Shown: in pieces, positions 1-36,365 of the stretch
Numbering within the stretch: the first letter of the stretch is position 1
How the letters are laid out: the number at the start of each line of letters is the position of its first letter
Assembly: GCA_964543655.1 (NCBI GenBank)
Contig: CAZIZE010000076.1
Location: forward strand, 1 to 36,365
DNA: 36,365 nt
Origin: an uncultured bacterium
GTDB taxonomy: Bacteria; DYJV01
Direction: 5' to 3'
Translations under genes and position numbers: made by a program
Notes under the pieces: generated by a model
Databases searched by the model: none
Told to the model about the DNA's origin: nothing
The model's input: the letters and a program-made list of their open reading frames with translations, nothing else

Positions 1-51
1 TATTCCTGCTAAAAATTAGAAATGAAAAACTCCTATAATTCTTTTCTACCA

Positions 52-158
52 TAATACAATTTTTTACTTGAAATGACATTTGTAATATTCTTAAATTATT
101 GTTATTTATGTGTCTTTCAACGTTGAACTATGAACTTTGAACTGTAAACTTGTATAAG
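52..158 (+). repeat. Dispersed 107-bp non-coding repeat, copy 1 (MITE-like or ncRNA/regulatory element)
   Basis: Reverse complement aligns without gaps to 30869-30975 with 18 mismatches (manual count). Imperfect terminal inverted repeat TAATACAA...TTGTATAA, internal palindrome TTCAACGTTGAA (116-127), heptamer run TTGAACT ATGAACT TTGAACT GTAAACT (123-150). Confidence 0.85.
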
Positions 159-320
159 ACCTTTGCACAATTAAATAGCAAAATTTTATAAAATAAATAT
201 AAATGTAAAAACAAATAATTTTAACGGATTCTTCCCCTTCTCTCACCTTAAAATCAGAATAACTTTTTTAGATTTTAATGGAAGTTTATCACATACTAAA
301 GATAGTAAGCAAAGATTTTA
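155..320. mobile_element. Possible degenerate TA-flanked MITE
   Basis: Left end TAAGACCTTTGC (155-166) matches the reverse complement of right end GCAAAGATTTTA (309-320) at 10/12, with TA at both outer edges. Internal GGATTCTTC...TCAGAATAAC (226-263) is REP-like. Starts where homology of the 107-bp repeat stops. Confidence 0.4.
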
Positions 321-365
321 ACATTAAAAATTCTCATTGAAAAGTTATTTTACACTGATAACTGA

Positions 366-381
366 TGGCATAAAAATTGCT
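366..381 (+). promoter_or_regulatory. Sigma54 (RpoN) -24/-12 promoter
   Basis: TGGCATAAAAATTGCT: GG (367-368), exactly 10 nt, GC (379-380); near-perfect match to TGGCAC-N5-TTGCW, 33 nt upstream of the flgH ATG. Confidence 0.85.
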
Positions 382-414
382 TTTTAATATTAAAAACTCT
401 TTTTGGAGGCAAAA

Positions 415-1113
415 ATGAATCGATTTTTTTTGTTTATTTTCTGCTCTTTACTCCTGCTTACAACAGGCTGTATAACTAATAATACCAATGTCAAAAGAGA
501 GACCATTAATCCAAATATTTTCAATACAAAATTTGAGTATCATCCCTCTCATCAAACCGAAGGCTCACTATGGCCAGGAGATAAAGTTCGTTCAGGTATG
601 ATGTATCAGGATAGAAAAGCAAGGTATCTTGGAGATACAGTAACTATTTTAATCTCTGAAGATATTTCAGCTGTTGGAAAAGCAGATACTCAGTCAGATG
701 CTTCAAATGAAAATTATTACTCTATACCATATATTTTTGGACAATCAGGTACAAATTACCATAACAGAAATTGGTCAAACTTTTTAAAAACCAAAAGGAG
801 TAATAATTTCAAAGGGAAAGGGTCTGTGTCAAGAAGCAACAAAATGACAGCTAAAATAACTGCCCAAGTTGTTGAAGTTATGCCAAATGGTAATTTAAGA
901 ATAGCAGGAAAAAAATTTATAACTATCAACGGAGAACAACAATACCTGCTTATTACAGGAATTGTGAGACCTGATGACATATCCTCTGACAATACTGTTA
1001 TGTCAGAAAAACTTGCTGATGTTCAGATTGAGTACAATGGTAGGGGTATTTTAAGTGCTAAACAGAAAAGAGGTTGGGCATCAATATTATTAGATTTAAT
1101 ATGGCCATTTTAA
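415..1113 (+). CDS. flgH: Flagellar basal-body L-ring lipoprotein FlgH
   Basis: Lipobox LLTTGC; motifs GSLW, DRKARYLGDTVTILISE, ITAQVVEVMPNGNLRIAG, GIVRPDDISSDNTV, C-terminal GW...WPF. ATG 415 follows GGAGG (405-409), preferred over the TTG at 403. Confidence 0.95.
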   Translation: MNRFFLFIFCSLLLLTTGCITNNTNVKRETINPNIFNTKFEYHPSHQTEGSLWPGDKVRSGMMYQDRKARYLGDTVTILISEDISAVGKADTQSDASNENYYSIPYIFGQSGTNYHNRNWSNFLKTKRSNNFKGKGSVSRSNKMTAKITAQVVEVMPNGNLRIAGKKFITINGEQQYLLITGIVRPDDISSDNTVMSEKLADVQIEYNGRGILSAKQKRGWASILLDLIWPF

Positions 1114-1128
1114 ATAAAGGAGTTTAAC

Positions 1129-1581
1129 ATGGTAAAAAAGTTATTTCTTATTATTCTTATTTTAATTATGTTTTCAAGCTGTGGAATGTTTACAAGTAGT
1201 ACAAAAAAAGAGAAAGGTGTAATCGGTGTTAATCAAACAAATATTATTGAAGTTACTGGCAAAGGTGTTGTTCCAGAAGATCTTGAAAATACTGCCAAAG
1301 GTTACTTGATGGCAGAAAGAGCTGCTGTTATTGATGGTTATCGGCTTTTAACAGAAAAAATAGCAGGATTAATTATTCAGTCTAATTCAGAAAATAAAGA
1401 TTTTACTGTATCCAAAGATAAAATTTACACCTATGCAAGAAGTTTTTTAAAAGGTGCAAAAGTTTTATCAATTAGACATTTGAAAAATAACATTGCAGAG
1501 GCTGAAGTTAGAATAATTTTACCAAGGAAAAAATTAGATAAAGGATTTTTAAGCAATTTATTTGGGGGAAGTGACCAATGA
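1129..1581 (+). CDS. LPP20/FlgP-like lipoprotein
   Basis: Signal peptide with lipobox FSSC; LMAERAAVIDGYRLLTEKIAG resembles the LPP20/FlgP helix motif; RBS AAGGAG; directly after flgH. Confidence 0.7.
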   Translation: MVKKLFLIILILIMFSSCGMFTSSTKKEKGVIGVNQTNIIEVTGKGVVPEDLENTAKGYLMAERAAVIDGYRLLTEKIAGLIIQSNSENKDFTVSKDKIYTYARSFLKGAKVLSIRHLKNNIAEAEVRIILPRKKLDKGFLSNLFGGSDQ

Positions 1582-2258
1582 TTCTTTCAAATCTCTACCA
1601 TATTCAGCTTGAACAAGGTTTTATAGAATCTCAGAAAAGCAGGAAAAATTTTAAGGAGAGCTTTAATAATATTCTTGAGAGTTACACTGTCAAAAGGGGA
1701 GATTCTTTATACAAAATCGCTAAAAATTACCTTGAATCAAAAGGTCTTGATCCAACAGCAAAAGATATTGACAATATGGTCAAAAAAATAGCAAAACTTA
1801 ATAATATTAAAAATCCAAATCTTATTTACATTGGACAAAATATAAATTTTGAACCAATAGAAAGTGATTTTCATAGATTTCCCTATCCTGTTGATGGTGT
1901 TATTAGTTCCAAATTTGGTATGAGGATAGATCCATTTACAAAACATATGAGATTTCATGCAGGCCTTGATATTGCAGCACCAATGGGTACTCCAATAAAG
2001 GCTGTAGCTGATGGTAAAGTGATTTTCAGTGGTAAAGAGAAAGGTTATGGAAATATTGTTATTTTAAAACATAAAAATGGGCTTATTACCAAGTATGCTC
2101 ATAACAGTAAAAATCTTGTTAGAACTGGTGAAATTGTAAAAAAAGGGGAAACAATAGGACTTGTTGGAATGACAGGAAGAGCAACTGGACCACATGTACA
2201 TTTTGAAGTAAGATTAAATGGAAGAGCTATGAATCCTTTAAAGTATTTAAAAACTTAG
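1578..2258 (+). CDS. LysM domain + M23 family Zn peptidase
   Basis: LysM YTVKRGDSLYKIA...NNIKNPNLIYIGQ; M23 motifs HAGLD (HxxxD), YAHNS, ATGPHVHFEV (HxH); ATGA overlap with upstream gene. Confidence 0.93.
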   Translation: MILSNLYHIQLEQGFIESQKSRKNFKESFNNILESYTVKRGDSLYKIAKNYLESKGLDPTAKDIDNMVKKIAKLNNIKNPNLIYIGQNINFEPIESDFHRFPYPVDGVISSKFGMRIDPFTKHMRFHAGLDIAAPMGTPIKAVADGKVIFSGKEKGYGNIVILKHKNGLITKYAHNSKNLVRTGEIVKKGETIGLVGMTGRATGPHVHFEVRLNGRAMNPLKYLKT

Positions 2259-2267
2259 GGAGATTTG

Positions 2268-2726
2268 ATGAGAAAAATCTTTATTATCTCCATTTTTCTT
2301 TTTTTTGCACTCACTTCTTTAAAATCTTCACAGATAATTCTTGAGCAAATTGACATTATAAAAAATTACAAAATAGAGAAAGAAACATTCGATTACACCA
2401 TAGGAAACTTTTATTTGAACAACTTTAAAAAACTAACTATATTAGTTGAAAAGGATAAAGATTTTGAAACAACAATAAAGGGATTGTTTAACAATATTCC
2501 AGTAGAAATTTTATCAGAAGCTGTTGTGTCAAATTTTACATTAAAAGATGATAAAATTGTTGCAAAGAAAATTTTAATACTTGACAGAGAATATAAAATT
2601 GTGAATATAGATAATAAAGAATTTTATAAATTTATCCTCTACATAAAAAAAGAGAAAGAGAAGCCAAGTTTTTTGCAAAACTTAATAAATCAATTTAAAA
2701 TAGAATATGGATACAAAGATAATTAA
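2268..2726 (+). CDS. Hypothetical exported protein
   Basis: N-terminal basic + hydrophobic signal-like segment; GGGAG RBS before ATG 2268; fills the operon gap; no family recognised. Confidence 0.65.
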   Translation: MRKIFIISIFLFFALTSLKSSQIILEQIDIIKNYKIEKETFDYTIGNFYLNNFKKLTILVEKDKDFETTIKGLFNNIPVEILSEAVVSNFTLKDDKIVAKKILILDREYKIVNIDNKEFYKFILYIKKEKEKPSFLQNLINQFKIEYGYKDN

Positions 2727-3336
2727 TGAACTGCTAAATATATTCCACAAAGTTTACAATAAACCTAAAATAGAGTTGAACTACTCCAATCCATTTGAAT
2801 TATTAATAGCAACAATTCTTTCAGCACAATGTACAGATAAAAGAGTTAATGAGGTAACAGAAAATCTTTTTAAAAAGCTTACCAAAATAGAGGATTTTGT
2901 GCAAATATCTACTTCAGAGCTTGAAGAGCTTATAAAACCAACAGGTTTTTATAAAAATAAAGCTAAAAGCATAAAAAATTGCTGCAAAACTTTAATTGAA
3001 AAATACAACTGTCAATTACCTGACAATGTAGAAGAATTATCCAAGCTTCCAGGAGTTGGCAGGAAAACTGCAAATGTTTTGTTAGTAGAATGCTTTAACA
3101 AACCAGCTATTGTTGTTGATACTCATGTAAAAAGATTTAGCCGTAGATTTGGATTAACAAAAGAGATAAATCCTGAAAAAATAGAATATGATTTAATGAA
3201 AATAATCCCAGAATCAGAGTGGAATTTCTTTTCAAAATCAGCAGTACTACATGGCAGGTACATTTGTAAATCAAGAAAGCCTGATTGTGAAAAATGTCCT
3301 GTAAACCATATCTGTTTAAAAATATTTAATAATTAA
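2707..3336 (+). CDS. nth: Endonuclease III
   Basis: PFELLIATILSAQCTD, HhH LPGVGRKTA, VDTHV, [4Fe-4S] motif C-X6-C-X2-C-X5-C. Confidence 0.96.
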   Translation: MDTKIINELLNIFHKVYNKPKIELNYSNPFELLIATILSAQCTDKRVNEVTENLFKKLTKIEDFVQISTSELEELIKPTGFYKNKAKSIKNCCKTLIEKYNCQLPDNVEELSKLPGVGRKTANVLLVECFNKPAIVVDTHVKRFSRRFGLTKEINPEKIEYDLMKIIPESEWNFFSKSAVLHGRYICKSRKPDCEKCPVNHICLKIFNN

Positions 3337-3337
3337 A

Positions 3338-3826
3338 ATGAAGCAGGTTTATATTGCAAAATTTGAACATATTGGTTATATTACACTTTGGACAGAGGAG
3401 AATCATTTTATAAGGATTTTATTTGGAAAAAATTTTAAATTAAATAACAGTACTGAATTATTAGAAACTCCTAATAAACTTATGCAGCAATTTTTAACTG
3501 ATTTTAAAAAATTTTTAAATGGAAAAAAAATTGAGTTTGATTTTCCATACATTTTGAAAGTTACGCCTTTTCAAGAAAGAGTGTTAAATACTTTGAAGAA
3601 GGTTAAATTTGGTAATTTGATAACTTATAAAGAGCTTTCAATTAAATCAGGTAGCCCCAATGCTTATAGAGCAGTTGGAATGGCATGTAAAATGAATCCA
3701 TTACCAATAATTATCCCATGTCATAGAGTAATAAAGAGTAATGGTAAAATTGGTGGTTTTGCAGGTGGAATAAATTTAAAAAAATTTTTAATTAATATAG
3801 AAAAAGGAGCTAACTATGGAATATAA
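3338..3826 (+). CDS. ogt: Methylated-DNA--protein-cysteine methyltransferase
   Basis: TPFQ, RAVGMA, NPLPIIIPCHRV active-site motif, GGFAGG. Confidence 0.95.
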   Translation: MKQVYIAKFEHIGYITLWTEENHFIRILFGKNFKLNNSTELLETPNKLMQQFLTDFKKFLNGKKIEFDFPYILKVTPFQERVLNTLKKVKFGNLITYKELSIKSGSPNAYRAVGMACKMNPLPIIIPCHRVIKSNGKIGGFAGGINLKKFLINIEKGANYGI

Positions 3827-4154
3827 CATAACAAAAGAAGATGGTATCTACATAATTAATTTATTAGGGGACCTTGTTGCAGGGAAAATTTACAATTTAA
3901 AAGAAGATTTAGAAAAGATTTTAACAGAAGAAAATCCTAAAATAATTTTTAATTTTGCCGATGTAAAATTTATAGATAGCTCAGGAATTGGTCTTATTGT
4001 AAATGTTTTAAAAAAGCAATCTGAAAAGAACAACAAATTGAAATTATGTAATCTAAACAAAACTGTTACAAATATTTTTAAACAAATAAAGATATACTCT
4101 TTTTTTGAGGTTTACGATTCACTTGATGAAGCAATAGATTCTTATGAAAGCTGA
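3816..4154 (+). CDS. STAS-domain anti-sigma factor antagonist
   Basis: 112 aa with VKFIDSSGIG phosphoserine motif typical of RsbV/SpoIIAA family. Confidence 0.9.
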   Translation: MEYNITKEDGIYIINLLGDLVAGKIYNLKEDLEKILTEENPKIIFNFADVKFIDSSGIGLIVNVLKKQSEKNNKLKLCNLNKTVTNIFKQIKIYSFFEVYDSLDEAIDSYES

Positions 4155-4159
4155 GGCCA

Positions 4160-5341
4160 ATGTACTTTTTAAAAGTTTTAAAAAATTTAAATCCTGAGAA
4201 CAGATTAAAAGATCTATCAGAGCTTGAGAAGATAGATTATAGAAATATTAGTATTATTGAAAATGTTATTGAAAATGAAGTTGTTGCAGAAGCATTATCA
4301 ATTGATATGCTTGAAAATTCTGATGATAAAGATAGAGTTACAAAGCTTCAAAGTTTAGAAGAATTAAAAAATTTCATTGGTGACGGTGTTTACATTAAAG
4401 AAAATGAGCCATCAAGAATATATGCTCAAAAAAGTGGTCAAATTGTTTTTAAAGATGGTAAATTTCATGTAAATGATAAAATTACTCTTGATGAAGTAAG
4501 TTTTAAAACTGGCAATGTAACATTTGTTGGTGATCTTGTGGTAGAAGGTGATATTAAACCAGGTTTTATTGTTAATGCAAGAAATCTTTTAGTTAAAGGT
4601 TCTGTGGACAACTCACAACTAATAGCTGGTGAGACTGTGGTTGTTAAAGGTGGAGTTATTGGACTACAGAATAAAGATTTCTGTAAAATCAGAGCTGGCA
4701 AGTTAGTTGTTTTAAATTTTATTGAGAATTCAGATATTGAGTGTGATGGGCCTGTTTACATAAAAAAATCAGCTATGCATACAAATATATTTGCAAAAGG
4801 AAGAATTGTACTTTTTGGTGAGCCAGGACTTGTAGTGGGAGGAGAAGTAATTGCTGAAAAGAATATGATTATAAAAGTAGTTGGCTCAAAATGGGGCACT
4901 AAAACCATATTAAAAGTAGGTATAGATCCATTTAAATACCTTAGATTGAAACAGGCAGAGCAGAGATTTCAAAAAAACAGTAAGTTACTTGAAGAGGTAA
5001 ATAAAAGCATTGATTATATAAATTCTGTTTTAGAGGGCAAGGGTGATACAGAAGATAAAGAAAAATTAAAAAAGGAACTTGAAGAAATTATAAAAAAAAG
5101 AGATAAATTTGAGAAAAAAATAAAAAGAGTTAGCAGAATTATTCAAAGATTAAAAGAAAAAATTCAGGAAGAAAAAGAAAAATTAGACCTTGACAACACA
5201 AAAATTTTCATATTTAAAAAGATATATCCTGGTGTTGAATTTCGAATAGGACTTGAACATCACAGAGTTTATGATGAAATGGCAGGAAGTGTTGTTTTCA
5301 TGGAAAATGATGAAGTTAAGTTTAAATCAATAAAGAATTAA
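4160..5341 (+). CDS. fapA: FapA/DUF342 family flagellar assembly protein
   Basis: VSFKTGNVTFVGDLVVEGDI, beta-helix-like repeats, VGGEVIA, GTKT, coiled coil, C-terminal IYPGVEF; adjacent to stator genes. Confidence 0.85.
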   Translation: MYFLKVLKNLNPENRLKDLSELEKIDYRNISIIENVIENEVVAEALSIDMLENSDDKDRVTKLQSLEELKNFIGDGVYIKENEPSRIYAQKSGQIVFKDGKFHVNDKITLDEVSFKTGNVTFVGDLVVEGDIKPGFIVNARNLLVKGSVDNSQLIAGETVVVKGGVIGLQNKDFCKIRAGKLVVLNFIENSDIECDGPVYIKKSAMHTNIFAKGRIVLFGEPGLVVGGEVIAEKNMIIKVVGSKWGTKTILKVGIDPFKYLRLKQAEQRFQKNSKLLEEVNKSIDYINSVLEGKGDTEDKEKLKKELEEIIKKRDKFEKKIKRVSRIIQRLKEKIQEEKEKLDLDNTKIFIFKKIYPGVEFRIGLEHHRVYDEMAGSVVFMENDEVKFKSIKN

Positions 5342-5356
5342 AGAGGTTAAAAAAAA

Positions 5357-6118
5357 ATGGATATTGCTACAGTCATTGGGATTGTTCTTGCTCTTGGCTT
5401 AATATTGGGCTCAATTTTCATGGGTGTTGGTTTAGGGCCGTTTATTGACATCCCTTCTATTCTTATTGTTATTGGTGGTTCAATAGCAGCTTTGTTAATA
5501 GCCTTTCCATTAGGGTCAGTTATTGGGGCTATTAAAGTATTTTTAAAATCTATGTTAGGTAAAACTCCACCACCACAGGAGATTATTGACACCATTGTTG
5601 AGCTTGCTGTTACTGCAAGAAAAGATAGTATTTTAGCATTAGAAAAGGTTGAAATTGAAGACCCTTTTTTAGCAAAAGGTATCAGGTTAGTTGTTGATGG
5701 CACTGCTCCTGATCTTGTTAGAGCAATTTTAACCACTGAAATTAAAGCAATGAAAAATAGACATATGGAAGGTGCTAATATTTTTGGTACTCTATCAGCA
5801 ATGGCTCCTGCATTTGGAATGATTGGTACACTAATTGGTCTTGTACAGATGCTTCAAAATTTAAGTGACCCATCTGCTATTGGACCATCAATGGCTGTTG
5901 CATTGCTTACCACATTTTATGGTGCTGTTATTGCCAATGTTTTTGGAAGTCCTATTAAGACAAAGTTAGAAGGGAAATCAGCAGAAGAAGCATTGTTAAA
6001 AGAAATTATCATGCAGGGTGTTATTTCCATTATGGAAGGAGACAACCCAATGATTGTTAGAAGTAAATTAGAGGCTTTTCTATCACCAGCAATGAGAAAG
6101 CCAGAGGATGAAAAATAA
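5357..6118 (+). CDS. motA: Flagellar stator subunit MotA/PomA
   Basis: MDIATVIG, SILIVIGGS, ARKDSILALE, APAFGMIGTLIGLVQML, MAVALLTTFYG. Confidence 0.96.
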   Translation: MDIATVIGIVLALGLILGSIFMGVGLGPFIDIPSILIVIGGSIAALLIAFPLGSVIGAIKVFLKSMLGKTPPPQEIIDTIVELAVTARKDSILALEKVEIEDPFLAKGIRLVVDGTAPDLVRAILTTEIKAMKNRHMEGANIFGTLSAMAPAFGMIGTLIGLVQMLQNLSDPSAIGPSMAVALLTTFYGAVIANVFGSPIKTKLEGKSAEEALLKEIIMQGVISIMEGDNPMIVRSKLEAFLSPAMRKPEDEK

Positions 6119-6876
6119 TGGCTGAAGAAGATAAAAATTGTCAATGTGAAGAATGCGAAGAGTGCCCACCATGTGAAGAGGGATTACCAGGATGGATGGC
6201 TACATTTTCTGACCTGTGTACTCTCTTAATGACCTTTTTTGTGTTGTTGCTATCCTTCTCAACAATGGACATAATAAAATTTAAACAGATGATGGGCTCA
6301 ATGGAAAAAGCTTTTGGTTATACTACTGAGGAACATGGTGCTTTTGAAGCAAAAGCTTCCACACCAGTTACCATACAGCTATCTGACCAAGAAAATAAAA
6401 TGCTTGATAATATGGAAATTGGAAATAAAATAAAGCAGGATATTCAGGAATCAGGAATGGAAAAAGATGTAGAGGTTGAGGTTAGTGAAAATGGTGTAAT
6501 GATGAGGCTTAGAGGTAAAGTTGCATTTCCACCTGGCAAAGCAACTCTTAATCCTAAAATGAAACCACTTCTTGCAAAGGTTGCCAAAATTTTAAAAGAG
6601 CATCCTGATTATTACCTTAAAGTTCTTGGACATACTGACAATATACCAATAAAATCTAATAAATACGATTCTAACTGGGAGCTTTCAGCAGCAAGAGCAG
6701 TTAGGGTGATTCAATACCTTGTTGATAAATATAAAATTAATCCAAAAAGGCTTACAGCAATTGGTTATGGAGATACCAGACCTCTTGTACCTAATAATTC
6801 TCCAGAAAATAGGGCTAAAAATAGAAGAGTTGAATTTATTTTTTACAAAAAAGGTATGACAGGTGAGGTTAGTTAA
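6118..6876 (+). CDS. motB: Flagellar stator subunit MotB/PomB
   Basis: TM WMATFSDLCTLLMTFFVLLLSFS with conserved Asp32; OmpA-like domain GHTDN, NWELSAARA, NRRVE. Confidence 0.96.
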   Translation: MAEEDKNCQCEECEECPPCEEGLPGWMATFSDLCTLLMTFFVLLLSFSTMDIIKFKQMMGSMEKAFGYTTEEHGAFEAKASTPVTIQLSDQENKMLDNMEIGNKIKQDIQESGMEKDVEVEVSENGVMMRLRGKVAFPPGKATLNPKMKPLLAKVAKILKEHPDYYLKVLGHTDNIPIKSNKYDSNWELSAARAVRVIQYLVDKYKINPKRLTAIGYGDTRPLVPNNSPENRAKNRRVEFIFYKKGMTGEVS

Positions 6877-7325
6877 TGGAATTTACAGGGCCACATGTTG
6901 TTAAACTTGACAAATGGATTTCTCCAGCTCCTTTTGAAAAATTGCTGAATATGACTATTCACAAAAGTGAGAAGGGTGAAGCACTTTTGTCAATGCCATT
7001 CTATTACCAATATGCTCAGGGTGCAGGATTGTTACATGGTGGAGCTATAATCTCTCTTGCAGATACAGCTGTGGCAATGGCAATGAAAAGTGTTTTAGAA
7101 GAGAATACCCATTTTGCAACAATTGAAGTAAATGCCAGATTTTTATACCCAGTAAAAAAAGGTATGGTAAAAGCTTATGCAAAGGTAACGCCAGATTCAG
7201 AAAAAGAAAGAATTTTTAATGGTATTGCAGAAGTTTTTAATGAAGAAAAGATTAAAGTTCTTGATTTTTCATCTGTGTTCAAAATAGCCAGAAACAGCAA
7301 AATTATTTATCCAACACTTACCTGA
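6876..7325 (+). CDS. PaaI family (hotdog fold) thioesterase
   Basis: GLLHGGAIISLADTA motif, ATIEVNARFLYP. Confidence 0.88.
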   Translation: MEFTGPHVVKLDKWISPAPFEKLLNMTIHKSEKGEALLSMPFYYQYAQGAGLLHGGAIISLADTAVAMAMKSVLEENTHFATIEVNARFLYPVKKGMVKAYAKVTPDSEKERIFNGIAEVFNEEKIKVLDFSSVFKIARNSKIIYPTLT

Positions 7326-8215
7326 TTTTTCCCATTAACTTTGCTCTGGTACATTAATTTATCTGCTCTTTTAATTAATGAGTCAAAAGTATCATCCTTT
7401 TTAGCTTTTGTTGCACCAATTGAAATAGTTACACTGTAATTATACTTTGGAATTTTTAAATTATTTTCAACCAAGACCCTTAACCGTTCTGCAATTTGAT
7501 ATAGGTCTGAATTGTTTAAGTATTGTAAAACAGCAACAAATTCTTCCCCTCCGTAACGACAACAAACATCATATTTTCTAAACATCTTTTTGGCTATATA
7601 TGCCAATCTTTTCAGCACATCATCTCCAACTTTATGCCCAAAGGTATCATTAATTTTTTTAAAATTATCAATATCAAAGAAAATTATTCCAAAACTATAA
7701 TTTTCAAACCGAACAAGTTTGCCAAAACATTTATCAAGCATTATTTTTAAAAATCGTCTATTAGGAAGCCCAGTAAGCTCATCTATCATAGCTACTTTTT
7801 CTAAGTATTTTATTTTTTTATTTTGTAGAAATTTTAGTGCATTGTCATCAATATTACAGCAAACACCAATAAATTCATTGTCATTGTAGATGGGAAAAGC
7901 AGAAATAATTACAGGGATTTTGCCAAAAATGTTATTATTAATAAAACACTCTTTTTTTACTAATTTCTTTTTATTAAAAGCATCTTCTATGGGACAACCT
8001 ATACTGCATAAAGGTTTTTCATCTTCATTTTCACATTTGAAAACATTTGAATCTAAACTTTTACCAATAACTTCAACTTTTTCAAGGCCAGTTATAATTT
8101 CAAAAATTTTGTTAGCATAGATAATTTTTTGTGTAGGATCAAAAAAAATACATCCAGAAATGTAGTTATCAAGGATTTTTTTAAAAATTACATATTCAAA
8201 TGATATATTCTCCAA
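7307..8215 (-). CDS. PAS-GGDEF diguanylate cyclase
   Basis: PAS-like N-terminus; DELTGLPNRR, DIDNFKKINDTFGHKVGD, intact RxxD I-site (RKYD) and GGEEF active site; TTG start after AAGGA. Confidence 0.93.
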   Translation of the reverse strand: MENISFEYVIFKKILDNYISGCIFFDPTQKIIYANKIFEIITGLEKVEVIGKSLDSNVFKCENEDEKPLCSIGCPIEDAFNKKKLVKKECFINNNIFGKIPVIISAFPIYNDNEFIGVCCNIDDNALKFLQNKKIKYLEKVAMIDELTGLPNRRFLKIMLDKCFGKLVRFENYSFGIIFFDIDNFKKINDTFGHKVGDDVLKRLAYIAKKMFRKYDVCCRYGGEEFVAVLQYLNNSDLYQIAERLRVLVENNLKIPKYNYSVTISIGATKAKKDDTFDSLIKRADKLMYQSKVNGKNQVSVG

Positions 8216-8227
8216 TTTTTTTCCTTT

Positions 8228-8719
8228 CTATACTTTTCTTGAAAAAATTATTGATTTATATATAAAATTCACCACTATTTTATCAATATTAAGTAATTTA
8301 TCAATTTTTCCTGGATAAGTATTTAATTCTTCAAAAAGTATACTTTCTAAAACAGGAAAAAGGTTAAATATTTTTACAATAGTTTGATTTTTAATTAATT
8401 TCTTTAAATTAAAATCTTTTATAAAAAAGTTAATTAAAATTAAATCAATAATTTTTAAAATTATAAGAAGCGCATCTTCTAAATATATAAAAAATAAATT
8501 CTCACTTTTCCTGAATAATGCAATAAAAATATAGGAAATAAAAATAGTAAAGCAAAAAATTGATAATTTATCCAATTTTTCAAAAAAAGATTTATAGCTA
8601 AAATCTTTAATATTAAATTTTAAAAATATGGTAATTGATATAAGTGAAAAAAATAGCAGAAGAATATTGTTAGATAGCAAAAGAAACCATGCAAATATAA
8701 AAAAAATATATTTAAACAT
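8228..8719 (-). CDS. Hypothetical membrane protein
   Basis: 163 aa with about three hydrophobic segments; tight spacing (7 and 12 nt) to co-oriented neighbours; very AT-rich. Confidence 0.6.
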   Translation of the reverse strand: MFKYIFFIFAWFLLLSNNILLLFFSLISITIFLKFNIKDFSYKSFFEKLDKLSIFCFTIFISYIFIALFRKSENLFFIYLEDALLIILKIIDLILINFFIKDFNLKKLIKNQTIVKIFNLFPVLESILFEELNTYPGKIDKLLNIDKIVVNFIYKSIIFSRKV

Positions 8720-8726
8720 TACTAAA

Positions 8727-9533
8727 TTACTTGAGGTTTTTTAAATAATTTTTTGCATACATAGCCTGAGGTGACCTTGGGTAATCTTTTAAAATTTTTT
8801 TAAAAATTAATTTAGCACCATCTTTTTCACCTATTCTCATAAAAGATATTCCCTGCTTTAATAATGCTGCTGGAACCTTTGGGCTTTTTGGGTATTTAAC
8901 AATAACCTCATCATAATTTATTATAGCCTTCTCATACATTTTTCTTTTAAAGAAAGTCTCTCCAAGCCAGTAATAAGCATTTGGAATCAAACGTGATTTT
9001 GGAAATTTGTTAATAAATTCAGTAAATGCCTTCTCTGCTTTGTCATACTTACCAGCAGTAAATAAAGAGTAGGCGTTTTTGTAAAAGTATCTATCATCTT
9101 TAACCACCTGAGGAATATTTTTATTCTCACTGCCCTTCTGTAAAGAGCTGATCTGATTTTCTAAATTGTAAAGTTTTGTATAAATATCTTTAATTGCTTC
9201 CTGTGTAACTTCAGTAGAGCCCTGATCACCAGACCTGCTTAACTTTTTCTCAAGATATGCCTGGTCTTTTAGTTGATTTTTAATAGTAGCCAGTTCAGTG
9301 TATATTTCATTAAATTTTAATTTTTGCTCAGCAAGTATTTTAGACTCTAATCTATCAACTTTTTCTTCCAATTTAGAAACTCTTTTTTCAAGTTGGGTTG
9401 TTCTCATTTGAAGTTTGGATGTGGTGGAACCAAGATAATAAATATTATTTTGTGTTCTTTGAAACTGCTCATCTGTAACGCAAGATGATAGAAAAATGGA
9501 CAATATTAACAAAATCAATAACTTTACTCTCAT
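8727..9533 (-). CDS. cpoB: CpoB/YbgF-like coiled-coil + TPR lipoprotein (paralogue 1)
   Basis: Lipobox FLSSC, coiled coil, TPR block FPKSRLIPNAYYWLGE...YPKSPKVPAALLKQG...YPRSPQA. Confidence 0.88.
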   Translation of the reverse strand: MRVKLLILLILSIFLSSCVTDEQFQRTQNNIYYLGSTTSKLQMRTTQLEKRVSKLEEKVDRLESKILAEQKLKFNEIYTELATIKNQLKDQAYLEKKLSRSGDQGSTEVTQEAIKDIYTKLYNLENQISSLQKGSENKNIPQVVKDDRYFYKNAYSLFTAGKYDKAEKAFTEFINKFPKSRLIPNAYYWLGETFFKRKMYEKAIINYDEVIVKYPKSPKVPAALLKQGISFMRIGEKDGAKLIFKKILKDYPRSPQAMYAKNYLKNLK

Positions 9534-9534
9534 T

Positions 9535-10272
9535 TTATGCTCCTTTTAAAAGATATGAATAATCTTGATAATCTGTGTTCAAAGGTTTCCCATTTGAAAA
9601 AAAATAATTAACTTTGTTACTGTTAATCTCTAAAATTGTAGAGCTTGTTGTCTGAAAATTACCAAGATTAACAGAGTAATCTGAAGAAGGAATATTAAAG
9701 TCTCCTTTCTGATACTTTAAAAGTCTTTTTAAAACTTTTCTTACTGAAAATATCTCTTTAACTTTAATTGAATCAATTAATGCTTTACCTATTTCAAACT
9801 TTTCCCAATTGGAAAAAGGGTCAAGATTGCCAGCAATAAAATTTTGATTGGAAATATCAACAATATTTATATATTCATCAAATTCCACAAAAAAAACATT
9901 TTTAATATCTGATAATATTAAATAAAAAGGCAAATATGAATCCTGTGTAATTTTTTTAATTAACTTGATTATATTTTTAACATTTAATTCTTTCAATAAT
10001 TCCAATACCAACAGCCCTCTTGACTTGTAATCATTAGACCCTGTAAAAGGCTTATCTGCCTTCCACTTGTTAAGTAAATTTATTACTATGCCACTACTGT
10101 TTATTCCCAGCCAGGTACCGTGTTTCAACATATCAAGGCCACCTACTATTAATGGAGAGCGACCTAATATCATTGGAGGTGAAAAATTTCTATCTATATT
10201 TTCATCTCTATTATTTGCTATAATCAGTGGATAATCTTTGATATAATTATGTAAAATAATTGACACACACAT
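9535..10272 (-). CDS. NRDE/TANGO2 family protein
   Basis: Starts MC; ANNRDE, GTWLGIN, SRGLLV motifs. Confidence 0.92.
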   Translation of the reverse strand: MCVSIILHNYIKDYPLIIANNRDENIDRNFSPPMILGRSPLIVGGLDMLKHGTWLGINSSGIVINLLNKWKADKPFTGSNDYKSRGLLVLELLKELNVKNIIKLIKKITQDSYLPFYLILSDIKNVFFVEFDEYINIVDISNQNFIAGNLDPFSNWEKFEIGKALIDSIKVKEIFSVRKVLKRLLKYQKGDFNIPSSDYSVNLGNFQTTSSTILEINSNKVNYFFSNGKPLNTDYQDYSYLLKGA

Positions 10273-10358
10273 TGTATTAGTTATTAAATAAAAAATTACT
10301 TGATATTTTTTCTATATAACATTAAAATAATAAAAATTCAACCTAATAGGAGGCAATA

Positions 10359-11138
10359 ATGAATAAACATATTTGGCTGATAATAATCTCTCTATTTTGC
10401 TTTAATGCCTGTATGACAACATCAAGTAATGTAAAAACTCACGACCAATATTATCAGTCAAAAATAGCCATGTTAGAAAAGCAGGTACAGGACCTGCAAA
10501 AGCAAATTAATCAATTAGAATCAAAGAAAAAAGCAGTAAGAACAGGAGAGGAAAAATTAGAAATATTAAATGAAATAAGTAAATTATCTGAAAAACAGCA
10601 AAAAAACCTATCATACCTTGAGCAGATTAAGAAGGAAATAGCAGAGCTCAAATCAAATATTAGCAATAAATCAAAACAACATACCATTACTAAAGTAAAG
10701 CCAAAAAAATATAACTATAGAAAACCTTATATTAAAAAGAAAAAAAAGTTAAGTCCTGATGACGAATATATTAAATGTTACAAATTATATGTAAAAAATA
10801 AATTTAAACAGAGTGAGCAATGTTTTAACAATTTTTTATCAAAATATCCAAAAAGTCATCTTATTGCAAATGCTTATTTCTGGATTGGCGAAACCTATTT
10901 TGCAAGGAAAAATTATCCTAAAGCAATTGACTATTATGACATAATTCTTACAAAATTTCTAAAATCAGAGAAAGTTGCTGCTGCACTTTTAAAAGAAGGG
11001 TTATCCTTTTATGAGCTGCATGATAATGAGGGAGCCAAAATTTTTCTTGAAAAAGTAATTTCTGATTATCCAAACACTCCTCAGGCTAAATGGGCTAAAA
11101 ATTATTTAAAAAAATATAATTTAGATAAACTTAAATAA
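10359..11138 (+). CDS. cpoB: CpoB/YbgF-like coiled-coil + TPR lipoprotein (paralogue 2)
   Basis: AGGAGG RBS; lipobox-like FNAC; coiled coil; YPKSHLIANAYFWIGE...KVAAALLKEG...YPNTPQA. Confidence 0.85.
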   Translation: MNKHIWLIIISLFCFNACMTTSSNVKTHDQYYQSKIAMLEKQVQDLQKQINQLESKKKAVRTGEEKLEILNEISKLSEKQQKNLSYLEQIKKEIAELKSNISNKSKQHTITKVKPKKYNYRKPYIKKKKKLSPDDEYIKCYKLYVKNKFKQSEQCFNNFLSKYPKSHLIANAYFWIGETYFARKNYPKAIDYYDIILTKFLKSEKVAAALLKEGLSFYELHDNEGAKIFLEKVISDYPNTPQAKWAKNYLKKYNLDKLK

Positions 11139-11777
11139 ATGGGTAAAATAAGGAAAAAGATTAGAGATTACTTCTTTACTGGACTTATAGTTATTGTCCC
11201 TGGCTATATTTCATTTTATATAGTGGTGGCAATCATAAAAAAAATGGACAGCTTTATTGAGCTGTTACCAGTAAAATACCACCCTGAAACATATTTACCT
11301 TTTAAAATCCCTGGCCTTGGTGCAATAGCAACTTTTTTACTGATTTTCATTATAGGGATAATTTTTACAAACATATTTGGAAAAAGATTACTATTTTTCA
11401 TTGAAAATAAATTTTTTAAACAAATTCCTTTTATTGGTCCAATCTACAAAGGGATAAAGCAGATTATTGAAACAATTTTTTCTCAAGATACCAAAAGCTT
11501 CAAAGAAGTTGTTTTAATAGAATATCCTAAAAAAGACTCTTATGCTATTGCCTTTATTACAGGTATAATTGATCATGGAGAGATTAAAGAGAAAATTAAT
11601 TATCCAGAAATTGTTACTGTTTTTGTACCAACCACTCCCAATCCAACTTCTGGTTTTTTACTTTTAATTCCCTCTGAGAAAATTATTAGATTAAACATGT
11701 CTGTGGAAACAGCTTTTAAAATAATAATAAGTGGAGGAGTTTTAACTGAAGAAGATGCTAAACAATATAAAAAATAA
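11139..11777 (+). CDS. DUF502 family membrane protein
   Basis: YFFTGLIVIVP, IPFIGPIY, VVLIEYP, VFVPTTPNPTSGF, IISGG. Confidence 0.92.
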   Translation: MGKIRKKIRDYFFTGLIVIVPGYISFYIVVAIIKKMDSFIELLPVKYHPETYLPFKIPGLGAIATFLLIFIIGIIFTNIFGKRLLFFIENKFFKQIPFIGPIYKGIKQIIETIFSQDTKSFKEVVLIEYPKKDSYAIAFITGIIDHGEIKEKINYPEIVTVFVPTTPNPTSGFLLLIPSEKIIRLNMSVETAFKIIISGGVLTEEDAKQYKK

Positions 11778-12711
11778 TCAATATATTGAGGGATTTTTCA
11801 TTGTTCATAAAAAGGAAGTTTTAACAGCTAAAAACAATAAACAATACCTTAATCTTATTATAGGAGATAAAACAGGCCAGATAAATGCAAAAATGTGGGA
11901 TATTTCACACAACTTTGATAACATAGAAGAGGAAGATGTTGTTTTTTTAAAAGGTAAAGTTGATAAATTTAAAGATAATCTTCAGGTTATTGTTGAATCT
12001 ATTGAAAAAAAAGAGGTTCCTGAAACTATTCTAAATAATCTGATACCAACAACTGACAAAAATATTGAAGAGATGTTTGCCAATATATTAAATTTTAAAA
12101 ATTCAATATCTACAAAACCTGTAAAAAAACTTATTGAAAAAATTTTTAATAACGAGTTTATTGAGCTTTTTAAAATTTCACCTGCTGCCACAACTTATCA
12201 TCATGCTTATAGAGGAGGATTAGTGGAGCATACATTAACAGTTGTAACTCTTTGTGATAAATTTTCCTCTGTTTATACAAATGTCAATAGAGATATTTTA
12301 ATTGCAGGTGCTATACTTCATGATATTGGCAAGGTGTATGAGTACAATAACAAAACCTTTAAAAGAACAGATTATGGCAGGTTAATTGGTCATATTGCAA
12401 TTGGAATTTCAATGGTGGATAAAGCATTAGGGAAAATTAAAAACTTTCCTGAAAAACTATCTTTTGCAATTAAACATCTTATTTTAAGCCATCATGGTCG
12501 GCTTGAGTGGGGTTCTCCTGTTCAACCATCTACCATTGAAGCGTCTCTTCTCCATTTTGCTGATAATCTTGATTCTGAAATACAGACCTTTTTAGAACTG
12601 GACAATGAAAAAAAAGGCTGGCAATACAATAAATCATTGCGAAGGAATGTTTATTTAGATGATTTATTAATAGAATCAGCAGATAATAATGCTGAAAAAA
12701 CTTTATTTTAA
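11755..12711 (+). CDS. yhaM: OB-fold + HD-domain phosphohydrolase (YhaM/Cbf1 3'-5' exoribonuclease family)
   Basis: DKTGQINAKMW OB fold; SPAA...HHAYRGGLVEHTL; LHDIGK; ILSHHG..EWGSP; HFADNLD. Confidence 0.88.
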   Translation: MLNNIKNNQYIEGFFIVHKKEVLTAKNNKQYLNLIIGDKTGQINAKMWDISHNFDNIEEEDVVFLKGKVDKFKDNLQVIVESIEKKEVPETILNNLIPTTDKNIEEMFANILNFKNSISTKPVKKLIEKIFNNEFIELFKISPAATTYHHAYRGGLVEHTLTVVTLCDKFSSVYTNVNRDILIAGAILHDIGKVYEYNNKTFKRTDYGRLIGHIAIGISMVDKALGKIKNFPEKLSFAIKHLILSHHGRLEWGSPVQPSTIEASLLHFADNLDSEIQTFLELDNEKKGWQYNKSLRRNVYLDDLLIESADNNAEKTLF

Positions 12712-12729
12712 AAGGAAAGGAGGGGTAAA

Positions 12730-14463
12730 ATGGATAAAATTTTAAGAATCAACTTTAATAAAGATAAAGTGGAAGTTAAAACAGAGCCTATTGGAGAATA
12801 TGAAGGATTTGGTGGTAGGGGACTTACTTCAATGATAGTTTCCAAAGAGGTTCCTCCTGCATGTCATCCACTAAGCAGGCATAATAAATTAATTTTTGCA
12901 CCTGGTCTTGTTACTGGTTCAGCTGCGTCAACATCTGGAAGATTGTCTGTAGGTTGCAAAAGTCCACTTACAGGTGGCATTAAAGAGGCAAATGTTGGTG
13001 GACAGGCAGGTCAATATCTTGCAAGGCTTGGATATGCAGCTATTGTTCTTGAAGGTAAACCTGTAGATGATAAATTTTATAAAATCTATATTAACAAAGA
13101 TAACGTAGAAGTTACTGAAGCAGATGATTTAAAAGGTCTTACCAATTACCAGGTTGCAGCAAAAGTTAAAGAGCAGTATGGTGACAAAGTGGCATTAATA
13201 TCAATAGGCACAGCTGGAGAAATGAAAATGTCAGCAGCTTCAATAGCTGTTACAGACCCGGAATTTAGACCAACAAGGCACGCAGGTAGAGGTGGACCAG
13301 GAGCTGTTATGGGCTCAAAAGGTGTCAAAGCTATTATACTTGATATGAGTGGATGTCCTATGAGAGAGCCTAAAGATAAAGAAAAATTTAAAGAAGCTAA
13401 TAAAAAATTTGTTGAAGGTTTAAGAAAACACCCTGTTACTGGAGAAGCACTTCCTGCATATGGTACCAATGTACTTACAAATATTATTAATGAAGCTGGT
13501 GCACTTCCAACATTCAATTTTAAACAGGGAAAATTTAATGAAGCTGCTAAAATCAGTGGTGAAACATATGCTGAAATTGAGAAAAACAGAGGTGGCATTC
13601 CTACTCATGGTTGCCATACAGGTTGTGCAATAAAATGCTCCGGAATATATGTTGATAAAAATGGCAATTACATTACCAAACAGCCAGAATATGAAACAGT
13701 TTGGGCTCATGGAGCTAACTGTGGTATTAGTGATCCTGATATAATTGCTCAAATAGATGCAATGGAAGATGATATTGGCCTTGATACCATTGAAATGGGA
13801 GCAACATTTGGTGTTGCAATGGATGCTGGTTTGCTCAAATTTGGAGATGGTGAAGGTATTTTAAAGCTACTTGAAGAGATTAAAAAAGGAACTGCGCTTG
13901 GTAGAATACTTGGTAATGGTGCATTAATTACAGGAAAAGTTTTTGGTGTGGAAAGGATACCAGTTGTTAAAGGTCAGGCTATGCCAGCATATGACCCCAG
14001 AGGTGCAAAAGGTATTGGTGTTACCTATGCAACAAGCACTATGGGAGCTGATCACACAGCAGGTTACACTATAACTGCCAATATTTTAAAAGTTGGCGGA
14101 GAAGTTAATCCTTTGAAACCTGAAGGCCAGATAGAGCTTTCAAAAAATTTACAAATTGCTACAGCTGCACTTGATTCAACAGGATTCTGTTTATTTATTG
14201 CATTTGCAATTCTTGACCAGGTAGAGACTTTCAATGCTATGATAGATATTATAAATGGATTGTACGGCTGGAACCTTACTGCAGATGATGTTACAGAGCT
14301 TGGTAAAAAAATTATTAATGCAGAGAGAGAATTCAACTTTAAAGCTGGATTCTCCAAAATGGATGATAGGCTTCCTGAGTTTTTCATGGAAGAGAAATTG
14401 CCTCCACACAACACAGTTTTTGATATTAAGGAAGATGAACTTGAAAAGGTTTTTGAATTTTAA
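12730..14463 (+). CDS. aor: Aldehyde:ferredoxin oxidoreductase family (tungstopterin)
   Basis: GGRGL, KSPLTGGIKEAN, AGRGGPGAVMGSKG, CHTGCAIKC, PEYET, GLDTI, YDPRG, GADH, DDRLP; strong RBS. Confidence 0.93.
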   Translation: MDKILRINFNKDKVEVKTEPIGEYEGFGGRGLTSMIVSKEVPPACHPLSRHNKLIFAPGLVTGSAASTSGRLSVGCKSPLTGGIKEANVGGQAGQYLARLGYAAIVLEGKPVDDKFYKIYINKDNVEVTEADDLKGLTNYQVAAKVKEQYGDKVALISIGTAGEMKMSAASIAVTDPEFRPTRHAGRGGPGAVMGSKGVKAIILDMSGCPMREPKDKEKFKEANKKFVEGLRKHPVTGEALPAYGTNVLTNIINEAGALPTFNFKQGKFNEAAKISGETYAEIEKNRGGIPTHGCHTGCAIKCSGIYVDKNGNYITKQPEYETVWAHGANCGISDPDIIAQIDAMEDDIGLDTIEMGATFGVAMDAGLLKFGDGEGILKLLEEIKKGTALGRILGNGALITGKVFGVERIPVVKGQAMPAYDPRGAKGIGVTYATSTMGADHTAGYTITANILKVGGEVNPLKPEGQIELSKNLQIATAALDSTGFCLFIAFAILDQVETFNAMIDIINGLYGWNLTADDVTELGKKIINAEREFNFKAGFSKMDDRLPEFFMEEKLPPHNTVFDIKEDELEKVFEF

Positions 14464-14466
14464 TAA

Positions 14467-15525
14467 ATGAAAAAATTAAGGGAAGGATTTACCACTGGAG
14501 CTTGTGCCGCAGCAGCAGCAAAACTTGCTACACTTAATTTAATTTCAAATCAGGAGATTAACACTGTTGATGTATGGTTTCCTGGAGATAAATATTTTAA
14601 CTTTAAAGCATATTCAATTAAAAAGGGTGATAATTTTGCAGAAGCAACAGTAAAAAAATTTGCTGGTGATGACCCTGACATTACTAATGGTGCAATAATT
14701 GGTGCAAAGGTTTACTTTTCAGAGGATAAAGGGATAAAAATTTTAGGTGGAAAAGGTGTTGGCAGGGTTACCAAAAGGGGACTTGCAGTTAAAGTTGGTG
14801 ACCCTGCTATTAATCCTATTCCAAAATTAATGATAGAAAAAAATATCAAGGAAGTTATTACTGAACCGCAACTAAATGTAGAAATATTTGTTGTAGATGG
14901 TGATAAATTAGCCCTAAAAACTCTAAATAAAAAATTAGGTATCATTGGTGGTATTTCCATCCTTGGCACAACTGGGATTGTTAAACCTGTTTCAGCTGAA
15001 GCATACAAAGCTTCAATTGATGTTGAGCTTAATGTTGCTATTGCCAATAATATTAATGAAATTGTATTTGTTACAGGCCGCACATCTGAGAAAATAGCCA
15101 AAAAACTATTAAACCTGCCAGATGAAGCGTTTGTTACTATAGGAGACCATATAGGATTTTCCTTGAAAAAAGCTGTTGAAAAAGGGTTTAAAATAGTAAA
15201 CATTGTTGGACAATTTGGTAAATTTACCAAAATAGCTTCTGGTGAATTTCAAACTCATGTTAAATATTCCAACATCTTTATTTCAAATTTACTTAACTTT
15301 ATTTCTGAGAAAGAGAAACAGGATAAAGAGTTTACAGAAATGATTAATACTACAATTTCTGCGAGATTAATATTTGAGGAAGCTATAGAAAGAGGATACA
15401 CAGACCTTCTTGAAAATGTTACAGATAAAGTAAAAGAGAATTGCGAAAAGTATGTTGAAGGTAAAATTAAAGTAAAATGTTACCTTGTAGGTTACAAAGA
15501 TGGGATTTATGCAAAATCAGAATAA
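14467..15525 (+). CDS. cbiD: Cobalt-precorrin-5B C1-methyltransferase
   Basis: LREGFTTGACAAAA, AGDDPDITNG, GGKGVGRVT, PAINPIP, GGISILGTTG. Confidence 0.95.
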   Translation: MKKLREGFTTGACAAAAAKLATLNLISNQEINTVDVWFPGDKYFNFKAYSIKKGDNFAEATVKKFAGDDPDITNGAIIGAKVYFSEDKGIKILGGKGVGRVTKRGLAVKVGDPAINPIPKLMIEKNIKEVITEPQLNVEIFVVDGDKLALKTLNKKLGIIGGISILGTTGIVKPVSAEAYKASIDVELNVAIANNINEIVFVTGRTSEKIAKKLLNLPDEAFVTIGDHIGFSLKKAVEKGFKIVNIVGQFGKFTKIASGEFQTHVKYSNIFISNLLNFISEKEKQDKEFTEMINTTISARLIFEEAIERGYTDLLENVTDKVKENCEKYVEGKIKVKCYLVGYKDGIYAKSE

Positions 15526-16726
15526 AATAAGAGTAATTGGCATTGGTCCAAAAGGTGAAACCTTTTACAGAGAGTATATTCTCAGCGCTGATATAATTGT
15601 TGGTGGGAAAAGGTTACTTAATTTTTTCAATTTCAATAAAAAACAGGAGACAATAATACTTGCAAAAAATTTGCAGGCAACCCTTGAAAATCTTAAGTCA
15701 GTTAAGAATAAAAACATAGTAATATTGGCATCTGGTGATCCACTTTTTTTTGGAATAGGTAAAAGATTGGTGGAAATATTTGGAAAGGATAATCTTATAT
15801 TTCATCCATATCTCAACTCAATTCAGATTTTAGCAGCAAAAATAGGTATAGATTACAGTAACATTATCTATACTTCGTTTCACGGCAGAAATTTTAATGA
15901 AAACAGATTATTATCTTTTGTAAAATATAATGAAAAGGTGGGAATCCTCACAGATAAAAATAATAACATTAATAAAATTGTAAATTCCTTAAAAAACTCA
16001 TATTTACCAACTAAAGATATTACTGTTCATATAGGTCAGATGCTCGGAACTACAAATGAAAATATAATATCCTCAACTGTTGATGATTACAATTGGGTAC
16101 CTCCAACAGAACTGGACAGTATAATCATTGTAAATAAAAAAATAGAGAATTTTTATCACCACTCTTTAGCAGAAAAGGAGATTTACCATTTTGAAGGTCT
16201 AATCACCAAAAAAGAGATAAGAGCAATTTCCATATCATATTTAAATCTCAGTTTTGACTCAATAATGTGGGACATTGGCGGTGGAAGTGGCTCTGTTTCT
16301 ATTGAAGCATCTTCTCTATGCTACAAAGGGATGGTTTACATTATTGAAAAAGAGCTGGAAAGAGTAAAGTTAATTGAAAAAAATTTGAAAAAATTTAGAT
16401 GCCATAATGTAAAGGTTATTTCTGGAAATGCAGAAGATGTTATGAAACAGCTCCCTATTCCTAATAGAGTATTTATTGGTGGTTTTTCAGGAAATATAGA
16501 AAATCTTTTAGACTACCTGAAAACAATTGCAAGTAAAAATATTATAGTTGTTTTAAATATTGTCCTTATTGAAAAACTTTATTCAGTAATCAAGTGGTGC
16601 CAGAAAAATAATATTGAATTTGAATCATGTCAGGTCAATGTTTCTAATCTCAATAATATAGCAGAAAAATTCCATTACTACAAAGCACAAAATCCTGTAA
16701 ATATAATAAAACTGATTTTAGAATAA
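15509..16726 (+). CDS. cbiET: Bifunctional precorrin-6Y/cobalt-precorrin C5,15-methyltransferase (CbiE-CbiT fusion, CobL-like)
   Basis: VIGIGP, LASGDPLFFGIG, SFHGR; ITKKEIRA, WDIGGGSGSV. Start could be 15500 or 15509. Confidence 0.92.
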   Translation: MQNQNKIRVIGIGPKGETFYREYILSADIIVGGKRLLNFFNFNKKQETIILAKNLQATLENLKSVKNKNIVILASGDPLFFGIGKRLVEIFGKDNLIFHPYLNSIQILAAKIGIDYSNIIYTSFHGRNFNENRLLSFVKYNEKVGILTDKNNNINKIVNSLKNSYLPTKDITVHIGQMLGTTNENIISSTVDDYNWVPPTELDSIIIVNKKIENFYHHSLAEKEIYHFEGLITKKEIRAISISYLNLSFDSIMWDIGGGSGSVSIEASSLCYKGMVYIIEKELERVKLIEKNLKKFRCHNVKVISGNAEDVMKQLPIPNRVFIGGFSGNIENLLDYLKTIASKNIIVVLNIVLIEKLYSVIKWCQKNNIEFESCQVNVSNLNNIAEKFHYYKAQNPVNIIKLILE

Positions 16727-16731
16727 TTTCC

Positions 16732-16759
16732 TTGACAATTTTCATAATTTAATTATAAG
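16732..16759 (+). promoter_or_regulatory. Sigma70-type promoter for SRP RNA/dnaX
   Basis: TTGACA (16732-16737), 16 nt, TATAAG (16754-16759), 8 nt before the SRP RNA 5' end. Confidence 0.6.
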
Positions 16760-16767
16760 AAGTTCTC

Positions 16768-16863
16768 GGTCAGGCCCTACGCAACAATCTAACTGTGAAC
16801 CCCGTCAGGCCCGGAAGGGAGCAGCGGTAGCAGTTTTGATTGTGTGCCGTAGGTTTCCTGACC
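16768..16863 (+). ncRNA. ffs: Signal recognition particle RNA, small bacterial type (4.5S)
   Basis: GC-rich island; terminal stem GGTCAGG/CCTGACC; conserved helix 8 TCAGGCCCGGAAGGGAGCAGC with GGAA tetraloop; followed by a T run; usual position upstream of dnaX. Confidence 0.96.
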
Positions 16864-16885
16864 TTTTTAATAAGGAAATAGATAG

Positions 16886-18391
16886 ATGACTCATAAAGTT
16901 TTAGCATTAAAGTTTAGACCACAAATATTTGAAGATGTTATAGGCCAGGAGCATATTACCATAACTCTCATGAATTCTATAAAAAATAACAGAATTGCTC
17001 ATGCCTATCTCTTTTCTGGTTCAAGAGGAGTTGGTAAAACAACCACTGCAAGAATTCTTGCAAAATCATTAAACTGTGAACAGGGTATTACAGTAAATCC
17101 TTGTAACCAATGCAAAAATTGCAGAGAAATTACAGAATCAATATCAATGGATGTAGAAGAGATTGATGGTGCTTCAAATAGAGGAATTAATGAAATTAGA
17201 GAATTAAAGGAGAGAGCTAAAACTTATCCATTAAATTCCAGATATAAAATATTTATTATTGATGAAGTGCATATGTTAACAAATGAGGCATTTAATGCTC
17301 TTTTAAAGGTTTTAGAGGAGCCTCCTGAATTTGTTGTGTTTATTTTTGCCACAACAGAGCCATATAAAATTCCGGTTACAATTCTTTCAAGATGCCAGAG
17401 GTTTGACTTTAAAAGAATTTCATTAATTAAAATAGTGGAGAATTTTAGAAAAATTTTAGAAAAAGAGAATTTAGAAATTCCTGATAATATACTTTTTAGA
17501 GTTGCTAAAAAGAGTGAAGGCTCAATGAGAGATGGTTTAAGCTTATTGGAGCAGGTTATTAATTTCTACTATGATGAACGTGCAAGAGATTACATTGAAG
17601 ATATTTTAGGCTATTCCAATGTGTCTTTTTTTAATGAGCTTATGGGTTATATTGAAAAAAGCAACTATAAGGGAATTTTTTCTATATTGAATAAAATGAC
17701 CTATGAAGGCATTGATTTTAAAGAATTAACAAAAGATTTTATTGACTATTTGCAAAATATTGTTACATTACTCTATTTCCCGGAAAATAAAGAATTTATT
17801 GAAGATTCACCAGAAAATATTAATGATATGTTAGAAATAGCCAAAAATTTTGATAAATTTTTTATTCAAACTATTTTAAATCTACTATTAAAAGAGTATG
17901 AAAAAATCAAATTTTCTGAATTTCCAGAAATAAACTTTAAGCTTTTTATATTAAAAATTTTAGAATTACCTAAGTTAAAAAGCATTGATAAGATTATAAA
18001 AGAATTAAAAGAAGTTAAATTAACAGAACCTCAACAGAGAACACCTGTTGATAATACAAAAAAAGAATTGATTTGGAAAGATTTTATCAAATATTTATCC
18101 TATGAAAAACCTTTGCTTTATGGCTTTCTATCTGATGCAAAAATTCTTTATAATGATAATGGGAAAATTATTTTAGAAGTTAATAAATTAATTCCTGATG
18201 AAAAGAATTTTATAAAAGAGATTGAGAAATATTTAAAAAATTTTTCAAACATTGATATTAAAGTTGAACTACAGATAAATAAAAAATTGCAGTTTAAACA
18301 TAAAGTGTTGCAAAATGAAGTAATTAATGATATTTTGAATCTTTTCAATGGTGAAATTGAAAAAATTAAATATAAACAGGAGGAATTATGA
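16886..18391 (+). CDS. dnaX: DNA polymerase III subunit gamma/tau
   Basis: KFRPQ.F..VIGQ, Walker [10 protein letters not shown], Zn-finger cysteines, EIDGASN, IDEVHML, SRC motif, GSMRD. Confidence 0.97.
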
Positions 18392-18705
18392 AAGGCTTTG
18401 GCAATATGATGAAACAGCTAAAGAAAGTTCAGGATAAAATGAATAAAATTCAGGAGGAGCTTGCTACAAGAACAGTGGAAGGTAGTGCAGGTGGTTCTAT
18501 GGTTACTGCTGTAGTTAATGGCAAACAAGAGCTTGTTTCATTGAAAATAGAAAAAGAGGTTGTTGACCCAGATGATATTGAAATGTTACAGGATCTTATT
18601 GTGGCAGCTGTTAATCAGGGGATTAAAAAATCTCAAGATATGATGAATGAAGAGATGTCAAAATTAACAGGTGGACTTGGTTTAAATATTCCTGGATTGT
18701 TTTAG
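18388..18705 (+). CDS. ybaB: YbaB/EbfC nucleoid-associated protein
   Basis: [25 protein letters not shown]; follows dnaX; AGGAGG RBS. Confidence 0.95.
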
Positions 18706-18713
18706 AATAAAAA

Positions 18714-18959
18714 ATGTACCTTGCTATTTTCATATTTTTTCTTAATATTCCTTTTGGATATTGGCGTGAAAATACCAAAAAATTTTCAAAGAACTGGTTC
18801 CTTGCAGTACATTTACCAGTACCATTAATTATAATAACAAGACTTTTACTTGGTATAAAACTAACTTTACCATTATTTGCACTTTTTGTATGCTCATTCT
18901 TTGCTGGTCAATCGCTTGGTGCGTATATTAGTAAAAAGAGGAGAGACACAAATTGTTAA
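18714..18959 (+). CDS. Small hypothetical membrane protein
   Basis: 81 aa, three hydrophobic stretches, motif-like NIPFGYWR...KFS..WFLAVHLPVP...GQ; fills the gap between ybaB and yicC. Confidence 0.75.
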   Translation: MYLAIFIFFLNIPFGYWRENTKKFSKNWFLAVHLPVPLIIITRLLLGIKLTLPLFALFVCSFFAGQSLGAYISKKRRDTNC

Positions 18960-19834
18960 GAAGCATGACGGGATTTGGAACAGCAACTGATGCTTTTGAT
19001 GATACCACTGTTACAATAGAAATTAAGAGCATTAATCACAGATACCTTGACATAAATTTTAGAATCCCTAAATTTTTATCATTATTAGAGAAAAATTTTA
19101 GAGATATTATTAGAGAGGAAATTAGTCGGGGTAAAATTAATCTTTCCGTTAATTTTGAAAAAATTGGTAAGCTTTACTCAGACATTACAGTTGATGTTGA
19201 TTTAGCAGAGCACTATTTTAAAGGTCTTGAGCTTATTAGTAAAAAGTTAAGAATCCCTAATGAAATCAATACAGTTGACTTTATTAATATGAAAGGTGTT
19301 TTTGATTTAAAAGAGAGGGATATTGATTTAGATTTTCAGATATTTATAGAAAATTTATTGAAAAAAGCTATTGACAATTTAAAATTAATGAAAGAGGATG
19401 AAGGGAAGTTCCTTGAAAATGATATTTTAAAAAGAATTGATAAATTAGAAAATTATATATTGCAAATAGATAAATTAAAAGAGCAAATTATTGATAAATA
19501 CAGAGAGAAACTTGAAAAAAACATTGAGAAAATTTTTGGTGAGCAAAGAGAACTTATTAATGAAAAACGTATAGAATTTGAGATTGTACAGTTTAGTGAT
19601 AGGAGTGATATTACAGAGGAGATTGTTCGGTTTAAAAGTCACATTAACAAATTTTTAAAAACTGTATCTCTATCTCCACCTGTTGGTAAAAAGCTTGATT
19701 TTATCCTACAGGAGATGAATAGAGAGGTTAACACAATTGGTTCTAAAAATATTTTACCTGAAATATCTAATATTGTAATTGAAGCAAAAACTGAAATTGA
19801 GAAAATCAGAGAACAGATACAGAATATAGAATAA
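18953..19834 (+). CDS. yicC: YicC/YloC family endoribonuclease
   Basis: SMTGFG, EIKSINHRYLD, SRGK, DITEEIVR, GKKLDFILQEMNREVNTIGSK, EKIREQIQNIE; TTG start. Confidence 0.96.
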   Translation: MLRSMTGFGTATDAFDDTTVTIEIKSINHRYLDINFRIPKFLSLLEKNFRDIIREEISRGKINLSVNFEKIGKLYSDITVDVDLAEHYFKGLELISKKLRIPNEINTVDFINMKGVFDLKERDIDLDFQIFIENLLKKAIDNLKLMKEDEGKFLENDILKRIDKLENYILQIDKLKEQIIDKYREKLEKNIEKIFGEQRELINEKRIEFEIVQFSDRSDITEEIVRFKSHINKFLKTVSLSPPVGKKLDFILQEMNREVNTIGSKNILPEISNIVIEAKTEIEKIREQIQNIE

Positions 19835-20463
19835 TGGCTGAAGGTACAATTTTTATAATATCTGCTCCCTCTGGAGCAGGAAAAACAAGTTTAATACAAA
19901 AGATTCTTTCAACAAGGGATGATTCTGTTTTTTCAATCTCTTATACCACAAGGCCTCCAAGGGAAAATGAAATAAATGGAAAAGATTATTTTTTCATAGA
20001 TAATGATAAATTTAGAAGTATGATAGCAAAAAATGAATTTCTTGAATATGCAAATGTGCACAATTACTATTATGGCACAGGAAAAGAGTATGTTTTTCAA
20101 AATATTCAAAAAGGCAAAAATATTATACTTGACATTGATTATCAAGGTGCTAATATAGTCAAGAAAAATTTAAGCAATACAGATATTGACGTTGTATCTA
20201 TTTTTATTTTACCACCATCTTTTGAGGTTTTAAAAGAGAGATTGATAAATAGAGGCACAGATTCAGAAAAAGTTATAAACACAAGATTAAAAAACGCTAA
20301 AAAAGAGATTGAAAATTCATTAAATTACGATTATCTTATTGTTAATGACAACTTTGAAGAAGCTTTTTATAATCTTAATTCAATATTCAACAGTAATAGT
20401 TTAAAAGCGAGATTTATGAAAAATAGAGTAAAAAATATTTTAAAAAATTACAAATTAAATTAA
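19834..20463 (+). CDS. gmk: Guanylate kinase
   Basis: SAPSGAGKTS, SYTTRPPR.NE.NG.DYFF, FILPPS, RGTD. Confidence 0.97.
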   Translation: MAEGTIFIISAPSGAGKTSLIQKILSTRDDSVFSISYTTRPPRENEINGKDYFFIDNDKFRSMIAKNEFLEYANVHNYYYGTGKEYVFQNIQKGKNIILDIDYQGANIVKKNLSNTDIDVVSIFILPPSFEVLKERLINRGTDSEKVINTRLKNAKKEIENSLNYDYLIVNDNFEEAFYNLNSIFNSNSLKARFMKNRVKNILKNYKLN

Positions 20464-20473
20464 GGAGTGAAAA

Positions 20474-20683
20474 ATGGCAAGAGTTACAATTGAAGATTGT
20501 CTTGAAAAAATCCCAAGTAGATACAAGCTTACTATTGTAGCATTTAAAAGGGTTAAGCAATTATTAAAAGGTGCGAAACCTGTTGTTGATCCAGAAGGGA
20601 ACAAGTTGACTGTTGTTGCTCTTAAAGAAATTGCCGCAGGAAAAATAAAAATAGCAAAAGAGGAAAATGAAGAATATTTTTAA
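20474..20683 (+). CDS. rpoZ: RNA polymerase omega subunit
   Basis: [24 protein letters not shown]; follows gmk. Confidence 0.96.
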
Positions 20684-20713
20684 TTTACACTATCAAAATA
20701 ACGGGAGGTAAAA

Positions 20714-21826
20714 ATGAAAAAATTATTTTTATCCACAATTTTTCTACTACTTTTTACTACATTTGCATTTTCTGAAATTAAAATCCCTGTTGTAAGCCCA
20801 TACACAGGTCCCCTTGCAACTTTTGGAGAAGGAGTTAAAAATGGGGCATTACTTGCTGCTGAAGATATTAACAAAGCAGGTGGAATTAATGGGGAAAAAG
20901 TAAAGATTTTACTTGAAGATGATATGTGTGACCCTAAAGAAGCAGCTAATGTTGCAACTAAAATTGCAGGTATGAAAGATGTTTATATTGTAGTAGGTCA
21001 TCTATGTTCTTCTGCAACTTTATCAGCTCTCCCTATTTACAAAAGAGCCCATCTTCCAGCTATTTCACCAGCATCTACAAATGTTACCATTGGTAGATTA
21101 AGTAAATATTATTTTAGAAATGTTTATAAAGATGATTTCCAGGGAAAATTTCTTGCAAGATATGCAGATGAAGCTCTCCATGCTAAGAAAGTGGTTATCT
21201 TTTATGAAAATAATGACTATTCAATAGGTTTAAAAGATGCTTTTATAAAAGAAGCTAAAAAAAGAGGATTAAAAATACTTGGTACAGAAGCATATACTCA
21301 GGATGACACAGATTTTAAACCTATTCTTACTAAATATAGAGCACTGAGACCAGATGTAATATTTATTCCAGGATATGCACCTCAGGGGACTCTCATTATT
21401 TCTCAGGCAAGAGAGCTTGGATTTAAGTGTAAATTTATGGGAGCAGATGGACTTGATGATAAAATTATGTTACAAAATCCTGATGCTGAAGGATTAATGA
21501 TAACAACACCTTTTATACCAGATAAGGCTGGTAAAGCTGCTCAAAAATTTATAAAAGAGTATAAAGCCAAATTTCATTCAGAGCCAAACTGGTTTGCTGC
21601 TAATTCTTATGATGCAGTGATGTTAGCTGCACAGGCAATTAAACATGCTGGTAAGAATAGAGAGAAAATTAGAGCATACCTTGCAAGTATAAATTCACCA
21701 GCAAAAGCATTTAAAGGTGTAACTGGTGCAACATATTTTGATAAATATGGTGATTGCCAGAAACCAGCATTTATAAAAGTAATTAAAAATGGCAAATGGG
21801 TAGGTGCAGAAATTCAGATTAAATAA
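20714..21826 (+). CDS. livK: Branched-chain amino acid ABC transporter substrate-binding protein
   Basis: Signal peptide; PYTGPLATFG, INKAGGING, DDMCDPKEA, VVGHLCSSAT, SYDA; GGGAGG RBS. Confidence 0.93.
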   Translation: MKKLFLSTIFLLLFTTFAFSEIKIPVVSPYTGPLATFGEGVKNGALLAAEDINKAGGINGEKVKILLEDDMCDPKEAANVATKIAGMKDVYIVVGHLCSSATLSALPIYKRAHLPAISPASTNVTIGRLSKYYFRNVYKDDFQGKFLARYADEALHAKKVVIFYENNDYSIGLKDAFIKEAKKRGLKILGTEAYTQDDTDFKPILTKYRALRPDVIFIPGYAPQGTLIISQARELGFKCKFMGADGLDDKIMLQNPDAEGLMITTPFIPDKAGKAAQKFIKEYKAKFHSEPNWFAANSYDAVMLAAQAIKHAGKNREKIRAYLASINSPAKAFKGVTGATYFDKYGDCQKPAFIKVIKNGKWVGAEIQIK

Positions 21827-21841
21827 ATTAGTAGGGATGAA

Positions 21842-22756
21842 ATGTTCTGGCAGCAGCTTGTTAACGGTCTTGTGCTTGGATGTGTTTATGCATTAATAGC
21901 AGTAGGCTATACACTTGTTTATGGCGTTATTGAGCTTATAAATTTTGCTCATGGCGAAATTTATATGCTCGGCGCCTTTTTTATGTACACATATTTAAAT
22001 GCAGGAATTTCTTTTTATTTTGCATTTGTTTTAGCTGTTATTTCATGTATTATTGTGGGAATTTTTCTTGATATAATAGCTTACAGACCTGTAAGGCACT
22101 CTGATAGGCTATCTGCATTAATAACAGCTATTGGTATGAGTATATTTTTTCAGAATCTTGCCCTTATAATATGGGGTGCTGATATAAAAAGATATTCAAG
22201 ACATTTTATTCCAGCATTTTTTAGAAAACTTGCAATTAACCTCCCAAACGATTCAATACCTATTTTCAAAAATGTTTTTTTAACTGTGTCCTATTTACAG
22301 GTAACAATAATTGTTTTATCAATTTTACTTATGATAATTTTGCATTTAATAATTAATAAAACAAAAATTGGTACAGCAATGAGAGCAATAGCGCAAGATA
22401 AACAGGCTGCGGCTCTAATGGGTATTGATGTTAATAGAGTTATATCTTTTACTTTTGCACTTGGCTCAGGGCTGGCTGCTGTTGCTGGAGTTTTAATAGG
22501 AATGTATTACAACAGCATTTACCCTACAATGGGTTATATTGCTGGAATCAAAGCTTTTGCTGCTGCTGTTCTTGGTGGAATAGGTTCAGTTCCTGGAGCA
22601 ATGCTTGGAGGAGTAGTTCTGGGGATGGCAGAAACTTTTGGAGCTGGATATATATCAAGTCAGTACAGGCATGGAATTGCATATGCAGCAATGATATTTG
22701 TCATTCTTTTTAATCCATCAGGTTTGCTTGGGAAAAAGCGGGTGGAGAAAGTTTAA
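21842..22756 (+). CDS. livH: Branched-chain amino acid ABC transporter permease LivH
   Basis: QQLVNGL..G..YALIAVGYTLVYG...INFAHG, GTAMRA, KAFAAAVLGGIGS. Confidence 0.96.
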   Translation: MFWQQLVNGLVLGCVYALIAVGYTLVYGVIELINFAHGEIYMLGAFFMYTYLNAGISFYFAFVLAVISCIIVGIFLDIIAYRPVRHSDRLSALITAIGMSIFFQNLALIIWGADIKRYSRHFIPAFFRKLAINLPNDSIPIFKNVFLTVSYLQVTIIVLSILLMIILHLIINKTKIGTAMRAIAQDKQAAALMGIDVNRVISFTFALGSGLAAVAGVLIGMYYNSIYPTMGYIAGIKAFAAAVLGGIGSVPGAMLGGVVLGMAETFGAGYISSQYRHGIAYAAMIFVILFNPSGLLGKKRVEKV

Positions 22757-22768
22757 GGAGAAATTTTT

Positions 22769-22936
22769 ATGGATTATAATAAAAAAGTTGCTGATCTAAC
22801 TGTTGGGGAGCTTATAGATATTATAGAGCAATCAGTTGCAACTGTGCTTTCTGAAATGATAGAAGCTGCTGCTGAAAATTTTGAAGAGGATGATTTTTTA
22901 ACTGATACAGGTGATAATAAAAAATTATTTTCATAA
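22769..22936 (+). CDS. 55-aa acidic small protein (below the ORF-track cutoff)
   Basis: AAGGAG (22755-22760) 8 nt before ATG; translates MDYNKKVADLTVGELIDIIEQSVATVLSEMIEAAAENFEEDDFLTDTGDNKKLFS; fills the livH-livM gap almost exactly. Confidence 0.8.
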   Translation: MDYNKKVADLTVGELIDIIEQSVATVLSEMIEAAAENFEEDDFLTDTGDNKKLFS

Positions 22937-22942
22937 ATTTCT

Positions 22943-23887
22943 TTGGAGAAAGGTTTGAAGTATAGAAAATACTTTATATTTGCAATTATTATAGCTCTGA
23001 TTTTACCATGGATACCTATTAACAGCGCCAACTATATAACAAGAGTTGCTACTCTGACGATTCTTTACATGGTGCTTGCTATGGGGTTAAATATTATTGT
23101 TGGTTTTGCTGGACTGCTTGATCTTGGTTATGTTGGTTTTTATGGTATTGGTGCCTATGTTGCTGGATTGCTATCTATTCATTATGGCCTGCCATTTTAT
23201 ATTTTATTACCTTTATCTCTGTGTGCAGGTGCAATTTCAGGAGTGGTTCTTGGTGCGCCCACTTTAAAACTCACAGGAGATTACTTTGCAATTGTTACTT
23301 TTGGTTTTGCAGAATTGGTAATACTTGTTGTTAGAAATGAAATATGGCTTACCCGAGGGCCTATGGGCATAGCAGGAATTCCTCCAATTACAATTTTTGG
23401 CCATACTTTTACAAAGGGATATGAATACTACTATTTGATGCTTGCTATTTTTTTAATAGTGTTTACTGTAATAAAAAGGCTTGAACATTCGAAAATAGGT
23501 AGAGCATGGTTTGCAATTAGAGAAGATGAAATTGCTGCAAGGTGTTGTGGAATTAATGTGGTTAGATACAAAGTACTTGCATTTGCAATTAGTGCATCAA
23601 TAGGTGCTGTTGGTGGATGCTTTTTTGCAAAGTGGTTTTCCTTTATACATCCAGATATGTTTAAATTTTGGGAATCTATTTTAATCCTATGCTTAATTGT
23701 ATTTGGTGGCATGGGGAATGTCTATGGAGTGCTTTTAGGGACCCTTGTTCTTATACCAATTACAGAGGTTTTGAGAAATGTGCTGCCACAGCAGCTTGTT
23801 GAGGCAAGGTATTTAATTTTTGGTGTTTTACTTGTGGTAATGATGAGATTTAGACCAAATGGCTTAATTCCATTTAGTAAGAGGTAG
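22943..23887 (+). CDS. livM: Branched-chain amino acid ABC transporter permease LivM
   Basis: [55 protein letters not shown]. Start may be TTG 22955 (GGAG upstream). Confidence 0.95.
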
Positions 23888-23889
23888 AT

Positions 23890-25002
23890 GTGCTTGAAGT
23901 AGTTAATTTAACAAAAGATTTTGGTGGTGTTAGAGCTGTATCAAATGTATCTTTCAAAGTTAACAAAGGTGAAATTGTCAGTATCATTGGTCCAAATGGT
24001 GCTGGTAAAACTACTCTTTTTAACCTGCTCACTGGATTAATCAAACCTACAAAAGGCTCTATTATTTTCGAAGGAAAAGAAATAATACCGGAAGATAAGC
24101 CTCAAGATATAAGGAAGTTAGAAATTTCTTCAATCTTAATAGGTATTTACTCAGTTGTTGTGATGTTGTATTTTTATTTAGTTTATTATAAACAGGCAAC
24201 TTTTCAGTTTGAATTTACTCTATTTGTAATATCTGTTGCAATTCTTAGAGTTTTTGCAACATACAGATTATTTCAGAGAGTTTTATGGGCAAGAGGTTTT
24301 CACTCTATAATGTTTTTTTTTGATACAGCTTTTGCTCTCTACTTTGCCTGCTCAGAGCATTTTATAATTCCTTTTATACTTATATTTGCATTTTCATTAT
24401 ATTTTTATCTTTATTTAATGAAGAAAAAAACAAGGTATCTTTTTGGGGAATTTCTTGAAGCAGAAAATATAGCTAAAATTGGAATTTCCAGAACATTTCA
24501 GAACATAAGATTATTTCAGAACTTAACAGTGCTTGAAAATATTTTAATAGGATTTCATTTACACACAAAATCGCACATTGGAAATATTTTATTAAAAACT
24601 AAATCACAGCAACATGAGGAAAAATTATTAGTAGAAAAGGCTAAAAAACTGCTTGATTATGTAGGCATTAGACAATCAGCAGATTTGCTTGCTTCAAACT
24701 TACCATATGGAGAGCAAAGAAAATTAGAAATAGCCCGAGCTCTTGCTGCAAAACCAAAACTATTACTCCTTGATGAGCCTGCTGCTGGAATGAATCCTAA
24801 AGAAACCAGAGAGTTACTACAGCTAATTGAAAAAATCAGAAAAAGTGGAATAACTGTTATTTTAATTGAGCATGACATGAAGTTGGTAATGAACATTTCT
24901 GACAGAATTATTGTACTTGACTATGGAAAAAAAATTGCAGAAGGACTCCCATCTGAAATAAAAAATAATAAAAGAGTAATTGAAGCTTACCTTGGTGGAT
25001 AA
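23890..25002 (+). CDS. livG: LivG-type ABC ATPase with an internal ~120-aa hydrophobic insertion
   Basis: Walker [18 protein letters not shown], signature LPYGEQR, Walker [19 protein letters not shown]-terminal VIEAYLG; 370 aa versus about 255 aa for typical LivG; GTG start after GAGG. Confidence 0.92.
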
Positions 25003-25003
25003 A

Positions 25004-25708
25004 ATGCTGCAAATAAAAGAGATTAGAACTTATTATGGAAAAATAGAAGCACTTAAAGGTATTAGCTTTGAAGTTAAAAAGGGTGAAATAGTTTCATTAA
25101 TTGGAGCTAATGGTGCAGGAAAAACAACAACTTTATTATCAATTAGTGGTATAATCAAGCCTAAATATGGTGAGATTATTTTTGACAATAAAAGAATAGA
25201 CCAGCTTTCACCTGATAAAATTGTTTTAATGGGAATTTCACAGGTTCCTGAAGGTAGAAGAGTTTTTCCTTTTCTAACTGTTAAAGAAAATCTGATGCTT
25301 GGAGCATATCTCAGAAAAGATAAAGAAGAAATTAATAATGATTTGCAACATATTTTTGAGTTGTTTCCTATTTTAAAAGAGAGGTTACATCAAGATGCTG
25401 GGACATTAAGTGGTGGAGAACAGCAAATGCTTGCAATAGGACGTGCATTAATGTCAAAACCATCTGTGTTACTTCTTGATGAACCATCACTTGGTTTAGC
25501 ACCAAAAATTGTAGAGCTTATCTTTGATATTATTCTTGAAATAAATAGAGAAGGTGGTACCATTCTGTTAGTTGAGCAAAATGCAAATATGGCTCTTAAA
25601 ATTTCTCACAGGGCTTATGTTCTTGAGACAGGTGAAATAAAGCTTGAAGGTAAAGCTGAAGAGCTTCTTGACAATGAAGATATTAAAAAAGCTTATCTTG
25701 GTGAATAA
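25004..25708 (+). CDS. livF: Branched-chain amino acid ABC transporter ATPase LivF
   Basis: GANGAGKTT, VPEGRRVF, LSGGEQQML, LDEPSLGLAP, VEQN, KAYLG; ATG 25004 right after the livG stop, preferred over TTG 24980. Confidence 0.96.
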   Translation: MLQIKEIRTYYGKIEALKGISFEVKKGEIVSLIGANGAGKTTTLLSISGIIKPKYGEIIFDNKRIDQLSPDKIVLMGISQVPEGRRVFPFLTVKENLMLGAYLRKDKEEINNDLQHIFELFPILKERLHQDAGTLSGGEQQMLAIGRALMSKPSVLLLDEPSLGLAPKIVELIFDIILEINREGGTILLVEQNANMALKISHRAYVLETGEIKLEGKAEELLDNEDIKKAYLGE

Positions 25709-26436
25709 TGAGATTAAATAAATTTCTTGCACAATGTGGAATTGGTGCAAGAAGAAAATGTGATGAGCTTATTTTTAATGGAAAAGTTGAGGTTAATGGT
25801 AAGATAATTAAAGAACCATGGTTTAATATTAATACAGAAACAGATATTATAAAAGTCAATAACAAGCCAGTTACAATAGAAAGCAAAATCTATATAGCTC
25901 TTAATAAGCCAGCCAATGTTTTATGCACTTTAAAAGATGATTTTAACAGAAAAATAATAACTGACCTATTAAAAGGTATTAAGGCAAGAGTTTATCCTGT
26001 GGGCAGACTTGACTATGATGTAAAGGGGATTATTCTACTTACAAATGATGGAGAGCTTGCGAACAGATTGATTCATCCTAAATATAAAGTTAGTAAAACA
26101 TATATTGTTAAAGTTAAAGGTAAAGTATCAACGGAATCCTTAAAAAAGCTTGAAAAGGGTGTAATCCTTGATGATGGCAAAAAAACTTTGCCTGCTAAAA
26201 CTAAGCTTATAAAAATAAGTAATTACTATAGCATAGTAGAACTTGAAATTAAAGAAGGCAGAAAGAGGCAGGTAAAGAGAATGTTTCAATGTATCAACCA
26301 CCCTGTAATTGAATTGAAAAGAATAAAATTTGCCACAATAACTTTAAATGGTTTAAAAGAGGGAGAGTGGCGTTATCTAAATAATAGAGAAGTAAAGAGA
26401 TTGTATGAAATTACAAATGCATATAATATTAATTAG
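25708..26436 (+). CDS. rluB: RsuA/RluB family rRNA pseudouridine synthase
   Basis: S4 domain MRLNKFLA..G...RR; LNKP; YPVGRLD catalytic Asp; LLTNDG; EGRKRQVKRM. Confidence 0.9.
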   Translation: MRLNKFLAQCGIGARRKCDELIFNGKVEVNGKIIKEPWFNINTETDIIKVNNKPVTIESKIYIALNKPANVLCTLKDDFNRKIITDLLKGIKARVYPVGRLDYDVKGIILLTNDGELANRLIHPKYKVSKTYIVKVKGKVSTESLKKLEKGVILDDGKKTLPAKTKLIKISNYYSIVELEIKEGRKRQVKRMFQCINHPVIELKRIKFATITLNGLKEGEWRYLNNREVKRLYEITNAYNIN

Positions 26437-26625
26437 TGTTTAAGAGAGTGTTCAGAATTTTGTATTTTCCTAATATTGATTCAATCATTTCTGTATAAAA
26501 TTTTAATTATTATTCAAACTTTTTTAATTCTGAAGAATATTATATTAATGAAAATTTGATTTATTTTTAAATACTAACCCACAATAATTTATAGACATTA
26601 AATTAATGTTATGTTAAAAATAACT

Positions 26626-26994
26626 ATGAATTGTCCATTTTGTAATTTGGAAAACCTTGAAATATTAATGAAAAATAAATTTTGTTTTGCTATTTTTGAT
26701 AACTCTCCAGTAAATAAAGGACATTTGTTGATAATACCATTTAGACATTTTGACAATTTTTTTGATGCAACAACTCAAGAAAGAGATGCGCTTTTTGATT
26801 TACTAAATGATGCAAAGTTATTTTTAGATAAAAATTTTAAACCAGACGGTTACAATATTGGTGTTAACGTAGGCAAATATGCTGGCCAGACTATTTTTCA
26901 TCTACACATTCATCTTATACCTCGTTATAAAGGTGATATTGAAAATCCAAGAGGAGGTGTTAGAGGGGTTATCCCTGAAAAAAGAATTTATTAA
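26626..26994 (+). CDS. HIT family hydrolase
   Basis: CPFC, PVNKGHLLIIP, GYNIGVN.G..AGQTIFHLHIHLIPRY, PRGGVR. Start either 26611 or 26626. Confidence 0.93.
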   Translation: MNCPFCNLENLEILMKNKFCFAIFDNSPVNKGHLLIIPFRHFDNFFDATTQERDALFDLLNDAKLFLDKNFKPDGYNIGVNVGKYAGQTIFHLHIHLIPRYKGDIENPRGGVRGVIPEKRIY

Positions 26995-28611
26995 ATGGCT
27001 CAAATAATAGGTAACACAAAGTTTCTCAACCCTTTTCAGAAAAAGAAACTTACTAATCTTTTCAAAAGAAAAATTCCTCATAATCAGCTCTTTTCTTTAA
27101 CTCTGTTAAATACGATTAGTAAAATTTCCAGAGAAATATTCAAGCAAATTGGTGTTGTTATTGATAGAAAAGGTAATTTGCAATATATTATTATTGGAAA
27201 TGAACGAGAAATTTTATGGCCAACTTTTTATGAATTTCATTTAAATAGATTTAACCTTAGAGGTATTTCAGCTCTGCACACTCATCTTCATAGCAAAGGG
27301 CTTGACTATGATGATATAACTGACCTTGCATATTTGAGGCTCGATTTTATATGCTCCATTACTGTTTCAGATAATGGTTTGCCAGAAAACATTGAAATAT
27401 CAAGAATAGATATTGTTAATGGTAAAAATAGTAATAAAATTGTATATTCAGGCTCAGTAAAAAATTTAAATATAGACTTTTTTAATGAAATTTCTTTACT
27501 GGAAAATGAAATTTTAAAGTTTTCAGGAATAGTCAAATCTACAGATAATGATAATGTTCTACTTGTTAATGCTGGTAAAAAATCAAAATATCTCCTTGAA
27601 GAAGAGATGCAAGAGCTAATAAATCTTGCTAAAGCTGCTAATTATAATGTAGTTGACCATGTTATCCAACGTATTAATAAAATCAATCCATCTTTGATTT
27701 TAGGAAAAGGAAAATTTAAAGAATTAATAATAAAATCATTAGAAAAGAATGCAAGAAAAATTATTTTCTACCATGACCTTACACCTGCTCAGGCAAAGTT
27801 TATTGCAAGCTTTGCAGATATAGAGGTTATTGATAGAACCACTCTCATTCTCAATATCTTTGCAAGAAGAGCCTTTAGCAGAGAGGGTAAGTTAAAAGTA
27901 GAGCTTGCCAAATTAAAATATCTCCTTCCAAGAGTAGCAGATAAAGCTGAAGCATTATCAAGGATAAGAGGTGGAATAGGGCTAAAGGGACCTGGAGAGA
28001 CTATTGCAGAGGTTGAAAGAAGAAGAATTAAAAATAGAATTAAAACAATTGAAAAAGAATTGTCAAAAATTTCTACAAAAAGGGATATTTTAAGAAGGAG
28101 AAGGGCAAAACAAAATATTCCTGTAGCATCAATTATTGGCTACACCAATGCTGGAAAATCAACATTATTGAATAGTTTGACCAAAAGTGATATTTTTGTT
28201 GAAAATCTTTTTTTTGCAACTCTTGATACTTTTAGCAGGCGTTTTTTCCTTGAAAATAACAGAGAAATTATTATTACTGATACTGTTGGTTTTATTAAAA
28301 ATCTACCAAAAACTTTGCTTGATGCTTTTAAATCCACTCTTGAAGAGCTTGCTTATTCAAATCTTTTAATTCATTTAGTAGATATTTCAGATGAAAACTT
28401 TGCTGCAAACATTGATGTAGTTGAAAATATATTAAAAGATATTGGAGCTGAAAATGTTCCTCAGGTGTTAGTATTTAATAAAATAGATAAAGTTGAAAAA
28501 GATATTGTGGAAAATATCAATAATAGATACAATGCTATATCAATTTCAGCAAAAGATAGGAGCAGCTTGGCGCCTCTTGTTTCATACCTTAAACATTTTT
28601 TTAGAAAATAA
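26995..28611 (+). CDS. hflX: GTPase HflX, long form with N-terminal extension
   Basis: DRTTLILNIFARRA, GPGET, G1 GYTNAGKST, FATLD, DTVGFI, NKID; about 185 extra N-terminal residues. Confidence 0.95.
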   Translation: MAQIIGNTKFLNPFQKKKLTNLFKRKIPHNQLFSLTLLNTISKISREIFKQIGVVIDRKGNLQYIIIGNEREILWPTFYEFHLNRFNLRGISALHTHLHSKGLDYDDITDLAYLRLDFICSITVSDNGLPENIEISRIDIVNGKNSNKIVYSGSVKNLNIDFFNEISLLENEILKFSGIVKSTDNDNVLLVNAGKKSKYLLEEEMQELINLAKAANYNVVDHVIQRINKINPSLILGKGKFKELIIKSLEKNARKIIFYHDLTPAQAKFIASFADIEVIDRTTLILNIFARRAFSREGKLKVELAKLKYLLPRVADKAEALSRIRGGIGLKGPGETIAEVERRRIKNRIKTIEKELSKISTKRDILRRRRAKQNIPVASIIGYTNAGKSTLLNSLTKSDIFVENLFFATLDTFSRRFFLENNREIIITDTVGFIKNLPKTLLDAFKSTLEELAYSNLLIHLVDISDENFAANIDVVENILKDIGAENVPQVLVFNKIDKVEKDIVENINNRYNAISISAKDRSSLAPLVSYLKHFFRK

Positions 28612-28613
28612 TT

Positions 28614-29378
28614 TTAAAATTTTTTGCTCTTTTCATAAGTTTTTAAATATTTCATAAAAACAGAGATAGCACCCATTGTAGCATGGATAAAACCTACCTT
28701 CCCCATGAGAAAACCTTTTTTTAAGAAGTAATCTCTGAAAAATTTAAATCCAGGCTTATAAATTAACATTGGAAAATAAACTTTTTTTCCTTTTTTTATA
28801 TTTTCTTCAGCAGCAATTGTTGAGTAGGAGTTAATTGTATTAAAATGATGCGTAACATCTTTGTATGGATAATGAATAATATCAAGATTTAAATCAAAAA
28901 CATCACAGTTACCTATTGGAACAACTTTATCATGTGGGTCAGTACCACTCCATCTGGCAAATTTTTTATGAAAAAACCTTATTCTTTTTTCTGGATACCA
29001 GCCACCATATTTTATCCATCTATTTAAATAATAGTTCCTTCGATTAACATAGAATGCTTTAAATCTTTCCCATTTATCAAAATTCTTTTTTATCTCCAAA
29101 ATCTTGCTTTCAAGCTCTTTGCTAACTCTCTCATCTGCATCAATTGAAAAAATCCAATCGTTTTCAGCACTATCCACAGCAAACTGCTTCTGTTTTACAT
29201 GACCTGGCCAATCTCTCACAATTACTTTTGCTCCTAATTCTTTTGCAATATTGGCTGTTTTATCACTACTCTTAGAGTCAACTACAAGAATTTCATCACT
29301 AAAATTTTTAACACTTTCAATGCACTCTTTAATATTGCTTTCTTCATTAAATGTTATAATTGCTGTTGTAATTTTCAT
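28614..29378 (-). CDS. Glycosyltransferase family 2 (WaaE/KdtX-like)
   Basis: IITFNEE, VVDSKSSDKT, WIFSIDADE (DxD), GWYP, GFLMG. Confidence 0.92.
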   Translation of the reverse strand: MKITTAIITFNEESNIKECIESVKNFSDEILVVDSKSSDKTANIAKELGAKVIVRDWPGHVKQKQFAVDSAENDWIFSIDADERVSKELESKILEIKKNFDKWERFKAFYVNRRNYYLNRWIKYGGWYPEKRIRFFHKKFARWSGTDPHDKVVPIGNCDVFDLNLDIIHYPYKDVTHHFNTINSYSTIAAEENIKKGKKVYFPMLIYKPGFKFFRDYFLKKGFLMGKVGFIHATMGAISVFMKYLKTYEKSKKF

Positions 29379-29387
29379 TAAAGTTGC

Positions 29388-30767
29388 CTATAGTTTAATA
29401 TTGTATTTTTTAATTCTATCCCTTAAAGTCTCTCTTGGTAAAGATAATAATTTTGCAGCTTTCGATATATTCCCATCTGCAATTTCTAATGCCTTCTTTA
29501 TTAAAGCAATGTTTAATTTTGCTTCTATATCTTTAATAGATATACCAGATTCAGGTATATCAAATTTTGATATATCAAAAAAGTTCATTATATCAAATCT
29601 GTTTAATTCCTCTGGTAAATTATCTATATTTATTTCATTACCTGCACATGAAATAACCAGTCTTTCCATAATATTTTTTAATTCTCTGACATTTCCACGC
29701 CAGCTATATGAGAGAAACTTATCTATCACTAAATTATTTATTTTTTCAATATTCTTTTTATATTTATGTGCAAAAAATTTTAAATAATAGTAAGATAGTG
29801 GAACAATATCTTCTCTCCTCTCCCTTAAAGGAGGTATATGAATAGGAAAAACATTTAATCTGTAAAAAAGATCCTCTCTAAACTTCCCCTCTGAAATTAA
29901 TTGATTGAGATTTTTATTGGTTGCAGATATTATCCTAACATTAACTTCTATTTCATTATTTCCACCAATTCTTCTGAATGTTTTATTTTCAAGAAATCTT
30001 AAAAGCTTACTCTGCATGCTAATATCCATATCACCTATTTCATCAAGAAACAGGGTTCCATTGTTTGCTGATTCAATTACTCCAGTTTTTCTATTAAAAG
30101 CGTTTGTAAAAGCACCTTTTTCATATCCAAAAAGCTCAGATTCAAGTAAATTATCTGGTAAAGCAGCACAATTTATAGCAACAAAGGGGTTATCTTTTCG
30201 CGGGCTAAAATAATGGATTGCTCTTGCTACAAGCTCTTTTCCTGTACCGCTTTCACCTGTAATTAGAACAGTAGCCTCATCATGATTGGCAATTTCTTTT
30301 ATCTGTTTTTTTATTCTAATAATATAAGGGCTTTTACCAATAAAATTTATTTCATCAAATTCAGAAAGGCTTTTCTGCTGTAATATTTTTACTTCTTTTT
30401 TTAAGCTCTGTGTTTCTATTGCAAGTTTTACAATTAATTTAATAGTATTCTTTTTTAAAGGTTTTTCAATATAATCATATGCTCCAAGCTTAATTGCCTG
30501 TACAGCATCTTCAATAGATGCATAGCCTGTAACAATTATCACTAAAACATCTGGATTTATCTTTTTTAATTCTTTTAAAACATCCAATCCATTAATATCA
30601 GGAAGATTTATATCAAGGAGTACAAGGTCATACTGGTTTTTTAAAAATTTTTCAATTGCCAAACTTCCAGTTTCACTTGTATCAACATTGTAGCCTTCCT
30701 CTTTTAAAATTTTCTTTACTGTTATTCTGATTAATTCTTCATCATCAACTATTAAAATTTTTGTCAC
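29388..30767 (-). CDS. Sigma54-dependent response regulator (NtrC/AtoC family)
   Basis: Receiver (VDDE, LLDINLP, YIEKP); AAA+ GESGTGKE, ESELFG, GAFTNA, LFLDEIG, FREDLFYRL, WRGNVREL; C-terminal Fis-type HTH; GTG start after GAGG. Confidence 0.95.
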   Translation of the reverse strand: MTKILIVDDEELIRITVKKILKEEGYNVDTSETGSLAIEKFLKNQYDLVLLDINLPDINGLDVLKELKKINPDVLVIIVTGYASIEDAVQAIKLGAYDYIEKPLKKNTIKLIVKLAIETQSLKKEVKILQQKSLSEFDEINFIGKSPYIIRIKKQIKEIANHDEATVLITGESGTGKELVARAIHYFSPRKDNPFVAINCAALPDNLLESELFGYEKGAFTNAFNRKTGVIESANNGTLFLDEIGDMDISMQSKLLRFLENKTFRRIGGNNEIEVNVRIISATNKNLNQLISEGKFREDLFYRLNVFPIHIPPLRERREDIVPLSYYYLKFFAHKYKKNIEKINNLVIDKFLSYSWRGNVRELKNIMERLVISCAGNEINIDNLPEELNRFDIMNFFDISKFDIPESGISIKDIEAKLNIALIKKALEIADGNISKAAKLLSLPRETLRDRIKKYNIKL

Positions 30768-30868
30768 TTAAACCTCCTCTAAAGTTTTAGAGTAGATGGT
30801 TCAACAGTTAATATTAAAAATTAAACTATATAGCATCAAAATTCAAATATTGAAATCTGAAATCCTCA

Positions 30869-30975
30869 CTTATACAAGTTCACGGTTCAAAGCTTATAAT
30901 TCAATGTTGAAAGATACCTTGATAACAACAACTTCAGGATATTGTAAATGTCATTTTAAGTAGAAAATTGTATTA
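30869..30975 (-). repeat. Dispersed 107-bp non-coding repeat, copy 2
   Basis: Ungapped match to the reverse complement of 52-158 (89/107); heptamers CAAGTTC ACGGTTC AAAGCTT ATAATTC AATGTTG; near-palindrome TTCAATGTTGAA (30900-30911). Confidence 0.85.
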
Positions 30976-31043
30976 ATTAGTTTTACGAAATTTCAAATCT
31001 TTAAACTACCAACCAGCAGAACTCCAAACTGAAAATCTTAAAT

Positions 31044-33827
31044 CTATTTATTTAATTTGATAATAACTTTAGTTCCTTTTCCTTGTTCTGATTCTATTTC
31101 AATTGTTCCATTATGCTCTATTATAATATTTTGTGTAATGGAAAGTCCCAGACCTGTACCCTGTTTTTTAGTTGTAAAAAATGGGTCAAAAATATATTTT
31201 AGATTGCTTTCACTAATTCCAGAACCATTATCTATAAATTCAATAATTACGTAGTTATCGCTTTCAAATGTATTGATAACAATCTCTCCTCTATTTTCAA
31301 TTGCATCAAGTGAATTAATTAAAATATTGATAAAGGCCTGTTTCATTTTCTCCTGTGCTAAAAGTATTGAACCTCTAAATTTAAAATTTGTTTTTATTGT
31401 AATTCCTTTCTGTTTTGCCTGCTTTTTTATAAAAAATAGAGAGCTTTCAATAACCTCAGATAGATTGGTTTCAGATTGTGTCTCTTTTACAGGAGATGCA
31501 TAATCAAGTAACTCTGATACAATATTTTCTAATCTTGTTATTTCATCAAGTGCTTTTTTAATCAATATTCTATCTTCCCTTTGAAGCTGGTCGTGCAAAT
31601 CTTCAAGGAGTAAATTTATCCCTGTTAATGGATTTCTAATTTCATGTGCAATACCTGCTGCAAGCCGTCCCATTGAAACAAATCTATCAAGTCTTTTGAG
31701 ATTTTCATCTGTAATCTTTTTCTCAGTAACATCTCTGAAAATCATTATAACGCCGTTATCTTTTTCAACTAAAGAAGAGCTGAATCCAAGATATCTATCG
31801 CCATATTTAACTTCATAAGCCATAAATTTTTCACCTTTAATTGTATCAAAGTATAGATTTATTAAAGTTGGATTATCTTTGAAAACTTCTCTAAACTTTT
31901 TACCAACAACATCTTTCTGAATTAAATTAAATAGATTACATGCCATATCATTAATATGGGTAATATATCCATCTTGATTAATATAAATAAGTCCATTGAT
32001 CATATTTTTAAAAATGTTTTCTATAAAATTTCTCTCTTTAATAATTTCTGAGTAAAGTTTTAGATTTTCAAGGAATTTTGATATACTCAGGGAAAAAATT
32101 TCAAAATTTTTTATTTCATCTTTAGAAAAATCTTCACCAACTCTATGAATTATATAAACACCCTTTACATCTTCATCAATAATTATTGGATTTGACAGTT
32201 TAAATGAATTTTCATTTGGTTCTATAAAACCTATTTTAAATTCCATATTCTCAAATATTGTAATAATTGCAAAATTGTATTTAAAAATTTTTTTCCCAAT
32301 AAAAAGAAAGGAGTTTAAAATTTCATTTAGTTTAGAGTGGTAATTAAACCTTGTAAAAAATTCTCTCAATCCATCAAGTAAATTAACTTTAAATTCAAGT
32401 TCATATTTTGATTTCTCAAGCTGCTTTATGGTAGATGACAATTTTTCATTATTTTCTTTAATCAAATCAACCATTTTATTAAACTCTCTTCCCAAAACAC
32501 CTATTTCATCTTTTTGAGAAAACTTCACTTTAATATTTTCAAGATTACCCTTACCAAGCTCAACAAATCTTCTTGATAACATAATTATAGGTGAAGTGAG
32601 TTGAAGTGTAAAATAGAATGAGCCTAAAATAATGAATAAAATAATAATAAAAGTAACAATAACAATATTGTTTTTAATTGAATAAAATTCTTTATAAATA
32701 ACCTGCTGAGTTTCTATAGCTTCTTTATGAAAATCATCAACTTTTGCACCTATAGTAACACCACCAAAAATTCCATATTTTTTGTAATCTCCAACATTAA
32801 AAAAGATTGGAGCAAAAGCCATAACCTTATTAATACCACCTATATTTGTGGTATTAACAAAACCAGTTTCCCTTTTTCTTAATTTTATCAAAACAATAGG
32901 ATAATTTTTATGTATAAACCCTGCTGTTTTTAAATTAAAGGGGATAATCCCTTTTTTGATTAAATTAACTGGAGTATTCTTTGAATAAGGTGGAATCAGA
33001 GTACCATTTTTAGAATAACCTTTTATATCCCAAAGCTTTGGATGAGCTATTGTCCACCCTTCATCATCAACCAAAAAAGCGTAATTACCAGATGAATAAA
33101 CTGGATAATCTATAAATTTATTGGAATTTGGCAATACATGCATAACAAATTCCATTATGTGAATTGCATTAAGACATAACAAAATAATATTATTACCTGT
33201 TTTTTTTGCAAAAATGTAAAATCCATTATATTTTTTGCCACCAATTGCCTTTTCTGGTGATTCTGCACCTGCCAATTGCTCAGGTTTTGAAACATAATAT
33301 CCAAGAAGATGAGATATAAATATCTGGCCATTGTTTAATTTTATTAATTTTTTTTGAATAACTTTTTTTATTAAAATATCTTTTAATTCAGGCTTAACAA
33401 TGCAATTATTTTCTATTTTAATAATCGGTGTTCCTGTATTTGAAAGGTAAAAAATCTTTTTATAGATTGGCAAATATTTTTTTTCTAAAAAATAGTTACC
33501 AGAAAAAGTGGGTTCCCTAACATACACCTCTTTCTCATGATTCATTGAAAATTTTAGATATTTTTCTGGTAGGGGTGTTACAAGAGTTAGATCATTTAAA
33601 TCATTTACACAGCTATAAAGAAATTGTGAAATTTTATCTGCTATATTTGTTGCTTGAGTAATCAGTGATTCTATTGCTTTTTTATCAAGCTCTAATTTAC
33701 TTCTATTAATAGCGTAACTGCTAATTTTCTTTAAATTGTAATAGTAGTAAAAATTGATAAATATAAAAGGGATTAAACTGAAAACAATTATTAAGAAAAG
33801 AATTTTTCTAAATAGGCTCTGTTTCAT
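31044..33827 (-). CDS. Membrane sensor histidine kinase (large periplasmic Cache-like domain, HAMP, short GAF-like region, PAS, HisKA, HATPase)
   Basis: Two TM segments; YAFLVDDEG...AHP Cache-like motif; HAMP DEIGVL...FNKM; H-box AHEIRNPL; NILINSLDA, DNGSGI, FDPFFTTK, GTGLGL. ATG 33827 preferred over TTG 33836. Confidence 0.93.
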   Translation of the reverse strand: MKQSLFRKILFLIIVFSLIPFIFINFYYYYNLKKISSYAINRSKLELDKKAIESLITQATNIADKISQFLYSCVNDLNDLTLVTPLPEKYLKFSMNHEKEVYVREPTFSGNYFLEKKYLPIYKKIFYLSNTGTPIIKIENNCIVKPELKDILIKKVIQKKLIKLNNGQIFISHLLGYYVSKPEQLAGAESPEKAIGGKKYNGFYIFAKKTGNNIILLCLNAIHIMEFVMHVLPNSNKFIDYPVYSSGNYAFLVDDEGWTIAHPKLWDIKGYSKNGTLIPPYSKNTPVNLIKKGIIPFNLKTAGFIHKNYPIVLIKLRKRETGFVNTTNIGGINKVMAFAPIFFNVGDYKKYGIFGGVTIGAKVDDFHKEAIETQQVIYKEFYSIKNNIVIVTFIIILFIILGSFYFTLQLTSPIIMLSRRFVELGKGNLENIKVKFSQKDEIGVLGREFNKMVDLIKENNEKLSSTIKQLEKSKYELEFKVNLLDGLREFFTRFNYHSKLNEILNSFLFIGKKIFKYNFAIITIFENMEFKIGFIEPNENSFKLSNPIIIDEDVKGVYIIHRVGEDFSKDEIKNFEIFSLSISKFLENLKLYSEIIKERNFIENIFKNMINGLIYINQDGYITHINDMACNLFNLIQKDVVGKKFREVFKDNPTLINLYFDTIKGEKFMAYEVKYGDRYLGFSSSLVEKDNGVIMIFRDVTEKKITDENLKRLDRFVSMGRLAAGIAHEIRNPLTGINLLLEDLHDQLQREDRILIKKALDEITRLENIVSELLDYASPVKETQSETNLSEVIESSLFFIKKQAKQKGITIKTNFKFRGSILLAQEKMKQAFINILINSLDAIENRGEIVINTFESDNYVIIEFIDNGSGISESNLKYIFDPFFTTKKQGTGLGLSITQNIIIEHNGTIEIESEQGKGTKVIIKLNK

Positions 33828-33835
33828 AAATAACA

Positions 33836-33862
33836 ATTATAGATGATTGAGTTTTTTGTCAA
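33836..33862 (-). promoter_or_regulatory. Candidate sigma70 promoter for the sensor kinase
   Basis: Minus strand TTGACA (33862-33857), 15 nt, TATAAT (33841-33836); both hexamers perfect but the spacer is short. Confidence 0.45.
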
Positions 33863-33931
33863 TAGTTTAATTCTTGACTTTAGCAACTTTTTCAATTAGA
33901 AATTATTTAATATCAAATAAAGGGGGATTAT

Positions 33932-35059
33932 ATGGAAGATGGAGTAAAAAAGGACATTAAATTTATAGACTTACTAAAAAAACTTGTAGAAATTGGTGGT
34001 TCAGACCTTCACCTTACAGTTGGAATACCACCATGTGTTAGAGTTGACGGAGAAATTGAGCCATTATCTGACTATCCACCTTTAACCGGTAAGGATACAA
34101 GGACTTTAATTTACAGTGTTATGACTGATGCACAAAAGCATAAATTTGAAGAGAATATGGAGATGGATTTTTCATTTGGAATAAAAGGATTAAGCCGTTT
34201 TAGAGCAAATGTTTTTATGCAAAAAGGTGCAGTTGCAGGGGTTTTCAGGGTAGTTCCATATAAAATTTTGACATTCGAGCAGCTTGGGCTACCACCTGTT
34301 GTTAAAGACCTTACCAAAAGGCCAAATGGTTTGATTCTTGTTACTGGACCAACTGGTTCTGGTAAATCTACAACACTTGCTACAATGATTGACACAATTA
34401 ACAGTGAAAGGAAAGAGCATATTATTACAATTGAAGATCCTATAGAGTTTATTCACAATCATAAGCAATGTGTAGTTAACCAGAGAGAAGTTTTTGCAGA
34501 TACACAGAGTTTTGCCAATGCCCTTAAATACTCTCTCAGGCAAGACCCTGACGTTGTTCTGGTTGGTGAATTAAGAGATTTAGAGACAATAGAAACAGCG
34601 CTCAGAGTTGCAGAAACTGGACACCTTGTATTTGCAACTTTACACACCAATTCTGCTGTGCAAACTATTAACAGAATAATAGATGTTTTTCCCCCTCACC
34701 AACAGCAACAAGTTAGAACTCAGCTCTCATTTGTTCTTGAAGGGGTTTTATGTCAGACATTGATTCCTAAAGCATCTGGCAAAGGAAGGGTTATGGCTCT
34801 TGAAATTTTAATCCCAACACCTGCTATCAGGAATTTAATTAGAGAAGATAAATTACATCAGATTTATTCACAAATGCAGATTGGCCAGTCTACATTTGGA
34901 ATGCAAACATTAAATCAATCTCTATTTGGACTGTATAAATCTGGTAAAATAACACTTGAGTCAGCATTTTACAAATCAACCAATCCAGATGAACTTAGAC
35001 AGATGTTTATAAAAGCTGGAATAAGTGTTCCTCAAAAAATCTATGAAGCAGCACATTAA
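33932..35059 (+). CDS. pilT: Type IV pilus retraction ATPase PilT
   Basis: SDLHL, GPTGSGKSTT, TIEDPIE, LRQDPDVVLVGELRD, AETGHLVFATLHT and the PilT-specific AIRNLIRE motif. Confidence 0.97.
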   Translation: MEDGVKKDIKFIDLLKKLVEIGGSDLHLTVGIPPCVRVDGEIEPLSDYPPLTGKDTRTLIYSVMTDAQKHKFEENMEMDFSFGIKGLSRFRANVFMQKGAVAGVFRVVPYKILTFEQLGLPPVVKDLTKRPNGLILVTGPTGSGKSTTLATMIDTINSERKEHIITIEDPIEFIHNHKQCVVNQREVFADTQSFANALKYSLRQDPDVVLVGELRDLETIETALRVAETGHLVFATLHTNSAVQTINRIIDVFPPHQQQQVRTQLSFVLEGVLCQTLIPKASGKGRVMALEILIPTPAIRNLIREDKLHQIYSQMQIGQSTFGMQTLNQSLFGLYKSGKITLESAFYKSTNPDELRQMFIKAGISVPQKIYEAAH

Positions 35060-35071
35060 GGAGTGTATATA

Positions 35072-36365
35072 ATGAGTAAAAAAGTTGTAATTATTGGTGG
35101 TGATGCTGCTGGAATGAGTGCAGCAAGTCAGATTAAAAGGCAAAAAAAGGATTGGCATGTAAAAGTTTTTGAAAAAGGTAAGTATGTTTCTTATGCAGCT
35201 TGTGGGATGCCATACTATATTCAAGGTGCAGTTTCTCATTTTGAGTCACTTATAGAGATTAAACCTGAGACTTTTATTAATGACAGAGGGATTGATCTAA
35301 AACTAAATTCAGAAGTTATAAAAATTTTGCCAGATGAAAATATTGTGCAGGTAAATATAGATGGAAAGATATTTGAAGAAGATTATGATTACTTAGTTAT
35401 AGCAACAGGAGCTTCCCCTAATATGGGCGACTTCCCCATTAATTCTAATAAGGTTTTCACTATTAATAATCTATATGACACTAAAAAAATAGAGAAGTTC
35501 ATAAAAAATAACTCTCCTAATTCAGTTGCTGTTATTGGAGGTGGGTTTATTGCTATTGAAATGGTGGAGGCATTTCATTCCAAAGGGCTTGAGACTCATC
35601 TAATTCATAGGCGTGATTCATTAAGCAAAATTTTTGAAAAAGAAGTGTCAGATGCAATTTTATCTGAAATGAAAAGTAAAGATATTACCTTGCATTTAAA
35701 TGAAAAAATTAAAATGATAAAGGATAACAATGGAAAAGTTCAGGTTATCACTGAGCAAAATATATTATCATTTGACTTTGTTTTGCTTGCAATTGGTGTT
35801 GTTCCTAATACCCAGTTTCTATTAGATTCTGGAATTAATCTTGGTATTAAGAAATCAGTATCTGTAAATGAATATCTTTTGACTAATTATGAAAATATTT
35901 TTTCAGCAGGAGATTGCACAGAAACTTTTTCTATAATTACCGGTGAAAAGGTGTATACTCCCTTAGCGCTAAAAGCAAATAGAGAAGGAATGCTTGCAGG
36001 ATTGAATATTTCAGGGAAAAAAGAAAAATTTCCAGGTGTATGTGAAACAGCTATTACTAAAATTTTTGATATTGGAATTGCAAGGAGTGGTATAACACTT
36101 GATAGGGCATTGAAGAACAATTTTAATGCTGTAAAATTTGATTTAATCAGCAAAACAAAAGCACGATATTATCCAGGTGCAGAGAAAATCAAATCATTTA
36201 TAATTTTAGACAAAGATTCAGGAACAGTTTTAGGTGCACAACTTGTAGGTCCTATATATGCAGTAAAAAGGATTGATGTTTGGGCTACTATCATTTCTAA
36301 CAAAATGACAATTAAAGAGGTTTTTAACCTTGATCTTGCCTACTCTCCACCATTTTCACCTGTAT
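35072..36365 (+). CDS. CoA-disulfide reductase / NADH oxidase family flavoprotein (3' end outside window)
   Basis: Absent from the ORF track because there is no stop in the window. AAGGAG RBS; IIGGDAAGMSAA, single-Cys motif SYAACGMPY, ATGA, IGGGFIAIE, SAGDC, in-frame DLAYSPPFSPV at the window end. Confidence 0.92.
   Translation, partial: MSKKVVIIGGDAAGMSAASQIKRQKKDWHVKVFEKGKYVSYAACGMPYYIQGAVSHFESLIEIKPETFINDRGIDLKLNSEVIKILPDENIVQVNIDGKIFEEDYDYLVIATGASPNMGDFPINSNKVFTINNLYDTKKIEKFIKNNSPNSVAVIGGGFIAIEMVEAFHSKGLETHLIHRRDSLSKIFEKEVSDAILSEMKSKDITLHLNEKIKMIKDNNGKVQVITEQNILSFDFVLLAIGVVPNTQFLLDSGINLGIKKSVSVNEYLLTNYENIFSAGDCTETFSIITGEKVYTPLALKANREGMLAGLNISGKKEKFPGVCETAITKIFDIGIARSGITLDRALKNNFNAVKFDLISKTKARYYPGAEKIKSFIILDKDSGTVLGAQLVGPIYAVKRIDVWATIISNKMTIKEVFNLDLAYSPPFSPV

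Follow-up and report, generated by a model that had tools for sequence, protein, structure and literature searches.

A predicted four-helix membrane module nested in the LivG-type ATPase of a small HAAT importer subfamily from two phyla of mostly uncultured bacteria

The ATPases of ABC importers are peripheral proteins, held at the membrane only via the coupling helices of their permeases, and LivG ATPases are normally contiguous, soluble proteins of ~255 aa. The livG gene on a contig of an uncultured bacterium (GTDB lineage Bacteria; DYJV01), analysed here over its 36,365 nucleotides (hereafter the window), encodes a longer protein of 370 aa with a hydrophobic segment of about 120 residues inside the ATPase domain. 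This locus raises the question of whether such an insert is real and, if so, whether it enters the membrane and what a LivG would do with membrane helices of its own.

The gene belongs to a complete ABC importer operon of the liv (branched-chain amino acid) type, livK-H-M-G-F, on the + strand of the window, at a locus with a GC content of ~30% and flanked by housekeeping genes (dnaX, yicC and gmk upstream; genes for a pseudouridine synthase, a HIT protein and an HflX-type GTPase downstream). The operon comprises livK (20714-21826), encoding a periplasmic binding protein of 370 aa (Pfam Peripla_BP_6, E 8.7e-62); livH (21842-22756) and livM (22943-23887), encoding permease subunits of 304 and 314 aa (Pfam BPD_transp_2, E 1.1e-46 and 2e-46); livG (23890-25002), encoding the ATPase with the nested, predicted membrane insert; and livF (25004-25708), encoding a second ATPase that has no insert and is matched by Pfam ABC_tran in a single stretch. 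Translation of livG begins at a GTG, with AAGAGG located 6-11 nt 5' of it. The livF open reading frame opens at a TTG at 24980, and the start in relatives, whose LivF is 234 aa long, is the Met corresponding to 25004. The 187-nt gap between livH and livM holds an acidic ORF of 55 aa (22769-22936, + strand) with no Pfam match; a 64%-identical counterpart lies at the equivalent position in genome G001, ORFs with a similar N-terminal motif occupy the gap in G003 (50 aa) and G002 (73 aa), and none is present in G004 or G005.

Within the window's phylum, four of six genomes keep the livKHMGF order and two have livF unlinked. Orthologous livF genes (72-78% identity) lie apart from livKHMG in G002 (G002:C56:2584-3285) and G003 (G003:C14:14250-14954), where livG is followed by the gene for a DUF362/ferredoxin protein and by a 260-aa ORF, respectively. 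In G005, a pair of toxin-antitoxin type, DUF5615 (137 aa) and DUF433 (74 aa), separates livM from livG (L020 3026-3439 (-) and L014 2433-2657 (-)). Seven liv-type (HAAT) operons are found in the window's own genome (G000, 2.26 Mb), and the insert occurs in the window's operon only; those on contigs C8, C17, C30, C39, C83 and C99 encode ordinary LivGs.

By its motifs, fold, tail domain and operon, the window protein is a LivG-type ATPase. The best NCBIfam family for it is LivG itself (NF008449), at 294.9 bits, below the equivalog cut-off of 362 and with the match in two parts; the BCA_ABC_TP_C tail (PF12399) scores 41.3 bits over a cut-off of 25.5; the model of the protein has the fold of a solved LivG-type ATPase; and the operon supplies a Peripla_BP_6 binding protein, two BPD_transp_2 permeases and a second ATPase. 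What it lacks is a contiguous, soluble ATPase domain of ~255 aa, its own being interrupted by a 120-residue hydrophobic insert. Both Pfam ABC_tran and NF008449 match the protein twice, over roughly residues 1-71 and 190-369. A phmmer alignment to MJ1267 (1g6h) pairs query residues 2-69 with chain residues 8-75 and query residues 194-369 with chain residues 79-256, so that ~124 LivG residues stand where MJ1267 has three. In a MAFFT alignment with six insert-less LivGs, the insert spans residues 67-186 (24088-24447), ~120 residues between an ABC-beta strand and the helix preceding the Q-loop, in place of a three-residue loop. It divides the ATPase into an N-terminal piece (23890-24087, + strand; residues 1-66), with the aromatic F11, Walker A (34-42) and the ABC-beta strands, and a C-terminal piece (24448-24999, + strand; residues 187-370), with the pre-Q helix, Q204, the signature, Walker B, H328 and the BCA_ABC_TP_C tail.

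An initial annotation, made from the sequence of the window alone, had placed the insert at 24088-24453 (residues 67-188), practically the same span, and its further statements on the gene hold as well. It had described the catalytic motifs as intact on either side, and in a 15-sequence alignment Walker A, Q204, the YGEQR signature (273-277), the Walker B residues D295-E296 and H328 are invariant, as are the ABC motifs across the 14 insert-bearing LivGs. It had seen no stop or frameshift, and translation gives one open frame of 370 aa. It had reported no intein signature; the insert indeed runs from Pro67 to Phe185-Gly186 and is followed by Glu, and no Pfam intein domain is present.

Nor did we detect a source for the insert elsewhere. 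No Pfam (intein domains included) or NCBIfam family matches it, no DNA repeats flank it or lie within it, no Rfam family falls at the insert or its borders, and no mobile-element traces were found at the insert. Internal duplication of a helical hairpin was rejected (BLASTP of residues 67-128 against 129-186, E 0.085 over 26 residues), as was descent from the permeases (hhalign probability <1% against both LivM and LivH). The insert also does not compensate for a shortened LivM; the window's LivM and its six paralogues in the genome align over an equal span. Other long LivGs were considered as carriers of analogous inserts and dismissed: P0014 (445 aa) and P0048 (382 aa) contain a partial internal duplication of the N-terminal half, which looks like an assembly or gene-call artefact in each, and the long open frames of G023 and G024 contain ordinary LivGs. 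The otherwise ordinary LivG of G028 (291 aa; L011 1486-2358 (-)) carries an unrelated, hydrophilic, Lys/Glu-rich insertion of ~35 residues at the identical loop, and the site can accordingly be said to tolerate insertions.

Because the window was taken from a metagenome-assembled genome (102 contigs), the insert could in principle reflect misassembly, chimerism or decay of the gene, but such an origin is extremely improbable in view of what other assemblies contain. We examined six genomes of the window's phylum, all at species level (the window's and five others), and found the insert in all six, in exactly one copy each and with no indel; tblastn to the five other species gave gapless alignments over 369-370 residues. 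The insert is thus present in frame in independent assemblies of five other species of the phylum, as it is in six genomes of another. A contig from sequencing run X1, possibly the source of the window, covers 23600-25100, i.e., the whole gene. Run X2, which belongs to a separate study, yielded a 587-nt contig that covers 23717-24303 with four differences and therefore bridges the upstream junction independently; the downstream junction is bridged by none of the listed X2 pieces. Spanning of both junctions, suggested at the outset as a safeguard against misassembly, was obtained at the level of contigs, from a separate study for the upstream junction and from the X1 contig only for the downstream one. 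No RNA runs are among the sequencing runs listed for this sequence. With an unbroken frame and purifying selection also speaking against it, the artefact explanation is already refuted as far as sequence data allow.

Computational evidence consistently gives the insert the character of a membrane domain. In Kyte-Doolittle windows of 19 residues it peaks at residues 79-97 (2.11), 105-123 (1.78), 136-154 (1.32) and 158-176 (2.25), against a highest value of 1.03 in LivG outside the insert, and neither the rest of LivG nor LivF has comparable hydrophobic stretches. All four peaks lie within the range of the LivH and LivM membrane helices of the operon (1.05-2.85); for HAAT permeases in general, 9-11 spans are predicted according to passages of PMC3654945. 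The residues F, Y, W, I, L, V, M and A together make up 58-68% of the insert. The outer helices are strongly hydrophobic: predicted TM1 (24124-24186, residues 79-99, in to out) has no acidic residue and 0-2 K/R in 14 sequences, and predicted TM4 (24361-24420, residues 158-177) is free of charged residues in 14/14 and is followed by the basic KKKTR, the loop after it holding 2-4 K+R. The inner pair is marginal and charged, with rough insertion sums of +4.4 and +5.4 kcal/mol for TM2 and TM3 on a biological hydrophobicity scale. Predicted TM2 (24202-24264, residues 105-125) contains E108 near its outer end and R120 towards its inner end, and predicted TM3 (24298-24354, residues 137-155), the least hydrophobic helix, has D145 (codon gat, 24322-24324) at its middle. 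These two are joined by a predicted cytoplasmic loop (loop 2; 24265-24297, residues 126-136) that is basic and contains W133, with 3-4 K+R and no acidic residue in 13/14 sequences and one K+R in P0150. All these features lie on the + strand.

Taken together, the segment before TM1, the TM2-TM3 loop and the segment after TM4 carry 6-10 K+R, compared with 0-2 in the outer loops counted (14/14), and the additional outer loop of the longer forms described below contributes 0-2 more, as read from the alignment. The charge pattern thus obeys the positive-inside rule. The four hydrophobic helices of the initial annotation correspond to these hydropathy peaks and to the helices modelled by AlphaFold2, and its even number of spans, with both ends on the cytoplasmic side, fits the K/R-rich ends and middle loop. 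We infer from this character that the insert enters the membrane.

The modelled helices of the insert run from 71 to 102, 106 to 128, 132 to 156 and 159 to 177, with 10-residue means of pLDDT between 87 and 94 from residue 71 to 180. A four-helix bundle was obtained both in full-length LivG (mean pLDDT 88.7) and from the insert alone (84.8). The linkers are short: strand 63-66 leads into the helix from residue 71, and helix 159-184 is followed by a six-residue loop and the pre-Q helix (191-197). Around the insert the modelled ATPase domain keeps its canonical fold, the point for which an AlphaFold model had been proposed; against solved chains, the LivG model reaches Z 28.8 over 238 residues for 4wbs_A and Z 28.4 over 235 residues (rmsd 2.5 A) for 1g9x_A (MJ1267), and its ATPase domain superposes on LivG-type and LptB chains with TM-scores by target of 0.85-0.93. 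The structural comparison was aimed at chains with fused membrane and ATPase domains that align over both parts; the best 50 solved chains align with 214-239 of the 370 LivG residues, that is, with the ATPase domain.

A helical bundle could also be soluble or peripheral, lying on the cytoplasmic face without spanning the membrane. Soluble four-helix bundles do occur among the structural neighbours of the insert model, and the hydrophobicity of the charge-bearing TM2 and TM3 is marginal. Nonetheless, the hydropathy of TM1 and TM4 (2.11 and 2.25), the absence of any charge from TM4 in 14/14 sequences, the preponderance of hydrophobic and aromatic residues across the insert and charges that follow the positive-inside rule make a soluble bundle very unlikely.

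Within the window's phylum the insert is strictly maintained in length. Nine clade members have 0 indel columns over the 120 insert residues and 25 invariant positions, eight of which are in TM3, and in 15/15 genome pairs pN (0.17-0.39) is lower than pS (0.54-0.82), the resulting ratios of ~0.15-0.6 being rough because dS is near saturation. The insert diverges faster than its host domain, with 59% identity within the phylum as compared with 76% for the ATPase domain (lower in 35/36 pairs). Orthologues of the other subunits were 74-88% (LivK) and 74-96% (LivH) identical to those of the window within the phylum, and 64-71% and 64-65% identical in a second phylum. Between the two groups of insert-bearing LivGs, the insert is 24.6% and the ATPase domain 56.4% identical, and P67, E108, R120, W133, D145 and G186 are the only insert positions invariant in 14/14 insert-bearing LivGs of the two phyla. 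A tree of the ATPase columns only unites the insert-bearing LivGs of the window's phylum in one clade (SH-aLRT 100).

A profile of the insert retrieved 2 clusters from 1.84 billion representative proteins and 5 loci from species genomes. That the insert is confined to one phylum was overturned by a search with the C-terminal ATPase part, which returned further close members of 370-378 aa and four LivGs of 395-414 aa (P0146, P0147, P0166 and P0150) in which a distantly homologous insert occupies the same position, its outer TM3-TM4 loop extended by 14-16 residues. The library-wide profile search had missed these distant forms because they reach only 10.8-27.6 bits with the close-clade insert profile, and the DNA patterns used were likewise specific to the close clade. 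Applied to 238 proteins, a core-insert profile gave 145-181 bits for 18 close members, 10.8-27.6 for the four distant ones and 3.6 for the next best.

P0147 is encoded in G127, a genome of the second phylum. In a sample of 401 genomes, only G127 and the window's phylum, with all six of its genomes, gave matches at E <= 1e-80, and within the second phylum an insert-bearing LivG is found in 6/16 genomes (4/10 among good-quality genomes), the other 10/16 having no match at that threshold. The operon was examined for orthology in three genomes of the second phylum (G127, G401 and G402) and is orthologous as a whole, with LivM 63-64%, LivF 63-66% and LivG 44-48% identical; the GC content of the six loci of that phylum is 50-56%. 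At L044, G403 (a single 2.8-Mb contig), a long-form livG and livF are present with no livM directly upstream; a single-contig genome of this kind is possibly the easiest experimental entry point. Based on these distributions, the insert-bearing LivGs define a HAAT importer subfamily that is small and spans two phyla, most of whose bacteria are uncultured, and in which the insert is conserved, under purifying selection, hydrophobic and helical, with catalytic motifs intact and in one conserved operon type.

We consider it somewhat more probable than its opposite that this LivG is an integral membrane ATPase with a built-in accessory membrane module beside the LivHM permease, and the "self-anchored ABC ATPase" proposed in the initial annotation is the most economical reading of the data. 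The chain would leave the catalytic domain after its first 66 residues, which contain Walker A and the ABC-beta strands, cross the membrane four times as an up-down bundle (the insert, 24088-24447, + strand) that leaves its two ends and its central loop on the cytoplasmic side, and re-enter the ATPase domain just ahead of the helix that leads into the Q-loop, with the ATPase fold closing round the excursion. Since the chain exits after strand 63-66 and returns six residues before the pre-Q helix, the insertion point should lie at the cytoplasmic end of the bundle. The bundle would serve as an accessory transmembrane module of the LivHM translocator that keeps LivG at the membrane at all times, alongside the permease subunit it works with. 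That subunit is probably LivM: fusions of LivM with LivG are found, in which LivH stays a protein of its own, and by analogy we infer docking of LivG on LivM. Any contact with either permease subunit, like any role beyond anchoring, is putative. A complex prediction of LivH, LivM and the insert (residues 62-195) returned an ipSAE of 0.00 in two runs with no controls alongside and is counted neither for nor against such contact.

The functional core of the module would be formed by E108, R120, W133 and D145, which might build a buried polar network holding together the weakly hydrophobic TM2-TM3 hairpin, or else make contacts with the permease. The three invariant charges in predicted membrane helices argue for a specific role, and their conservation suggests more than an anchor. 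Describing the insert as an anchor or accessory may therefore miss its real role, because an anchor alone needs no invariant intramembrane charges. Such a role could be an internal salt-bridge network, contact with charges of LivM or LivH, or sensing. Several charged residues of the permeases are invariant as well (LivH E31, D77, R89 and R276; LivM D113, R131, E133, H236, K241, E244 and R302), being the same in nine orthologues of both phyla and in none of the six G000 paralogues, with several located in hydrophobic stretches. These are candidate partners of E108, R120 and D145.

Two other explanations assign the insert either less or more than this. It might be a plain tether, or a passenger tolerated in a permissive surface loop, that makes no specific contact with the permease. 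The loop accepts other insertions, as in G028, the insert evolves faster than the ATPase domain, six paralogous operons of the genome do with ordinary LivGs, and the distribution in the second phylum is patchy (6/16); indeed, a general need for the insert is counted against because the six other liv operons have ordinary LivGs and 10/16 genomes of the second phylum are without a match. A passenger would hardly be expected, however, to keep 120 residues free of indels across a phylum, to show pN below pS in every one of the 15 pairs or to retain six residues, including three charges within predicted membrane helices, when insert identity between phyla is down to 25%, and no trace of a repeat, duplication or mobile element was left at the site. 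We therefore regard a mere tether or passenger as distinctly unlikely.

At the other extreme, the bundle might be a regulatory sensor in which D145, E108 and R120 detect membrane potential or pH, or else an ion or lipid, and in turn control ATP hydrolysis via the pre-Q helix and the Q-loop. The six invariant positions include three charges placed in predicted membrane helices and the Trp of the basic cytoplasmic loop; the insert joins the domain directly before the Q-loop helix; and TM3, which contains D145, holds 8 of the 25 positions invariant within the phylum. While these features would suit a sensor, no ligand- or ion-binding family matches the insert, its fold is that of a generic four-helix bundle (best Z 10.5) and buried salt bridges are also common for structural reasons, so that we hold a sensor to be unlikely. 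A broader form, in which the bundle is a membrane-embedded control of the motor whose charges would be sensitive to potential, protons, an ion or a lipid, or would interact with the subfamily-specific charges of LivM or LivH, and thereby set ATP hydrolysis through the Q-loop helix, appears equally doubtful. The accessory module beside the permease is thus the reading that we carry forward.

Checked on its own, as had been proposed at the outset, the insert is explained by no Pfam, NCBIfam, PDB-profile or fold match. The best E in a profile search against solved structures (PDB) was 0.43, Foldseek on the insert model returned no match at E <= 0.001, and VIA gave a best Z of 10.5, which is below a meaningful level for helical bundles, to generic bundles. 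Feature scores in the ESM Atlas were 0.77-0.78, below a useful level, with small unnamed four-helix proteins as neighbours. The Atlas also contains three LivG-type clusters whose representatives are 370, 344 and 450 aa long (with 107, 75 and 69 members, most often from Chloroflexota and Planctomycetota). Their structural alignments extend over 290-308 residues, beyond the ATPase domain by itself, and these clusters may hold analogous inserts. The initial annotation had allowed that the architecture might already be a described family; a search of the full-text literature found no description of it and no account of membrane helices nested in a LivG ATPase. The nested insert is thus undescribed in Pfam, NCBIfam, solved structures and the searched literature, the host protein being of the known LivG type.

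In the window LivG, the catalytic domain must fold from two pieces that flank four predicted membrane spans, which raises questions about biogenesis, about how tightly motor and translocator need to be joined and about control of a motor from within the membrane. The signature of E, R, W and D is conserved in two phyla and therefore offers clear mutants to test. A structure of the complex would be doubly informative because no HAAT permease here, neither LivM nor LivH, matched any solved chain by sequence. If the insert were a control element, it would suggest that ABC transporters with integral-membrane ATPase subunits form a class that has gone unnoticed.

Among known systems, canonical HAAT ATPases of the LivG/MJ1267 type (1g6h, 1gaj and 1g9x; NF008449; TC 3.A.1.4) share the fold, motifs, BCA_ABC_TP_C tail and livKHMGF setting of the window protein, but have a three-residue loop before the Q-loop helix where the window LivG has 120 hydrophobic residues. 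The regulatory insertion in NBD1 of CFTR is short, soluble and flexible, does not span the membrane and lies between the first strands of the domain, a different site from that of the LivG insert. Both are additional segments within an ABC nucleotide-binding domain, and a regulatory function has been proposed for the one in CFTR (abstract of PMC3776845). The closest parallel to a membrane-tied LivG is direct fusion to the permease: G037 encodes a LivM-LivG fusion of 623 aa (L033 1100-2971 (+)) with a separate livH upstream, and P0012 is named by its source as a [quoted passage not shown]. PF02653 and an ABC domain occur together in many database proteins of 614-967 aa, and many others of ~490-545 aa resemble LivG-LivF fusions in length. 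The existence of the G037 fusion makes a covalent membrane linkage between LivG and LivM a natural solution, and in such fusions, as in the window LivG, the ATPase is covalently joined to transporter membrane helices. However, the fusions join a whole permease end-to-end with an uninterrupted ATPase, whereas the window LivG holds a small module inside its ATPase and leaves livM as a separate gene.
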